Shown: piece by piece, positions 1 to 64,000 of the stretch
How the letters are laid out: each line of letters begins with the position of its first letter
How positions within the stretch are numbered: the first letter of the stretch is position 1
Assembly (NCBI GenBank): GCA_965219995.1
Contig: CBDCOX010000002.1
Coordinates: 1,472,001-1,536,000 of the forward strand
DNA: 64,000 nt
Source: Candidatus Latescibacterota bacterium
Lineage (GTDB): Bacteria; Latescibacterota; UBA2968; GCA-2709665
Direction: 5' to 3'
Translations under genes and position numbers: made by a program
The notes under the pieces: model-generated
Database searches by the model: none
Seen by the model: the letters and a program-made list of their open reading frames with translations, nothing else
Told to the model about the DNA's origin: nothing

Positions 1-2
1 TC

Positions 3-302
3 AACCGGAAATTGCACACCATCCACGTCGTGGGCGGGGGTATCCGGAACACCCTCTTGAACCAGTTTACCGCCAATGCCGCCGGACGCCCGGTTGTCAC
101 GGGTCCGGCCGAAGCCACCGCGCTGGGAAACGTACTCGTGCAGGCATACGCAAGGCGAGAAATCGACTCCCTCGCCGGTATCCGCGAAGTCGTGCGCAAC
201 TCCACGAAACTCGCGACCTTCGAGCCCCATTGCGGCGACGCGTGGGAAGACGCGTACGGCCGGTTCCGGCGGTTGGTGAACGATCAGACCGGCCTCGACT
301 GA
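3..302 (+). CDS. rhaB: Rhamnulokinase / FGGY sugar kinase, C-terminal part (5' end outside window)
   Basis: IHVVGGG..N.LLNQFTANA...V..GPAEATALGN, typical of the RhaB C-terminus. Confidence 0.85.
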   Translation, partial: NRKLHTIHVVGGGIRNTLLNQFTANAAGRPVVTGPAEATALGNVLVQAYARREIDSLAGIREVVRNSTKLATFEPHCGDAWEDAYGRFRRLVNDQTGLD

Positions 303-321
303 GAAAAGCGGCGCCCGGCAA

Positions 322-3300
322 TCAGAAGAGGCTGAGCTGGTCCGCCTGCCTGACCCGCCGCTGTGCGGTCAGGCGTTCCCGCTTCAGGAGTTCCGTCGGA
401 ATATCCTCGAAGAACCGGGACGGCTCCGGGCGGGTCCGTTCGCCGAAACGCAACCTGCTCCGCGCGCAGAGCATCACGGCCTCGTCCTTCGCACGGGTCA
501 ATCCTACGAATAACAGCCGCCGTTCTTCCTCCGGGTCCGCGTCCGCGTGCGGAATCAGACCCTCCTCGACGCCGCAGATAAAGACCACGGGAAATTCCAG
601 CCCCTTGGATGCATGCAGGGTTGACAACGTCACAGCCTCGGCCCGTGGGCGCGTGGCGCCGCCGATGCGTATATAGTCGGCATCGGCGCCCAATACCAGC
701 GTATTGAGAAAACTCCGTACGGTATCGAAGTTGACCGCCATCCGCGCCAGGCGGGCCAGATCGTCGTCGTTTTCCGACGACGCCACGTCCTGCCACGCGC
801 TCACCAGCGTCTCGACGGATTCGGTTTTCGCCATTTTCCTGAATGCCGCCGCGGCATCCCGAAGCGCCGAAACCTTCTCACGGACGGACGCCGGCAGGTT
901 GCCGGCGGCGATGCCGTCAGCCGAGCGGTGGACCCGGTTGAGCGCCGCCATTCCGGGATGAAATACGGGAATCGCCAGCGCGCGCGAGAGGCGCACGCGT
1001 TCCACGGGAAGGAACGCGTAATTGAAAAACGCGATCGCGTGCCGCACGGGCTCCGCCGAGAGGAACCCCTTCTGACCCACCACGCGGTATGGCAGTCCTT
1101 CTTCCACAAAGCAACGCTCTATCGCCTCCGCCTGCCGGCCGGTCCTGAACAACACGGCAAAATCCGACAGGCCGCGGTCTTTCCGTCCCGCTACCGAATC
1201 CCCACCTCCGATCTCGTCGGCCTGAAGCATATCGGCGCCGCCCATCAACCGGCTGATCTCGCGGACCACCGCAATCCCCTCCGCCGTCTCACCCGCAACG
1301 GAAACCAGGCGGACGTCAAAGCCCTCTCCGCGGACCGCATCCAACCGGCGTTGACCCCGGATCACGGACGCTGCCGTATCGATCACCTGCCGTGTGGAGC
1401 GATATGTTCTCTTCAGAACAAACGTCCGTGCAGCCGGAAGATCCTCGCGCAGCCTGCGAAAATACACGGGACTCGCCCCCCGGAATCCGTAGATGGCCTG
1501 GTCAGGATCGCCGATGACGAACAGACCCGCCCCATCGCTGGAGAGCTCCGTCACGAGCCTGTACTGCACCGCATTCACGTCTTGAAACTCGTCCACCAGG
1601 ACGTGCGCGAACCGGTTTCGGACCCGGTCGGTAGCTGCGTCGCCTTTCCGCAGCATTGCCAGGAATTCCAGCAGAATGTCGTCGTAATCCCACACGTCCA
1701 GCTTACGCAAGCGTTCCTGGTAGGCCTGGTAGACCGCGTGCAACGCCTCCGGCGCCTCCGCCTCCGGATCGGTCTTCGCACGCGAGATCGCCGACCGTAC
1801 ATCTCTGACGGAGAGACCGGCATCTGCGTCGGCGACGGCCTCGGCCAACACCCGCGTCGCTTCCACCTCATCGATCACCTGGCGCATCTCCCGCGACCGG
1901 CCGGACTTCATCAGATCCAGCGCCGTGGCGTGGAACGTGCCCAGCATCAAACCGTCCAGCCCCGTGGCCCGGGGCAACAGCGCGCGAACGCGTTCCCGCA
2001 TCTCCGCGGCGGCCTTATTCGTAAACGTGACCGCCAGGATGGACTCCGGCGGCACGCCCTCCTCTCCAATCAGCCGCGCGACACGATGGGTCAATACCCG
2101 TGTCTTGCCCGTGCCCGGACCCGCCTCTACGATCACCGGACCGGCGTCACAGAAAACAGCCGCCCGCTGTACTTCGTCCAATCCGCCCGTGTCCGCGACG
2201 TCGCCTGTCACTTGCGCTTCACCGTTCCCGCCAGCGGGCGCTTCGGCCTGCGGCGGCGTTTTGGATGCCGTCACCGGCGTCGGCGCTTCCGGACCGGAGG
2301 GCAGATCGAACAGCGCGGGCTGGCGGCTCAGCCGGGCGCGGTCCTCCTCCGAGAACACCTGGATCCGTCCGTACACACCGTCGTAGCCGGCCGCGATCTC
2401 CACCTCCCCGGCCCGCATCCGGCGTACGCCCTCCCCCACGAGCGGTTCGCCGGCGGCGGCAATCGCCTCGGGGGACGCATCCCGCAAGATGGTGAGTTCA
2501 GGCCCCAGGTCCGCGAGCAGCCTTTCGTACACCCCCTGGACTCTCTTGCTGGTTGGCCCCACCCCCAATACGGAACCGATGACTTCCTGAAGTGGAATCA
2601 GATTCTCATACGGCGGCGCCACGGCGGGCCTCTCTCCTTCCGCCCTGTCGGCCAACTGCTCGACGCGGTGCAGCACCCCGACTGTCAACCGCCTGCCGCA
2701 CTCCGGGCACAGACAGTCCGCGTCGAGCGACTGCCTCGGCTCCCAGCAGATTCCGCACTTCCGATGTCCGTCCAGGTGATACTTGCCTTCTTCGGGATAG
2801 AACTCCAGCGTCCCCAGGAACCGTTCGGGGTCTCGTGTCTTCAGCGCATCGTACATGCCACGATAGGACAGATCGGTATCGAAACAGGTGGCCTCCCGCG
2901 CCAGTTTCTGCGGGGAATGCGCGTCCGAATTGGAAACGATCGCATACCTGTCCAGCATCGACAGCCGCCAGTTCATCGGCGGGTCTGACGAGAGTCCGGT
3001 CTCCACGACGAAGATCGCCGGCAGCATGTCCTCGAAGCACTCCTCGAGGGTGTCGAACCCGGAACTGGCGCCCAGCACCGCAAAATGGGGCGTCCAGATA
3101 TGCGCCGGAATGAACAGCACGTCGTCGGCCGCTTCCATGCAGATTTCCACGAGGTCCCGGCTGTCCAGGCCCAGGATAGGCCGACCGTCCGATTTCAGAT
3201 TTCCGATGTCTCCCAGGCGGGCATTCAACCGCTCCACGGCTTCAAACCCGGACATCAGCACCACGTGGTGCACCTTGCGGGTCCTGTCGTTCTTCTTGTA

Positions 3301-3591
3301 GATCACGCTGATCTCGGTGGACAGGACGAAACGCACCGGTCCCCGGCACCGTTCCGGGAGGTCTTTGTCCACCGCGGCCTGGAAGGCCGGCTTTAGCCGG
3401 AACAGCCCCTCCTCCGCGGGCTCCAGGCGGTCCTTCAATTCGTCGATCCATTCGGGATGGGTGAAATCGCCCGTCCCGACCACGTTTACGCCCTTGAGCG
3501 CGGACCACTTATATAGATTCTCCGGGTTCAGTTGACGGCTGGTCGCCCTGGAAAACCGGGAGTGCAGATGTACGTCCGCCACAAATCGCAT
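322..3591 (-). CDS. Endonuclease Q-like PHP domain fused to a UvrD/PcrA SF1 helicase
   Basis: N-term DVHLHSRFSRATS, GTGDFTHP, SNSDAHS, GKYHLDGHRKC and CPECG; C-term AGPGTGKT, TFTNKAA, VDEFQD, GDPDQAIYGFRG, TLHASKGLEF, EERRLLFVGLTRA. Confidence 0.92.
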   Translation of the reverse strand: MRFVADVHLHSRFSRATSRQLNPENLYKWSALKGVNVVGTGDFTHPEWIDELKDRLEPAEEGLFRLKPAFQAAVDKDLPERCRGPVRFVLSTEISVIYKKNDRTRKVHHVVLMSGFEAVERLNARLGDIGNLKSDGRPILGLDSRDLVEICMEAADDVLFIPAHIWTPHFAVLGASSGFDTLEECFEDMLPAIFVVETGLSSDPPMNWRLSMLDRYAIVSNSDAHSPQKLAREATCFDTDLSYRGMYDALKTRDPERFLGTLEFYPEEGKYHLDGHRKCGICWEPRQSLDADCLCPECGRRLTVGVLHRVEQLADRAEGERPAVAPPYENLIPLQEVIGSVLGVGPTSKRVQGVYERLLADLGPELTILRDASPEAIAAAGEPLVGEGVRRMRAGEVEIAAGYDGVYGRIQVFSEEDRARLSRQPALFDLPSGPEAPTPVTASKTPPQAEAPAGGNGEAQVTGDVADTGGLDEVQRAAVFCDAGPVIVEAGPGTGKTRVLTHRVARLIGEEGVPPESILAVTFTNKAAAEMRERVRALLPRATGLDGLMLGTFHATALDLMKSGRSREMRQVIDEVEATRVLAEAVADADAGLSVRDVRSAISRAKTDPEAEAPEALHAVYQAYQERLRKLDVWDYDDILLEFLAMLRKGDAATDRVRNRFAHVLVDEFQDVNAVQYRLVTELSSDGAGLFVIGDPDQAIYGFRGASPVYFRRLREDLPAARTFVLKRTYRSTRQVIDTAASVIRGQRRLDAVRGEGFDVRLVSVAGETAEGIAVVREISRLMGGADMLQADEIGGGDSVAGRKDRGLSDFAVLFRTGRQAEAIERCFVEEGLPYRVVGQKGFLSAEPVRHAIAFFNYAFLPVERVRLSRALAIPVFHPGMAALNRVHRSADGIAAGNLPASVREKVSALRDAAAAFRKMAKTESVETLVSAWQDVASSENDDDLARLARMAVNFDTVRSFLNTLVLGADADYIRIGGATRPRAEAVTLSTLHASKGLEFPVVFICGVEEGLIPHADADPEEERRLLFVGLTRAKDEAVMLCARSRLRFGERTRPEPSRFFEDIPTELLKRERLTAQRRVRQADQLSLF

Positions 3592-3621
3592 CGTGGTTCC
3601 TCTAGCCTACGTGATTTACAA

Positions 3622-3671
3622 ACATGGACTTACATGGACTTACATGGATGGACAGGATGAACAGGATTAAA
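3622..3671 (+). repeat. Short tandem motif ACATGGATGGACAGGATGAACAGGAT (family copy 1)
   Basis: Near-identical ~29-bp core also at 9377, 32186 and 37702. Confidence 0.8.
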
Positions 3672-3681
3672 ACCAAAAAGC

Positions 3682-3745
3682 GCGAGAAGACGAGAAGACA
3701 AAAAAAACTCGAGAAAACGAGAAGACGAAAAAACGCGGAAAAACC
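3682..3745 (+). repeat. Degenerate purine-rich 8-mer tandem repeat (CGAGAAGA)n
   Basis: cgagaaga cgagaaga ... cgagaaaa cgagaaga cgaaaaaa visible directly. Confidence 0.6.
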
Positions 3746-3851
3746 AGTAACTGCAGTGAGTCAAATCATCATAGAACGCGCGTCGTCACTCCGCCCACTC
3801 TGAAACCCGAATTTGTACTGGCCGGCCCGACTCGGGTGGCCGTCGCCGACC

Positions 3852-4451
3852 TCAAATGTCGTACGAAGGCTTCACGTCCCTATCGTATTTGTCGCGACTG
3901 GCCGACACGCATTGAAAAACCTGGTAACCGTTGATTTCGACCCACATGTAGATCCTGTGGCAGATGTCGCAGACCCTCAGGACGTGGCCGCCGGGACGCT
4001 TCTCTTCGCGGTACATGATATCGTCATAGCCACCGAGAAGGCGTGCGATATCGTCCCTGGAACTTCGATCGAGGAGCAACCCGATAATCTCACGCGGAAG
4101 GTCGGCCGCGGCCTGGCGCAGACGATTTGTGTCCGTGTCCCAGGGGGATTTGAGCCCAGACCCGCAGGCGCACCAGCGTTCGCCCATATCCCAGTCCTTA
4201 CGAAACCACCACTGGTCGAGGATACGTCTGCAAGACATGCAGAATTCGTACGAATCCGCGGGATCCATACCCTCATTCCGGATCAGATCGCCGATCCGGT
4301 CGCGCTCATTTTGCGGCAAGTCTCCGAGCTTTATCGTGGGCGTGTGACACCACCGGCATCGACGGGAACTTTTCCGTAGAAACAAAACCAGCGCGATAAA
4401 CCCGACGATCAGAAGCGCCGAGAAAACCAGATGCCCGGTTCCCATCAACAT
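3852..4451 (-). CDS. Membrane-anchored Cys-rich hypothetical protein (paralog A)
   Basis: N-terminal TM helix, then CRWCH, CMSC, CAC, CDICH; RBS AGGAG; paralog of 4502-5098. Confidence 0.85.
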   Translation of the reverse strand: MLMGTGHLVFSALLIVGFIALVLFLRKSSRRCRWCHTPTIKLGDLPQNERDRIGDLIRNEGMDPADSYEFCMSCRRILDQWWFRKDWDMGERWCACGSGLKSPWDTDTNRLRQAAADLPREIIGLLLDRSSRDDIARLLGGYDDIMYREEKRPGGHVLRVCDICHRIYMWVEINGYQVFQCVSASRDKYDRDVKPSYDI

Positions 4452-4501
4452 TACTCCTTAGCCGATCCCGCGGGTGTGCGGCGCCGCTCTTTCGCGCATT
4501 T

Positions 4502-5098
4502 TCAGGTTTCCATCTGGCGGCGGTCTGATACCCGCTCGTATTTTTCACGCCCCGACGACACACACTGAAAGACCTGAAAACCCTTGATCTCAACCCACAT
4601 ATATATCCGGTGGCAGATATCGCACACCCGAAGCGGATGCTCTTCCGGACTCCGCTCGAAGCGGTAATCAAGATCGTCATATCCGCGACGGAGGTGCGCC
4701 ATGTCGTCGGGAGTATATCGCTCTGAAAGCAATGTGATAACAGCCGGAGGCAGGTCCGCCACCGCCTTCCGGAGTTTCCCTGGATCGACATCCCACGGAA
4801 TCGACAGTTCATAGCCGCAAGCGCACCACCTGTCGTGCATATCCCAGTCCGACTGAAACCACCACTCGTCGAAAATCCGCCGGCAGACCTCGCATAACTC
4901 ATACGACAACGCGGGATCCATTCCCTCTTCTTGGATCAGATCGTTGATCTGCCCACGCACCGCGTCCGGCAACTTCCCGAGCTTTACCGTTGACTTATGG
5001 CACCAGGCGCATTGGTGGTTGCCCCTCCGGATAATCACGATCACCACGATGGGCACTGCAATCACGACTGCCGCGAAAATCAGATACCAGATTATCAT
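4502..5098 (-). CDS. Membrane-anchored Cys-rich hypothetical protein (paralog B)
   Basis: N-terminal TM helix, then CAWCH, CEVC, CAC, CDICH; shares EGMDPA.SYE.C and LRVCDICHRIYMWVEI with paralog A. Confidence 0.85.
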   Translation of the reverse strand: MIIWYLIFAAVVIAVPIVVIVIIRRGNHQCAWCHKSTVKLGKLPDAVRGQINDLIQEEGMDPALSYELCEVCRRIFDEWWFQSDWDMHDRWCACGYELSIPWDVDPGKLRKAVADLPPAVITLLSERYTPDDMAHLRRGYDDLDYRFERSPEEHPLRVCDICHRIYMWVEIKGFQVFQCVSSGREKYERVSDRRQMET

Positions 5099-5438
5099 TG
5101 CGATTTACCCTCGCCGTTCACCGGATCGCGTGGCAAGAACAGAATCGCCGTTGTATCCGGCAGGAAATGTACTGTTCAGTATAGCGTTTCGCCGTTCGAA
5201 ATACAAGCACCGAGACAATGGCGAAGCCTGCCAATTCGCGCAGTCGACGACTCACGCATTCAGGTGATTAGCGAGGCCCAACCCGCTTGACCTTAACGTG
5301 CGTATCCGGCGACAGTTACGCCCAAATCCGATTGACCGAACGTTCGATTCCGCCTATATTGCTGCACTAATTCTCCGGTAGACATCAAGGCGTGCGTACT
5401 TATTGCCCACCGTTCGCAGGGAAGCCATTGATATACTT

Positions 5439-5765
5439 ATGAAGACGTCAGGAATCGACCAGAGTACGCTGGATGAAATCACTCGGCGCGTCGTTGAGGT
5501 CGCCCGACCGGAGAAGATCATCCTGTTCGGGTCCGCCGCACGGGGCGAGATGAACCGTCACAGCGACGTGGACCTGCTTATCATCAAAGACGGCGCGGAT
5601 GCGCTTGAACTTATGGGCGAAATCTATATGAATCTCGATGGCGTCGGCGCAACCGTTGACGCTGTTGTCGTCACGCCCGACGACGTAGAGCGGTATAACA
5701 ACAGCGACCCGGTGATCATCAGACCTGCGCCGCGGGAGGGAAAGGTGGTATATGAGTCCTCCTGA
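5439..5765 (+). CDS. Minimal nucleotidyltransferase (MNT) antitoxin
   Basis: IILFGSAARGE...SDVDLLI motif; overlaps the downstream HEPN gene. Confidence 0.88.
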   Translation: MKTSGIDQSTLDEITRRVVEVARPEKIILFGSAARGEMNRHSDVDLLIIKDGADALELMGEIYMNLDGVGATVDAVVVTPDDVERYNNSDPVIIRPAPREGKVVYESS

Positions 5766-6156
5766 GCGGTACCCGCCCGATGATCCGCGGGAATGGCTGA
5801 ACCGGGCTAGGAGTAGTCTGGCAATGGCTAAGAACCGAATTCCTGATGCCTATCTGGAAGATCTGTGCTTCCAGGCCCAACAGGCAGCCGAAAAGGCCAT
5901 CAAGGCAGTGATGATCGAGTGCGGCATCGACTTCCCATATGTGAGTGATTTAGCCCGGCTGCTATCCCTGCTTGAAGAAGGAGGAGAGAGCATCCCGGAG
6001 ATGGTCGTCAAGGCTGAGGAACTTACCCCATACGCTTTGATCACACGCTATCCTGGAACCGTCGGGCCTGTTGGTGAACAAGATTATATGGATGCGGTTA
6101 AGAATGCCGAAGTCGTCATTCGCTGGGCAGAGGAATGCATATCGGGATTCCCCTAG
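5752..6156 (+). CDS. HEPN domain protein (MNT-HEPN pair)
   Basis: W..RA..SL..A, CFQAQQAAEKAIKA, TRYPG. Confidence 0.88.
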   Translation: MSPPERYPPDDPREWLNRARSSLAMAKNRIPDAYLEDLCFQAQQAAEKAIKAVMIECGIDFPYVSDLARLLSLLEEGGESIPEMVVKAEELTPYALITRYPGTVGPVGEQDYMDAVKNAEVVIRWAEECISGFP

Positions 6157-6201
6157 AACGCAAGTGTCTGGCCGAAACCCTTAAGGCGAGAAGATCAGAT
6201 C

Positions 6202-7434
6202 GTGAAAGAGCGGATGCTCACGGACGAAGAGACGGATGTTCGGTACCAAGCCATATTTGGCGATGTGTCAAGAATCGTCGACGCCGCCAGGCGATCGGCC
6301 GCTCGGTCAGCGAATTCCGTCATGACTGCCGCGTATTGGATGATCGGCCGTCGGATAGTTGAATTTGAACAATCAGGAGAAAAGCGTGCTGAATACGGGA
6401 CTGCGCTCATCGAAAGACTCTCGACCGACTTTAGGAAGCGCTTCGGGCGTGGATTTGGGTCTGTCAATCTGAGCCAGATGAAGAAATTCTATTTGCTGTG
6501 GTCAGATTCACGAATTCTTCAGACAGTGTCTGAAAAATCGGAAGATGGAGAAAGTTCGTCCAAGAGGCCTGCAAAACCTTCGCTGGCTATCCTCGCCACG
6601 CGCTTTCCCCTTCCTTGGTCCGCCTATGTGAGGCTGCTATCGGTCAAGAACATACATGCCCGTGAATTTTACGAAACCGAGGCTTTGCGCGGGGGTTGGA
6701 CGGTTCGTCAACTAAAACGGCAGATCGATTCTCAGTTCTACGAGCGAACTGCTCTTTCAAAGAACAAGGCCGCGATGCTCACACGGGGACAGAAGGCGAG
6801 ACCCGAAGATCGAGTCCTTCCCGAAGAGGAGATCAAAGACCCATTCGTTCTCGAATTCCTCGATCTCAAGGACGAGTACTCTGAAAGCGACCTTGAAGAA
6901 GCGCTAATTGCCCACTTGGAGGCCTTTCTATTGGAGTTAGGCGGGGATTTCTGCTTCATGGGCCGGCATCGGCGGCTTCGGGTCGGCGATGAGTGGTATC
7001 GAGTAGATCTGCTATTCTTCCATCGGCGTCTGCGCTGCCTGGTGGTCATCGACCTGAAGGTAGGCAAATTCAACCACGGCGATGCGGGGCAGATGCACCT
7101 TTATCTCAACTACGCCCGCGAACACTGGATGCACGATGATGAGAATCCGCCGGTCGGGCTGATCCTGTGTTCGCAGAAGGACGAGGCCGTTGCGCGGTAC
7201 GCGCTCGACGGATTGCCGAACCAGGTCATGGCTGCCGAATACAAAACGACTTTGCCGGACGAGGCCATCTTGGCGGCGGAAATCTACCGCACACGGCAGG
7301 CGTTAAACTTGCGTGCCGAGATAAAGTTCGGGGCTCCGAGCATGCGCGCCGAACTGAGAGTCAAAAAGCCGGAACAAGGGACAACGACCCGGACAGAAAG
7401 TCCGGGCGGCGACGCCGGAAAAGGCGAAGAGTAG
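6202..7434 (+). CDS. yhcG: DUF1016/YhcG PD-(D/E)XK nuclease family protein
   Basis: YW.IGRRIVE.EQ.G..RAEYG, LPWSAY..L, IKDPFVLEFL, VDLLFFHRRLRCLVVIDLK, GQMHLYLNY. Confidence 0.92.
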   Translation: MKERMLTDEETDVRYQAIFGDVSRIVDAARRSAARSANSVMTAAYWMIGRRIVEFEQSGEKRAEYGTALIERLSTDFRKRFGRGFGSVNLSQMKKFYLLWSDSRILQTVSEKSEDGESSSKRPAKPSLAILATRFPLPWSAYVRLLSVKNIHAREFYETEALRGGWTVRQLKRQIDSQFYERTALSKNKAAMLTRGQKARPEDRVLPEEEIKDPFVLEFLDLKDEYSESDLEEALIAHLEAFLLELGGDFCFMGRHRRLRVGDEWYRVDLLFFHRRLRCLVVIDLKVGKFNHGDAGQMHLYLNYAREHWMHDDENPPVGLILCSQKDEAVARYALDGLPNQVMAAEYKTTLPDEAILAAEIYRTRQALNLRAEIKFGAPSMRAELRVKKPEQGTTTRTESPGGDAGKGEE

Positions 7435-7533
7435 AACGGCGCACCCGTTTGATTAGAGACGAGGCCATCGCGACTAGTGTGCCGAGACCACTGAGTCGTG
7501 TGGACATTCCCGTACAGAACCTGATTCCAAATA

Positions 7534-8385
7534 ATGACAAATAGAAGTGACTCCAAGTTCGGTTTCCATCGTCTGCTGCTCGGAACCGCGCTCACCGTGG
7601 CCGCGATGGCTTCGAACCCATCATATGCGCAGGATTCCGATGGCAACACGGACAATTCGGCCGCGGAGTCCGGGGCCAACTCAGTTGCTCTGGGGGATTT
7701 CTATCTTCGTGCCGGGGCCGTGTTGGACTGGCCGTCGGGGACGCGGTTCGGCGACAGGAATTGTGATAGCACGTCGCCGGCGGCGCTCTTTGGATGCGGG
7801 GAGGGCGTGGACGGCGCTGCCTTGGGCGCCGCGGGCGGTTTCGATAGAACCACCGGATTCGCAGTCAGCGTCGGCTACAATGCCTCCCGTCGGATCCGCG
7901 TCGAAGCCGAGGTTCAGTACCGTATGGAGTTTTCTTTCAACGGCCGCGCCAATTTCACGCAAACCACGGGCCGTCAGGACGTCTCGGCCGACCTGTCCTC
8001 CCTTTCCGCGATTCTCAGCGTCTATGCGGACCTCCCCGGACGGGGGCCGCTCAGTCCCTTCCTCGGGTGCGGCGGCGGCCTGTCGCGCAATTCCATCGGC
8101 GATACCCGTATGGAGTTCCCCAGAACGACCACCGTCGTCCCCGGCGCAAGTCGGGTTGGGTTCGCATGGTTGTTGACCGCGGGCGTTGCGGCGCGGGTCG
8201 GAGAAGGGGTAACGGTCGACGTCAGCTGGCGGTACACGAATTCCGGCGCCGTGGAGACGGGAAGGGCCACGGGTCGAATCGTCTGGCGCGATGGAAGCCG
8301 GGACCCATTGGAACTCGATTTGGCAGAGACGTGGGCGGATCTCTCCAGCCACGGGCTTCGCGTGTCGTTACGCCGCGGACTCTGA
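7534..8385 (+). CDS. Outer-membrane beta-barrel protein (OmpA/Opa-like)
   Basis: Signal peptide; FYLRAG, VGYN..RVEAEV, PFLG.GGG, FAWLLTAGV, VDVSWRY amphipathic strands. Confidence 0.75.
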   Translation: MTNRSDSKFGFHRLLLGTALTVAAMASNPSYAQDSDGNTDNSAAESGANSVALGDFYLRAGAVLDWPSGTRFGDRNCDSTSPAALFGCGEGVDGAALGAAGGFDRTTGFAVSVGYNASRRIRVEAEVQYRMEFSFNGRANFTQTTGRQDVSADLSSLSAILSVYADLPGRGPLSPFLGCGGGLSRNSIGDTRMEFPRTTTVVPGASRVGFAWLLTAGVAARVGEGVTVDVSWRYTNSGAVETGRATGRIVWRDGSRDPLELDLAETWADLSSHGLRVSLRRGL

Positions 8386-8430
8386 ACCGGTGTTTCCGAC
8401 ACGATCGAAATTTCGTCAAGGAACCACAGC

Positions 8431-9090
8431 ATGACCACGCACAGCGTCTATTTCGCAGGCGAACTCTTCGACCACAAACATCTCATCGGCAATGCCATCC
8501 TGGCCGAAGCCATTGAGCGCGAATCAAATGGACGATACACCTGCATCGTGCCGCAGCACCTCGAACAGGCCACGGAACGGGCGGTCGACATCCGGAACCA
8601 GGACCTGAAGCAGGTGATGGCCAGCGATCTTGGCCTGTTCAACTTCGACGGCACGGACCTGGATTCCGGCACGGTCGTGGAATTCATGGTGGCCAAATTC
8701 CTCGACATTCCTTCGGTCATTCTGCGGTCCGACTTCCGGTCCTCCGGCGACCAGGACAAGGACGGCGACGCGTGGAACCTGATGTGCTCGTTCTACCCTC
8801 GCGTCCGCACGCTCGGATTCAACGCGATGTCCTGGTACCAGGAAGCGCGGGACGGATCTTTCGACGTGGGCGAGTTCTCGGACCGCTTGTACGCCAGAAT
8901 AGCCGATGCCGTCATCGAGCAACTGGACGCCGTCCGCGCCGAACCGCCGGTCGCCGAATCCAATGAGGACCGAATACGCAGCCTGTACGAGTGGATCATG
9001 CGCTTTCCCGGCGGCGGACTGGAGGACGTTTGCGGGCCGGGTTTCGTGGACGAGGTGATCGCGTCCAAGCGAAGGAAGGGGCTGCTATAG
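8431..9090 (+). CDS. Nucleoside 2-deoxyribosyltransferase family protein
   Basis: VYFAGELF, DLK....D, DGTDLDSGTVVEF, WNLM. Confidence 0.85.
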   Translation: MTTHSVYFAGELFDHKHLIGNAILAEAIERESNGRYTCIVPQHLEQATERAVDIRNQDLKQVMASDLGLFNFDGTDLDSGTVVEFMVAKFLDIPSVILRSDFRSSGDQDKDGDAWNLMCSFYPRVRTLGFNAMSWYQEARDGSFDVGEFSDRLYARIADAVIEQLDAVRAEPPVAESNEDRIRSLYEWIMRFPGGGLEDVCGPGFVDEVIASKRRKGLL

Positions 9091-9173
9091 AGAAACGAAC
9101 AGCCCGGCGGCCAATGGGAAGACGCGCCAACCGGACTGTGCAGGGCTTACCGCAAGCGCGACCCAAACGAAAG

Positions 9174-9348
9174 GCGTTGAAATCCCCCCTCCGCATCAGC
9201 CGTCGCGGGCCCTTCGACAAGCTTGCTTCGACAAGCTCAGCACAAGCAGGGTCCGGCTCGGCTTCTGCGACTCTCCCTCAAGTGGGGAGTAATTACACCG
9301 TTGAACGGGCTGGCGCGTTCAACTCCCTCTATTTGGTAACGGCTGAGC
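9174..9348. repeat. Composite palindromic intergenic repeat with nested CTTCGACAAGCTCAG units (copy 1)
   Basis: CCGCATCAGCC..CGGCTCGGCTTCTGCGACTC.CCCTCAAG.GGGGAGT..TATTTGGT is shared with 39562-39735. Confidence 0.8.
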
Positions 9349-9376
9349 ACTGCGAAGCCGCGCCAGGCTGTTGACC

Positions 9377-9407
9377 TTTATCCTGGCCATCCTGTCCATC
9401 CATGTAA
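9377..9407 (-). repeat. ACATGGATGGACAGGATG-type motif (copy 2)
   Basis: Reverse complement reads ttacatggatggacaggatggccaggataaa. Confidence 0.75.
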
Positions 9408-9445
9408 GTTTGTCTTTTTTTGTTTTCCCGACTCAGGAGCCAGCC

Positions 9446-10600
9446 ATGTACGATATTTTAGGCGGACTGCCCTGGATACAGTCGAAACGGACCGGCCGTT
9501 TCTCCTCATGGGATACGTCGGGCCGCAACAGCGACGCGTGGACCATCGAACCCGGTGAAACCCGCGTTCTGGCCGATATCGACGGCCCCGCCTGCATCAC
9601 CCATCTCTGGTTCACCCAGCGCAACCACTACCGCGAGTGCCTGCTGAAGATCACCTACGACGATGCGGATGAACCCAGCGTTCTGTGTCCCCTTGGGGAT
9701 TTCTTCGGCCTGGGCCACGGCATTGTCAATTCCTACCAGTCGCTGCTGTTTACCGCGTCGACCAACAGCAACAATCAGTTCGAAACCGGCTGCGCGCTGA
9801 ACGCGTACGTGCCGATGCCGTTTCGGGAGCGTGCCCTCGTCGAACTGGTCAATGAAAGCCTGGAAACTCACCGGCAATATTTCTACGTGGATTGGGAGAC
9901 CTGCCCGGACGGACTGCCGGACGACAACGGGTATTTCCACGCTGAGTTCCGGCGTGAAAACCCCTTCGGCGGCTGGGGTCACGAGATCCGCGTGAACACG
10001 CCGGAAGCGGACATCATCAATACCGGACGCGAGGCTTGGGAGAACAACTACGTCATCCTGGACGCCGGGGGGCGCGGCCACTACATCGGCTGCAATCTAA
10101 GCGTCACCAATTTCCAGGGGACGTGGTGGGGCGAGGGCGACGACATGATCTGGGTGGACGGATACAGATGGCCGCCGGACCTGCACGGCACCGGCAGCGA
10201 GGACTACCTGAACCAGGCCTGGGGCATGCAGCCCAATGCGTTCCTGCGCAACGGTTCCTCAATCTACGAGGGGGATACCGGGGGGTATCAGACCAGCTAC
10301 GTGCACCACCTGGAGAATCCCGTACGATTCGAGAGGGAAGTCAGGGTGACCATCGAGCACGGCCACGGGAACCACCTGTGCAACGAGATGAGCAGCGTGG
10401 CCTACTGGTACGGCGACAGGCCCCGCGCCGTCGTGCAGCCGCCCGCGGTGGACCAGCGCCTTGCCGTGCGGCGCGACAACCGTGGGAACTGGCTGTATGA
10501 CGCGAGATCGCAGACCACCTCGCGCACCATCCCTCTGAACGACGAGATGAAGGACAACAAGGCACGCTGGAACCGGGGGAGATCCGTGACGGATTCGTAG
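9446..10600 (+). CDS. DUF2961 / GH172-family glycoside hydrolase
   Basis: SSWD.SGRN.D, GPACITHLWFT, PLGDFFGLGHG, WWGEGDDMIWVDG, GTGSEDY, IEHGH; RBS AGGAG. Confidence 0.9.
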   Translation: MYDILGGLPWIQSKRTGRFSSWDTSGRNSDAWTIEPGETRVLADIDGPACITHLWFTQRNHYRECLLKITYDDADEPSVLCPLGDFFGLGHGIVNSYQSLLFTASTNSNNQFETGCALNAYVPMPFRERALVELVNESLETHRQYFYVDWETCPDGLPDDNGYFHAEFRRENPFGGWGHEIRVNTPEADIINTGREAWENNYVILDAGGRGHYIGCNLSVTNFQGTWWGEGDDMIWVDGYRWPPDLHGTGSEDYLNQAWGMQPNAFLRNGSSIYEGDTGGYQTSYVHHLENPVRFEREVRVTIEHGHGNHLCNEMSSVAYWYGDRPRAVVQPPAVDQRLAVRRDNRGNWLYDARSQTTSRTIPLNDEMKDNKARWNRGRSVTDS

Positions 10601-10653
10601 CGCCACGCGGGGCCCGGCGAGAAATAACCGGGAGGCGCAGGCGGGATAGGGCA

Positions 10654-12129
10654 ATGACGAAAGGCAAACAGCCGAATATCGTGCTCATCATGTCCGACCA
10701 GCACAACGCGAACGTGATGGGCTGCGCGGGAAACCCGATTGTCCGGACGCCCAACCTGGATGCGCTGGCCGGACAGGGCACCCGCTTCACGAACGCCTAT
10801 TGCCCCTATCCGCTGTGCGCCCCGTCCCGCATGGGCTTTATGGCAGGCACCTATCCCAGCGAAGTTGGGGGTTTCGACAACAGCGGGACCCTCTCTTCAG
10901 ATGTGCCCACGTTCGCCCACGGCCTGAGTGCGGCGGGTTACGAGACCCTCCTGTGCGGACGGATGCACTTTATCGGGCCAAACCGATTACACGGTTTCGG
11001 GAAACGCATCCACGGCGACTGCGGTGGGACGCTATCTCCGGAAATCCGGGGATCGGGAAACAACCGTACGACCGGGCAGTCGAAATACGCCGTTGAGGTT
11101 GCCGGATACGGAAGCACAGGGTACCAGGCCTTCGACGACAGCGTCACGGAAGCGGCGTGCAACGACATCTCAACATGGACGGGGGACGGTCGCCCCCACT
11201 GCCTGGTTGTCGGTCTGATACTGCCCCACAACCCCCTCATCTGTTCCCGACCCCTGTTCGACCGCTACCTTGAGGAGATTCCGCTCCCGGAGCCCGCATC
11301 CCGCGCCTATCTGGACGCCCTCCATCCCGCAATGAGACGATGGCGCGAACGCCGGGGCGTGGACGAGTTGACGCGCGAACAGAACCGGCGGGGACTGGCC
11401 GCCTATTACGGCCTGGTCACGGAACTCGACACAAACGTCGGTAGAATCGTGAATGCGGTCAAGTCTTCCCCGGCAGCCGAAAATACAGTCATCATCTACT
11501 GCTCGGACCATGGCGATATGGCCTGCGAGCACGGCATGTGGTGGAAGAGCAGTTTTTACGACGGTTCGGCCCGCGTTCCACTGATCGTATCCTGCCCCGG
11601 GCAAGTTTCACGCGGCACCAACAACGCCGTTGTCAGCCTCATCGACGTGGGCCCCACGGTCCTTGAACTGGCCGGCGCGGCGGCCCTACCCGGTGTATCG
11701 GGAAGGAGTCTCGCGGGTTTCCTGCGCGGTGACGGCGCCATTCCCGGCTGGTCCGACGAAGTTTATTCGGAATACATCGGTCTCCTGGGCGACGGACCCG
11801 CCTGCATGGTCCGCCGAGGGCCATGGAAGCTGAGCTACTATCATGAATTCCGATCCTGCCAGCTATTCAACATGGAGGAGGACCCGGGCGAAATGCGCGA
11901 CCTTGCGCAGGATCCAGGCTTCACGGGAATCGTGGCGGACTGCGGGGACAGAATTCACGCACGGTGGTGCGCCGAGCGCATGCTCGATGACGCCGAAAGA
12001 CAGAAACGAGCGCGGGACCTGATCAGGCTGGCCGGTCGCAGCGCCATACCCCGACCTGGCGCCCCCTTCGTCGCTCCAGCGGGATGTAACCGGTTCGACT
12101 TTTCGCAGTTGCCCGATCGTGCGACATAG
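10654..12129 (+). CDS. Sulfatase (choline-sulfatase-like)
   Basis: PNIVLIMSDQH, CAPSR formylglycine motif, GRMH, SDHG.M. Confidence 0.92.
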   Translation: MTKGKQPNIVLIMSDQHNANVMGCAGNPIVRTPNLDALAGQGTRFTNAYCPYPLCAPSRMGFMAGTYPSEVGGFDNSGTLSSDVPTFAHGLSAAGYETLLCGRMHFIGPNRLHGFGKRIHGDCGGTLSPEIRGSGNNRTTGQSKYAVEVAGYGSTGYQAFDDSVTEAACNDISTWTGDGRPHCLVVGLILPHNPLICSRPLFDRYLEEIPLPEPASRAYLDALHPAMRRWRERRGVDELTREQNRRGLAAYYGLVTELDTNVGRIVNAVKSSPAAENTVIIYCSDHGDMACEHGMWWKSSFYDGSARVPLIVSCPGQVSRGTNNAVVSLIDVGPTVLELAGAAALPGVSGRSLAGFLRGDGAIPGWSDEVYSEYIGLLGDGPACMVRRGPWKLSYYHEFRSCQLFNMEEDPGEMRDLAQDPGFTGIVADCGDRIHARWCAERMLDDAERQKRARDLIRLAGRSAIPRPGAPFVAPAGCNRFDFSQLPDRAT

Positions 12130-12136
12130 ACCAGAC

Positions 12137-13804
12137 TCAACTTTCACTCGCCAATAACCCCTCCGTCGCATCAGACCACGTGCCGCATCGGACCTCGAGC
12201 GTCCAATCAACCGGCGTCTGCAGCGCAATCAGAACCCGGCACGCCTCCGGCGCCTGTTCACTCCAGCGCATCTGCCACATTCTGTGCGCGCAGGCGCCGG
12301 GACCCACGGCAATCGCGTCGTTTCCAACGTGGTAGGTCGCGTACCCGGACTTCAGGAACGCGATCTGCCCCGCCCTCCCCTGGATGGCGCCGCTGTCGAA
12401 GTCGAGTTCCCCACCCGGCGCAAAATCGCACGTAATCTGAAACGGCACCCTGTCCATCGCGTCCGACCGGACCCGCAGGTCGAACCCGCCGTCCACCTCC
12501 TTCACCGTCATCTCCATTGACAGTGGCGGCACCGGGGTAAATTCCCGCTTCCAGCGCGCCTCCTCCCACTGTGTCTGGTCCACCGGTTCGCCCAGCGGGT
12601 GGAAGTACCCGGGGCTGTCGTAGTGCCACCCTCTTCCGGGATGCGTGATCCGGATCCCGCCGCCCGCCTCGCGGAAATTCTCCCCCACAAACTGCGACGT
12701 TCCATAATAACTTGCACAGATTTGAACCGCGGTTAATTCGGCTTCGCCGTACTTCAGGCCGAACGCCGACGGTATCCCCGAGGCCGTCGTCGCGCTCATC
12801 CTTCCCCTGCGCACCCGCCAGATCCCCGAGACCGGATACACCTTCGAATAGCTTTCGGACAATGGCGCTCGCTTCAGGTTGTCCTCACGCCATTCGGGGT
12901 GTTCCAGGAAGGGGTGCAGCGTCCACGGCAGTCCACCGGGTTCCCGATCGAACAGCCAGTCGGCGACCGACGCGTAAAATCCGTTGTCCTCGGCGCGCGC
13001 CATCGCGTAATAGCTGTCCGCCAGAAACACCGGGACCGTCCGCTGTCCGCGGTCCTGCCTTTGCGACACGCTGGTCACAACCGTGCCGTCTGCATGGAGG
13101 AGGTGGCAGGAAAGGTCCAGGTTCTGCCGAACGGGATCCAGTAACTCCGGCCGGCCCAGCGCCTCAGCGGCGATTCGCAGCGACCGGTTGCAGACCGCGT
13201 TGTAGACTCCAGTGCTCCGCTCCGAATATTCCCCGTCGGCATTGATATCGATGGTCTCCGCCAGGTACGCCTCGATCGTATCCATAACATCCAGATCCGG
13301 AAACAGCGCCCGCGCCTGTGCGAGGGCTGAGACCAACACCCACCGGTGGTTGGGCGTATGGAAACCGCCCTCAGCCATACCCGGCGTGGCGGTATGGATC
13401 AACTCGCCGAGCGCCCCGGCGATCTCCCTGGCCCCGGCATCGTCCTCGACCTTCCGCGCCGCCACCACCACCGGCGCCATCAATTGCACCAGAAAGCCGG
13501 TATCCGGCGCCGAATCGAAATTGGTCTCCACCAGGTCGAACCTCCCGGATTCCCGCCGGATTCTCCGGCCGAACCCGGCGCCAAGCAGGATTCGCTCCAG
13601 GACTTCGGCGCTGCGAGAGTGCGCGGAGCCCTCCAGCAGCCAGGCGTAGCAGAGAGGAACGACCTGCCCCACGCCGGTCCCGCCGGCCACGCCGTGGTCC
13701 ACAAACCCTCCATGGTTCGGATTGGACCGGTCCAGGATCTGTTTTGGCAGAATGGTCGCGACCCGGGCATCGAGCAGCGGCAGCAGGGCGTCGTAGGTTA
13801 ACAT
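12137..13804 (-). CDS. Conserved hypothetical protein, possibly carbohydrate-active (lyase/heparinase-like)
   Basis: Long ORF with GC-typical codon use; GGFHTPNHRWV and EYSERS.GVYN motifs; RBS GGAGG; function is a guess. Confidence 0.7.
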   Translation of the reverse strand: MLTYDALLPLLDARVATILPKQILDRSNPNHGGFVDHGVAGGTGVGQVVPLCYAWLLEGSAHSRSAEVLERILLGAGFGRRIRRESGRFDLVETNFDSAPDTGFLVQLMAPVVVAARKVEDDAGAREIAGALGELIHTATPGMAEGGFHTPNHRWVLVSALAQARALFPDLDVMDTIEAYLAETIDINADGEYSERSTGVYNAVCNRSLRIAAEALGRPELLDPVRQNLDLSCHLLHADGTVVTSVSQRQDRGQRTVPVFLADSYYAMARAEDNGFYASVADWLFDREPGGLPWTLHPFLEHPEWREDNLKRAPLSESYSKVYPVSGIWRVRRGRMSATTASGIPSAFGLKYGEAELTAVQICASYYGTSQFVGENFREAGGGIRITHPGRGWHYDSPGYFHPLGEPVDQTQWEEARWKREFTPVPPLSMEMTVKEVDGGFDLRVRSDAMDRVPFQITCDFAPGGELDFDSGAIQGRAGQIAFLKSGYATYHVGNDAIAVGPGACAHRMWQMRWSEQAPEACRVLIALQTPVDWTLEVRCGTWSDATEGLLASES

Positions 13805-14007
13805 CGGATGGCCTCCCCCTGGGGCGGTGTGTGTTCGTGTCTTCGACGACAATTAACGGTATGCATGGTACGCGCGCATCCGGTCATCCGAAACTCGCAA
13901 GTTACTTCGCGGACCGGTGGATGGCAAACGGGTTCTTCAAGATCGATAAATAGCGGCTGGACATCCGGCCCCGCGCTTCTTTTTGAAAAAACAGACTTGA
14001 CTTTTCC

Positions 14008-14019
14008 GGAAACGATTTC
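14008..14019. promoter_or_regulatory. Putative LacI-family operator near a TTGACT -35 element
   Basis: GGAAACGATTTC fits GnAAnCGnTTnC; lies in a divergent intergenic region. Confidence 0.35.
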
Positions 14020-14116
14020 GGATATTCTGGAGGCCTGCCAGAACAACATCACTGCCTGATCCCGGTCCTCGCGGTGTAGCTTTCCGGGCGCGGAGAGGTC
14101 TCGGAGGAGTTTTCTT

Positions 14117-15013
14117 ATGCGTCTTGTGCTGCGCGTCATTTCGGCGGTCTTCGCTTTTCAGATGTTTTGTTACAACTCCGACGTCTGGTCCCAATCGGAA
14201 CCCGTAGAGCCACCGCGTTCCGGTTGGTACGTCGGCGCGACACTGGGATTGAACCGGGCGAACGACATCGAGCAGGACGGTTGGAATCGGGACACGTTCT
14301 GCTATCCGACGGATGCCTGTTTCGATCTGGACCCCGTTCCCCGGATCTCGGGATATCGCTGGCACTACAATGTCGAACCCGCCCGCGGCACTGCGTTTGA
14401 GGTCTCTTTCGGACGCGTGCTCGGACCCAAACGCCTGGAGCTATCGCTCGCTCAGAAGAAGAACGGCGTCAGCCAGGTCTTTCGAAGCGTCACCGACTAC
14501 GACGGCGTGCGCATGGAGGACCGCCGTGGCGGCACGGTCGCGTCCAACACCCGGGCTTCGATTGACGATCTCGTCGTGCGCTCGTTTTCGCTCAACGCAT
14601 ACTACGATCTACATGGTGCGCGCATCGGAATTTCACCCTTTATAGGCTTCGGGTTGGGAGCGGCGCAGGTCGTGATGGCCGGGGCGCACTTCTCGAACGA
14701 CCACCAGGAAACATCGGTCGGCGGCCAGGTTTACGATCCGCCGCTTTCATTCTACAACAGCCGCCAGGATGGAGACCTCTCCGACGTGGTTCCGGTCGGA
14801 AGCGTGCACGGGGGCGCTGACTACACGGTCGGCGACAGGACGATACTGGGATTGAAGTTGACGTACTCGATGATCGGCGGCACTGAAGTCCGCGGGGATT
14901 ATTCGACCCATCCGATGCACAGCCTGGATCCGGACTTCCCAAACCACAATACGTTCGCCGGGGCTCGTCAATGGACGCTGACACTCAATGCCAGGCGGAT
15001 TTTCGGCAACTGA
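14117..15013 (+). CDS. Outer-membrane beta-barrel protein (OmpA/Opa/Msp2-like)
   Basis: Signal peptide; GWYVGATLG, LNAYYDL, PFIGFGLG; RBS GGAGG. Confidence 0.75.
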   Translation: MRLVLRVISAVFAFQMFCYNSDVWSQSEPVEPPRSGWYVGATLGLNRANDIEQDGWNRDTFCYPTDACFDLDPVPRISGYRWHYNVEPARGTAFEVSFGRVLGPKRLELSLAQKKNGVSQVFRSVTDYDGVRMEDRRGGTVASNTRASIDDLVVRSFSLNAYYDLHGARIGISPFIGFGLGAAQVVMAGAHFSNDHQETSVGGQVYDPPLSFYNSRQDGDLSDVVPVGSVHGGADYTVGDRTILGLKLTYSMIGGTEVRGDYSTHPMHSLDPDFPNHNTFAGARQWTLTLNARRIFGN

Positions 15014-15094
15014 ATCGGCTATCCGGCGCCTCGCCGCGCTGGCGACCTGAGAGCACCCATTAATTCGATCCGGACTTCCGTTGCGAGGATTGAC

Positions 15095-16396
15095 ATGGGA
15101 AAAAAGGCGAATTATACGGGATTGTCCGAACTCTACAGGCGCGATCCGGACCAGGCCGACAGGCTCCTGTTCGGCCGCGAGACCCATCCCGACCGGCGCG
15201 GATTCCTGAAAGGCGCGGGACTGGCGATTGTAGGGGCGATGGTCGGATCGACGATTCCGTTCCACCGCAATGTGCCGGCGCATTTCATCCCTTCTGTACT
15301 GGCGGCGGAGCGGGTCATTCGGGGCAAGGACGGACTGGTGGTCATCAACGAGCGCCCGGTCAATGCGGAAACCCCTGCCCACCTCCTGGACGACGCCACA
15401 ACGCCCACGGAAAGGCATTTCATTCGGAACAACGGATTTCCCCCCGAGAACACCGATGCGACAGGCTGGAAGCTGACGGTTGACGGACTGGTGGACACAC
15501 CGATGACGTTCGATATCGACGACCTCAAAAAACGGTTCGAGGTGGTCACCCGCGCGCTCGTGCTGGAGTGCGGCGGCAACGGCCGCGCGTTCTTCGACCC
15601 GCCGGCGAGGGGCGATCACTGGACCTACGGCGCCGTGGGCTGCTCGGAGTGGACGGGCGTCCGCCTCGGGGATGTTCTCAGAGCCGTCGGGATGAAGCAA
15701 AGTGTCGTCTATACCGCGCACGAGGGCGCCGATACCCACCTCTCCGGCGAGCCGGGCAGGCTTCCCCTCTCGCGGGGCGTGCCGATCGAGAAGGCCATGG
15801 ACGAACACAATCTCATCGCCTTCGCCCAGAACGGAAATCCGATTCACCCGATGAACGGCGCGCCGCTGCGCCTGATTATCCCGGGATGGCCGGGGTCCTG
15901 TTCGCAGAAGTGGCTGACCCGCATCTGGCTGCGCGACCGGGTGCACGACGGCCCGAAGATGACCGGCACCTCCTACCGGGTCCCGAATCGCCCCGTCGCC
16001 CCGGGCGAGGAAGTGGACGAACGGGACTTCGAAATCATACACAGCATGCCCGTCAAGTCGTTGATCACGAATCCGTCCAACGGCCACAGGACGGGCGACC
16101 GGTCGATTGCGGTCCGCGGCCACGCGTGGGCCGGCGACCGGCGGGTGGATGCCGTGCATCTCTCGATCGACTTCGGCGCAACCTGGATGAAGGCGGACCT
16201 GGACGATCCGGTGAACCCGTACGCGTGGCAGAATTGGCGAGCAAGCGTCGCGTTTCCGCAGGCGGGGTATTACGAGGTCTGGGCCCGGGCGACCGACTCG
16301 CACGGTGAGAGCCAGCCGCACGCGATCGCGTGGAACCCGCGGGGCTATCTCAATAACTCCATGCATCGGGTGGCGGTCACTGTAGAAAAAGGATGA
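15095..16396 (+). CDS. Tat-exported sulfite oxidase-family molybdoenzyme (SorT/SoxC-like)
   Basis: DRRGFLKGAG Tat motif, HFIRNNG, LECGGNGR (Mo-ligating Cys), GAPLRLIIPGW.G..SQKWL, WNPRGYLNN. Confidence 0.92.
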   Translation: MGKKANYTGLSELYRRDPDQADRLLFGRETHPDRRGFLKGAGLAIVGAMVGSTIPFHRNVPAHFIPSVLAAERVIRGKDGLVVINERPVNAETPAHLLDDATTPTERHFIRNNGFPPENTDATGWKLTVDGLVDTPMTFDIDDLKKRFEVVTRALVLECGGNGRAFFDPPARGDHWTYGAVGCSEWTGVRLGDVLRAVGMKQSVVYTAHEGADTHLSGEPGRLPLSRGVPIEKAMDEHNLIAFAQNGNPIHPMNGAPLRLIIPGWPGSCSQKWLTRIWLRDRVHDGPKMTGTSYRVPNRPVAPGEEVDERDFEIIHSMPVKSLITNPSNGHRTGDRSIAVRGHAWAGDRRVDAVHLSIDFGATWMKADLDDPVNPYAWQNWRASVAFPQAGYYEVWARATDSHGESQPHAIAWNPRGYLNNSMHRVAVTVEKG

Positions 16397-16461
16397 AGGA
16401 AGAACGAAGAAGGAAGAAGACTGATGGCTACTTGCGGCCTGCGCCGAACGGATAATTGACC

Positions 16462-17169
16462 ATGTCACTCACATCAGAACAGGTACATCTGTTTCGCCAC
16501 ATCGGCTTTCTCAGATTGGAAGACCGGCTTCCGAAGGCGCTTGTTGAAGGGCTCAAAGAAGCAATCTGGACCAACATCCGCGAAGAGGTGGAACCGGTCG
16601 TGCGCGACGGCGAAGGACGAGTCATACGCCTCTCGGGCGTCGTGGACCGGGACCCTGTTTTCCTCGAGTCGGCGACCAGCCCCCTGGTACTGGATCCCCT
16701 GGAATCCCTTCTGGGCCCCAACATAGAACTCATCAAAAACCGGCACAATCACGCCACGCTACGCAGGGCCTCGGAGCACCGACCGGAAGGAATGCACCGG
16801 GACGTCAGGCAGTGGTCGCGTACCATCTTCACGGTGATCTTCTACCTGGAGGAAACAACCGTGGAAAACGGATGCACCATGGTTGTCCCGGGTTCCCATC
16901 ATTTCCCGGGCGTCAAGGGCCGCCTCTACGACGACGCCGAAACGCTGCGTCTCCTCGAACAGGCGGTGCCGGTGCCCATGCCCGAAGGCGGGATGCTCGT
17001 GATCGACAGCATGATCATGCACGGCGTTGGGCAGAACCTGACCGACGGCACACGCATGAGCATGACCGTGGGATACCACAGTGTGGACGAAATCGCCGAC
17101 GTGGTGAATCCGCACAGGATGCTGGTGCGCGGAGAACGCCCTTACGACGGCAATGTGCCGCGGAGATAG
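16462..17169 (+). CDS. Phytanoyl-CoA dioxygenase family (2OG-Fe(II))
   Basis: HRD, NGCTMVVPGSH and MHG motifs. Confidence 0.88.
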   Translation: MSLTSEQVHLFRHIGFLRLEDRLPKALVEGLKEAIWTNIREEVEPVVRDGEGRVIRLSGVVDRDPVFLESATSPLVLDPLESLLGPNIELIKNRHNHATLRRASEHRPEGMHRDVRQWSRTIFTVIFYLEETTVENGCTMVVPGSHHFPGVKGRLYDDAETLRLLEQAVPVPMPEGGMLVIDSMIMHGVGQNLTDGTRMSMTVGYHSVDEIADVVNPHRMLVRGERPYDGNVPRR

Positions 17170-17563
17170 CGCCTCATCCCTTCACGTTGTTTCAGTAAGC
17201 CAGCCATGTGATCGCGAATCGATTACGGATGAAATAACCCTTAACTTCCCAATGGTTAAACCCGGGTCCCGCGAATTCTTGGTGTGGATTGCGATTTGCC
17301 CTGCCATTGTGTATCTTGCACCAGGGTGTGTGACAACACATTTCGGAAATCAATTGGTTTTTCTACCGAATGCCGAGTAACCATCGGGATAATTGCCCAT
17401 CCTCGCCTATCGGTGGGTCGCGGAAACAGAAGCTCCGTGCAGCGCGCCGTACACCTTGTGCCCGCAGGCATTCAGACCGTTACCGCGATTCGACAGCAGA
17501 ACCCGGTCCACGTCGACGCAGGATTCAATTCCATTGGCCATTCGTGCAATGAGTGCTCGGTTT

Positions 17564-17902
17564 ATGAATGCGAAAACTCCACAAATAACAGAACCGCTTC
17601 TGGATGAGATCACGAGAAAAATCGTCGATCATTTTCATCCGGTTCAAATTGTACTTTTCGGCTCCTATGCCTATGGAGAGCCAACGAACGATAGCGACTT
17701 GGATTTGCTTGTCATAATGGACTCAGAATTGCGCCCGACAGCCCGAAGCGCCGCGGTTGCCAACATCTGTCGCCCCAAGTATGTCGCGATGGATATTGTC
17801 GTGCGTACACCTGAAGAAATCCAAACCCGCCTGCGTGACTTCGATCCATTTCTCGAAGGAATCTTTAAATTTGGACGCACCCTTTACAAATCAGCCGGGT
17901 GA
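17564..17902 (+). CDS. MNT nucleotidyltransferase antitoxin
   Basis: IVLFGSYAYGEP..DSDLDLLVI; exact start uncertain. Confidence 0.88.
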   Translation: MNAKTPQITEPLLDEITRKIVDHFHPVQIVLFGSYAYGEPTNDSDLDLLVIMDSELRPTARSAAVANICRPKYVAMDIVVRTPEEIQTRLRDFDPFLEGIFKFGRTLYKSAG

Positions 17903-18281
17903 TATACAAGCGTGGGTCTACAAAGCGGAAGAGGACTATCGCACGGCCACTACAATGGTTCGGAAACGCAGCGAACCTGTTCCCGACAATGTTTGTTTCT
18001 GTGCGCATCAATGCATTGAAAAGTACCTCAAAGCTCTTCTTGTCTTCCATCGCGTTCATTTTCCGAAAACTCACGATCTTCTGGCACTGTTGGATTTCGC
18101 GGTGGATATAGATTCCGATCTCGAGGAATTGCGACTTGATCTCAATTATCTATACCCGTTTGCCGTTGAATATCGCTATCCCGGGGAAAACGCGACTGTC
18201 GAAGAATCAAAAAAGACAGTAAGGGTAATGCTGCGCGGGCGGCGCATTCTGAGGGCGAAACTGAACATAACTGATGTGTGA
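17871..18281 (+). CDS. HEPN domain protein
   Basis: W..KAEEDY, CF.AHQCIEKYLKA, PKTHDL, YRYPG; TTG start inferred. Confidence 0.88.
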   Translation: MDAPFTNQPGDIQAWVYKAEEDYRTATTMVRKRSEPVPDNVCFCAHQCIEKYLKALLVFHRVHFPKTHDLLALLDFAVDIDSDLEELRLDLNYLYPFAVEYRYPGENATVEESKKTVRVMLRGRRILRAKLNITDV

Positions 18282-18400
18282 AATCGTGAACTTCAGTTAT
18301 CGACCTGTCCGGCACATTCCTCATACATTTCGCACATCCCGTTTTCTGGGTATATCCCCGACTTCTCAACGGCCTGGGAATTGGATATGGTGCCGCCGCA

Positions 18401-19231
18401 ATGAAGAAGATGAAATCGCAACAGCAACATACAATCCCTAGATGGCTCCTTGAGAACTTCACGGATCAAGACGGTATCCTTCACGTAGGTAGGAAGAGTC
18501 CAAGGAGGTTCTTCAAGAGCAGGCCACGAAACGTCTTCAGACGAAAAGACTATTACGCGGCGAAGGAGATTGGAGAATCGTTGGAGCCCCATATGGGCAA
18601 GATGGAAAATCTCTCTTTACAATATATGAAGAATGTTCGGTGCACGGCACGGCAGGGGATCGATCAAGGGGACCCTTCCTGTGTGACTGCGATTTCAGAT
18701 GACATTCGTGCATGTGGTCTATTTCTTCTGCATTTAGCGTACCGGTCCCCGCAATGGTTGGGAGAAGATTTCTTTTCAGGGTTGGACGCGATCCAGAAAG
18801 AATCGGAAAAAGCCGGGAAAGACATGGCTTCCGTTTTTCGGGAGGAAAGCACGAAGCTCACTCAGGAAGGAGAATTCGTCCTGGTTTTGAGCCAAGTCGA
18901 TGCTCCAACCTTTATCTTGGGCGATTGTGGACCGTTTGTTACTCGGGATAGCGAGCTGGGAGTGGACAATCAAAAGCAGAAAGAAAACGACCCCAATTGG
19001 ATCCCGTCGGAACAAAGGATGTGGATGGCATTGTCCCCCGATGTCGCGTTGGGAGTTGCGATAAGAGATGCAGATGCAAGACTGAGCGTGAATCTAATTG
19101 CCAATTCAACGTTGTCCGCGGATTGGGTGGATCATTTCAACGAAATCTGCGCAAGGCAAAGCAGGATGATCGCAGGTCCCTCCGAGAAATGGGTTTGTGC
19201 GGCTTCGCGGAAGGCATGGCCCATGGATTAG
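18401..19231 (+). CDS. DUF4238-like protein
   Basis: QHTIPRWLLENF N-terminus, FILGDC.P, ALSPDVAL; visibly lower GC. Confidence 0.7.
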   Translation: MKKMKSQQQHTIPRWLLENFTDQDGILHVGRKSPRRFFKSRPRNVFRRKDYYAAKEIGESLEPHMGKMENLSLQYMKNVRCTARQGIDQGDPSCVTAISDDIRACGLFLLHLAYRSPQWLGEDFFSGLDAIQKESEKAGKDMASVFREESTKLTQEGEFVLVLSQVDAPTFILGDCGPFVTRDSELGVDNQKQKENDPNWIPSEQRMWMALSPDVALGVAIRDADARLSVNLIANSTLSADWVDHFNEICARQSRMIAGPSEKWVCAASRKAWPMD

Positions 19232-19313
19232 GGAACCGCTCTGTGTATCTCCAAGACCAGCCTTCTAAGGGTGTGTTCGTGGCCCCCTCAGGTATCCCAA
19301 CGGATCGCGAAAG

Positions 19314-19392
19314 CAAAAAAAAACGCCGCCTTCCTGTAACGCGAGTACCGATGGTTACATCGGACAATTCGAAAGGGAAGGGGCGTTTTTTT
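19314..19392. terminator. Bidirectional terminator-like hairpin with a structured loop
   Basis: A-tract-CGCCGCCTTCC ... GGAAGGGGCG-T-tract between convergent genes. Confidence 0.7.
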
Positions 19393-19412
19393 GTGGCCCG
19401 AGCGACGTGACG

Positions 19413-19937
19413 CTACATATCAAGCGTTACGGATTCAGCGTGTCCCGTCCACTGTCCGGTCAGCGAATAGATGACCGTTTCGTGGCAGACGACGATCACC
19501 CGCTGAAAGGACCGGTGTCTTTCCAGTACACGACCGACACGATCGCGAACGCTGGAGAGGGGCTCCCAGTCTCTCGTTTCACCGGGAGGCCATTCGCCGT
19601 CGGACTCGAGCATTTCGGCCACTGTTTCGTAGACCTGCTCCAGCGAATCGCGCCATCCGCAGATCCATTCGTGCAGATCGAACTCGACGTGTAGCGGAAT
19701 TCCGAGCCTGCGGCTGATGATGGCGGCCGATTGGAGCGCCCGCGTCATCGGGGACGAGATAACCAGTTGATAATCTTCCGCTTCTAGAGATTCCGATGCT
19801 TTCTCGATCTGGCGAATACCGGTTTCTGTCAACGGGACGATATGCGCCGCCCAGCCGACGGCGGCGCCCTTTAGATTACCACCGGCGGCCAGGGGCCAGT
19901 CAGGCTCTCCATGCCGGATTAGATGGAAAGTCGTCAT
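19413..19937 (-). CDS. Histidine phosphatase family protein
   Basis: LIRHGE, SSPMTRALQSA, VVCHE. Confidence 0.88.
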   Translation of the reverse strand: MTTFHLIRHGEPDWPLAAGGNLKGAAVGWAAHIVPLTETGIRQIEKASESLEAEDYQLVISSPMTRALQSAAIISRRLGIPLHVEFDLHEWICGWRDSLEQVYETVAEMLESDGEWPPGETRDWEPLSSVRDRVGRVLERHRSFQRVIVVCHETVIYSLTGQWTGHAESVTLDM

Positions 19938-19957
19938 TTAACGTATGCTCGTTTTGT

Positions 19958-20722
19958 TCAGTTCTTTCTCCCTGCGATCAACAGCTTTTGGGGCAGTCCC
20001 TGTAGCGGCGCAACCTCCCACCCCTCGGCCTCATCCCCGATCTCCTCGAACCTGATCAGTTTGACGCCCTGCTCGATGACGGCCCTGAGATACTCGGATA
20101 CCGTCCAGTGAAACTCAAACTGCTTTGTGTCACCAGGCGCCTTGTCAAGGACATCTCGGGATACAGTGTATTCGTGCGGGCCGTTGTCGAAGTAGCTGAA
20201 ACCAACTTCCAGCGACGAAGCCTGATCCTTCCAAATGCGGCGGAACGGATGGTATTCGTTGATCAGGAACAGTCCCTTCGTGCGTAATATGCGGATGGCT
20301 TCACGGTAGTAGGTCCGCAAATCGCTCACCCACACCGCCACGTGGCCGCCGGTGTACACGACGTCGAAGCACGCGTCCGGCAGGCTGCCCAGGTCCGTCA
20401 CGTCCGCTTCGACGAATTCGATGTCGAGACCCAGTTTGCCGGCGCGCCCGCGCGCCACTGACAGTTGTTCAGCCGAAATGTCCACGGACGTAACTCGCGC
20501 GCCCATGCCGGCGAACGCGAATACCGCCAGGTTGTCGCCGCTGCCGAGGACGCAGACGTCGCTTCCTTCCACACCACGGATCAGATCCAGCTCCTGAGAC
20601 AGGAAGACCTTGCGGGGTTCGCGGTGAGCAACTCTCCAGGTCCCCCGTCTGTCATGCATGGCGGCCCACGCCTCGGCCCCCAGGTTCCAGCGAACCCGGT
20701 TTGCGTTGTGATGCTTATTCAT
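19958..20722 (-). CDS. Class I SAM-dependent methyltransferase
   Basis: VCVLGSGD, VTSVDIS, FDVVY, EYHPF. Confidence 0.85.
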   Translation of the reverse strand: MNKHHNANRVRWNLGAEAWAAMHDRRGTWRVAHREPRKVFLSQELDLIRGVEGSDVCVLGSGDNLAVFAFAGMGARVTSVDISAEQLSVARGRAGKLGLDIEFVEADVTDLGSLPDACFDVVYTGGHVAVWVSDLRTYYREAIRILRTKGLFLINEYHPFRRIWKDQASSLEVGFSYFDNGPHEYTVSRDVLDKAPGDTKQFEFHWTVSEYLRAVIEQGVKLIRFEEIGDEAEGWEVAPLQGLPQKLLIAGRKN

Positions 20723-20863
20723 GTCGGCCCGTTCGCCAGTCGGGTACAATCCGGTTGTTTCCGCAACGCCGCATCCAACGCGCTTCCGATGCCCGAGGAA
20801 CGCAAGACCATACCGGGCGCAAGCGTACACGGACGATGTTGCTCCACGATTCCCTATTCCATC

Positions 20864-22939
20864 TCAATTGGAATTTTCCAGCACGGCCACATAGGCGTCG
20901 TATAAATGCTGTACCCGCTCGACATAGTGTACGGGCTGTCCGCCGCGGCAGAAACCGTAACGAGCCCGCTCGTAGTATTCGGGCTGTGAAAGCAGGCGCA
21001 TCGCCTGCTCGACGTGGCCGAACCAGAGGTCCGGGTCCCATCCCTTCTCTCGCGCCAGGCGGCGGGCGTCCAGCAGATGTCCGTACCCGACGTTGTAGGA
21101 TGCCAGGGCAAAGCGAATTCGCGACTGCATTGGGATCTCGTGATCGAAACGCCTGATCAGCAGATGCATGTACTTGGTGCCTGCGTGTATTCCCTGGTCC
21201 GGATCCTCGAGGTTTTCGAAACCCAGCTGGAGTCCCGTTTTCGGCATTACCTGCATCAATCCCCTCGCACCGACCCAACTGACGGCGTCTGGATTGAATT
21301 TGGACTCCTGGTACATCTGTGCGGTTATCAGGCGCCAGTCCTGCCCGTATTGAACTGCATACTTTTTCGTCAGATCGTCGTACGGAGACAGTTGTCCGCT
21401 CAGGTCGACCCGCGTTGAATCCTTGGCCCTGGCGATCCCGCGGCGGTTTTCGAAGTACCTCTTCTTCATCATGTTGAAATAGAGACCGCCCTTTTCGCGC
21501 CTGACGTACTGATTGAGAGATTCCAGCAGGGCCGGGTTTTCCTTGCGCACCGCCCAGCCAAGCATTGCGGTTTTGATGCTGAAGGCGGCTTTGAGACGAC
21601 GGCCGTACGAACGTTCCACGTCGAGCAGGTTGGAATCCGCAAGCGTGAGGTCGTAGTCTCCGGACTCGACCCGTGCGAGTATTTCCTCGGTTTCGATGTC
21701 CTCGGGCAGTTTGACAATCCGCAGGTCTTCGACGGAGTCCTGCAGTGCTTTCAGCGTCATGTAGAAGGAGGAGCTCTCGCGCACGTGGACCGTCCGGCCT
21801 GCCAGGTCGCCGAGGCTGGATACCGAATTATCCTCAGCACGTATGACGACAACCTCTTCCACTTCGTTATATGGCCTCGTAAAGTCCGCCTCGGCCTGTC
21901 GCGCCGGGGTGATGGTCATCGCGGCGGCCACCACGTCTCCCTTTCCCTCGTTCAAATGGGACAGCAGTTCGGCATGCGACTTCGGAATGACGATCTCGAG
22001 GCGCAGCCCGTGTTCCGAGGCGAACTTTTTCATCAGCTCGTACTCGAACCCGACCTGAAGGCCCCGGTGTATGAAATACGTCATTGGGTTGTTGCGCGTG
22101 ATCATGCGCAGCCGTCCCCGCTCGATCAGGCCCGGGAGATCGTCCGTGAATTCATGCTGCCGCTCTCGAGAAAAGTGCCGGGCGAGCAGGAATTCGTCCA
22201 CCCTGGTCTTGAGTTCTGTATCCTCGGGCCGCATCATCACCGCGATCGGGCGGTCCCTCGCCAGCACAAGGGAGGTTGTCAGGCTGTCATAATAGCTGGA
22301 CAGGGCGTGCCACAGATGCGAATCGGACAAGGTGGCCTGGTATTCCCCGCTGGCGACGCCGTCCAGTAGTGCTTCGATGTTCTGAGTTTCCGGTACGGTC
22401 CGGATTCGCAGGGTCGGCACCTGCCGCTGCAGGTTGACAAGCGTCTGATAGTACGAGCTCGAGCGCCGCACGCTGATTTCCGTGCCCGCCAGGTCATCGA
22501 TCTTCCGCGGAAGTTCGCCGCCGGTTCTGGTCACCAGATATTCGTCCACATACATATAGGGGACCGAAAACGCGGCTTGCTTCTGGCGTTCGGGTGTTAT
22601 GGTCAGGCTGGCGACCACCAGGTCGCCCTCGCCCTCGAGCAGCATCCCCATCATTCTGGAGAAATCCCCGACTTCGACAAGCACGGGCTTCAATTCGAGC
22701 GACTGAGCAAGCTCGCGCGCGATATCGTAAGCGACTGTCACGTGCTGCCCGTGCCGCGGCAGATAGGCGATCGGTTCAAGCGGTACGATCGCCCTGAGTT
22801 TGCCTTGCGACCTCATTTCGGTCAGGTCACCGGTGTATTTGGCAGCGGCCTGCGGGGGCTCTTCAGGTCCGCTGCACTGCAAGAGTACGCTCAGTGCAGC
22901 GAGTCCTACGGAGACCTGAGCCCCGATTCGGTGGAACAT
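20864..22939 (-). CDS. mltF: Membrane-bound lytic transglycosylase MltF with two SBP_bac_3 domains
   Basis: Two substrate-binding repeats (LTITPERQ / MTITPARQ), then SLT motifs QESKF, GLMQVMP, ASYNVG. Confidence 0.9.
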   Translation of the reverse strand: MFHRIGAQVSVGLAALSVLLQCSGPEEPPQAAAKYTGDLTEMRSQGKLRAIVPLEPIAYLPRHGQHVTVAYDIARELAQSLELKPVLVEVGDFSRMMGMLLEGEGDLVVASLTITPERQKQAAFSVPYMYVDEYLVTRTGGELPRKIDDLAGTEISVRRSSSYYQTLVNLQRQVPTLRIRTVPETQNIEALLDGVASGEYQATLSDSHLWHALSSYYDSLTTSLVLARDRPIAVMMRPEDTELKTRVDEFLLARHFSRERQHEFTDDLPGLIERGRLRMITRNNPMTYFIHRGLQVGFEYELMKKFASEHGLRLEIVIPKSHAELLSHLNEGKGDVVAAAMTITPARQAEADFTRPYNEVEEVVVIRAEDNSVSSLGDLAGRTVHVRESSSFYMTLKALQDSVEDLRIVKLPEDIETEEILARVESGDYDLTLADSNLLDVERSYGRRLKAAFSIKTAMLGWAVRKENPALLESLNQYVRREKGGLYFNMMKKRYFENRRGIARAKDSTRVDLSGQLSPYDDLTKKYAVQYGQDWRLITAQMYQESKFNPDAVSWVGARGLMQVMPKTGLQLGFENLEDPDQGIHAGTKYMHLLIRRFDHEIPMQSRIRFALASYNVGYGHLLDARRLAREKGWDPDLWFGHVEQAMRLLSQPEYYERARYGFCRGGQPVHYVERVQHLYDAYVAVLENSN

Positions 22940-23038
22940 TCCAATCTCCTGATTGCGATATCTGGCTGTTTTCTGTGCTCGTCCTTTAACGTCCCGGAAG
23001 ACGCGAAGTTTCCAGTTAAGTGGCCGAATGACGCCGGA

Positions 23039-23851
23039 TCATCTGACCGGCTTCCGTCCGATGTACAGGATGTGCCTGGACGAAGCCACGATGCTCGGTT
23101 CCGCGCTGATTTCGAAGAGCAGATTCCGCCAGAGATCTCTCTGCCGCCCTTCAAGTGCGTTATAACTCTCATCGTCCGCGGAAATTGCCGGCTCCACCCC
23201 TGCAATCTTCAGCGTCCGAAATCCTGCGCCTTCGTGCATTGGGGCGACGTCCTCGTATCGTACGAAATATCCGCGGAAACCGCCTTTCGGGGCATCTACA
23301 GGGCGATGCCCGTGCGCGATTACGGATTGGACCTCGGCTTGATTTTCAATCCAGGAAGGTTTTTTCCTGATCAGGTCGCCCAGAATGCCGAACCTGGAAA
23401 TCATCGCGGAAAAGATGACGCCGCCCGGTTTCAGGCAGGCGATGGCGCATTGCAGCGCTGCCCACCGGTCGATTTCCAACACGAGATGATACAGGGGACC
23501 CATCAGAAGAACGGCGTCGAACGTGCTGCGTGGAATCCCGTTCAGCGAGCGCGCATCGGCGGTGCGGAAATCGATCCGGTCGGCCAACCCCAGCGCTTCG
23601 GCCTTTTCCCTGCATCGAGATACGAACTGATCGACGAAATCCGCCGCCGTAAGCCGGTATCCGCGCTTCGCAAGGGCAAAGGTGTACGACCCCGTACCGA
23701 ATCCGATCTCCAGTATCTTTCCTCGAGACGGGAGGTACCTTTCCAGGTAACGCCAGGTCAGGTCCGCTTCCAGCTGGTGGCGTACAAGCCGGTCGTCCTC
23801 GCCGTCCCATCCGGCACGGTAAAACTCACGTATGTCGCTCACGTCATCCAC
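23039..23851 (-). CDS. Class I SAM-dependent methyltransferase
   Basis: ILEIGFGTG, FDAVLLMGPLYHL, LKPGG; start uncertain. Confidence 0.87.
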   Translation of the reverse strand: MDDVSDIREFYRAGWDGEDDRLVRHQLEADLTWRYLERYLPSRGKILEIGFGTGSYTFALAKRGYRLTAADFVDQFVSRCREKAEALGLADRIDFRTADARSLNGIPRSTFDAVLLMGPLYHLVLEIDRWAALQCAIACLKPGGVIFSAMISRFGILGDLIRKKPSWIENQAEVQSVIAHGHRPVDAPKGGFRGYFVRYEDVAPMHEGAGFRTLKIAGVEPAISADDESYNALEGRQRDLWRNLLFEISAEPSIVASSRHILYIGRKPVR

Positions 23852-23947
23852 GGGAACACCATGAAACGATAATCCTTCAAACAGTCTGGCGCCAACCGCC
23901 CCTTCTCCGACTGGACAATGCCCTGGCACGACTGCCATTAACCTGGA

Positions 23948-24589
23948 CTATCCGTACATCGACAGGTCATCCCAACCCGAGGGCAGATGCGGTCGGGCCA
24001 TCGAGGCGTCGGGTCGCCAATCCTCCCATCCCTCGGAATACGGCCCTCCGGAGCCCTCGATTTCGGCTACGGCACGGTCTCCCTCTTCCCTCACCGCCCT
24101 GCCCTCTTGGGGTGTCATTCGACCCAGGCCGACCGCAAGATCCAGTTCATCGCGGTCCTTCCACTTCCAGCGCCGGTCCGGTTCAACGATAATGTCCAAC
24201 TGGTGATCCCTGAAATCGAAGCCCATCCCGGTCCGTGTCAATTGACTCTGAAGGTTGACGTACCAGCCCTGAAACACGCCTTCGGCCGACCATCGGACCC
24301 AGGTTGCGCGACGTTCGCCAGGCCGCACCAGGATCAGAAGCTCGGCCCACCGCCAGACCGAATCCACCAATGACCAGGAACGGTTGACCCAGTCCCGTGG
24401 TTTGCCTGGCACTTCGCGCGTAAACTCAGGCTTCTTCGTCGGCGTACCCAGCGGAAGCCAGAGCCTGGCTCGTGAATCTGAATCCTCGACGACGGTGACG
24501 GGCTTCACGTCGATGACCCGGCCGTTCTCGTCAAGTTCCCGATAGAGGATCGATTCCCCGCTGCGGAACCTGGATCGCACGGTTTCCAT
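23948..24589 (-). CDS. DUF402 domain protein
   Basis: GWYVNLQ, D.QLDIIV.PD..W.WKD.DEL. Confidence 0.85.
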   Translation of the reverse strand: METVRSRFRSGESILYRELDENGRVIDVKPVTVVEDSDSRARLWLPLGTPTKKPEFTREVPGKPRDWVNRSWSLVDSVWRWAELLILVRPGERRATWVRWSAEGVFQGWYVNLQSQLTRTGMGFDFRDHQLDIIVEPDRRWKWKDRDELDLAVGLGRMTPQEGRAVREEGDRAVAEIEGSGGPYSEGWEDWRPDASMARPHLPSGWDDLSMYG

Positions 24590-24633
24590 GGAACGGGCTC
24601 CGCGGTGATCGGAACAAGCGATATGACGAAACG

Positions 24634-25104
24634 TCAATCCGCCATCGCCGCTGATCCGCTGGCGAAATCTCCCCCTTCGAGATTGCCGTTATCGACGAAC
24701 CACTGAGAATTCGCATACAGCGCCATGACCGACTTGTGTTTGAGGAACCCTTCTCTTCTGTAGAAATCCTGCTGGCCGTGTACGCCAGCCAGAATCACCC
24801 TGGGAACGGCGAGTTTTCTGAGGATTGATCCCAGGATTGCCCGACCGATACCCTGGCGTTGAAACTCCGGCGCGACGACAAGTTCGCACACGGTCGTAGA
24901 CGACTCTTCGTCGGATATTGCCCGGCCGCCCCCGACGAGCGCCTCGCCGCTGAAAGCGAAACAACAGACCTCGCTATTGGAATACGCCCGGCGGAGCTTT
25001 CCCGGATCCAGCTTTCCCAGAGGAAAGCGCCGGTAGACGTCGGCAAGGTCCATCCAGTTGACGCCTCGTGCATTCTCCCTGTAGACAATTTCGTTCGCGG
25101 ACAT
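24634..25104 (-). CDS. GNAT N-acetyltransferase
   Basis: VAPEFQRQGIG, FYRREGF. Confidence 0.87.
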   Translation of the reverse strand: MSANEIVYRENARGVNWMDLADVYRRFPLGKLDPGKLRRAYSNSEVCCFAFSGEALVGGGRAISDEESSTTVCELVVAPEFQRQGIGRAILGSILRKLAVPRVILAGVHGQQDFYRREGFLKHKSVMALYANSQWFVDNGNLEGGDFASGSAAMAD

Positions 25105-25218
25105 GTCCCCTCCCGGTTGGTGTGTGGCGATTTTCAATTGCGTTGCATGGCGTGTTTCTGAGCTCTCGACTTCGAAAAGCGAATGTCACGTAGATCAGAC
25201 TGCCGGGTCGATGCCGAT

Positions 25219-25782
25219 TCAATGTACGGCCGGCGCCGCCCGGTCGTTTTGTAATCCGCCACGATCGGTTTCCTGCTCAAGGGCATTCTCGAACTTTGCG
25301 ACCTCCGCACCGGACCGCAGGATCACGACGGTCTTTTCGTTCCTGATCCGTTCCAGGGATTCCAGGATGCCCGGCAGGCGTGTCCTGTTGTAGTTCCAGA
25401 TCCACTCCAGGAATTCGCGATCGGGCAACTGCTCCCGACAGCCGGGATGGATGTCCGGCCGGCTTCGTCCCAAATGCCTGATCGCCCTCCTGAATACTTG
25501 CAAGAGGCAGGTGAACCGGGGCAGCGCCAGCAGGATCACCGTATCGCCGGCTTCTATCCGCTCCTTCATCGTGCTGCCGTAGTTTCCGTCCAGTATCCAG
25601 GCGTCGCGCGCGCAGAGCGCCGTGTGCCGGCGCTGCCATTCCTCCTGCGGCGGTTTCTGCCAGTCGGGTTTCCAATAGACCGCGTCGAGGTGGACCACCG
25701 GCAAGTCCAGCAACGACCCGAGCCTGACCGCCAGCGTGGATTTTCCGGCGCCGCCGCAACCGATGATGCAGACCCGTCGCAT
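25219..25782 (-). CDS. Adenylate-kinase-like topology modulation protein (FlaR-like)
   Basis: IIGCGGAGKSTLA, HLD..YW.P.W, WILDGNY. Confidence 0.85.
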   Translation of the reverse strand: MRRVCIIGCGGAGKSTLAVRLGSLLDLPVVHLDAVYWKPDWQKPPQEEWQRRHTALCARDAWILDGNYGSTMKERIEAGDTVILLALPRFTCLLQVFRRAIRHLGRSRPDIHPGCREQLPDREFLEWIWNYNRTRLPGILESLERIRNEKTVVILRSGAEVAKFENALEQETDRGGLQNDRAAPAVH

Positions 25783-25848
25783 GTCCGACACGGCGCCCTC
25801 GGCCCCGGTTCCTGGCTGTGTGTGTTCGTTGCACATCGCGCGCACGCC

Positions 25849-26709
25849 TCATCCCCATTTCAAGTCCGAAACGACCGGATAGTGGTCGCTGGGGTAGAGC
25901 GAACCCCGGTGGCGCCGTACGATCCAGGACTCTTCCACCTCCACCTCAACGGCGGGACAGCGGTAGAGGACCCAGTCCAAACGCCAGGAGAGATGATGCT
26001 GGAGCAAGTCGTATGCCGGTCCGTCATAGCCGTGATAGGTGTTCGACGCCGGACCGTCGCGAAGTCCGGCGCTCAGAAACGCGTCTTCGAAGCCTTTCTC
26101 TAGAAGGAAGCGATGTACCGCGTCGGTGATGGTGCTGCCCGCCGCGGCGGGATCCTCCACGCGGGGCGTCCACGGGTTGCAGTTGAAGTCTGCCGTCAGC
26201 AATTGGCGCTCCCCAGGTCTTGCAGCCGACGATATCCATCGGTTCAGCAGCGATGCGCCTTCGGTCCGCGCCTGCTCGCTGATGTGATCGAGATGGGTGT
26301 TGACATGTAGAAATTCCGCGTCAGTCGCCAGGTCGCGAAACCGGACCCACGTCGCCGTCCGAACGCAGGCCGATCCCCAGGAACGCGAGTAGTACTCCGG
26401 GGTTGCGCTGATCCAGAATCCGCCCCTCGAGCGTGGCCGAAGCCTCTCCCGCCGCCAGTAAACCGGGTTGAAGAGGTGGGGTGGATCGTTGGCGTGCGGG
26501 CCCTGGAAACTGTCGTACGCCTCCAGAGATTCGCCGAATGTGGCGAAATTCGGCCACTGAACTTCCTGAAAGCCGATAAGATCCGGCGACGTATCATCGA
26601 CCACCTCGCAGACCAGACCGGAGCGACCGGAACCGGTCCAGGCGTTCTCCGGCTCGTGTTCGTCGTATCCGCCGGCAATGTTGAAACTCATGACGCGAAG
26701 ACTTTCCAT
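25849..26709 (-). CDS. Endonuclease/exonuclease/phosphatase family protein
   Basis: MSFNI, GFQE, NTHLD, ADFN, LDWV, PSDHYPV. Confidence 0.9.
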   Translation of the reverse strand: MESLRVMSFNIAGGYDEHEPENAWTGSGRSGLVCEVVDDTSPDLIGFQEVQWPNFATFGESLEAYDSFQGPHANDPPHLFNPVYWRRERLRPRSRGGFWISATPEYYSRSWGSACVRTATWVRFRDLATDAEFLHVNTHLDHISEQARTEGASLLNRWISSAARPGERQLLTADFNCNPWTPRVEDPAAAGSTITDAVHRFLLEKGFEDAFLSAGLRDGPASNTYHGYDGPAYDLLQHHLSWRLDWVLYRCPAVEVEVEESWIVRRHRGSLYPSDHYPVVSDLKWG

Positions 26710-26783
26710 CTACCTGTACGGTCCTTCCGTTTTTCGGCATGTATGGACTCGATGTCCGGAATCCGAATCCTTCCGCTCCTGGA

Positions 26784-27089
26784 TTATCCGCCGGGGATGC
26801 GCGGACGCACCTCCCGGTCCAACCTGTCCGAAAGCTCGTCCTCGGCGACCTCGAGTTCATAGTTGGTCTGAATGCTCATCCAGTATCTGGGTGAGGTGTA
26901 GAAATATCGCGCGAGCCTCAACGCCGTATCCGCGGTGATGCCGCGTTTGCCCAGGACAATCTCATTGATGCGGCGAGGGGGCACCCCGATGGATAGTGCC
27001 AGATGGTTCTGGCTTAGATCCATCGGCTTGAGAAACTGTTCCAGCAATACGATTCCGGGATGAACGGGAACCGTTTCCCCAGCAGACAT
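26784..27089 (-). CDS. higA: HigA/VapI addiction-module antitoxin (orphan)
   Basis: PVHPG..L.E.FLKPM.LSQ..LA..IGVPPRRINEIVLGKRGITADTALRLARYF; no higB upstream. Confidence 0.92.
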   Translation of the reverse strand: MSAGETVPVHPGIVLLEQFLKPMDLSQNHLALSIGVPPRRINEIVLGKRGITADTALRLARYFYTSPRYWMSIQTNYELEVAEDELSDRLDREVRPRIPGG

Positions 27090-27161
27090 AGATTCATCTC
27101 CACGGGCGATCGTCTGCGTGTACAACCTCACAGGCGGCGCGGGCGGGACCGCCGCCAGGAT

Positions 27162-27190
27162 ATTATATAACGTTTTTCGTTAAATGACAA
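27162..27190 (-). promoter_or_regulatory. Sigma70 promoter of higA with an internal palindromic operator
   Basis: Minus strand TTGTCA-17 bp-TATAAT; spacer contains TAACG-N5-CGTTA (27168-27182). Confidence 0.85.
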
Positions 27191-27317
27191 GTGTTAAATG
27201 AGATACGTTTAATATAATATATTAAATTATAAACGTTAAATGATTTTCATTAAATGGTATCCGTTTAATGTATCTCGTTTAATGTTATCCGTTAAACGTT
27301 TTACGTTATATCTTAAG
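27178..27317. repeat. Ten-unit 14-bp tandem array, consensus CGTT(A/T)AATG-N5
   Basis: Units start at 27178, 27192, 27206, 27220, 27234, 27248, 27262, 27276, 27290, 27304; 33 G+C in 140 bp. Confidence 0.9.
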
Positions 27318-27360
27318 GCGAACACAATCGTGGGAGACCCTCACCCCCCAGCCCCGCAAA

Positions 27361-27400
27361 CCTCTCCCCCCGGCCCCCTCTCCCGGGGGGAGAGGGGGTG
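27361..27400. repeat. GC-rich palindromic REP-like element
   Basis: CCCCCTCTCCC/GGGAGAGGGGG inverted repeat. Confidence 0.6.
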
Positions 27401-27437
27401 AAAACCGGAAAATCCGGCCACGCGTCGGGCGGAGCGG

Positions 27438-28127
27438 TCAGCTTTGGGTGATCCGCAGCATGTTCGAGTCGCCTCGGCGGAACTCGAAGGGCACGGGTAC
27501 GCGTTCGACGTTTGCCGACCGTTGCAGGGTCTGAATGGTAGCGCGCAGATGCTCCGATGGATTGCCGGCCAGGTCGAACAATGGAAATACCCGGACCTCT
27601 CTCCCCACTCGAAGCAGTTCCCGGAGGAATGAAAGGTGCGTTTCGAGGTTGAATTCCGAGGAGAACAGAAACAACATGTGGGAACAGAGGACGAGATCGA
27701 AGAATTTCGACCGGAAGGGTAAGGCGGGAAGAACCCCAGAGACGTACCGGCCACGCCGGTCTTCCGACCGGAAGTCGCGGAGGAAGGTTGCGAGAACGTC
27801 CCGTCGCAGCTGGATAACCGCTTCGGGGCTACCGTAGTGGTTCCACAGAAACCGTTCACGCGCCTTTCGCGTTCCCGCAAGCATGCGCGCGCCTGTGCGT
27901 TCGAAATCGGCTTCCAGGTTCCGGCCTGAGAACCTGTAGATTGGATCGACGGCGACGACGAATCGCCCTGTCCCGCCCCATTCTGCGGAGAATGACGACG
28001 TTCCGCCTCCGCAGTCCAGTATCCGCGCGGATGACGGGACATCGGACAACGCGAAGAACGCCTCGTATTCAGCCGCGCAGCGGCCCCAGGCGGGAACGGA
28101 ACCGCCGAAATCGAACTCACTGGACAT
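27438..28127 (-). CDS. SAM-dependent methyltransferase
   Basis: GR...EY..FF.L, ILDCGGG.SSF, FDLVLCSH.LF, EVRVFPL. Confidence 0.85.
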   Translation of the reverse strand: MSSEFDFGGSVPAWGRCAAEYEAFFALSDVPSSARILDCGGGTSSFSAEWGGTGRFVVAVDPIYRFSGRNLEADFERTGARMLAGTRKARERFLWNHYGSPEAVIQLRRDVLATFLRDFRSEDRRGRYVSGVLPALPFRSKFFDLVLCSHMLFLFSSEFNLETHLSFLRELLRVGREVRVFPLFDLAGNPSEHLRATIQTLQRSANVERVPVPFEFRRGDSNMLRITQS

Positions 28128-28243
28128 CAGGTGGACAGCCAGGAACGAACACCGAATTCAACATCTACAACTCTCCAAAATCCCTAAAGGAGGTCGAAAA
28201 ACAGCAATGTGCGACCGTCTGCCAACAATTGTCAGTTAGAATC

Positions 28244-28469
28244 AGAGTCGAGAATCAAATTCAACATCCACATCTCCCCAAATTCCCTGCCTCCGGCGGG
28301 TTCCTTTTGAAGCGACCAAAAGGAACCAAAAGTCGCCGCTGGGCGCGGGGCCTGCGATATGCACAGCGCGAACACCCTCACAGGACGCTGGAGATTCTCT
28401 GGCCTTGCACCTGTGGAAGCATATCGAACCGCGTTGCTGGACGGATCAGCGCGCTCTGCTCTGGAAGTC
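28244..28469. repeat. Structured non-coding element, copy A (132-nt core, pseudoknot and tail)
   Basis: 28338-28469 aligns without gaps to 33054-33185; tail similar to 32843-32890. Confidence 0.7.
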
Positions 28470-28586
28470 GTCCGGTCTGGTAACACCTTCGTGGCCCGAT
28501 TGGCGCCTGAATGATGAGGACAGCCGTTAGCCGAAACCGGTTAGCGAAACGGTCAAGCGACTTCAATTCACGGACATCTGGCTTTC

Positions 28587-28610
28587 GTAGGGGCGGCTCG
28601 CGAACCGCAC
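28587..28610 (+). repeat. GTAG-type REP hairpin
   Basis: GTAG GGGCGG CTCGCGAA CCGCAC. Confidence 0.55.
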
Positions 28611-28681
28611 GGAATACGGCTTCTGCGCTAGCCTTACAGGCGCTCGGAACGCGGTTTCAATGGTTGCTTGTCCCCCGGCAT

Positions 28682-28755
28682 GCGACTTGTCAGAACGCGA
28701 TGGATTAACCGCAGGCGGACCAACTCGTCTACCGTCTTCCGTCTCCCGTCTAACC
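28682..28755. repeat. 51-bp dispersed repeat plus heptamer tract (copy 1)
   Basis: 3 mismatches to 41524-41574; followed by (cgtctcc)-type heptamers. Confidence 0.8.
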
Positions 28756-29727
28756 GGTTTTTGGGCGTCCGTTCCGGACGACAGCTTCGATAAACTCGCC
28801 TTTGCCTGCCTGATAGGACGCCCGGTCCTTCGGGAACCGGTGCGCCAGGTCCCGTTTCAATCTCATGTAGTCGTCCGCAAGGCCGCGGTCCGATCGCAGG
28901 CGGTCCCTGAAACGGACGATCTCTTTCCAATCCGCGCTGGTTTTCTCGAACATGTGAATGTGATGGGTGCGAGGCGCACCTTTCCGGAAGAAGTGCCTTC
29001 GAGGGATGCCGTTTTCTCCCCTGTATTCGTACCCGATCCCACCGAGGGGCTGTATGCATACCCTGGCGCGTTCAAAATTCCTGACGGCGACCGCGATGTC
29101 CAACACCGGCTTGGCGGACATTCCCGGTATGGACGTGCTGCCCACGTGCTGGATGTCCTCCACATAATCACCGATCGTTTCTTCGATATTCTCTTTTTCC
29201 AACTTGAAGAGGGAGCTCCATTCTTCCAGATATGGGAAAACCGACACCTCCCCGCGATTCAAACCCAGCAGGGGTCCCCTGCTGAACAGTTCCGGGATAT
29301 GGCCCGGCGTCAGGAAAGTACGTAATTCCGGATCCACCATCGAGATGGATTCGTGCGAAATCCAGGAAAAGGCGAAGACAACGCCGGATTCCGGACCCAC
29401 CGTTCCGACGTGTTCCCACCTGTCCGGTAAATGAGGATCGGCATTGAACAGAAAGTCCGTCCGTTCCACGTCCGATTGGATATACGGCTTGAATTAGCCG
29501 GTCTTCCCGATCCTGCGGATGAACTGCAGGTTCTCGATTCCCGATTCCTCACGGGTTTCGCGGTGGGCGGCCTGAAGCGGCGTTTCACCGGCCTCGACGT
29601 TTCCCCCTGGCAGGCGATAGTATTCGTACCCGATGGATTTGAGTTCGAGGACGAGCAATTCGCATGTCCCATCCTCGTCGTACCTGATAATCAGCGCGAA
29701 CGCTTTGTGGACGAGCGGGTTCTTCAT
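28750..29727 (-). pseudogene. NUDIX-GrpB fusion interrupted by one in-frame TAA
   Basis: NUDIX box GGNVEAGETPLQAAHRETREESG; TAA at 29494-29496; same frame continues into GrpB (HVGSTSIPGMSAKPVLDI, FRDRLR). Confidence 0.75.
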
Positions 29728-29779
29728 TGTCCTGGAACATGCGCCGTGGGAATTGTGGGTGCGTATCTCATTGATTCTA

Positions 29780-30274
29780 TCACTGTTGCGACGATATCCC
29801 CAGTCGTTTGCGGATGACCGCCAGTGTCTCCTCGGGCGTCTGGTTTCCGTTGTCGATCACGGTTCCGATTCCCGGATCGATATGCGAAGACCGATATTGT
29901 TCCCGTATGCGGTTTCGTTCCCGCTGAGACAGTTGCCGGCCGCCTCGATCGGAAACCGCTAATTCAACGGGCGGCCGGAGCGTGAACGCGTGTATGGAAA
30001 CGCAGGCGTCTTGCGCTTCACGTTCGAAGGCCGCGTAGTCACGATGTGAAATCGGCCACGTAACCACAACGTTGAACCCGCGCGAGAGCCAGTTTCGCGT
30101 CAGCATCGCGGCATCATCGACACAGTATGGACACGCTTCCGCCAGGCTCAGACAGTCGGCGAAGTGACGCAGTTCGTCGACCTCGATGTGTACGGTCCCG
30201 GGCAGGTTTTCCGCCAGAAGACGACCGACGGTCGACTTGCCGGAATTGATCGAACCGTTGATATAGATCAGCAT
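29780..30274 (-). CDS. P-loop nucleotide/shikimate-kinase-like protein
   Basis: INGSINSGKST Walker A. Confidence 0.8.
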   Translation of the reverse strand: MLIYINGSINSGKSTVGRLLAENLPGTVHIEVDELRHFADCLSLAEACPYCVDDAAMLTRNWLSRGFNVVVTWPISHRDYAAFEREAQDACVSIHAFTLRPPVELAVSDRGGRQLSQRERNRIREQYRSSHIDPGIGTVIDNGNQTPEETLAVIRKRLGISSQQ

Positions 30275-30286
30275 GGGGCGTGGCCG

Positions 30287-31054
30287 TCAGTCGATGAGGC
30301 CCCAGAGACGCTGCCGGTCGGCGGACCAGCCCGCCCAATCGGGGTGCACGTGTTTGATCGCCTCCAGGTCGCGCTTGCGGCCGCCCGCCGGGAAGTAATT
30401 CCACCCCATCGCACGCCGGGGTCCTGCGGCGGTCTTCAATCCTGTCGCGTGCCAGCAGGAGGGCGTCCACACCAGGGTCCACCGGGGGTCGAGGATGACC
30501 TCCACCTCGTGCGGGTGGCGGGCGTACAGTTGCCCTGGCATTTCGTCGTGCGTTCCGGTCGCCAATTCGAGCTGCATCAGCTCGGCTCTGACCTCCTCGG
30601 GCGGACGGTGCTGGCTGCCGGGCAGCACCCGGAGCGGCCCGTTGCTGGCGTCGTGGCGGTCAAGTGCGGTACGAAAGGAGACCTGGCGGACTTCCGGGCT
30701 GCCGTCCGCGTGCCAGGGGACCTGGCGCTGGCCCGTCCTTTCCGCCTTCGAGGCATCTCCAATGCCGCAGGCGCCCACGTGCACCCTTTCCACGCCCAGA
30801 ACCTGCCGCGCCGCTTCCACGATCTCCGGGCGCTCCACCATCTGCAGCACCGGTTCGCCGATCATCAGAAACAGGCAGGCCAGTCGGTTGCATCCCGTGG
30901 GAAACTCGCTGCGTTCCCACTCCGGCTCCACTTCCTGCTGCCGGTTGTCGACCAGACGCACGCCTTGCTCCCCCAGGGGATTCGGGATGAAGAAGAACCC
31001 GTTGCGTTCGAAGTGCGCCAGGTGGACATCGCTGATCTTCAGTTGATTCTCCAT
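30287..31054 (-). CDS. Phytanoyl-CoA dioxygenase family protein
   Basis: WHAD, NGPLRVLPGSQ, WHAT. Confidence 0.85.
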   Translation of the reverse strand: MENQLKISDVHLAHFERNGFFFIPNPLGEQGVRLVDNRQQEVEPEWERSEFPTGCNRLACLFLMIGEPVLQMVERPEIVEAARQVLGVERVHVGACGIGDASKAERTGQRQVPWHADGSPEVRQVSFRTALDRHDASNGPLRVLPGSQHRPPEEVRAELMQLELATGTHDEMPGQLYARHPHEVEVILDPRWTLVWTPSCWHATGLKTAAGPRRAMGWNYFPAGGRKRDLEAIKHVHPDWAGWSADRQRLWGLID

Positions 31055-31057
31055 GTT

Positions 31058-32134
31058 TCAAGCCCTCTCCACGGTTAACCTTGCGAGTTTGTCTTCATCC
31101 AGTTCGACACCCAGGCCGGGGCCCTCGAGCGGCCACAGATAGCTGCCCTCGGCCCTCACCCGCTCCCTTGCCGGCGATGCTGTGTACAGCACGGGTCCCA
31201 TCGGATCGCACGGTAACCGGACCTGGGGCGAGGTGATGCCCACCGCCACCTGCGCGCTGACGCCCAGCGTGGACTCCTGGTCGGTTCCGATCAGGCAGGG
31301 CAGTCCCGCCGCCTCCGCCACGGCCAGGATGCGCTTGACGTGGGTGGGACCGCCCGAGACGCAGGCCACGTTGAAGGCCGTACAGGCGCCGCGTTCGGCC
31401 GCCTCCCAGGCCTGCTGCAGGGAGCCGATGTGCCAGGTGACCGGCAGGTCGACGCGGCGGGTGAACTCGGCGCTGGAGCGCATCTCAACCGTCGGCTGCT
31501 CGAAGTGGAACGGGTCGTGACGCCGCAGCCTCTCGCCGTAGCGCAGCGCCTCCAGCCAGTCGCGGAAACGACCTGAGAAGTCGATGGACTTCAGCCGGAT
31601 CCTGTCGCCGTGCCTGGCCTTCATTTCGGTGAGGAAGCGGTCGTCCAGATCCACGTCGCCCGAGACGTAGTAGCGGAACAGGTGGTGGCCCAGATCGACC
31701 AGGCGCTGCAGATACGTGCCTGTGCGCTCGAAGTCCGCCGTCACCTGCCAGCCGAAGATCGGATAGCAGCAGTAGAGCGAGTCGCGCACCTTTCCTCCGA
31801 ACATCTGGTAGACAGGAACGCCCTGAACCTTGCCGTTGAGGTCGTACAGCGCCAGGTCCACGGCGCTGGCCACGTGCGGATTCGTGACCGTGCTGTTCCA
31901 GTTCCGGGCGCGGGCGAAGTCGTTGATTTCGTTGATGCAGCGTGCGTCACGCCCCTTCAACTGCTCGTTCAACTGCCGCGCCAGGGCGGGCACATCGGCG
32001 CACCGGCTGTCGGACGCTTCGCCGAGGCCCACGGGACCGTCGTCCACGTACACCTTGATCAGCACGTGACCGGAGACGTGCCCGTAGAAGCGAGGCGTCT
32101 CGATCTGGATGACCTCGATACTTTCGATGATCAC
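31058..32134 (-). CDS. Mandelate racemase/muconate lactonizing enzyme family protein
   Basis: GLGEA, SAVDLALYDLNGK..GVPVYQMFGG.VRD, EQP, PGLGVELDE; GTG start after GGAG. Confidence 0.88.
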   Translation of the reverse strand: MIIESIEVIQIETPRFYGHVSGHVLIKVYVDDGPVGLGEASDSRCADVPALARQLNEQLKGRDARCINEINDFARARNWNSTVTNPHVASAVDLALYDLNGKVQGVPVYQMFGGKVRDSLYCCYPIFGWQVTADFERTGTYLQRLVDLGHHLFRYYVSGDVDLDDRFLTEMKARHGDRIRLKSIDFSGRFRDWLEALRYGERLRRHDPFHFEQPTVEMRSSAEFTRRVDLPVTWHIGSLQQAWEAAERGACTAFNVACVSGGPTHVKRILAVAEAAGLPCLIGTDQESTLGVSAQVAVGITSPQVRLPCDPMGPVLYTASPARERVRAEGSYLWPLEGPGLGVELDEDKLARLTVERA

Positions 32135-32185
32135 GACTTTCTCCCGACTTCGTGGATGACACCCCGATTCAAGTAATGACAGTTC

Positions 32186-32214
32186 ACATGGATGAACAGG
32201 ATAAACAGGATAAA
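32186..32214 (+). repeat. ACATGGATGAACAGGATAAACAGGATAAA motif (copy 3)
   Basis: Direct match to the 9-mer family core. Confidence 0.8.
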
Positions 32215-32744
32215 ACCCACAGGCCGGGAAGTTCCCGGTTACGGGATAAAGCGACGAGTCCGGCAACTCCGGACGCAACATCAACCAAAGAAGCGATCTG
32301 GCACAATCAAGATTGTCATCTATTTCTGCGCTAACATGATTGAAAAACAACCTATAGAACAAAAAACACTGCCTTGCGTGAATAACTCGTTGAATTGCAC
32401 AAAGCGGAAATTCACTTTGGATAGACAGGAAAAAAAAGCGGAAGCAGGAACCTGTCAAATCGGATACGAAGGGCTTCGCGACCCCCGACGTGCCGTCAGC
32501 AACGGACCGCACCACGACAAGTTAGAATTCTTACGTCGAATCGCCAAGAGAGAAAGTCATCCGCCTTCTGAACCGGAAGGATTCGTCGGGAACGAGAAAT
32601 TCCAACCGGTCGCACAGGAAGGAGCCGGTAGTCGCGTTGCCAGTCTTCCCACGTCGACGTGTCGTTTACGTATGTGAACACTGCGATGCTTTCGTACAGC
32701 AACAATGGTGGCCGGTGTCAATATACTGCGGCTAAATGGGAGAA

Positions 32745-33480
32745 GATAGATGTAAGAGGGTAAATGTAAGACGGGAGACGGGAGATGACCGTCCCGCGAT
32801 CGAAGATCAGCGATCAGCTATTGGCGTACTGCGTCCGGCATGAATCAAAGTCGAACATCAAATTCAAAATCCCCTTTTCCCCAAATTCCGTGAAGAACGG
32901 GTAGACGTAAGACGGGAGACGTGAGATGACATGAGTGCCCTACGGTTTTTCTCGTCGTTACCATAGTCGGTAAAGAAACAGGCACGGTTAGCGTGAAAAC
33001 ACTGTGGTAACGTTATCATCTACTGTCTCACCTCTACCCTCTTACCGCATTTGGCTGGGCGCGGGGCCTGCCATATGCATAGCGCGAACACCCTTACAGG
33101 ATGCACAAAATCCTCTGCCCTGACACCCCAGGCAGCACATCGATCTGCGCTGCTGGACGGATCAGCGCGCTCTGCTCAGGAAGTCCTCTCGAAACGCTAT
33201 TCTTACGTGTCTGCATTACACTCTTGTGAGCGAGGAGTAAACAGCTATCAGCGATAGGCTTTCGGCTAAAACCGACATCACTTCATGTGAGCGCTATGAA
33301 ACAGCACGACCGAAAGGAACGCAGACCTCTCCCCCCAAGCCCCACACACCTGAGTTAGATAGTAGACGTGAGATGTGAAAGATTGTTTGCCCGGTTCGGT
33401 TTCATTTCTCGACGGAGACATAAAGGAAAAACCAATCGGACAAGGATTTCTTCTACCGTCTTCCGTCTCACGTCTCACCG
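32745..33480. repeat. Repeat-rich non-coding block: heptamer tracts (AGACGGG/AGACGTG) in both orientations plus structured element copy B (33054-33185)
   Basis: Tracts near 32750-32788, 32900-32930 (+), 33018-33045 (-), 33355-33378 (+), 33452-33480 (-). Confidence 0.7.
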
Positions 33481-34062
33481 CCTTCAGGCGTCCATCAAGC
33501 GATGGCAGTTCCCAGACGATTCAGCATATTCCGATTGAGATCCGACTCGATTTGCGGACCGTCGGTAGCACAACGCGGAGGCAAGCTACGGCGGCGCAAG
33601 TCAGAGCATCGATTAGAAAGCCGGTTGCGGACGGCGGCGATGCCACGTGGGAAAGGGTAACGGCTGCAGAATACGCCGAATCGTTCCCGGAGCCGGACCT
33701 CGTCAACCGGGAGGCCTTGAGATTGGTTAGGGAAGCTATTTGAGTGGGATGTTGTCTCGATACAGCTATTTTTCTACACAGTCGGATGGACGATCTAATT
33801 CCAGCTTTCACGTGAGAACTCGAACTCCGGATGCGACTGGTTGGATGCCAAACCGGGTACCTGCCATTTAAATTTCTGCTTCGTCGTCATTGACGATATA
33901 AGATTGAAATTTAACACGTTACAAAAAACATCACTTGATTCCAGGCGGAAATCCTGATATATTTTCTTTCAAGGACGTGAGACATAATATCGGCGTCTTA
34001 TCTCACGATCGGAAAGTGAGTTCCAGTTCTCGATACAATTGAAGAAAGGGGTGCAGGACGCG

Positions 34063-34299
34063 ATGAAGCAGACTATGGATGCTGTATATGAAAATGGAGT
34101 CTTCAGGCCATTAAATGCACCCGAACTGTCTGAGGGCCAATTCGTTCGCATTGAAATCGAAACTCCTTTAAAGGAAAGTTCCGATGATCTTCTTGAATTA
34201 GCCGCAAGAGTCTATGAAGGACTTTCCAAAAACGTTATTGACGCCGTAGAGAAGATTGCAAACGACCGACGCGGCTTTTTCGAAAACAGGAACCAATGA
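34063..34299 (+). CDS. AF2212/DUF104-like antitoxin
   Basis: AVYENGVFRPL...LSEGQ.V.I. Confidence 0.87.
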   Translation: MKQTMDAVYENGVFRPLNAPELSEGQFVRIEIETPLKESSDDLLELAARVYEGLSKNVIDAVEKIANDRRGFFENRNQ

Positions 34300-34709
34300 T
34301 GGCACTGGCCAGGGTGGCGTTGGATACGAACATCCTCAGCGCCATTATGCGCCGAAAATCCTCAGTAATTCCAACGGCCGGGGCTTATCTCAGAGAGCAC
34401 CATCAGTTCCATATTTCCATTATAACACGATATGAGATTCTGCGTGGCCTTATGGCAAACGATGCGGTTCGACAGATTGTGTCGTTTGAGGATTTCTGTT
34501 CGCGAAATATCGTCCTTCCCTTAAATGAGGAAACCATATCTAAGGCCGCCGAAATTTACGCGGATTTGCACAAACGGGGCGAGCTGATCGGAGATGCAGA
34601 CATTTTAATTGCAGCTTCCGCAGTGGTTCACGGGCTTGGGGTCGTGACCAACAATGAGAGGCATTTTCGTCGGATTTCGGATCTCCATGTTGAGAATTGG
34701 TTAAAATAG
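34296..34709 (+). CDS. vapC: VapC PIN-domain toxin
   Basis: LDTNILS, E, DADILIAASA, TNNERHF.RI..L..ENW. Confidence 0.92.
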   Translation: MMALARVALDTNILSAIMRRKSSVIPTAGAYLREHHQFHISIITRYEILRGLMANDAVRQIVSFEDFCSRNIVLPLNEETISKAAEIYADLHKRGELIGDADILIAASAVVHGLGVVTNNERHFRRISDLHVENWLK

Positions 34710-34748
34710 ACTACGCAGCAGACACATCAAGAAACGACGAACGATTTC

Positions 34749-34774
34749 GCGGCCTGGGTTGGGCCGTTTTTTTT
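34749..34774 (+). terminator. Rho-independent terminator
   Basis: GCGGCC/GGCCGT stem followed by a T tract after vapC. Confidence 0.7.
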
Positions 34775-34951
34775 GTGCCTGTACTTGCAGAGTTCACAGG
34801 ATTGCGATCCCACCGACGCGATTGGTTTTGGGTTGATTCAGGCAATCTTGCAAAAAGCTCCAATATGGATGGATTCAGCGTCCCGGGAAAGGAATCATGT
34901 ATCCTCGGCCAATGGTGCCCGAAGCGGAACGAGGACGAGGGTATTACGCGA

Positions 34952-35287
34952 CTATTGGTGCGCGTCGGTAAGGATTCGCTCGATGGAATCGACGAGCCGT
35001 TGTTTGGGCACGGCGCCGACGAGGCGGTCCATTTCATGTCCATTCTTGAAGAGCAGGAGTGTGGGCAGGCTTTGGATGCCGTATCGGACCGCCGATGAAT
35101 GAGAGGAATCGAAATCCATCTTACCGACTTTCAGACGCCCGGCGTATTCGGCGGCCAGATCCTTCACAATCGGATCAATCAGCCGGCAGGGTCCGCACCA
35201 GTTTGCGCCTACGTCGACGAGGACCGGACGGTCTGAGGAAATCACCTCCGTTTCAAAGGTCGCGTCGGTGAACGTAGCGGGCGTCAT
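34952..35287 (-). CDS. trxA: Thioredoxin
   Basis: WCGPC active site; YGIQSLPTLLLFKNG. Confidence 0.93.
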   Translation of the reverse strand: MTPATFTDATFETEVISSDRPVLVDVGANWCGPCRLIDPIVKDLAAEYAGRLKVGKMDFDSSHSSAVRYGIQSLPTLLLFKNGHEMDRLVGAVPKQRLVDSIERILTDAHQ

Positions 35288-35291
35288 AAGT

Positions 35292-35543
35292 TCATCCTCC
35301 TCTCTCTGGCAGATTGCGTGGCAGGTTGAGCCGCGAATACCCCGGAAAAAAGAAATCAGGCCGGATGGACTGAATCCTTCCAAGGTCACACATGAGACCG
35401 ATGTGTTCCGCATTGGGCGAAATCCTGCCGGTCTCCCACCGGGCAACTGTGGACTGGGGAACGTCCAGGATTTCTCCCAGTTTCTGCTGGGTGATCCCCA
35501 CCGTTTTTCGAAACTCCCTGATCCGCGACCGGTCGAACGGCAT
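35292..35543 (-). CDS. XRE-family HTH regulator
   Basis: IREFRK..GITQQKLG..LDV.QSTVARWETG...P. Confidence 0.87.
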   Translation of the reverse strand: MPFDRSRIREFRKTVGITQQKLGEILDVPQSTVARWETGRISPNAEHIGLMCDLGRIQSIRPDFFFPGYSRLNLPRNLPERGG

Positions 35544-35568
35544 CAAAATCTCCAGTGAATATATCATC

Positions 35569-35606
35569 TTTGCTATAAAAATAGCCAAATATAGATCGAC
35601 TGTCAA
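35569..35606 (-). promoter_or_regulatory. Sigma70 promoter with a palindromic operator over the -10 element
   Basis: TTGACA-17-TATTTT; GCTAT-N4-ATAGC palindrome. Confidence 0.65.
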
Positions 35607-35752
35607 GGGTGAAATCGTCCATACGATTTCGTCCGGTCAAGAGTCAGAAATTACGCAGTGGGAAGCGCAGGCGGGAGCTAACCGGTGTCGCGACGATGAC
35701 GCGTCTGCATGCGGGCGCGTCCCCGGATTCGCCCGGATCTTAGGCGCGGATT

Positions 35753-36778
35753 TCAGGAGGAGTTTGCGACCGCTGATCTCAGGGCGTCATAGCACGCGTT
35801 CCAGCGGTCCAACTCGTCCCGGACCGTTTCTTCGTCACCCATTGAAGTCCAGCAGGTGACCCCGTGAATGAACATCAGCATCCGTTCGATTGCCAGGGCC
35901 GCCGTTTCCTCCTCCCGCCAGGCAGGTTTGCAGACCTCCCGGTACGATTCGAGGAATGCGGCTTCCACGTTCTCGTCCACAACTCGATATCGCGTTGATT
36001 CGCCCCAGGGCGAATCAGAATGCGGAGCCAGGTAGTACATCGATACACAAACTTCGAACACCCGCCGACCTATTGACGCGTGGCTGCAGTCAATAAACCA
36101 GAGGTTACTCTCGTGATCGATGATCATATTCTGGGGACTGGTGTCCAGGTGCAGACCGGTTTCGACCAGGCGCGGTCGAAGCCTGTCGATCGCTTCGACG
36201 CAGCGCTCTGTATCCTTTACGTACGTGATAAACTGATCGTGAAATGCACTTCCTCCGGTTGAATCCCGCATCTTCCGGACGTTCGCCTGCAACCTGTTGA
36301 CAGCAAGATGATTCATGGTGAGACGTTCTTCGCCCGGCAGGTCCCGATATCCGACGCCTGCACTGTGAAGACGGGCAATTTCAGCCCCCGCCAGACGAAC
36401 GTCCGATCCAATCCCCTTCTTCGGCGACCTTCCCTCAACGAATGGAAAGACCTCGACAATCATCCCCTGCTCTTTCGTCAAAAAGGTCTTCCCGTCAAGT
36501 GACTGCAACGGAAGGACGGTTCGTACGCCGAGATTACTCAGGTGCATCTGGAATCGATGTACCTGTGAAAGACGACGAGCCAATGACGATGAACCCTCTG
36601 AGTTTCGCCCTGGATCGGATACCCGCAGGACGTAGGGTTTTCCGGTATTCCGGCACGCGATCCTGACAACATGGGCAATCTTGCCGCTCATGTCGCGATA
36701 TTGCCCATCCCAGACAATACCATAATTCCAATAGAGCCACTCGGGATCCGGAAGCGCGTCGCTCGGGCTCAACGCCAT
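35753..36778 (-). CDS. APH/choline-kinase-like phosphotransferase
   Basis: IARLH, HLDTSPQN (HxDxxxxN), FIDCS. Confidence 0.8.
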   Translation of the reverse strand: MALSPSDALPDPEWLYWNYGIVWDGQYRDMSGKIAHVVRIACRNTGKPYVLRVSDPGRNSEGSSSLARRLSQVHRFQMHLSNLGVRTVLPLQSLDGKTFLTKEQGMIVEVFPFVEGRSPKKGIGSDVRLAGAEIARLHSAGVGYRDLPGEERLTMNHLAVNRLQANVRKMRDSTGGSAFHDQFITYVKDTERCVEAIDRLRPRLVETGLHLDTSPQNMIIDHESNLWFIDCSHASIGRRVFEVCVSMYYLAPHSDSPWGESTRYRVVDENVEAAFLESYREVCKPAWREEETAALAIERMLMFIHGVTCWTSMGDEETVRDELDRWNACYDALRSAVANSS

Positions 36779-36903
36779 ATCACCTTGTCCTCACGCCAGG
36801 GAGAACCGCAGAAGCCTCCAGTTCAACACCGACGGTCATGATGGCGAATCCATTCATCGTCGACTCCGATCAGCAGCAGGGTTCAACGGTGGCCGCCCGC
36901 GAA

Positions 36904-37497
36904 TCAGGCGCCCGACGCCGCCTCTCTCCGGACTCGACGCGCGTTGAAATACAGGGCGGCGTGCCCACGCGCGTCGTCGACCGGCTTATGGGTGTGCGCC
37001 AGGCCGCCCCGTACTTCCGCGGGGTATTCCGGGCGGTCCCCCAGGTATTCCAGGTTCAATGCCGCCTGAACGTAGGACGGCACGTCCACGCCGGCTCCCA
37101 CAAAGGGACAGCGGATTCGGAACGGTCCCCGGAAAACGGAGGCGTTGCAGAATCTCCGCAAATACCAGTCGAGCCAGATGCCGTCGAACATCAATGGATG
37201 GGCGGCCAGCGCCAATTCGGGCCCGAGGCTTTCAAGCCAGGACAGGCAACGTTCCATCCCCGCGGCGGGCGGTACGGTGTTGTGCCGAATGTGCGCCCAC
37301 GCCTCCGGCTGGGTCCGCCACCAGGCCATCACATTCTCTGCGCCGCGAGCGCCCTCCAACGCATCGAGGTTGATTTCGAACACGTCCAATTCGCACCCAT
37401 CTTCGTCGAATGCCGCAAATCCGAGGCTGAGCATCGAATTTACGCCCGGCGTCGGCCCGTCAACCTCAATATCCAGAAAACAATAGATCAAGCCCAT
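36904..37497 (-). CDS. DEDDh 3'-5' exonuclease (Rv2179c/RNase AS-like)
   Basis: LDIEVDGP, FD, HKPVDDA. Confidence 0.85.
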   Translation of the reverse strand: MGLIYCFLDIEVDGPTPGVNSMLSLGFAAFDEDGCELDVFEINLDALEGARGAENVMAWWRTQPEAWAHIRHNTVPPAAGMERCLSWLESLGPELALAAHPLMFDGIWLDWYLRRFCNASVFRGPFRIRCPFVGAGVDVPSYVQAALNLEYLGDRPEYPAEVRGGLAHTHKPVDDARGHAALYFNARRVRREAASGA

Positions 37498-37701
37498 ACG
37501 GGTCTCTTTCAGGTGAATTGTTCACGACAACCCAAGGTTTTGATGTATAACGGGTTGTTTTTCAATAAATCCAGCGGAGTATTATGCGACGGCATTTCAT
37601 GAATTGCGAAATTGATTGGTCAGGGTGATGTTTCGTAGCCCACCGAGGTAAGGATCCATCGGTTTGGCCCGGAATCGTGAGCATTTGTCCTGCTCCTGGT
37701 C

Positions 37702-37730
37702 TTTATCCTGTTCATCCTGTCCATCCATGT
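37702..37730 (-). repeat. ACATGGATGGACAGGATGAACAGGATAAA motif (copy 4)
   Basis: Reverse complement matches the family core. Confidence 0.8.
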
Positions 37731-37956
37731 TAGTTCATGCTTAGTAAGTTATCCAGGTTTCAGACATTGGATTACGAATTACGTCTGGCGAACGTCCGGC
37801 GCCTCTGATGTCATTCGAAGCGTCGGCGAATGCACTTCGGCAAGCTCAGCACAAGCAACGCAGGCAGGGAAAGCAGCGCAGACAATATAAACAACGTAGC
37901 GAGAGGGGATGAATCGTCGGAAGAATGGTGGGGTATTTCCGGGACAGGACACCAGG

Positions 37957-39117
37957 TCAGGTGAGCCCGATGCTCCGGATTCGGGCACGATAGTGACGCT
38001 CAAATGCCGTTCGCAACCGGGAGAATCCCCACGGCTTTCCCCGTCTCTTCATTGAATCGACGACGACCGAGCCGAAGCCGAAGGCCAAATAGTGGCGAAG
38101 GTCTGAAACATCCGCCTGGAAGAACCCGGCGTCCCTCAGACGCGAAAACAGTCGATGCGCCGGCCAGACCGGATTGTGAAGCAGTACGCCGACCAGTATC
38201 TCTCTGCTTCCGAGGAACGCCTGTTCGAAATCGATGAATTTGTGGACCACGCCATCCCGCAGGAACAGGTTCCGCTGATTCCAATCCAGTTTGATCAGCA
38301 CCTCGTCCGAAAGCTCGACATTCGCGACATTCTCGCCGAGCACCTTGAAAATCGGAGCGCATTCGTCGCCGTTTGATGCCAGCCGGCAGAGACTGTCGTG
38401 TAGCGAGTCAAGATTATCATCCGCCCCCCTGCCCTGGAAATACCGGATTTTCAGGTCCGTACAGGGCACTGGCACGTTGAATAACTCTACGATCGCGTCT
38501 ACGTAACGATCGGTCAGCACGTTCAGATCGACGGTCGTCAGGTCCACGTCGCGCATCAGATCGCCGGTCACCCGCTCGATGACGATGGAGGCGTCTTGAC
38601 TCGAATCCAACAGGGTCGGAATCAAGGGCGACCCGCCGTAGTGCCGGTAGAATCCGACTTCACGCCTGAACCTGCCTGCCGGATCGTCGTTCTGATTGTA
38701 GGTCTTCCTGATCGAACCGCGAGGCAGATAGTCAATCCGGCTCTTGCGGCCGAAAGGGCGCAGGCCTTCTCGCAACACGGTTGACCTGAAAAACCGTTCC
38801 TGGAATTCCGTCGTCGCGATGATTTGCGCGTCGGAGAATTCTGTGCCTTCAGGCACAACGACGAGCTTGTCATCGTTGTCGTCTGCTCTTTGAATGACGG
38901 CGATGCACCTTCCGCTGAAGGACTCGATCGGTCTATGGACGCCAAGGACGTAGGCATCGAGGTTGTCGCCGTCAGCCGCCGGCACGTCGTCCAGAAATCC
39001 GTAGTTGACCGGATAAACGAACCCCGTGTCAGGATGTCGGGAGCCGAGAGGCCGATCTATCGAGACCCGGACCGTCTTTCCGATAAACGTCCTCGCATCC
39101 ACGAATTCGGCTTTCAT
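37957..39117 (-). CDS. Inorganic pyrophosphatase-like domain fused to a kinase-like (APH-fold) domain
   Basis: DRPLGS.HP, YPVNYG, DGDNLDAY, DDKLVV; then REVGFY, DWNQRN, FIDFE. Confidence 0.8.
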   Translation of the reverse strand: MKAEFVDARTFIGKTVRVSIDRPLGSRHPDTGFVYPVNYGFLDDVPAADGDNLDAYVLGVHRPIESFSGRCIAVIQRADDNDDKLVVVPEGTEFSDAQIIATTEFQERFFRSTVLREGLRPFGRKSRIDYLPRGSIRKTYNQNDDPAGRFRREVGFYRHYGGSPLIPTLLDSSQDASIVIERVTGDLMRDVDLTTVDLNVLTDRYVDAIVELFNVPVPCTDLKIRYFQGRGADDNLDSLHDSLCRLASNGDECAPIFKVLGENVANVELSDEVLIKLDWNQRNLFLRDGVVHKFIDFEQAFLGSREILVGVLLHNPVWPAHRLFSRLRDAGFFQADVSDLRHYLAFGFGSVVVDSMKRRGKPWGFSRLRTAFERHYRARIRSIGLT

Positions 39118-39557
39118 GTTTGACCGGTCTCAAATTGAACGCGCGTATCATCTTCACCGACGATCGTGAACCCCAGCCTGCGGTAGAATGCGATACCACG
39201 GGTGTTGATCTTTAGTACCTGAAGGGTCACGGTCTTTTTCTGCGCACGGGCATCCGCGACAATGCGGTTCATGCAGGCTGTCCCAAACCCTTTGCCCTGG
39301 TACTCGGGGAGGATAAAGATCTGATGGACCCTGACCGAATCGGTTGTGGAGGACGTGGAAAAGTAACCGATGTCATTTGCTTGAAACCCGATAATTCGGA
39401 CATCCTGTGAAGCAAATCGCGCATCGTGCATTTTCCGCTGGCGGATATGGTCCCAACCCCAGACCTGGTCGACGTACTCCCTGAACGCCGCCTCTTTCAC
39501 GGCTAAGACGAAGTCGCTGTCCCCCTCGCACGCATGGCGAATGCTCAATCCATCCAT
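39114..39557 (-). CDS. GNAT N-acetyltransferase
   Basis: ILPEYQGKGFG, FYRRLGF; start placed downstream of the repeat. Confidence 0.87.
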   Translation of the reverse strand: MDGLSIRHACEGDSDFVLAVKEAAFREYVDQVWGWDHIRQRKMHDARFASQDVRIIGFQANDIGYFSTSSTTDSVRVHQIFILPEYQGKGFGTACMNRIVADARAQKKTVTLQVLKINTRGIAFYRRLGFTIVGEDDTRVQFETGQT

Positions 39558-39561
39558 AACA

Positions 39562-39735
39562 GCGTCGAAATCCCCCACCGCATCAGCCATCCCCGACCCT
39601 TCGACACGCTTCGACAAGCACAGGGACCGAACTCAGGGATCGGCTCGGCTTCTGCGACTCCCCCTCAAGGGGGGAGTGATCGGCCTGTCAATCGGGCACG
39701 CGCAATCACTTCCACCTATTTGGTTGCGGTTGAAC
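39562..39735. repeat. Composite palindromic repeat with nested CTTCGACAAG units (copy 2)
   Basis: Colinear with 9174-9348; supplies the stop codon of the upstream gene. Confidence 0.8.
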
Positions 39736-40306
39736 TACGCGAATCAACGATAGGACGTATCTCGACGACGCGAAAATCGGGGCGGGACATGGCGACCCAG
39801 GAAGGCAGACCCAACCGTCTCCATAGCGCGAACGGTTCAAATTCGGAAATGCGGCTGACAAACAGGCTCAACACCGTGCCATGCGTAACGATTGCGATAT
39901 TCTTGTGTCGAAACCGGTCTGAGAGTCCATTCACGGCATTCGAAAACCTGTCGTGCGCTTGATCTGCGGTCTCGTCGCCGAAGACCGGGTCCTTTGGTCG
40001 GGAGAAAAACCGCTCGATTGACCGCTCGAATCGCTCACTTTTCAGGAAGCCGACGTTGGCGCGCTCATGTTCGTGCAATCCCTCGACGATTTCTATCGGG
40101 ACGTCCAGCGCGCCAGCCGCGATTTCAGCCGTCTCCAAGGCCTTGGGTTCGGTGCTGCTGGCAACGAGATCCAGATTGTATCGATCCAATCGGTCACCAA
40201 GTTTTCGCGCACGCCGGCGCCCTTCGCAGGAAAGCCGCCATTCCCTTGAAGGTACGGACGGATCGATCTGCGGCAGCGAATGTTTCACAAGAATGAGCGT
40301 TTGCAT
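39716..40306 (-). CDS. Histidine phosphatase family protein
   Basis: LVKHS, SS.EPKA.ETA, GLHE, VTHGT. Confidence 0.82.
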   Translation of the reverse strand: MQTLILVKHSLPQIDPSVPSREWRLSCEGRRRARKLGDRLDRYNLDLVASSTEPKALETAEIAAGALDVPIEIVEGLHEHERANVGFLKSERFERSIERFFSRPKDPVFGDETADQAHDRFSNAVNGLSDRFRHKNIAIVTHGTVLSLFVSRISEFEPFALWRRLGLPSWVAMSRPDFRVVEIRPIVDSRSSTATK

Positions 40307-40350
40307 GAAGGCGCGATGGGATTGCCGAACACCTGTTGCGAGACCAAAAC

Positions 40351-40626
40351 CTACTTGAGGTTCAAAACCAGTTCCTTACCCAATGCCCTGGCGGCCTTTC
40401 TCAGCGTTGACAGCCGGATGTCTCCCGCGCGGTTTTCCAGGCGGGAAATCGCCGTTTTCTTTGTATGCATCAACCTGGCCAGCTGCTCCTGAGTCAGGCC
40501 GGCCTCCACCCGGGCCTGCCGAAGCAAGACACCGAATTCAAACTCCTTGTACCCTCCCTCAAAACCCTCTGCAAATTCAGGATCTGCCTTTTTTCGCCGC
40601 GCGATATACTCTTCGACATCACTCAT
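40351..40626 (-). CDS. XRE/HTH antitoxin
   Basis: LRQARVEAGLTQEQLA......TAISRLEN....RLSTL.KAA.ALG. Confidence 0.87.
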   Translation of the reverse strand: MSDVEEYIARRKKADPEFAEGFEGGYKEFEFGVLLRQARVEAGLTQEQLARLMHTKKTAISRLENRAGDIRLSTLRKAARALGKELVLNLK

Positions 40627-40688
40627 GACTCCCGCTCCCGGTGACGATTCATATAATCCCTCATGTAACTCTCCGCTCTTTTGATTTC
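40623..40688 (-). pseudogene. C-terminal remnant of a RelE/Gp49-like toxin
   Basis: EIKRAESYMRDYMNRHRERES-stop, with ATGA overlap onto the antitoxin start; in-frame stop just upstream. Confidence 0.5.
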
Positions 40689-40795
40689 TCAAGTATCCAT
40701 TTTTGAAGCCTCCTTAGAGTGTCCATGAAAGAGAATGAGTCTGAACACCCCGAAAGGGCGCTAACAAAGATAACATATTCGTTAACTTCAGGCAC

Positions 40796-40842
40796 CAAAA
40801 AAAACGCCGAATGAGATCCAGATAATTCCGGACATTCGGCGG
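40796..40842 (-). terminator. Rho-independent terminator after the NUDIX gene
   Basis: CGCCGAATG...CATTCGGCG stem followed by a T tract on the minus strand. Confidence 0.7.
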
Positions 40843-40868
40843 GTTGCGGCGCCTGACGAATTCTTCGT

Positions 40869-41354
40869 TCATTCGCCCAGGTCAGAGGGTCCATCGGGCG
40901 GCTCGTTCCCGGATAGTTTCTCCAGTAGAGAATGAAGATCGCGCGGCGAAAACGTCTCTTCAGACCTGCCGATGTCGTCGATCGACCACCAGCGGAACTC
41001 GCGGAAGGCCGATGCCTCGCCGCGCGCGGGATTCGCGTCCATGGACGGTTCGAAGGGGTCAGTCTGAACCCGATAGAAGTACTCGTTCTGGCTATATTCG
41101 CGGTTGTCCCACGTGAATTCGCACCGCCTCGTCCATACCCGTTGTCCCACTGAGAATCTCGTGGCGCCCGTCTCCTCCGCAACCTCCCTGCGAAGTGCGT
41201 CCTCGTCAGACTCACCGGGCTCGAGACCTCCGCCTGGAGTCACCCAAAACTCATTTCCGGATATGGGCTCCTGCACCCTCAGCAGCAGGACATTACGGTC
41301 CGGCGTCATCATCACCGCTCGTACGACTCGTCTTCTGATCATGGGTGTGTCCAT
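40869..41354 (-). CDS. NUDIX hydrolase
   Basis: PGGGLEPGESDEDALRREVAEETG. Confidence 0.9.
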   Translation of the reverse strand: MDTPMIRRRVVRAVMMTPDRNVLLLRVQEPISGNEFWVTPGGGLEPGESDEDALRREVAEETGATRFSVGQRVWTRRCEFTWDNREYSQNEYFYRVQTDPFEPSMDANPARGEASAFREFRWWSIDDIGRSEETFSPRDLHSLLEKLSGNEPPDGPSDLGE

Positions 41355-41385
41355 TCGATTATCCCCTCAACTCCCTACCCCGGGG

Positions 41386-41640
41386 GAGACGTTAGACGGG
41401 AGACGGTAGAGGATCACGTCGCGTCCACTGGATATCGACATGGCGTCGCGTCGTCAATTCATCAATGAGCGAAGGCATGTCTCTTGCAGGAATGGGTTTG
41501 TCGAGTGGATTGTCCGCATGTAGGCGACCTGTCAGGACGCGATGGATGAACCGCAGGCGGACCAACTCGTCTACCTTCTCACGTCTCACGTCTCACCGGT
41601 TTCAGGTCTTTCATCTCCCGTCTACCGGCTCCCGTCTCAA
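41386..41640. repeat. Inverted heptamer tracts enclosing copy 2 of the 51-bp repeat (41524-41574)
   Basis: agacgtt agacggg agacggt ... cgtctca cgtctca. Confidence 0.75.
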
Positions 41641-41711
41641 CGCCATTAGGGTACCCTTCCCCCTTCCCATCGGAAACAGGTAGAACGATGAGGTGTTATT
41701 CGGACACAGCA

Positions 41712-42815
41712 CTACACCAGCCCGAGGTCCTCATAGATGGCGCTGTTGGTCTCCCGGTTGCGCACCTGGTGGGCGCGTTCTCCCGGTGTGCCGTTGAAAA
41801 TGCATACGACAACCAGGCTAGCATCGGGGTCCACGAAGGCGATCGACGACTGATAACCCGCATTGCCAAAGGATCGGGGCGAGGCGTAGCGTCCGAACCC
41901 GTACGGGACCGATTCCTTGCCGTAGATGTTCGAGTTGACATAGAAGCCCAGTCCCATATCCACAACGTGACCCAGGATTTCGTCCCTCAAGCCGGTTCGA
42001 TGGCGGGCGGTAATCGCTTCGACGGTCTGGGGAAGAAGCAGTTGCATCCCTTTGAACGTGCCATTCCCGAGCAGCATCTCGTAGAATCGACCCAACTCCC
42101 TCGCCGGACCCCTTCCGCTGCCGCCAGGAACACATCGACCGATCGTTCGCTGCAGATCCACGCTGTAGTGCGACGGCTCTGGCGCTCCCCCGGCGGTATC
42201 GTACATCAATCCGATCCGGTCCCGGTTCGCCTGATAGGTTGACGGATCCATCGAGAGGCTGCAGTTGGGCATATCGAGCGGCTCGAAAATCTCGTGATGG
42301 ACGTAGCTGTCGAAGGCCCTGCCGCTCTTTCGGGAGACGATCTCGGCAAGCACGAACCAGGCATTCGCCACGTCATATCTCGCCTGCCGCCCCGGCAGCC
42401 AGTCGTCTCGCAGGGGTGCATCGCAGATGGCTGCGACGATCTCGTCCCATGAAGATTCCGACCACGCGACGTCCACCGAGCCGATCCCGCCGGTGTGTGT
42501 CAACAGGTGCCGAAACTTCAGACCCGATTTCCCGCCGGCCCCGAAGTCCGGCAGGTGGAGGCAGACTGGATCGTCGATCTCGATCTGACCCTGCTCCCAC
42601 ATTTGAGCGACGGCAACCGCGGTGATACCCTTCGTCAACGACATCCAGACGGTCATCGTATCACTCGTCATCCCACGGGTCGTCGTCGCGTTCCCGACGG
42701 CCGCGTCTGCGACGACATTACCCTCCATAGACACGTAGAGTTGGGCACCCAAATGGAGGCCATCTCTGACGCCAGCATGAAGTAGATCAACGGTCCGTGT
42801 CAGCGATACACCCAT
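41712..42815 (-). CDS. Serine hydrolase (beta-lactamase class C-like)
   Basis: SLTK (SxxK), RHLLTHTGG, AFVDP. Confidence 0.88.
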   Translation of the reverse strand: MGVSLTRTVDLLHAGVRDGLHLGAQLYVSMEGNVVADAAVGNATTTRGMTSDTMTVWMSLTKGITAVAVAQMWEQGQIEIDDPVCLHLPDFGAGGKSGLKFRHLLTHTGGIGSVDVAWSESSWDEIVAAICDAPLRDDWLPGRQARYDVANAWFVLAEIVSRKSGRAFDSYVHHEIFEPLDMPNCSLSMDPSTYQANRDRIGLMYDTAGGAPEPSHYSVDLQRTIGRCVPGGSGRGPARELGRFYEMLLGNGTFKGMQLLLPQTVEAITARHRTGLRDEILGHVVDMGLGFYVNSNIYGKESVPYGFGRYASPRSFGNAGYQSSIAFVDPDASLVVVCIFNGTPGERAHQVRNRETNSAIYEDLGLV

Positions 42816-42843
42816 CGGCCCTCCATGTCCCGAAAGCGCAAGA

Positions 42844-44748
42844 TCAGCACCGGTGCAGGTCCGGATCCTCCACGGCCTCGTAGACCACGCCGCCCTCGAC
42901 GTTGCGCGGCATGGGCGCGCCGGTGAGATAGCAGACGGTGGGCGCCACGTCGATAACGCGCACCTGCCGCTCGAGCGGTCCCGCCGAACGCACGCCCGCG
43001 CCCGCGGCGATGAAGGTCGAGTGCTGGCCGGCCATGCCGAAGGCCACCGACGGCAACTGCTTGCCATGGGCGCCGTCGAACTCCGGGCGCAGCGCGTACA
43101 CCACGTCGCCCACACGGTCCGACCAAAGGTTCACCATCTCCGCGTCCTCCCGGGTAAGGGCAAGGGCGAAGGTCCGCCGCCCCGTCTCCGGATCCTCGTA
43201 ATCGTGCAGCGCCTGGATGATATCCTTGCAGACCGCTTCGTAGTCCGCGGGATCGACGATGCCGCCAGGCTCCCTCCCCTTCAGGTTCACGAAGATGTGC
43301 ACGAGACCCACGTCCGCCGCCCGGGTGCGCGTCCAGTCGATGCGCCGGTCGGGGCCGTCGCCCACGTACTTCAGGAAACCGGCCTGCTCCAGCACCGAGG
43401 CGACGTTGACGACGGTGTGCCGCTGCGAGGTGCCGCCGTGGTCGGAGACCACGAAGAAGGCCGTATCGTCCCCCGCCAGCCGGCGAAGCCGGCCGATCCA
43501 GCGGTCGATGGAGGCGTAGGTACGCTCCACCCCCTCGCGGCAGCGCCGCTGCACCTCCGGCGGAGCCCCGGAGTGAGGATCGGCTGCGCGCAGGAAGAAA
43601 TGGCTCGTATAGTCCGATGCGTGCGTCTCCGTCATCAGCAGGTCCCAGTCCCTCGAGCCGGCGAGGTATTCGGCCACGTCGGCCAGGCGCTGGTGGTGGA
43701 ACTCGAGCAGTTCGAAGTACGTGTCGTCGTCAATCAGGCCCAGGGCGTCGCGGCCCGGGTTCTGCAGGAAGTTGCCCACGTGTTGGTCGATGTCACCGGC
43801 CGCGGAGGCGGGTTTCGTATACCCGTCGGGCGGCCAGATCTGGGGAATGAACAGCTCGAAGGCGTCTGCCCCGGGCGTCAGCGTAATCAGCTTCGCCCGC
43901 ACGTACCCGCGCACCTTCCCGCCGTCGATCTCGAACGGGTCCAGCCACCAGTCGCTCCACTCCCCTACCGCCAGATCGGCAATCGGCCGGGCGGCGTCCT
44001 TCGACCGGCACAGGCGCACCCGGTCGTAGCCGTTGGCGCCGCTGGCGTAGATCAGTGCGTGCAGCGGCACGGGGACGCCCTCACTCCCCCGGTTCATGCC
44101 CTCGCGGCCCCTCGTCAGGGGCTGGATGGTAAGCACTGTCTCTTTCGCCGGCAGCCTTGAATCGGGCGTTCCGGTCCAGCCCGCGGCGTCGACCAGGGTC
44201 ACGGGATCGAACTCGCGAACCCCCTGCAAGGCGCTCGGGTCCAGGGTCTCAGGATCCCGCTGGGCTTCGAGCCGCCTCGGCGCCCACTTGCCGCCCACGA
44301 AGAGGTGATAGCCCGCCACCTGGTGGTGGTTGGAAACGCCGGGACCCGTGCCCTCCACCTGCACCCCCGAGCGGACCGTGGGGGGCCACGACATCTCCCA
44401 CTTCACCAGGATCGGCGTCTTCCCGCCGCGCTCGAACGCGTTCCAGATGTACTCCGAGCGCGAGAGGGAGGTGTCGATGCCCCAAAGCGTGCGGTCCAGC
44501 GGCTGGCCCACGTGGCGGATGTTGAAGTCCAGGATCCCGTGGGTGCCCGGCCACGAGCCGGTGGACAGCGCCGTCCAGCCCGGCGGCGTGAGGGTGGGAA
44601 AGACGCCGACCATCGGCCGCCACGCACCCGCCTCCATCAGCGCGCGCACGTTGGGCATGTGGCCGGCATCGGCCATGTTCTTCACCAGTTCCATGCTGGC
44701 GCCGTCCATGCCGGCGACGATGGCGCGTCTCGCGGGAGCCGTACTCAT
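42844..44748 (-). CDS. Alkaline phosphatase superfamily (nucleotide pyrophosphatase/phosphodiesterase-like)
   Basis: GMDGAS, PTLTPPGWTALSTG..PGTHG, VSDHG, DVAPT. Confidence 0.88.
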   Translation of the reverse strand: MSTAPARRAIVAGMDGASMELVKNMADAGHMPNVRALMEAGAWRPMVGVFPTLTPPGWTALSTGSWPGTHGILDFNIRHVGQPLDRTLWGIDTSLSRSEYIWNAFERGGKTPILVKWEMSWPPTVRSGVQVEGTGPGVSNHHQVAGYHLFVGGKWAPRRLEAQRDPETLDPSALQGVREFDPVTLVDAAGWTGTPDSRLPAKETVLTIQPLTRGREGMNRGSEGVPVPLHALIYASGANGYDRVRLCRSKDAARPIADLAVGEWSDWWLDPFEIDGGKVRGYVRAKLITLTPGADAFELFIPQIWPPDGYTKPASAAGDIDQHVGNFLQNPGRDALGLIDDDTYFELLEFHHQRLADVAEYLAGSRDWDLLMTETHASDYTSHFFLRAADPHSGAPPEVQRRCREGVERTYASIDRWIGRLRRLAGDDTAFFVVSDHGGTSQRHTVVNVASVLEQAGFLKYVGDGPDRRIDWTRTRAADVGLVHIFVNLKGREPGGIVDPADYEAVCKDIIQALHDYEDPETGRRTFALALTREDAEMVNLWSDRVGDVVYALRPEFDGAHGKQLPSVAFGMAGQHSTFIAAGAGVRSAGPLERQVRVIDVAPTVCYLTGAPMPRNVEGGVVYEAVEDPDLHRC

Positions 44749-44803
44749 GGGATCTCTCCTGACGTGTAAGTTATGAGGTGAGCGGCGGAGCGGGTGGAAC
44801 TCC

Positions 44804-45874
44804 CTATGGAAGACGAGGTATGACCTCTTTCGCCATCAACTCCATCGAGCGCTTCATCTTCTCTTTGTCGTCCCAGTCGTGGCCGATCATCAGCACCGTG
44901 CCGAAACCGCCGGTGACGTCGTACAGCTCCTGCAGGCGTCTGGTTACCGTGTCGGGACCGCCGACGATGGCAATCTCGTCGATGATGTACGAGCGGCTGA
45001 CGTCCGCATCGGACATCTCCGGGTTCATCTTGGGAAGGTCGAGCATACTGGCCATTTCGAGCATGCCGCGGAGGTACACCAGCGAATCGGCGAATGCGCC
45101 GTTGAAGGCGTGCTCGCGAGCCTCGGCATCGGTCTCGCCCACGCAGATGCTTCGCGAAATCCGCCAGTCGTTTCGGTCCGGCTCGCGACGCCCCGCTTCC
45201 GCTGCGCCTTCGCAGACCATCTCCCACTGACGTTTCACCTTATGCGCCGGCGCCATATTGATGCTGATCGGCAGGAACCCGCGCCTGCCGGCTGTGGTGG
45301 CCGCCATCGATTCTTCCTTGACGATGCTCATGGCGATGGGCGGGTGGGGCTTCTGATACGGTTTCAATACCTCGCCCAACCCGAGTTCCGGCACTCTCGC
45401 GGCCATCGCGACATTCCAGAAATCGCCGTTGAACTCGAACGGGCCGTCTTCGGTCCAGAGTTTCAGGACGATTTCCATCGCCTCGAGATTCATCAGCCCC
45501 TGGGTGCGTGGGTCCGGCAAATCGAACAGTGGCCAGTCGGTGGGTACGCCCCCCTGTCCGAAGCCAACGTTGATGCGCCCCCGGGACAGGTGATCGAGAT
45601 AAGCGAGGCGGACTGCCACGTTGGCCGGATGATGCTGCGTCATGATGGTGACGCCCGTGCCCAGGCGGATCCTCTCCGTCTGCGGCAGGACGTGGGCGAT
45701 GAAGACGTCGTTGGCGGGAATCGGCTCCCACATCGCGGTATGGTGCTGGCCGATCCAGGCCTCGGCGAATCCGAGCTCCTCGGCCCACAGTACACACTCG
45801 ATATCTTCTTCGAATGTCTGCGTGCGGTTCTTCTGCGGCGGATGCAGCGGCATCATGAACGTACCGAGTTTCAT
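44804..45874 (-). CDS. LLM-class flavin-dependent oxidoreductase
   Basis: MKLGTFMMPLHPP, AEELGF.EAWIG.HH, IRLGTGV, PYQKPHPPI. Confidence 0.9.
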   Translation of the reverse strand: MKLGTFMMPLHPPQKNRTQTFEEDIECVLWAEELGFAEAWIGQHHTAMWEPIPANDVFIAHVLPQTERIRLGTGVTIMTQHHPANVAVRLAYLDHLSRGRINVGFGQGGVPTDWPLFDLPDPRTQGLMNLEAMEIVLKLWTEDGPFEFNGDFWNVAMAARVPELGLGEVLKPYQKPHPPIAMSIVKEESMAATTAGRRGFLPISINMAPAHKVKRQWEMVCEGAAEAGRREPDRNDWRISRSICVGETDAEAREHAFNGAFADSLVYLRGMLEMASMLDLPKMNPEMSDADVSRSYIIDEIAIVGGPDTVTRRLQELYDVTGGFGTVLMIGHDWDDKEKMKRSMELMAKEVIPRLP

Positions 45875-45937
45875 TTCTCATTCTCCCGAACAGTTTGAAT
45901 TAACCTCAATTGGGAAATGGATAACCGCTAAATTGGC

Positions 45938-45964
45938 CACAAAAAGCACAAAAGACACAAAAGG
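45938..45964 (+). repeat. 9-mer tandem repeat (CACAAAARR)x3
   Basis: cacaaaaag cacaaaaga cacaaaagg. Confidence 0.65.
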
Positions 45965-46080
45965 TACCGGTGCGAAACAGCGTGTGTCGTAACGCGGTGA
46001 CCCTGAAGGTAACCCCGTGGCATCCAGATATATGTCCTGTCACAGGATAGCTGTTCTTGTGCCTTTCACTGTTGTCCGGC

Positions 46081-46974
46081 TTACCGTTTGTCCTCGTCGA
46101 CCGTGTCATTTCCCGGCTTTCGCAGGCTTTCAAAAACCGCGGCGGACAGGATGATCAGGCCGCCGATGATTTCCCTCTCGGACGGAATGGCGGCCAGCAG
46201 GATGATCGCGATGATCACGCCGTATACGGTTTCCAGCGCGAGCGTGACGCCGACAACTTTACCGGAAAGGTGACGCTGGCTGTTGACGAACAGAATCCTT
46301 GCGAATCCCGTCAGCACGACCCCAAGCGCCACAACGAGCAGGAGGTCCCTGGTACCGGGCAATTCAAAAAGGGTTCCATTGTAAATCATAAACGGGAGGA
46401 GGAGCAGGCCCGCGATGCCCATTTCATAGGCTGAAATATCCCAGCTATTGTACCTGTCGATAATCCGTTTCTTGCGCATCAGGATGAAGAGCGGGAGCAT
46501 GGCGCCGGAGGCCACGCCATACAGAACCCCCTGAAAATTCGCATCGGACAAATCGAAATCCGGCGCCAGGCAGTAGACTCCGATCAGTACCGCGACCGCA
46601 CTGGCGAAGTCGACGGCCCGCAGTCTGACGTTGAAGAACATGCTTTCGAGGAACACCATCAGTACCGGGTAGGTATACGTCGTCACCAGGCCGATTGCGA
46701 CCGTCGAGACCCTGATCGACTGGAAGAAGAGCACCCAGTGGACCGAAAGCAGGCCGGCGATCGCCGAAAAGGTCGCGAGGTCGTTCCAACTCTTGATCGG
46801 GCTGCGGCTCTTCAGACGCCTGGCGATGACGAAAATGACGACCGCCGCCAGAGACGTCCGCCAGAACACGATCTCGTATGGATCGAGCTCGACCGCTTTT
46901 CCGAGCGGCGCGATGAATCCATACAGGAGCGTCGCAACGTGCACTTCAATCAGCGCACGTGACCTATCCGTCAT
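46081..46974 (-). CDS. DMT/EamA family transporter
   Basis: About 10 hydrophobic helices in two EamA repeats. Confidence 0.87.
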   Translation of the reverse strand: MTDRSRALIEVHVATLLYGFIAPLGKAVELDPYEIVFWRTSLAAVVIFVIARRLKSRSPIKSWNDLATFSAIAGLLSVHWVLFFQSIRVSTVAIGLVTTYTYPVLMVFLESMFFNVRLRAVDFASAVAVLIGVYCLAPDFDLSDANFQGVLYGVASGAMLPLFILMRKKRIIDRYNSWDISAYEMGIAGLLLLPFMIYNGTLFELPGTRDLLLVVALGVVLTGFARILFVNSQRHLSGKVVGVTLALETVYGVIIAIILLAAIPSEREIIGGLIILSAAVFESLRKPGNDTVDEDKR

Positions 46975-47058
46975 CTGTCAACCTTGCCTCGCCGATGATA
47001 TACCCGTCTTCGCGTGCACCGGGGATAGCCGGACGGTCGTGTCCTTGCATATCCGCGT

Positions 47059-47526
47059 TCAGGCGGGACTCCCCTTCTTTAGAGTATACCTGACTTCCTC
47101 GTAACCGTCCTTCAACTCGACTTCACCTCTCTTCCAGCCGAGATGTTCATAGAACCCTTCAGCGCGGGTGTTCGTTTCGGTGTCCAACCAGATCTCCCGG
47201 GCTCCATTTTCCCACAGCCATTCAACCGCAGCGTCCATCAGTCTCCGGCCGGTCCCGCGGCCTTCGTATGACGGCCGAACGAAAAGGGCCCAGATCGACC
47301 CGGAGTTGACATTTGCAATACAAAATCCGACGATTTGGCCGTTTGCCTCCGCTACCCAGCACCTGGCGTCAGTCCGCAGCAAGGAGGCGACGCGCTCAGG
47401 CGTGATTCCGGACGCCTTCAGTTCAACAGCCGTCATCACGTTCTCCGTCGTCGCCGTGCGAATCTCAAATGTAGCGGGAATATCGCCTGGATCGGCCTCG
47501 CGGATGACAATCGCATTCGTAGTCAA
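47059..47526 (-). CDS. GNAT N-acetyltransferase
   Basis: LFVRPSYEGRGTG, FYEHLGW. Confidence 0.88.
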   Translation of the reverse strand: MTTNAIVIREADPGDIPATFEIRTATTENVMTAVELKASGITPERVASLLRTDARCWVAEANGQIVGFCIANVNSGSIWALFVRPSYEGRGTGRRLMDAAVEWLWENGAREIWLDTETNTRAEGFYEHLGWKRGEVELKDGYEEVRYTLKKGSPA

Positions 47527-47591
47527 GTCGACTCTCCACGGTTGCCATACATATTTGTGTTTACCAATATTCCTTCTCGCTGATCCCCCAT

Positions 47592-48251
47592 TCAGCTGTA
47601 AATCCCGATCGTCAGCCGCCGCACCTTCGCCGAGGCCTCGCCATCCGCGAGCAGGGCCGTCCGGATTGCGGGGGCCAACACCTGGTCTGCCGGAAAGCCC
47701 TCCGGACCGCAGGAGACGTACGAATATCCGAGGTGCGCCTGGGCGGTTCTGGACTCGCTGTTTGCAATGACGGCCAGGTCTACGTCCTCGATCACCGTCC
47801 CGTCGCCGGAAATCTGCCCGTCGCCGCCTTCGGCGAAGAGGACCCTCTCACCATCCGAGTTTCCGTTCCGCAGCAAAAGCCGCACGCGGCCCTCCTCCGC
47901 CACGCCGGCGTCGCCAGGCACGGCTCCCAACTGTATCGCAGAGTTCCCATCCAGGTGCGACCCGAGTCCCAGGGTCAATTCCGCCGGCCCCGCCACGGTC
48001 ACCCCGACCGCTTCCAACTCCAGCACCTTCACCACGGACGTGCTCAGCGGGGCTCCCCGAAGGGTCACGCCGTCGCCGGCCCTTCCCCTGGCGACCATCG
48101 CATAGTGGCTCCCGTAGAGGTCCGTGTAATCGGCCGTGGACGCCGTGGACGATCCGGTCAGCGTTTCGTTCAGCCAGTCGGGGAGGCCGTGGGTGAAGTT
48201 GACCTCCTCGACCTCCGCGTGATACGTCGTTCGCAACAATCGCCGGTTCAT
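47592..48251 (-). CDS. Hypothetical protein
   Basis: ATG with GGAG RBS, co-oriented with neighbours; no recognised motif. Confidence 0.65.
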   Translation of the reverse strand: MNRRLLRTTYHAEVEEVNFTHGLPDWLNETLTGSSTASTADYTDLYGSHYAMVARGRAGDGVTLRGAPLSTSVVKVLELEAVGVTVAGPAELTLGLGSHLDGNSAIQLGAVPGDAGVAEEGRVRLLLRNGNSDGERVLFAEGGDGQISGDGTVIEDVDLAVIANSESRTAQAHLGYSYVSCGPEGFPADQVLAPAIRTALLADGEASAKVRRLTIGIYS

Positions 48252-48306
48252 GGTTTATCTCCCGCCATACTATTGTCCGAGTTCGAAATGCGCGGCTTCC
48301 CGATCT

Positions 48307-49218
48307 CTACTTCCACTCGATGACCGCCGCGTTGATCCCGCCACACAAGAGATAGAGCTTGTCCTCGTGAAACACCGGAAACGGCCAGTGTCCGGAATCC
48401 AGGATGCGCCCCATATCCTCGTAGGGTCCCGTCACGTCGAAGCCCTCGGAAAGCGCGCCCGAGAGCCCTCGATCATCGTTGAAGAGCATCAACCAGCGGC
48501 CCCATAGCCGGACGAGGATCGACGCGAACGGCCCCCGGCTGCCAGGCATATTCCCCATAAGCGGTTTCTTCGACAGCCGCCAGTGGATCCCGTCGTCGCT
48601 CAACGCCAGGCCGGCCACGGTCGTCACGCCGTCCGCCTGCGCGTTCCACCCGAGCCCGTTCCCCTGAAACGTCCCGATGAACATGGGACCGTCCTTCACC
48701 ACCCGGACGTAGCTCACGCTCTGGCCGTACCAGTGGTTCTTGCGGTTGGGATGCGTCGTCATGATCGGGAACACCTTCTGCTCGAAATGCACGCCGTCCC
48801 TCGACGTCGCCAGCGCGGTCGGCTGCCTGCCGCTCGTGTGTACGCCATGGAAATACATGTACACCTCCCCGTCGTGAACTACGGCCGAGGGAGATGAGAT
48901 GTGCTTCGTGAACGACGTCGCCGAGAGTTCGAGTACGGCCGTCCGCCACGTCCAAGGTCCGAGCGGATGTCCGGCCGTCGCCAGCCAGATTTCGGAGCCG
49001 TCATGCGTCGCAACGTAGGCATAGTAAGCGTCGATCGGGTTCGGAAGTACGTCCGCCGTCGGTAGCACCGAGATGTACGTCGCGTCCTGCCCCGCGAACT
49101 CCTGGTCGTCGGTCGCCGTCAGGACCGGATTCCCCTCGTAATGCACCGCCCTCGGAAGGTGGAACGACATCTGTCCCGCCGCGGCCGCCGCCGTGAACTG
49201 TGATGGAAAGGTCTTCAT
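48307..49218 (-). CDS. Beta-propeller glycoside-hydrolase-like protein
   Basis: NPVL, LATA.HPLGPW, YMYFHG, LATSRDGVHF, LALSDDGIHW blade repeats. Confidence 0.72.
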   Translation of the reverse strand: MKTFPSQFTAAAAAGQMSFHLPRAVHYEGNPVLTATDDQEFAGQDATYISVLPTADVLPNPIDAYYAYVATHDGSEIWLATAGHPLGPWTWRTAVLELSATSFTKHISSPSAVVHDGEVYMYFHGVHTSGRQPTALATSRDGVHFEQKVFPIMTTHPNRKNHWYGQSVSYVRVVKDGPMFIGTFQGNGLGWNAQADGVTTVAGLALSDDGIHWRLSKKPLMGNMPGSRGPFASILVRLWGRWLMLFNDDRGLSGALSEGFDVTGPYEDMGRILDSGHWPFPVFHEDKLYLLCGGINAAVIEWK

Positions 49219-49507
49219 AGGATCTCCCTTACTGTATACGTTGTATACATCTATCTGCCGGCGACGCCATCCGATTGAAGGGCGTTAACCAGATCGTGAA
49301 ATGTATCGTAGATCTCACAGTCCGCACCGGCAAATCGAAACCTGTCCTGGTGCCCTTGCAAAACGACAAGCGGACGGCATCCCACGAAACATACATCCGC
49401 TCATTGAACACAATCCCCGCCAGCCAACCGCTCCAACGGGGATTCACGTGTATAAGACTTCGATTGTATTTTGCCGATTAAATGGTCATTAACCACTTCT
49501 TCAGGTG

Positions 49508-49747
49508 TCAGTCGTCATCAACATCTTTGTGAAGTGGTCGTCTGTTTTCCTTCGTGACCCGAATCAGGAATCGCAATGCTTCATTCACGGAGTTAGCGTC
49601 GGGAAACACTTTGGCAACATCAGGTTCCAGCTGAACGGCAAATTTACCGAAACTCTTTCGTCCAGGACCCACTTTCCTCACCGTCAGGCTTTTCAAGTCA
49701 TACTCAGCCCGCATTTCGTCCTGCAATGTCGCCTCAATCTTCTTCAT
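49508..49747 (-). CDS. BrnA-like antitoxin
   Basis: DEMRAEYDL, V.LEPDVAKVFPDANSVNEALRFLI. Confidence 0.85.
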   Translation of the reverse strand: MKKIEATLQDEMRAEYDLKSLTVRKVGPGRKSFGKFAVQLEPDVAKVFPDANSVNEALRFLIRVTKENRRPLHKDVDDD

Positions 49748-50012
49748 AATCTCGTCGCTCCCTACGGGTTGCTTCTCTTGCACCAATCAGACGAATAACG
49801 TCGCCACGCTCGGTGTACGATACGATCAACAAGCGGCCTTGAGTTGACTGCCCAACCATGATAAATCGTTGCTCGTTGTAAGAATGGTCCGGGTCGTAGA
49901 AATCAACATGGAGCGGATCCTCGAAAACGGATTTCGCCTCATCAAATGCCACACCATGTTTTGATAAGTTAGCCGCTGCTTTTTCTTCGTTCCACTCGTA
50001 TTCCGTTGACAT
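49734..50012 (-). CDS. brnT: BrnT (DUF497) toxin
   Basis: EWNEEKA..NL.KHGV.FDEA..VF.DP, IRLIGAREAT..ER..YE. Confidence 0.92.
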   Translation of the reverse strand: MSTEYEWNEEKAAANLSKHGVAFDEAKSVFEDPLHVDFYDPDHSYNEQRFIMVGQSTQGRLLIVSYTERGDVIRLIGAREATRRERRDYEED

Positions 50013-50172
50013 CGGACCCTTGCCAAGCACGGCGCCTGATCATTTAAACACTCTGTACAATATAGACGTGAATACTGGTAGCTGCAAGGTCGATTTTCGA
50101 AGATTCCTAAATTCGGCCCGGCGAGAAATGTCTGGGTCCTGTGTTATATAGTCGGGATGCCTTCATCCGGCG

Positions 50173-51483
50173 TCAGCTGCCTTTCGTTCTTTCATTGCGT
50201 TCAATCGCGCCTCTGATTACTTCGATCACCTTCTTCAGGATTTGATCTTCAGAATCCCCGCAGCCTGCTTTCAACGGATTGATAAACACGGATGGGATAT
50301 ACGCGCTTCTGGACGATCCGACGAATTCCCGCGATGCCGGGTCTCCCTTCAGCGTGCCGTTGAAGACCTTCTGTTTGGTACATTGGAACCCGATTCCGGT
50401 ATGGGGCATCCGCATCGTATAGGCGGAACCCTCCAGCCCGGCCATTCTCGTTCCCACAACCGTTGCTCTGCCCAAAGCATCCAGGCTGATTGCCAACCCC
50501 TCCCCGGCGCTTCCCGTCCACCGGTTCACCAGGATGACGACCGGTTGTCTATACTGCGACTCGCCCCCAGGTTCGACCCGGCTAAGAAACGGCTCACCGT
50601 TTCGAGGCACGGTTCGCTGGTACACGCATTCCCGGTCGATCAGACGTCCGATGATTCCCTCAACGATCCCCGTATTGCCGCCGCCGACGCTGCGCAGATC
50701 GAGGATCAATCCTCCGGTGTCGCGCAATGCGTCCAGCGCGGCGTCGAAAAGCTCCAGGAGTCGACGGTCCGCCAGGTCGCCGTTGATGGTCACGTAGCCG
50801 ATGCGGGGTTCGATGGTACGGAATTCGAGCCTCGTCCGGTGTTGTGAATCGGATGCGGCATCGAACGCTTCGGGCGGGATGGAGACACGCTTCGTCTCGC
50901 CCTGGTATCTGACTCCGATCGTCCTCGTCTGATCCCGATATCCCGAGAGCACCTTTCTCAGCGTCCAGCCCTTTATTTCGCCATCGACCCGGGCGAATGA
51001 CCCGCCCATCCTCTCTTGGACAGCGTCTTCGATCGACATGCCGTCAAAGCGAAGTATCTCCATCCCCGCACACATACCCGCGGCTTGCGCGGGATAGCCC
51101 GGTCTGACGCCTGTGATGATCGCCTTCCCGTTCTTCCATTCGGCCCATATGTCCGTCCGCGACGGGACGATGTTCGGAGAAGATGCCGTATGCGTGTTCA
51201 GATGGACGTGGTCGTCGTACAGCTCCTCCAGGACCGTCTCCATCAACGCGACAAATTCCGATGTCGTAGTAACCGACCGGACCTTCGGCCTGTAGATCGT
51301 CCTGACCCGTTCCCAGTCCGTCTGCTTCTCGTCGAAATACGCGTAGTCCGTCCTGAACGTCTCCCAGAGAAAATCGAAGTCTTCTTCATATTGCTCCACG
51401 GTCAAATCGTTCTGTGCAAACGCGATGGAACAGCTGAGGAAATTGAACGTCACGACCGCGCAGAAGACGAACACAAAGAGCAT
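50173..51483 (-). CDS. S41-family peptidase with PDZ domain
   Basis: Signal peptide; L.DDHV, ILDLRS.GGG, TGSAGE, VVGTRMAG. Confidence 0.85.
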   Translation of the reverse strand: MLFVFVFCAVVTFNFLSCSIAFAQNDLTVEQYEEDFDFLWETFRTDYAYFDEKQTDWERVRTIYRPKVRSVTTTSEFVALMETVLEELYDDHVHLNTHTASSPNIVPSRTDIWAEWKNGKAIITGVRPGYPAQAAGMCAGMEILRFDGMSIEDAVQERMGGSFARVDGEIKGWTLRKVLSGYRDQTRTIGVRYQGETKRVSIPPEAFDAASDSQHRTRLEFRTIEPRIGYVTINGDLADRRLLELFDAALDALRDTGGLILDLRSVGGGNTGIVEGIIGRLIDRECVYQRTVPRNGEPFLSRVEPGGESQYRQPVVILVNRWTGSAGEGLAISLDALGRATVVGTRMAGLEGSAYTMRMPHTGIGFQCTKQKVFNGTLKGDPASREFVGSSRSAYIPSVFINPLKAGCGDSEDQILKKVIEVIRGAIERNERTKGS

Positions 51484-51515
51484 CGGATGCAGCCTTTTTA
51501 GCAGGATCCCATGCG

Positions 51516-52259
51516 TTAAAGTACGGAAAAAATAGCGTCGGGCAATTCGGACAGCGAGCCAATTGTGAGGTCGAATCGATCCGATCGACTTCCCCCGATC
51601 TTGACTGTCTTTGCGCCAAGCTTCCTGGCGGCCAGAAGTGGGAGCTCGTTATCGTCCACGACAACCGACGCGTCAGGTCGGGCCCCGACTTCCCTAAAAA
51701 TCCGCGAGTGGAAAGCGCTGTGCCCCTTTTGAAAGCCGACCAGATCAGACCCGTATGGCGTGCCTATCCGTTCACGGACACCCATGCGCGCCAGCACGGT
51801 TTCGATCACCCAGGATGGATTGCCGGATGCCGTATGGATTTCGAAATCGACAGCCAGAGACCTGATGGCTGCCGCGGATCCCGGAAAAACCGCATTGGTA
51901 TTCAGATACACGTGGTTGAATGCGCGTTCGGCGGCGTCTACACGCTCCTCGAATGTGCCTGGCGCCTTTACGCCCACTTCGTCGCACAACTGCCGGACCC
52001 ACTCCGCGTGGAGGCGGTCCCACCACCGGGACAGATTTAATTTCCGCAATCCCGGTGCCTCCCTGTACTCTTCGCTCCCACGACTCCAGACCTTCATCCA
52101 TATTCTGTCCTGATGTTCAGCCCAGACATTGGCGTCTCCACCGAGCAATTCGCTTAAGCGGGTTCCCGCCAACCTGCTGCTCTCTGATTCCCACAACGCG
52201 TTATCGAGAATCACACCGTCAAGATCCAGAAACAAGAACCTTCGTTCGCCGCCCATCAC
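51516..52259 (-). CDS. HAD-superfamily hydrolase
   Basis: FLDLDGVI, ASG, K and VVDD motifs. Confidence 0.85.
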   Translation of the reverse strand: MMGGERRFLFLDLDGVILDNALWESESSRLAGTRLSELLGGDANVWAEHQDRIWMKVWSRGSEEYREAPGLRKLNLSRWWDRLHAEWVRQLCDEVGVKAPGTFEERVDAAERAFNHVYLNTNAVFPGSAAAIRSLAVDFEIHTASGNPSWVIETVLARMGVRERIGTPYGSDLVGFQKGHSAFHSRIFREVGARPDASVVVDDNELPLLAARKLGAKTVKIGGSRSDRFDLTIGSLSELPDAIFSVL

Positions 52260-52291
52260 ATTTCTCGCTTTAGAAAGGCTTCAGCCCGCCA

Positions 52292-52813
52292 TCAAGTCTG
52301 GTAGGAATAGACGACACCGGCGTCAGTGAGGATCCCGGATAACTCGGTTACCGACCGTACCCAGATGAGTTGCAGGCGCCATCGTCGGATGATCTCAGGC
52401 ATCGCATACGATTCCGAGCCGATGGCTTCGACGGGTTGTCTGGAGACATATTCGTTACTGGGAACCTTGAAGAAGTGGCGTTCTTCGAATACATACACGT
52501 TGGCCTGAAACTCCATGATCTGCGTCTGATCTTCACTATTCACGAAAATGAAACAGCTCTTGCACGGATCGGTCTCATACCCCAGGGAATCAAGCTTGCG
52601 CCTGGAGCATTCAGAGTTCCTGACTCTTATTCGATGAATCCCGGGAAACAGGTGAATGGATATCTCGTCGAAATCGCCAACATAGAGCAAGCGATCCGGG
52701 ATATAGCCTGGTTTGGGCCTCCGGGTGCTGCTGCTGAAATCGCGGGTCCGGTAGAATCTCGTCGGGTGAAACACGTTGCTATCCCGGCGAGGTGTCACTT
52801 TATATAAGAGCAA
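52292..52813 (-). CDS. Hypothetical protein
   Basis: Co-oriented ORF that fills the gap; no recognised motif. Confidence 0.55.
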   Translation of the reverse strand: MLLYKVTPRRDSNVFHPTRFYRTRDFSSSTRRPKPGYIPDRLLYVGDFDEISIHLFPGIHRIRVRNSECSRRKLDSLGYETDPCKSCFIFVNSEDQTQIMEFQANVYVFEERHFFKVPSNEYVSRQPVEAIGSESYAMPEIIRRWRLQLIWVRSVTELSGILTDAGVVYSYQT

Positions 52814-52979
52814 ATTTGCGACTCCTCGCTTGCGAGAGAATCACACCCAGGACGCAATCTCCCATCCGGAGGGAGAGTCCGAAATCATCACGAATTCGAA
52901 AGCGCCTCCAGTGAATGAATTCAGAACGCGCGGTCGGGAGTGAGATTTGTTCAATATTCAATGGGAGCGGCGAGACGGG

Positions 52980-53525
52980 TTAGTTCAAAAGCACTGTGCC
53001 CGGCACCCGAAGAATCTCGCACGTTTCGAACGCGCCTTCCTCGAATCTCAACCTGATCCCTTCACAGTAATTGCACGAAGGCCCCCACCGCTCGTGATCC
53101 GCGTCGGGCAGACAGCCGACCGCGCTGGCTTCGATAAACCCGCCGTGCGAGATAAACAGCGCCTGGCCGCCGTCCGGGAGCGACCTGGCGACGTTGAGGT
53201 GGAAATCAGCTAGCGTCTTGGCGAAGTTCGCGACGGCGCCGGCCGGATGTTGACGGATATATGAGGAAAATCCGCCGAATCCTACGTCGAAGGAGATCTC
53301 CGCGTCGGTCGGCATGGATGCGAGAAGTTCAACCTGGCGGTCGACCGCAAACCCCATCGCGATCGCCGTTTCGAATGCGCGAGGGACCGGACTGGTATAG
53401 ACCCTTTCGAACGCCGGCATTCCTTCCCCGACGCGCCTGGCGAGGTCAACGCCCGCCTGCGAGAGATGTTGTCCGGGCTTTGTCCTCATCGTGTGTCGTC
53501 GATGTTCGATGAATCTGGCGGCCAT
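52980..53525 (-). CDS. Histidine phosphatase family protein
   Basis: RRHT, TSPVPRAFETA, ISHGG. Confidence 0.8.
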   Translation of the reverse strand: MAARFIEHRRHTMRTKPGQHLSQAGVDLARRVGEGMPAFERVYTSPVPRAFETAIAMGFAVDRQVELLASMPTDAEISFDVGFGGFSSYIRQHPAGAVANFAKTLADFHLNVARSLPDGGQALFISHGGFIEASAVGCLPDADHERWGPSCNYCEGIRLRFEEGAFETCEILRVPGTVLLN

Positions 53526-53562
53526 TCGTTCATCCCCCAACAGGATTATGGAGTTAGCGTGT

Positions 53563-54432
53563 TCAGCCTGCCTTGCGGAAGAACGCCATCAGATCCAGGC
53601 GCACCCGCTCGCTTCCGTGAACGACGCTGTGAGGTTCTTCCGGATACACGCGGAATTCGGCGCCAGGAATCTTCGATGCCAGGTCCTCGCCCCATTCCAC
53701 CGGCACTTCCCGGTCCCTGGCGCCGTGGACCACAAGGGTGGGCGCTTTTATCCGTCGGCATTCGTCAGTCAGGTCCCTATCGAGATACGCGTCAATCGCA
53801 CGCAACTGAATCCCGTACCATTCGACACGTTTCTGCACGCTGGACCTCGCGGCGAGCTCTTCCACTCGCTCTTCGTAGTCCGCCAGCGTTCCCCGCTCTT
53901 CCATCTCATCCCGTTCCCACAGCACATCCAGGGACAACTCGACACCTTCCGGCCGGTTGTTCCACGCCGCACCAGCGCCCTCTCTGTCAAGGATTTCCAA
54001 CTGTCCTCGTACAAGGCGGGTCACCGGATCGTCATCCGGCCAGAGACGCGCGGCCGTACCGGCCAGCGCAAGTGTTCTGACACGCTCCGGATATCGCACA
54101 GCAAACAGAATTGCAATCGGACCCCCCGCGGAGGAACCGATCACGTGCGCCTTTTCCTCCGAAAGGTGGTCGAGCAATGCGACCAGGTCGCGCACCTGAT
54201 TTTCCAGGTCGTAGCCCGAATCCGGACGCGACGACAGCCAGCAGCCCCGGCGATCGTACATCACATACCGGAATTCAGACGCGAAGTCCATTTCCCATCC
54301 CCATGCACCGGTCGCATCCGCGCGGAGATGCATATCCAGCGAAGGAAATCCCCCGTGGACAAACGCGATGACATCGCCCTCGCCGCGCACGTCGTAGAAC
54401 ATCCTGAAACCGTTTATGGTCGCATATGGCAT
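53563..54432 (-). CDS. Alpha/beta hydrolase
   Basis: FVHGG, YDRRG, GSSAGG nucleophile elbow, HGARD, H. Confidence 0.88.
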   Translation of the reverse strand: MPYATINGFRMFYDVRGEGDVIAFVHGGFPSLDMHLRADATGAWGWEMDFASEFRYVMYDRRGCWLSSRPDSGYDLENQVRDLVALLDHLSEEKAHVIGSSAGGPIAILFAVRYPERVRTLALAGTAARLWPDDDPVTRLVRGQLEILDREGAGAAWNNRPEGVELSLDVLWERDEMEERGTLADYEERVEELAARSSVQKRVEWYGIQLRAIDAYLDRDLTDECRRIKAPTLVVHGARDREVPVEWGEDLASKIPGAEFRVYPEEPHSVVHGSERVRLDLMAFFRKAG

Positions 54433-54530
54433 CGGCGTATCCTGGTGAGACCTCTACGCTCTTCCTGCTTTCAGGGTCTCGATTATCTGCTGGTCTGTCT
54501 CGTATGCCAGGTCCGCCTAAACAAGCATGC

Positions 54531-54636
54531 CGAAGCGTGGTCATTGAGCTTGTCGAAATGCCAACGCTTCGCGACCCGTCGGCAGCACTTCGCCGACCCT
54601 TCGATCCTTCGACAGGCTCAGGGAGCGACTCAGGGA
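54531..54636. repeat. Nested GAGCTTGTCGAA / CTTCGACAGGCTCAGG REP-like cluster
   Basis: Both orientations present; one unit inserted within another. Confidence 0.7.
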
Positions 54637-54680
54637 AAGGCGCTCGAGCGACATGTTCTGGGCACAATTGGAAACCCTGG

Positions 54681-55580
54681 CTAACATTCCCCGGTGTTGG
54701 TTCCCAAAAATATCCTTGGTGCATCCCGTGGCAGCTCGCAGACATGCACCAGGAAGGCCATCGCTCGTTCGGCGTTTTTCGCCGGAAACCGGAATCGATA
54801 GTGATTTCCGACGACCCTCGCGGCCCGTGTGAACAACCTTTGGATCGCGAACAGCGACTCCCGAATATCGTCGTAGTCGGATCCAGCGTATGTGCGCTCG
54901 AACTCCCGCCAGTCCTCGGACTCGAGGTGCTTCTCCAGGTCCCTGCCTTCGCTTCCCAGCGAACTCTCAAACCCCTTCGTTACGCCAATGTACCAACCGA
55001 GCATCAGGACGAGATCCTGCCGCAGGCGTTCGACGTGACACTTCAACAGTGGAAGCTTTCGTCGCCACAGAGTCTTCGGAATATGCGAGCCGAGGGTGAA
55101 GCAGAACGTGTTACAGCAATCGTCGTACAGCTTCTGTGTCGGTTCCGTGATGGAATGGCTTCGTTCACTGGGATTCGGGAGATCGGGGATGAGACCGTCC
55201 TTGTCCAGCAGGACCCGGGTCAGGCTGTCAAAAGGGCGCTTCTCCAGCATTTCGACAGGGAAAAATGCCATATCGATGCGATTGCCGTCGGTAAACTGGA
55301 CGTTGTATGTATAGCGACCGTCTCGTAGCCCGGGTCGGTAGACCTGATCCTCTACTTTCTCTACCAGCAACGGTACTCCAAAGTACGGAACGACGCGACT
55401 TTCTTCTCTGAAGGGTTCGACGTCGGTGACGAAGATTGAAATATCGTAATCCTGTAAGATGTCCCTCTCGGCGTTCGGGTTGGCACGAGACCCATTCATC
55501 ACAACCGCGCGAATGCGGTCATCGGACCGGGCGAATTCGAGGACCAGCGACAACACTTCCTCTTCGGTTTGCGTCCTCAA
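54681..55580 (-). CDS. Aminoglycoside 6-adenylyltransferase family (AadE/AadK-like)
   Basis: D.RIRAVVMNGSRANP, QDYDI, DGNRID, VLLDKDG; TTG start after GAGG. Confidence 0.88.
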   Translation of the reverse strand: MRTQTEEEVLSLVLEFARSDDRIRAVVMNGSRANPNAERDILQDYDISIFVTDVEPFREESRVVPYFGVPLLVEKVEDQVYRPGLRDGRYTYNVQFTDGNRIDMAFFPVEMLEKRPFDSLTRVLLDKDGLIPDLPNPSERSHSITEPTQKLYDDCCNTFCFTLGSHIPKTLWRRKLPLLKCHVERLRQDLVLMLGWYIGVTKGFESSLGSEGRDLEKHLESEDWREFERTYAGSDYDDIRESLFAIQRLFTRAARVVGNHYRFRFPAKNAERAMAFLVHVCELPRDAPRIFLGTNTGEC

Positions 55581-55791
55581 GTGATCCTCTTCACATCTCA
55601 AAACTGAGACTATCCGGCGCAGAATTCTGTACCAACCATCGTCAGTCCAGTAACAGTGGACAGACAGAATCCCGCTGGCGGTACTGGAAGTCCAACGGAT
55701 TGTCTCACATTGAAATTGCCAAGACATCTTTTCGACCTAGATCCCGTGGGATGGAGAAGCACAATTGCGCACAAAATCGGGTTCTACGCAC

Positions 55792-56700
55792 TTATCCCGT
55801 CCCCACAAGAACGAGCCCTACGAATAACACGGCGACGCCGATGTACTTAAGAACATATGCCGGTTCTTTAAGAATGAGTATACCCAAAACTGTCCCCATG
55901 GGAACGCTAATCTGCCGAAATGCAACGACATAGCTTACGTTTGAGACAAAGGCGAGACTGATAAGGACCAGAGTATAAGTGGCAAACATGCCGGCCCCTG
56001 CCAGTAGGGCTCGGGATGCCCGCGTTTCCAGAATTTCCCGTACAACCTTGCGACCACGGTGTCGAAATAGAACCCACATCCCCAGCCAGAGAGAGGTCGT
56101 AAGGCCCTCGAAAAATGCGTATAACATCGCGGCCTGCCACGCTGCAATGGGGAGGACGGAAGGTTCTCTCAGGCGTCGTAAAGCTTCGTCATCGATGATC
56201 GTATAGCCCGCCGTTGCGAAGGCGGCCGACAATGCAAACAATACAGATGAATTCAGGTAATTGCCAATTCGAAAATCGCCAAAGCTCTTCATGGGCAGTA
56301 CAAACATCCCAACCACTACCAGCACAATCCCACAGATGCATTGTGCGCTGACTTGGTCCGATCGCTTTAGGAGAATTGTGACAATTATGACCACGATGAT
56401 TGGAGAGGACCGCGCGATGGGATAGAGTATGGAAAGGTCTCCCCGACGGTAGGCGTTGGCCAATGCGAGCATATAGAGGGCCTGAACAAAACCTGTTGCG
56501 GCAAGCAGCAGCCATACTGAGGTAGGGAACACTGGAATTGCGGAACCGAATGGAATAAGTGTAGGCATCAAACACAGAAAACCAAACGTGTTGGCCAACA
56601 GAAAGAAAGCAGCGGACGGATGTTCCCGCTTGCCCAGCAAGTTCCAGCCTACGTGAGTTAAGGCCGAGATGAGAATCAGGATGACGGCGGTGAGGGTCAA
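55792..56700 (-). CDS. EamA/DMT transporter
   Basis: SA..H..WNLL.K, AYRRGDLS..YPIARSSP, AFRQ.SV; lower GC. Confidence 0.88.
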   Translation of the reverse strand: MTLTAVILILISALTHVGWNLLGKREHPSAAFFLLANTFGFLCLMPTLIPFGSAIPVFPTSVWLLLAATGFVQALYMLALANAYRRGDLSILYPIARSSPIIVVIIVTILLKRSDQVSAQCICGIVLVVVGMFVLPMKSFGDFRIGNYLNSSVLFALSAAFATAGYTIIDDEALRRLREPSVLPIAAWQAAMLYAFFEGLTTSLWLGMWVLFRHRGRKVVREILETRASRALLAGAGMFATYTLVLISLAFVSNVSYVVAFRQISVPMGTVLGILILKEPAYVLKYIGVAVLFVGLVLVGTG

Positions 56701-57010
56701 GGCTATATTTCTCAGATTCTACGGGGGTGTCTTCGTGGAGAATACCCTCATTTGGCAGATAGACTCGACGGCTACCGAATTTTACACTGACAAACAAATA
56801 CCCCTACGTGTCAATCTTATAGTATGACAATTCCTCTTTGAAAATAGAGAACAACGGAGAGTGCGAACGGGTATAGAACGATGTTTGATGTATCAGGTCG
56901 CGCAAAGGCCTCCAATAGAGCCTTGGTTCCTTTCACGATGGAACTCCTGCAACCCTCAAAACGGATCAAATCCGGTCTGCCGCCTGGACATGATTGGATG
57001 CAACTCCGGG

Positions 57011-58110
57011 TTACAATGCGATGGCATCGGATACGAACTGGCTGAAAGTATCCCGCAAGGCGTGCTGTGAGTCCGGCAGTTCAGGCCGCCACTGACGGGC
57101 GGCCATCCAACCCTGGGCGATTCTCGTTGCGGCAATCAGGTCGGGACCCTCGAGGCTCGCGAGTCCGGCTGACTGGCGCTTGACGGCCATTCTCCGGACG
57201 AGGTCCCGGTGGCCCGGGCGATTCCCGTCTCCTGAATTCAGGACCTGGAGGTACGCCGGATCCAGAATCCACGGTCGACGAATCGGGTGGACGTCAATCA
57301 GGACAGCGCGGTCACCACCGGGAGGCGGCTCTCTCATCAAACCGTTGCACATGTGGAAATCATCGAAGCAGGTTTCCGATCCGCATTTCTCGAAAACGAA
57401 ATCCCAGTGGTCTTCGACACTCGATAGAAGCACGTCGACGGGTCCGGGACATTGCCGCCGGATTGCGCCCTCCAGCCAGCCTGAGACTTCCGCTTGCGTC
57501 GTGACACCCAGCGCCGGATCGTCGATCAGATTCGCATGCTGATAGAAGCGAACCCCGGCGTCGAGTGTTCTGTCCCAGAAATAAGTTGCCTAAATTCGGC
57601 CGCAGAGTCGCCCGGCTCGCAAGGCGCCGGAGCGCAGGCGACCTGGCACGGTCGGCGAGCGATGGCAACGCCGCGAGGCGGGATGAATCTGCGGAAGAAT
57701 GGTGAGGTATTTCTGTGACAGGACACTTGCATCAGTTCGAACTCCCTGCCGTTCCAGGAATTGCCCAGGGGTCCGTACGGAATGGCTTCCAATGCGATCC
57801 AGTGGACGTCGATGTCCCCCAGGCGGGAACCCGCGGGATAGACCGCCGGTGTAAGATCGGGCGCCAGGCGATGGAGTTCCCGGCACCAGAAGTTCTCACG
57901 CGCGCCTGTGCCGACCTTGACAATCACGACAAGACCCGTTTCCCGGTGCAGACCCCGGAGATGGACCGCGATCAGCCCGTATTCCTGGACGAAAAGCTCG
58001 ACATCGCGGGCGATCGAAGTAATCGCTTCCGTCCGGTTCACGGCATCGAGAATCGTACATAAGACCTCGTCCTCGCGCGAGACCCGTCCGTTACGATCGA
58101 AGATCCGCAC
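57011..58110 (-). pseudogene. APH-like phosphotransferase frameshifted by a MITE insertion
   Basis: Removing 57565-57728 (164 nt) restores ...REFELM-LDAGVRFYQ..., leading to DDFHMCN and LIDV. Confidence 0.75.
57564..57727. mobile_element. MITE-like palindromic element, copy 1
   Basis: Terminal inverted repeats AGTGT(T/C)CTGTC(C/A)CAGAAATA; homologous to 63497-63659. Confidence 0.85.
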
Positions 58111-58143
58111 TGTGTTGCTCCTCTCCGGTCGTGCGCGTGTCGA

Positions 58144-59235
58144 TCAGAAATGGTCCGGCGCCCAGAAGATGACCTCGCGGCGGGGGAACCACTCGTCGAG
58201 TTGGCGGGCTTCTTCGGTCGACAGCGAGATGCCGCGGGCGCGGATAATCGGCGCCAGATCGCTGCCGGAGGCCTCGCCGAAGAGAAGCCGGCACATCAGA
58301 TCGGCCGGAAGCCTGCGGGACAGCGGCGTCGCTTCCGGTGCGGCCGTGTCGACCAGCGAACCGAGATCGCAAGGCAGCACCATCATCGAGTTGTCGCCCG
58401 TGATTTCCAGGTCGGCGTTAGCCGCAACGACCAGTGCGTCGACAAAAGGGTGGCTGTGCGGGATCGCTCCGCTTATTCGCGTCACGCCGGCCTCCGCGCA
58501 CGCGTCAAGCGCGCACTGCACAAGAGCATCCAGGGCCAGGGAGTTTTCGTTGGCGACCTCATGCACCACGGCGCCGTAATCGTCCGCTACCCAGTTGATG
58601 TATCCGCCCAGTCCCGCCGGGCCGCGGACCACGGTCGTGGGCAGCACACCGCGCACGCGAGACGGCGCATAGTCCCAGTACGGACGCGGACGCGACAGGC
58701 TGCCGCTGCGACCGGCGTTGTAGCGCTGATAGAGCGCGACCGTCTCCTCGAGATCACGCGTCTCGTCGAAGGGTAGCATTTCCAGGGCGGACCGACTCGC
58801 CGTTGGGACGCCGCGCAACTCGGCCCGAAAACCCGTCAGCGGCACGCAGCACCAGCCGAGACGCAGGTAGAAGCGTGCCGGGATCGCGGAGAACAGCAGG
58901 CCCAGATCGTAGCCATCGTCGCGCATGTACTCTACGGCGTGCTCCATCAACCGCGTCGCGATGCCACGTTCCCGAAAGTCGGGATGGGTTGTGACGCCGC
59001 CAATGCCGCCCATCCGGACGGGTGTGGCGCCGAGGTGAACCCGGCGGTCCCAGATCCGCAGCGTCGAGACAATCCGGCCTCCGACAACGACAACCGGCGT
59101 GTGCGACGGACACCAGGTCGGATCGCCTTGGATGTAGCCCGTGTAGCGCTCCCGGCCCGCGGGATTGTGCACCGCACAGAGCAGGTCCAGGAGTTCGTCG
59201 AGCTCCGACTCGTGGATGGGGCGAATGGTTTCCAT
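58144..59235 (-). CDS. GNAT acetyltransferase (Eis-like)
   Basis: GGIGGVTTHPDFRERGIA, FYLRLGW, plus a second degenerate GNAT domain. Confidence 0.85.
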   Translation of the reverse strand: METIRPIHESELDELLDLLCAVHNPAGRERYTGYIQGDPTWCPSHTPVVVVGGRIVSTLRIWDRRVHLGATPVRMGGIGGVTTHPDFRERGIATRLMEHAVEYMRDDGYDLGLLFSAIPARFYLRLGWCCVPLTGFRAELRGVPTASRSALEMLPFDETRDLEETVALYQRYNAGRSGSLSRPRPYWDYAPSRVRGVLPTTVVRGPAGLGGYINWVADDYGAVVHEVANENSLALDALVQCALDACAEAGVTRISGAIPHSHPFVDALVVAANADLEITGDNSMMVLPCDLGSLVDTAAPEATPLSRRLPADLMCRLLFGEASGSDLAPIIRARGISLSTEEARQLDEWFPRREVIFWAPDHF

Positions 59236-59286
59236 GGGAACTGTGATCGAAATGTCGGAGAAATTCAGCTGCGGGGCGGGTTGCCG

Positions 59287-60153
59287 TCACCCGCTGATTG
59301 TCAGCGACAATCCGTCAAATGCAATCCGGTATCCGTTTGCCGCGGCAAACCGGTCGAGTTCGTCGTGTTCCAGGTATCCTTCGTGAGAAATATGGGTCGC
59401 GTAAACCCGCGCGCCGTCCTTGAGAAGACGGTTTCGGCGAAACCGCTCGACGTGGTCAATGACGTCGACGGATGCCAGATGATCCGGCGGACTTGCGTCG
59501 ATCCCGACGCCGTACGTGTGATCGAGGACCAGCAGATCGAACCGTGTGCCGGCAGACAGCAGATGCTCCCACACCTGCTCCGAAAGGACCGAGGTATCGG
59601 TACCGTAAAATATGGCATGGGTGTCTTGTTCGATCGCGTAAAGCAGGGCCCCCTCAACGGATCCGTGGTTCGCGGGATACCCTGTAATCGAATATCTGCC
59701 GACCGCGTGTTTCCTGAACGGCTCGAAGATTACCGTCTCGATCCTCAGTACAAGCTGCGTCTGGCGATCGAAGATGCTCCCGTACTCGCTTCTCCGCGCC
59801 AGGTCCTCGTCAATGGACCTCAGCGTATCGATTGAACCGGCCAGAATCATATCCTTCGCGACGACCGTCCCGTAATCACCGTGCCTGGACATCAGAAACT
59901 CGGGGTCGTAGTGGTCCTCATGGGTGTGGGTCATGAGACAGACGTCGATTCCTGTGAGACAGACGTCGTGATCAAATGACGCGCTGACGACGTCCGGACC
60001 GATATCCACCAGCAAATCGTCGTTCACGATAATGGACGACCGCCTGCGAAGATTCTTTCCGCCCATCCGCCTCGCGCACTTGCAGGCCTGACACACGCAG
60101 AAGGGGCTTGGCACGGAAGGTGCCGCCGATGTGCCGAGAAATGTGACTTGCAT
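59287..60153 (-). CDS. Metallo-beta-lactamase-fold hydrolase (PhnP-like)
   Basis: FLGTSAA..P..FC.C..C, THTHEDH, ANH, DT, THISH. Confidence 0.88.
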   Translation of the reverse strand: MQVTFLGTSAAPSVPSPFCVCQACKCARRMGGKNLRRRSSIIVNDDLLVDIGPDVVSASFDHDVCLTGIDVCLMTHTHEDHYDPEFLMSRHGDYGTVVAKDMILAGSIDTLRSIDEDLARRSEYGSIFDRQTQLVLRIETVIFEPFRKHAVGRYSITGYPANHGSVEGALLYAIEQDTHAIFYGTDTSVLSEQVWEHLLSAGTRFDLLVLDHTYGVGIDASPPDHLASVDVIDHVERFRRNRLLKDGARVYATHISHEGYLEHDELDRFAAANGYRIAFDGLSLTISG

Positions 60154-60187
60154 CGGTAATCCGTACTCCATCGTGGAGCATCCCGAA

Positions 60188-61090
60188 TCACCCCAGATGC
60201 TCCGTCCTCAGTTCCCGGGACCACTCGAAGTAATCGTACAGCCGCACCAGCTCGAATTCATCGACGATATCGGCTGCGGTGCGCTCCTCAGACTCGCTGT
60301 AAATCACCGACGTGCCCACCTCCCCGGTGATGACAATGCGCACGGCCTCGCCGTATTTCCGGTGTATATCGTCGAACCTGGCGCGATTCTTGTCGAGATG
60401 CACCACTTCGAAGTCCAGATTGATGCGGGCGGAAGCCCAGCTTCTATAGTTATTGCTCCTGTCCAGGGTGGTCCCCTGCGGATCGATGATGGTGCATTGC
60501 GTACTCCTGTACACCGAGCCGACGAAATAGGCCTGCACGTCCAGAGCCCAGAAGTTCTGCACCAGCCCGCCGTGATACATGGAGCTGAAGAGCAGCAATT
60601 TGGGCCTCAGCTTCTTGTACTGGTCCCGCAATTCACCGAAGTTCAGATCGAAACAGATCACCCCGCCTACCGGCCCGAATTCGGTCCGGATCAGGGTCGC
60701 GCCGGGACCCGGCCGGGTGCCGCGGTCGAATTCCGGATAGACCGGAATGTATTTGCGGTAGATCCCGGCCAGTTCGCCCTGCCTGTCGAGCAACCCGAGG
60801 ACATTGAAGACCGCCTCGCTCTTGGGTTCCTTCTGATGCACCGGCACGGTAATATAGCAGCCGTATTCCCGGGCCAGTCCGGCCAGGAGTCGGGTCGTCG
60901 GTCCCTCGGGCACGTCTTCGACGCAGGTCCCGCAGATGGTCTCGGGGAGGACGATCAGATCGGGCGTGGTGGCCCGCGCGACCTGCCCCACCAGGTCCGT
61001 CAGGTCCTTGTGGGTCTGCTCCATCACCTTCTCGTCTTCGCCACCTATCGGGGCGTAGGAAACGCTCGACACGACGATGTAATTGCTCAT
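60188..61090 (-). CDS. Carbon-nitrogen hydrolase (nitrilase superfamily)
   Basis: LPE, YRK and ICFD (E-K-C triad). Confidence 0.9.
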   Translation of the reverse strand: MSNYIVVSSVSYAPIGGEDEKVMEQTHKDLTDLVGQVARATTPDLIVLPETICGTCVEDVPEGPTTRLLAGLAREYGCYITVPVHQKEPKSEAVFNVLGLLDRQGELAGIYRKYIPVYPEFDRGTRPGPGATLIRTEFGPVGGVICFDLNFGELRDQYKKLRPKLLLFSSMYHGGLVQNFWALDVQAYFVGSVYRSTQCTIIDPQGTTLDRSNNYRSWASARINLDFEVVHLDKNRARFDDIHRKYGEAVRIVITGEVGTSVIYSESEERTAADIVDEFELVRLYDYFEWSRELRTEHLG

Positions 61091-61181
61091 GGGGTTTCCT
61101 TTCGTTAATCGACTCGTGTGGCCCGAGAACCGTGCTCCGACAGGGGTGTCTTTATGTGGACTGCGCGTCGGACAATCTCGA

Positions 61182-61547
61182 TCACCCTTCCGCCGGAGCA
61201 TCACGTTCGCCGACCCACACTTTGTTGCCGTCGGGATCGTGAACTCGAAATTCCGTCATGTCGTAAAATGTCACGCCGATAGGTTCGGGATCGAAACCAG
61301 CGGCGATCAGACGGTCCCGAACCCCTTCAATATCCGACGTATAGTAGTAAACGACGGTGGAGGCGTTCGATTCCGTGCGAATCGAACGGTCGATCATCAC
61401 CTGGCAGCCATGGTCGCCTCCCAGGATGGCGTGACCCCAATCGTCTCTGCGACGGATGACCTGCAGGCCCAATCCCTTCGCATAGAAGTCCAACGCCCGA
61501 TCCAGATCGGTTATTGGAACCATCGAGGTGATACGATGTATGCTCAA
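61182..61547 (-). CDS. VOC/glyoxalase family protein
   Basis: DLDRALDFY..GLG, EF.V.DPDGN. Confidence 0.88.
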   Translation of the reverse strand: MSIHRITSMVPITDLDRALDFYAKGLGLQVIRRRDDWGHAILGGDHGCQVMIDRSIRTESNASTVVYYYTSDIEGVRDRLIAAGFDPEPIGVTFYDMTEFRVHDPDGNKVWVGERDAPAEG

Positions 61548-61627
61548 TGCTTTGCCTCCCAGCCAAAAATACAGCCCATCAAGGGCTTCAATTCATTGAA
61601 TCGCCATACCTTGATGCCAGCCACCAA

Positions 61628-62572
61628 TCAGCGTGCGGCATCCCACTCTCGTGCGTTGCCTTCATCACCGGATAAATTAAAGTAGCTCCGTAATCGAGCA
61701 TAAGCCTCCAGTTTGTATTCAGCAGGGAAACAATGGCCGCATTCTTGTACGGCAAGAAGAAGATGATCGGACAGCCCGAAGGGTTCATAGAACTCGCGCC
61801 GGGCGTCGTCGAAATAGCTTTGGATCCGTTCAATGGTTTCCGCGTCCTTTTCCAGGGACTGTAACACCGTCATCAGATATCGTGGCGCGATCGGAAACAG
61901 GTTCTTTTCCGTAACCCGCCCCGTCACAAGTCCAACGCGGACCCTCGGATCCCGAGCCATCGTATTCGCGGCCTGCGCCGAACCCATTGAGTGGCCAATC
62001 ACGCCAATGCGATCCGAATCGACAAGTTCGAGCCCATCAAGAACATCAACGGCCCGTATCCCGTCATATGCCTGTTTGATCCAGAATGGTCTTCCCAACG
62101 GGTCGCTCAATATCCGGTGGCAATGCTTGTTTTCAAAGGGATGTCTGACGGCAGGAATATGGCGTTCGCCGCAATTGATCGCTTCCGGCGCAAGGACGAC
62201 AAATCCCTGGATGACAAGCTCATAACCATACGCCTGATCGGGGCGTTGGACGGCTCTGCCGACAACTGCATCCTTTGCGATAATACAGTCGGTGTTGCAC
62301 TGATGGAAGGCAACCATCGCCGGATAGGGCGGCGCGTATCGCTCGTCTCTCGGAATCAAAAGGTATGCCGGTACGTTTCTACCGGATGACTCAGGCATCG
62401 TTTCTTCGGTTTCAACACAATATTCGATCTTCCATTCTTCGTATACATGATCCCGATCAGACCGATATTGCCTGTCCACAATGTTAATCTCCAGCGGAGG
62501 AGGGTCAGGATATTCAGCCAATTCATCGTCGATCTGCTTCAGGAATTGCTCACGTTTTTCTTGCAGCGACAT
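61628..62572 (-). CDS. Dienelactone-hydrolase-like alpha/beta hydrolase
   Basis: PAYLLIP, G.VVLAP, RIGVIGHSMG, GHCF. Confidence 0.85.
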   Translation of the reverse strand: MSLQEKREQFLKQIDDELAEYPDPPPLEINIVDRQYRSDRDHVYEEWKIEYCVETEETMPESSGRNVPAYLLIPRDERYAPPYPAMVAFHQCNTDCIIAKDAVVGRAVQRPDQAYGYELVIQGFVVLAPEAINCGERHIPAVRHPFENKHCHRILSDPLGRPFWIKQAYDGIRAVDVLDGLELVDSDRIGVIGHSMGSAQAANTMARDPRVRVGLVTGRVTEKNLFPIAPRYLMTVLQSLEKDAETIERIQSYFDDARREFYEPFGLSDHLLLAVQECGHCFPAEYKLEAYARLRSYFNLSGDEGNAREWDAAR

Positions 62573-62643
62573 GATCGTCGGATTCCTTTATTGCTTTGGA
62601 TTCTGTAACGAGAAAGTTCATCAGCGCGGGCTTGTTTGCCCGT

Positions 62644-63231
62644 TTATCGAAAGCCGCGCCGCAAGCGGATTTGGCGCCCGCCATCCCGTGTGCCTCCGTC
62701 GCGTCTCCAACCCGTGGCCTCGTAGAATGCGATCCCCCGCTCGTAGCCCTCGACGGTCCACACGACTGCCTCGTCGTAGCCGTCCGTAGCCAGATAACGA
62801 AGAGCGACGGACATCAGTGCTTTCCCAATACCCGTGCGCCAGTAAACCGGACAAATTGCGATCGAATCAAGCTCGCCAAGGCGCGGATCTACCGGGTCCC
62901 GGCTGGGTCCGATCCCGGCGAACCCTGCAATGGAACCCGTGCATTCGGCAACCCACCAACGATGAGGGACAGGTTGCGCAAGATCGTGCCGCCACCGTTC
63001 ATTAAGTTCCGGCGTCACGATTCTATCGGCCCGGGATAGATGCGCGCCAAATCCGGCGTTCCACGACTCGATGTAAATCCGTGTGATAATCTCGACGTCA
63101 GCAGGCGTGGCCGATCGGATCGTCGGTGGGGACTCTCGCACGTTGATATACCCGTGGGATGATGGTGTCTTATTTCGTCCGTAATACGCCGACAGCCCCC
63201 TTCGCTCCAGGCGGTAGAGGGCTGCTGTCAA
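62644..63231 (-). CDS. GNAT N-acetyltransferase (start uncertain)
   Basis: IRSATPAD, P.YWRTGIG, FYEATGW. Confidence 0.82.
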   Translation of the reverse strand: MTAALYRLERRGLSAYYGRNKTPSSHGYINVRESPPTIRSATPADVEIITRIYIESWNAGFGAHLSRADRIVTPELNERWRHDLAQPVPHRWWVAECTGSIAGFAGIGPSRDPVDPRLGELDSIAICPVYWRTGIGKALMSVALRYLATDGYDEAVVWTVEGYERGIAFYEATGWRRDGGTRDGGRQIRLRRGFR

Positions 63232-63261
63232 GGTCGCGCCATCGCCTTGTGTTGCAATTCG

Positions 63262-63447
63262 CTACACCGATGTCTTCGGGCGTGCGCCGCCATAAAAACC
63301 AAGGCGCTCGTCCAGGGACATCTCTTTCGTCTGCAGGTAGTGCACCTGGCGAATAAAATGCATCTCTTGCATCATTCCATCATTTGGAAATTCCTTTCGA
63401 ACTTCCTCCCGGATCATCTCCTTCTCTTCCTGCGTCACTTCCCTCAT
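63262..63447 (-). CDS. Small protein, probable partner (antitoxin) of the PIN protein
   Basis: ATG after GGAG RBS, 10 nt downstream of the PIN stop; helical and charged, 61 aa. Confidence 0.6.
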   Translation of the reverse strand: MREVTQEEKEMIREEVRKEFPNDGMMQEMHFIRQVHYLQTKEMSLDERLGFYGGARPKTSV

Positions 63448-63457
63448 AGCGGGTCTC

Positions 63458-64000
63458 CTACAGTTCGGGCGGGGCGATAATCTCAATCGGCCCGAGGTGT
63501 CCTGTCCCGGAAATATCTCGCCATTCTCCCACCGATTCATCCCGTCTCGCGGCGTTGCCCTCGCTCGCAGACCTTACGCAGGTCGCCTGCGCTCTGGCGC
63601 CTTGCGAGACGGGCGACTCGTCGGCCGAATTCAGGCAATCTATTTCCGGGACAGAACAGTCGCCCTTCAACGCATTAATCAAATTGACTTCTCGTCGTAT
63701 ATTCACGTTTACAAGGTGTGTGAAGTTCCAACTGCAAAAATACCCAATTCCGTTGGTCACCGCAACGGCAACATGATTGCCGTCATCTACATATTTCTGT
63801 GGAAAGACTTCCCTTCCAACGTACTCTTGTGCTAGCGCGTCGGCTTCTTCATCAAACACGAGGACTTTGCAATCCTTTACCAGGTTTTCTAACTGCCATC
63901 TCCTCTCCTCGTCAGGAGTGGCACGAATCTCCAACAAGACAACACTTGAAATTACGACTTCAAAGTCTGGCAGACGTTCATGCCAAAACTGAAGGGTCTG
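63458..64000 (-). CDS. PIN-domain protein (5' end outside window) with a 55-aa in-frame MITE-derived insert
   Basis: S.VVLLEI, DD..HVAVA, SWNFTHLVN, then C-terminal PIEIIAPPEL; frame open to the window edge. Confidence 0.85.
   Translation of the reverse strand, partial: QTLQFWHERLPDFEVVISSVVLLEIRATPDEERRWQLENLVKDCKVLVFDEEADALAQEYVGREVFPQKYVDDGNHVAVAVTNGIGYFCSWNFTHLVNVNIRREVNLINALKGDCSVPEIDCLNSADESPVSQGARAQATCVRSASEGNAARRDESVGEWRDISGTGHLGPIEIIAPPEL
63497..63659. mobile_element. MITE-like palindromic element, copy 2 (in frame within the PIN gene)
   Basis: GTGTCCTGTCCCGGAAATA...TATTTCCGGGACAGAACAG; internal stem CCCGTCTCGC/GCGAGACGGG. Confidence 0.87.

Follow-up and report, generated by a model that had tools for sequence, protein, structure and literature searches.

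In the window (the whole 64-kb stretch of DNA that was analysed), a higA gene without a toxin gene is preceded by palindromes set end to end in a strict 14-bp phase. On balance we favour the reading that this array is a tenfold expanded autoregulatory operator of the toxin-less HigA, at which cooperative binding would result in steep autorepression, and the array is probably a working multi-site switch rather than leftover repeat DNA. The earlier note on this DNA had proposed to look for similar arrays beside other higA genes, and one is present in an independently assembled, syntenic Gemmatimonadota MAG (L001), whose HigA is 88% identical to that of the window.

Architecture of the array and the higA promoter

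The whole array occupies positions 27164..27317 and consists of 11 units of 14 bp, which form ten abutting TAACG-N5-CGTTA sites starting at 27168+14n. Ten of these units run in phase from 27178+14n and end at 27317, and an eleventh (27164-27177) contributes the left half of the perfect palindrome. Unit columns 3, 4 and 7 are invariant, columns 1, 2, 6 and 8 agree in 8-9 of the 10 units, and the last five positions of each unit are variable. Periods of 14 and 28 were called by Tandem Repeats Finder, with 67-82% matches. The array has 22% G+C; the value for 27160-27317 is 0.22 compared with 0.586 for the window, the lowest of any 150-bp stretch in the 64 kb.

Each in-phase site from 27168 onwards was scored out of 10. 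The promoter-proximal operator (27168..27182) is a perfect TAACG-N5-CGTTA (10/10, as in L001). It is followed by six weaker sites (27182..27266; starts 27182, 27196, 27210, 27224, 27238 and 27252) scoring 7, 7, 6, 7, 7 and 7/10, and by a distal cluster of three strong sites (27266..27308; starts 27266, 27280 and 27294) scoring 8, 9 and 9/10. The registers flanking the array score 2-3/10. The earlier note had described a perfect copy at the promoter, a near-perfect copy at the far end and variants of the same palindrome at every junction; the first two descriptions hold (the far copy, 27294-27308, scores 9/10), and near-perfect sites are confined to the two ends of the array, as the six middle sites reach only 6-7/10. 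The summed in-phase score is 77/100, compared with 34.9 +/- 2.2 (maximum 45) for shuffles of the same 161 bases, and none of 5000 shuffles reached it. Self-identity at a lag of 14 is 0.58, compared with 0.32 +/- 0.04 for shuffles. When one mismatch was allowed, TAACG-N5-CGTTA had four matches in the window compared with 0.96 expected, three of the four being inside the array, and none of 100 shuffles had four or more. The ten-site, 14-bp-phased array in an A+T-rich island is real on these counts. We give a negligible probability to the array having arisen in assembly or being low-complexity sequence produced by chance, given that another species has the same array in its own, independently assembled MAG and that the in-phase score was reached by 0/5000 shuffles.

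The half-period (7-bp) register of the array scores 3-7/10 with a mean of 5.1. GraA-like interdigitated 7-bp sites were rejected on the grounds that no half-period site reaches 8/10, and the arrangement of two dimers interdigitated round a central TAACGTTA palindrome (7-bp offset) is not found in the array. Folded as DNA, the array strand gave z = -2.6 relative to shuffles, 2 of 200 shuffles being equally good. A cruciform or hairpin role was also rejected, as inverted half-sites would by themselves lead to such folding and the centroid structure has little strength.

A promoter scan placed the higA promoter on the minus strand, with a -10 hexamer TATAAT (27162..27167), a -35 hexamer TTGTCA (27185..27190), a 17-nt spacer and 11/12 matches. 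L001 has TATAAA at the matching position and an identical -35 hexamer. At the level of sequence, the perfect operator at 27168-27182 falls inside the -35/-10 spacer, where the earlier note had put it, and the putative operator would overlap the promoter of its own gene as in type II higBA modules. The distance from the -10 box to the higA start is about 73 nt (27090-27161), and the 5' leader, with a transcription start inferred from the -10 box, would measure about 66-74 nt (27090..27155, minus strand). A GC hairpin proposed for this leader found no support, since the predicted folding of the leader is not stronger than that of shuffles (z = -0.41 in the window and 0.19 in L001) and the hairpin is not conserved in L001. 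Leader length differs between the two genomes (74 vs 84 nt), with an identity of 50/92 in a gapped alignment.

Two further elements were noted outside the register of the array. An operator-like site scoring 8/10 (27062..27076) lies within the first higA codons and is possibly due to chance; the same 15 bases occur at the equivalent codons of L001, but these codons specify conserved residues. A G+C-rich perfect palindrome found by regular expression (27374..27398) separates the array from the methyltransferase gene upstream of it. It is likely a terminator or a REP-like boundary outside the array, and a related element is also found upstream of the L001 array.

A HigA without HigB and the operator of its clade

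The gene higA (26784..27089, minus strand) encodes 101 amino acids plus a stop and belongs to the HigA family of XRE helix-turn-helix proteins. TIGR02607 matched its product with 96.4 bits (cut-off 47.7; E = 6.3e-28; profile positions 4-80 of 81) and Pfam HTH_3 with 33.9 bits vs 23. Residues 6-99 align with the Pseudomonas aeruginosa HigA structures (7csv, 6jpi) and with GraA (6f8s). The start codon is likely the ATG at 27089 rather than the GTG at 27131 given earlier, because homologues align from residue 1 and a GGAG lies 8 nt upstream of the ATG. The reported absence of higB in cis was confirmed. The HigB gene (PF05015) that stands upstream in the same operon in type II higBA modules is missing, no open reading frame fits upstream, tblastn with the HigB of a relative gave a best E of 0.52 over the whole 64 kb, and no higB remnant was detected in the leader by tblastn. 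Several other TA-like pairs are present in the window, which is a TA-rich genome region.

To evaluate the operator, the window was compared with 79 related higA loci, made up of 61 with a full-length HigB, L001 and 17 others; PF05015 was confirmed for the HigB of L003 and L004 only. Nine of the 79 loci lack any higB and nine more have a partial match only (three of these at contig edges). In 58 of the 61 paired loci, the 300 bp upstream of higB contain one or more sites with a score of at least 8/10, where base frequencies predict about 0.1 per locus. Of these sites, 94 in all, 87 begin no more than 60 bp from the start of higB. Paired promoters usually carry one or two TAACG-N5-CGTTA sites, with site pairs offset by 7 bp (23 pairs), 14 bp (21) or 16 bp (9), and scores further upstream drop to background (0-5/10). 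The perfect site of the window occupies the same promoter position as the main operator of paired higBA loci, and the promoter of L004, the closest paired relative, nearly matches the three proximal units of the window. The site over the -35 box scores 7/10 in the window and 5/10 in L001, compared with 8-9/10 in paired promoters. The recognition helix of HigA (residues 39-45 and 48-49; RRINEIV and KR) is identical in 60-61 of the 61 paired relatives. Because the palindrome lies over 58/61 related higBA promoters and the recognition helix is unchanged, the array unit is, judged from these comparisons, the operator of the window HigA's own clade, in agreement with the earlier proposal that the repeat is HigA's apparent operator.

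Two positions set this HigA apart. The E of the HPGE motif (E13) is present in all 61 paired and all 17 other loci and is replaced by I in the window and by R in L001. E13 and E/D18 are invariant in all 78 other loci and both are replaced only in the window/L001 lineage, the window having Q at position 18. Among further proteins seen, a non-acidic residue 13 together with Q/R18 occurs only in five close relatives (P0002, which is 97% identical, P0003, P0005, P0006 and P0007). In the available portions of the structural papers on homologues, nothing was found on a role for E13 or E18. Complex prediction with two window HigA chains and the HigB of L003 gave a score of 0.32, compared with 0.01 for the best of three controls, with at least 64% contact agreement between runs and a partner pLDDT of at least 84. 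Of 157 solved complexes, 116 reached the mark used, as did 2 of 215 mismatched pairs; at scores of 0.60 or below it was reached by only 18 of those 157 and by both passing mismatches. Like complexes have already been solved and may have been memorised by the predictor, and we take the prediction as a likeness and not as binding.

These observations bear on the possibility, in our estimation rather unlikely, that the array serves chiefly in trans, either as a store or sink from which the arrival of a cognate HigB would set HigA free, or as a buffer for the free HigA that other operators can draw on. In the first variant, the HigB could come, for instance, from a paralogous higBA module, a plasmid or a phage and the promoter would be de-repressed, making the locus an anti-addiction or toxin-sensing device. 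Orphan antitoxins are widely noted, and the available text of PMC7354431 reports proposals that they are remnants, act as regulators or form anti-addiction modules; the toxin of GraTA is described as stripping the antitoxin off its operator (PMC6393540, available part). Both descriptions would suit such a store, as would the other TA-like pairs of the window and, weakly, the predicted complex with the L003 HigB. The 64 kb searched contain no HigB-like gene, and sites scoring at least 8/10 outside the array number 10 in the window compared with 18.3 in 30 shuffles. This lack of enrichment argues against dispersed targets of a store and also led us to reject a HigA regulon within the window. The strongest site lies on the promoter, which points to control in cis, and the loss of E13 and E/D18, kept by all paired relatives, could mean that toxin contact has been abandoned.

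A general link between arrays and higB loss, for which the earlier note had suggested a test, was rejected. Of the nine loci without higB among the 79, L001 alone has an array; the eight others lack any site scoring at least 8/10 (0/8) and all keep E13 and E18, and at most two sites in 14-bp phase occur at any of the 78 other loci.

Selection on the array and its probable function

The window and L001 share 10.3 kb of synteny at 75-83% nucleotide identity, and four neighbouring genes differ at synonymous sites by a pS of 0.46-0.55. The L001 array (4768-4916) matches that of the window unit for unit, with 11 units and no indel over 149 bp, and has the same promoter arrangement and no higB. The selection test covered these 149 aligned bases from two genomes with genomic context. 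Core positions are identical at 82/99 and spacers at 32/50 (Fisher p = 0.014), and exclusion of the promoter units gave 59/72 and 23/40 (p = 0.007). Three unit columns are identical across all 11 unit pairs and an inner TT-W-A is invariant in all units of both genomes. The distal units are among the best preserved in both; by hand count on units, the three distal sites of L001 score 9, 8 and 9/10. That the same 11 units persist without an indel and that cores are more conserved than spacers argue for selection on the half-sites and their phase rather than recent slippage, as had been proposed. The higA gene itself, with a dN of 0.057, a dS of 0.592 and a dN/dS of about 0.10, shows the highest conservation among the five genes examined and, on this two-genome comparison, is maintained under clear purifying selection.

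This conservation makes it unlikely, in our view, that the array is a relic, that is, a two-site operator amplified by slippage or unequal exchange near the time of higB loss, of which only the proximal site works and the rest decays neutrally. The degenerate middle units (6-7/10) would suit such a history, as would the 28-bp super-period with 67-82% matches, which duplication of a two-site unit would leave, and the restriction of the array to one lineage among the 79 loci. Neutral decay sits poorly with the retention of unit number, register and 149-bp length across a divergence of about 50% at synonymous sites, over which the adjacent leader did change its length, with the excess of core over spacer conservation, and with the good preservation in both genomes of units distant from the promoter.

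We consider it very unlikely that the array serves another protein or an architectural role, such as a nucleoid-associated or silencing protein, a partition site or a replication site. Such a role could account for the array being the most A+T-rich 150 bp of the window, and the antitoxin PrpA, which reportedly binds replication iterons, would be a precedent. Contiguous repeats overlapping a promoter are moreover a hallmark of omega/parS and ParR/parC (PMC9499535, available text). The repeat is, however, exactly the palindrome that the family of the adjacent gene has as its operator, set at a spacing known from that family, and the locus is chromosomal and syntenic in two genomes. Scanning of 76 window open reading frames with Pfam revealed no ParA, ParM, Rep, integrase or transposase, a result that also tells against the centromere-like locus put forward in the earlier note. 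An Rfam search of 26000-28500 returned only a microRNA model at E = 0.8, far under its gathering score, and a blastn search in distant mode with 27140-27335 found no array-like DNA in plasmids or phages, a weak negative given that A+T-rich repeats may be filtered.

Under the favoured reading, an expanded autoregulatory operator, the locus would build on the usual higBA promoter of its relatives, in which each of one or two palindromes over the -35 and -10 boxes is the site of one HigA dimer, often with 14 bp between sites. The ten end-to-end palindromes, which begin at the -10 box and reach about 150 bp further upstream, would extend this arrangement for an antitoxin that has lost its toxin. 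HigA dimers may nucleate at the strong ends (the perfect proximal site and the three distal sites), and the six weak in-phase sites would then be filled cooperatively. With 14 bp per site and 10.5 bp per turn, neighbouring dimers would be rotated by about 120 degrees, so that three dimers make four helical turns. The resulting continuous protein coat, holding about 20 HigA monomers on the DNA, would shut the higA promoter in a steep, switch-like response. The only basis for letting abutting dimers pack in this way is the 21 site pairs at 14 bp in paired promoters, because solved homologues set their two dimers at a 7-bp offset.

Several features run counter to an array-wide switch. The six middle sites reach only 6-7/10, the proximal site alone would suffice for simple repression, and the -35 site is weaker in the window and L001 than in paired promoters. 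A different protein could in principle recognise the conserved TT-W-A core, and the replaced E13 and E/D18 could bear on DNA binding or dimer packing. A possible though doubtful extension is that HigA has been domesticated as a toxin-independent DNA coat of ten dimers along 141 bp, in which the E13 and E/D18 replacements would let dimers pack or grip and which would function either as a digital switch or as a store of antitoxin that senses HigB.

Comparison with known systems

Type II antitoxins repress their own promoters via one or two sites, and long multi-site operators are known from ribbon-helix-helix proteins, either with a toxin as the bridge (ccd) or with centromere binding as a second role (omega, ParR). 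ParR/parC-type centromeres, like omega/parS, are contiguous repeats over the promoter of the binder's gene. The window differs in having a helix-turn-helix HigA without a toxin that has ten strictly phased abutting operators, selected in two species. A literature search found no HigA or orphan-antitoxin operator array described, which does not prove that none has been published.

The window HigA belongs to the same protein family as the canonical higBA and graTA antitoxins (6JPI/6LB3 and 6F8H/6FIX; E about 1e-19 to 1e-16), and as for GraA and P. aeruginosa HigA, its putative operator lies over the promoter from which the antitoxin itself is expressed. The available parts of PMC6393540 and PMC6987408 describe TAAC half-sites 7 bp apart in those operators, with two dimers needed and cooperative binding. 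The TAAC/GTTA half-sites of the window are likewise 7 bp apart, as in the published GraA operator (PMC6393540; table parsed by the present author). The GraA and HigA operators, as far as those texts describe them, hold two dimers at a 7-bp offset on opposite faces over about 28-33 bp, whereas the window has ten sites at a 14-bp end-to-end offset over about 141 bp. In canonical higBA and graTA a toxin is encoded upstream of the antitoxin and in the window none is; the acidic residue 13 of canonical HigA and GraA, together with residue 18 of the clade's paired members, is replaced in the window.

The ccdAB operator of plasmid F offers a likeness in length. It spans 113 bp with eight antitoxin sites, a chain of CcdA dimers spirals round the DNA, and the modelling of its authors shows that multiplicity leads to a digital switch (PMC5389731, available text); this modelling provides a precedent for switch logic based on multiplicity. 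CcdA is, in contrast, a ribbon-helix-helix protein of low site specificity whose dimers are bridged by the toxin CcdB, and the window combines a helix-turn-helix HigA with well-defined, strictly phased sites and no toxin in cis for bridging. The omega/parS system of pSM19035 resembles the window in having a contiguous site array over its own promoter, which in the window reaches from the -10 box upstream. The available text of PMC9499535 reports 7-10 contiguous repeats over the promoter of the binding protein, each bound by one dimer, a single repeat having low affinity and adjacent repeats high affinity. Omega differs in being a ribbon-helix-helix protein with 7-bp non-palindromic repeats, a centromere function and a ParA ATPase gene beside it; the window has an XRE helix-turn-helix protein and no ParA gene among its 76 scanned open reading frames, and its locus is chromosomal and syntenic across two species.

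With other orphan antitoxins the window higA shares a type II antitoxin gene without a toxin gene, and it is unlike those compared here in that an expanded operator, altered conserved residues and purifying selection are found in the window lineage only. Annotations of orphan antitoxins are usually dismissed as debris, and this higA is clearly maintained. The scope is modest, being one small lineage of uncultured bacteria. The locus would nevertheless show a TA remnant rebuilt into a stand-alone regulator and, with its strong ends and weak middle, would offer a compact natural system for the cooperative filling of site arrays. If the domesticated HigA coat is true, it would be a natural helix-turn-helix equivalent of the repeat operators of ccd and omega, one that works without a bridging partner.

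The higA locus and its operator array

The higA gene (26784-27089, minus strand) encodes 101 aa from an ATG, with a GGAG 8 nt upstream, and its product was identified as HigA by TIGR02607 (96.4 bits against a cut-off of 47.7). A near-consensus promoter facing the gene (TTGTCA, 17 nt, TATAAT; 27190-27162) leaves no room for higB between itself and higA, and a tblastn search of the 64-kb window using a relative's HigB as query returned a best E value of 0.52. The array and higA are flanked by a methyltransferase gene (27438-28127) and an Exo_endo_phos protein gene (25849-26709). As both flanking genes lie on the minus strand, the array is the upstream region of higA alone.

The array forms an A+T-rich island (27160-27317) of 22% G+C within a window of 58.6% G+C, and holds the lowest-G+C 150 bp of the entire 64 kb. 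Its 14-bp units are strictly phased: ten begin at 27178+14n, and one more, at 27164, provides the left half-site of the first palindrome. Tandem Repeats Finder called periods of 14 and 28. The resulting ten abutting TAACG-N5-CGTTA sites (27168+14n) match 10, 7, 7, 6, 7, 7, 7, 8, 9 and 9 of the ten specified bases, so that the strongest sites stand at both ends, and the flanking registers score 2-3. The perfect copy sits inside the spacer between the -35 and -10 boxes. Analysis of 5000 shuffles of the same bases gave an in-phase sum of 34.9 ± 2.2 with a maximum of 45, compared with 77/100 for the array, confirming the structure that the earlier note had described from sequence alone. Likewise, lag-14 self-identity was 0.58 versus 0.32 ± 0.04 in shuffles. 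Allowing up to one mismatch, the window contains four copies of the palindrome (0.96 expected), three of them within the array. A GC hairpin proposed for the leader was not supported.

Elsewhere, the next-lowest G+C stretches (33866-34015 and 32288-32437; 0.35-0.37) adjoin an AF2212-like/PIN pair (34039-34709), and the neighbourhood is otherwise a succession of small accessory enzymes (GNAT, methyltransferase, histidine phosphatase and GrpB). A 1089-aa UvrD-family helicase (322-3591, minus strand) has no Pfam match at E <= 1e-5 over its first ~470 residues. An ORF at 54681-55727 (minus strand) with a full-length match to PF04439, the streptomycin adenylyltransferase family (E = 8e-83), looks by homology like an aminoglycoside nucleotidyltransferase, and no genes of mobile elements were found adjacent to it.

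Conservation of the array in a second species

A Gemmatimonadota MAG locus (L001) is syntenic with the window over all of its 10.3 kb at 75-83% nucleotide identity, indicating that the window derives from a related but distinct species. Like the window, L001 lacks higB and carries 11 units, bounded at both ends as in the window; its -35 hexamer is unchanged, its proximal site is perfect and its distal sites are strong. Because this genome was assembled independently, an assembly artefact is ruled out. The array measures 149 bp in both genomes and aligns without an indel. Identity was 82/99 at core positions versus 32/50 at spacer positions (Fisher p = 0.014), and 59/72 versus 23/40 (p = 0.007) when the three promoter units were left out; unit columns 3, 4 and 6 were identical in 11/11 unit pairs. 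The proportion of synonymous differences in four neighbouring genes was 0.46-0.55, the leader adjoining the array (74 versus 84 nt) retained 50/92 identical positions in a gapped alignment, and the DNA upstream of the array did not align. HigA itself, at 88% identity, was the best conserved of five proteins compared (higA dN 0.057, dS 0.592). These data are difficult to reconcile with a neutral relic of slippage, given that the array is conserved without indels and its distal sites are well preserved. The greater conservation of core over spacer and the absence of indels instead support a conserved array under selection, bearing out what had been suggested from the single sequence.

An operator-like site scoring 8/10 also lies inside higA codons 5-9 (27062-27076; L001 ~5013-5027), identical in both genomes and falling in the lineage-specific N-terminal stretch GETVPV. 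This site might act as an auxiliary downstream operator or simply reflect coding constraint. Both genomes additionally carry dispersed, intergenic G+C-rich palindromic elements (window 27374-27398, 3638-3677, 9377-9411 and 37702-37735; L001 186-228 and 4500-4660). One ~40-bp L001 element matches three window places at 94-97% identity, and the elements look like REP- or MITE-like repeats common to the two genomes.

The operator of the HigA clade and the array-bearing lineage

One genome-collection scan with the HigA protein matched 596 stretches, 548 of which proved to be relatives, and the best 80 of these yielded 79 loci with HigA 55-88% identical. Full-length HigB is encoded directly upstream in 61 loci (PF05015 was confirmed for L003 and L004 only), nine loci have no higB, and nine have a partial or frameshifted match, three of these at contig edges. 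The 61 paired promoters share the plan cATAACG-cTTGA-CGTTwAACG-N5-CGTTATAnaaT, with the higB start ~10 nt further on; two TAACG-N5-CGTTA palindromes are thereby present, one over the -35 box and the other filling the spacer. Within 300 bp upstream of higB, 58/61 paired loci have at least one site of at least 8/10 (none in 3 loci, one in 30, two in 21, three in 6 and four in 1), and 87 of the 94 sites begin no more than 60 bp from the higB start. The promoter of L004, a paired locus with HigA 78% identical, is nearly the same as the three proximal units of the window. The recognition helix is also shared, with R39, R40, I41, N42, E43, I44, V45, K48 and R49 in 60-61 of the 61 paired HigA proteins. 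The palindromes of paired promoters and the unchanged helix support the earlier assignment of the units as HigA operator.

Across L003-L079, the ~60 bp upstream of higB display one palindrome in three layouts, offset by 7 bp (23 pairs), 14 bp (21) or 16 bp (9). The 7-bp layout is that of GraA and P. aeruginosa HigA, and the three provide a natural series for the study of dimer-dimer geometry.

In six paired promoters that were compared, the 14-bp register further upstream falls to a background of 0-5/10. The longest in-phase run at 7/10 or better is six sites in the window, four in L001 and at most two in the other 78 loci. A link between the array and higB loss had been proposed; no operator site occurs in any of the eight other higB-less loci, so losing the toxin does not generally lead to array expansion. 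Stages of higB decay beside an intact higA (only the C-terminal 20-60 codons, or frameshifts) are seen in L015, L021, L028, L029, L030 and L053, all of which keep E13 and E18, with operator sites only in L028 and L030.

The lineage is further distinguished by HigA residues 13 and 18 (window 27051-27053 and 27036-27038; L001 5037-5039 and 5052-5054). All 61 paired and all 17 other loci encode E13 of the HPGE motif, compared with I13 in the window and R13 in L001; at residue 18, E or D occurs in 61/61 paired loci and E in 17/17 others, compared with Q18 in both array-bearing genomes. Among the 120 best matches listed from a large protein database, 39 proteins were compared. In the six nearest to the window's HigA (79-97% identity), position 13 is occupied by T, I, R or K and position 18 by Q or R, indicating that the lineage has several members; 29 of the rest have E13 and E18, and four have A13 and E18. 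Position 13 differs from one close relative to another, as though the constraint on it had been relaxed or were being retuned.

Proposed function and comparison with known systems

The array is most likely an expanded autoregulatory operator of higA. A role as a trans-acting store or toxin sensor is possible, as anti-addiction has been proposed for orphan antitoxins (PMC7354431) and other TA-like pairs are abundant in the window: besides the AF2212-like/PIN pair, these TA-like features comprise a nucleotidyltransferase/HEPN pair (5403-6156), a lone HEPN protein (17757-18281), a further XRE helix-turn-helix gene (40351-40692) and a BrnT toxin preceded by a small ORF (49508-50030). Complex prediction of the window HigA with the HigB of paired locus L003 scored 0.32 (best control 0.01), with predicted contact agreement of at least 64% and partner pLDDT of at least 84, and lends this role weak support. 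The mark was reached by 116/157 solved complexes and 2/215 mismatched pairs, but scores of 0.60 or lower include only 18 of those 157 and both passing mismatches, and the pass may reflect memory of solved HigBA complexes.

The closest solved structures to the window HigA are a Coxiella HigA, P. aeruginosa HigA and P. putida GraA. According to PMC6393540 and PMC6987408, GraA and P. aeruginosa HigA recognize TAAC half-sites through cooperative binding by two dimers, a lone dimer not being stably bound. The GraA operator printed in the former, by our parsing, gives TAAC-N7-GTTA per dimer, the geometry of TAACG-N5-CGTTA. The two dimers of these homologues interdigitate at a 7-bp offset, unlike the 14-bp abutting sites of the array. 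Here each site is turned 120 degrees from the preceding one, and the 126 bp from first to last site equal 12.0 turns (10.5 bp per turn), so that both face the same way. We infer that HigA binds the array, with nucleation at the strong ends; the six weaker sites would then be filled cooperatively, resulting in steep, switch-like higA repression and a bound pool of ~20 HigA monomers. This model is the simplest because the solved homologues are cooperative.

Multi-site logic has a precedent in the ccdAB operator, where eight sites lie in 113 bp and multiplicity produced a digital switch in the authors' modelling, although there the toxin bridges dimers of another fold (PMC5389731). For contiguous repeats over a binding protein's own promoter, the omega/parS heptad arrays provide the precedent, but they require a ParA partner (PMC9499535), and no ParA was found among 76 ORFs scanned in the window. 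Reading of the array by a different protein, or a function as centromere or origin, similarly lacks a supporting gene among those ORFs. As a probable expanded operator of higA, the locus would be a variation on antitoxin autoregulation, an already-known type of control.
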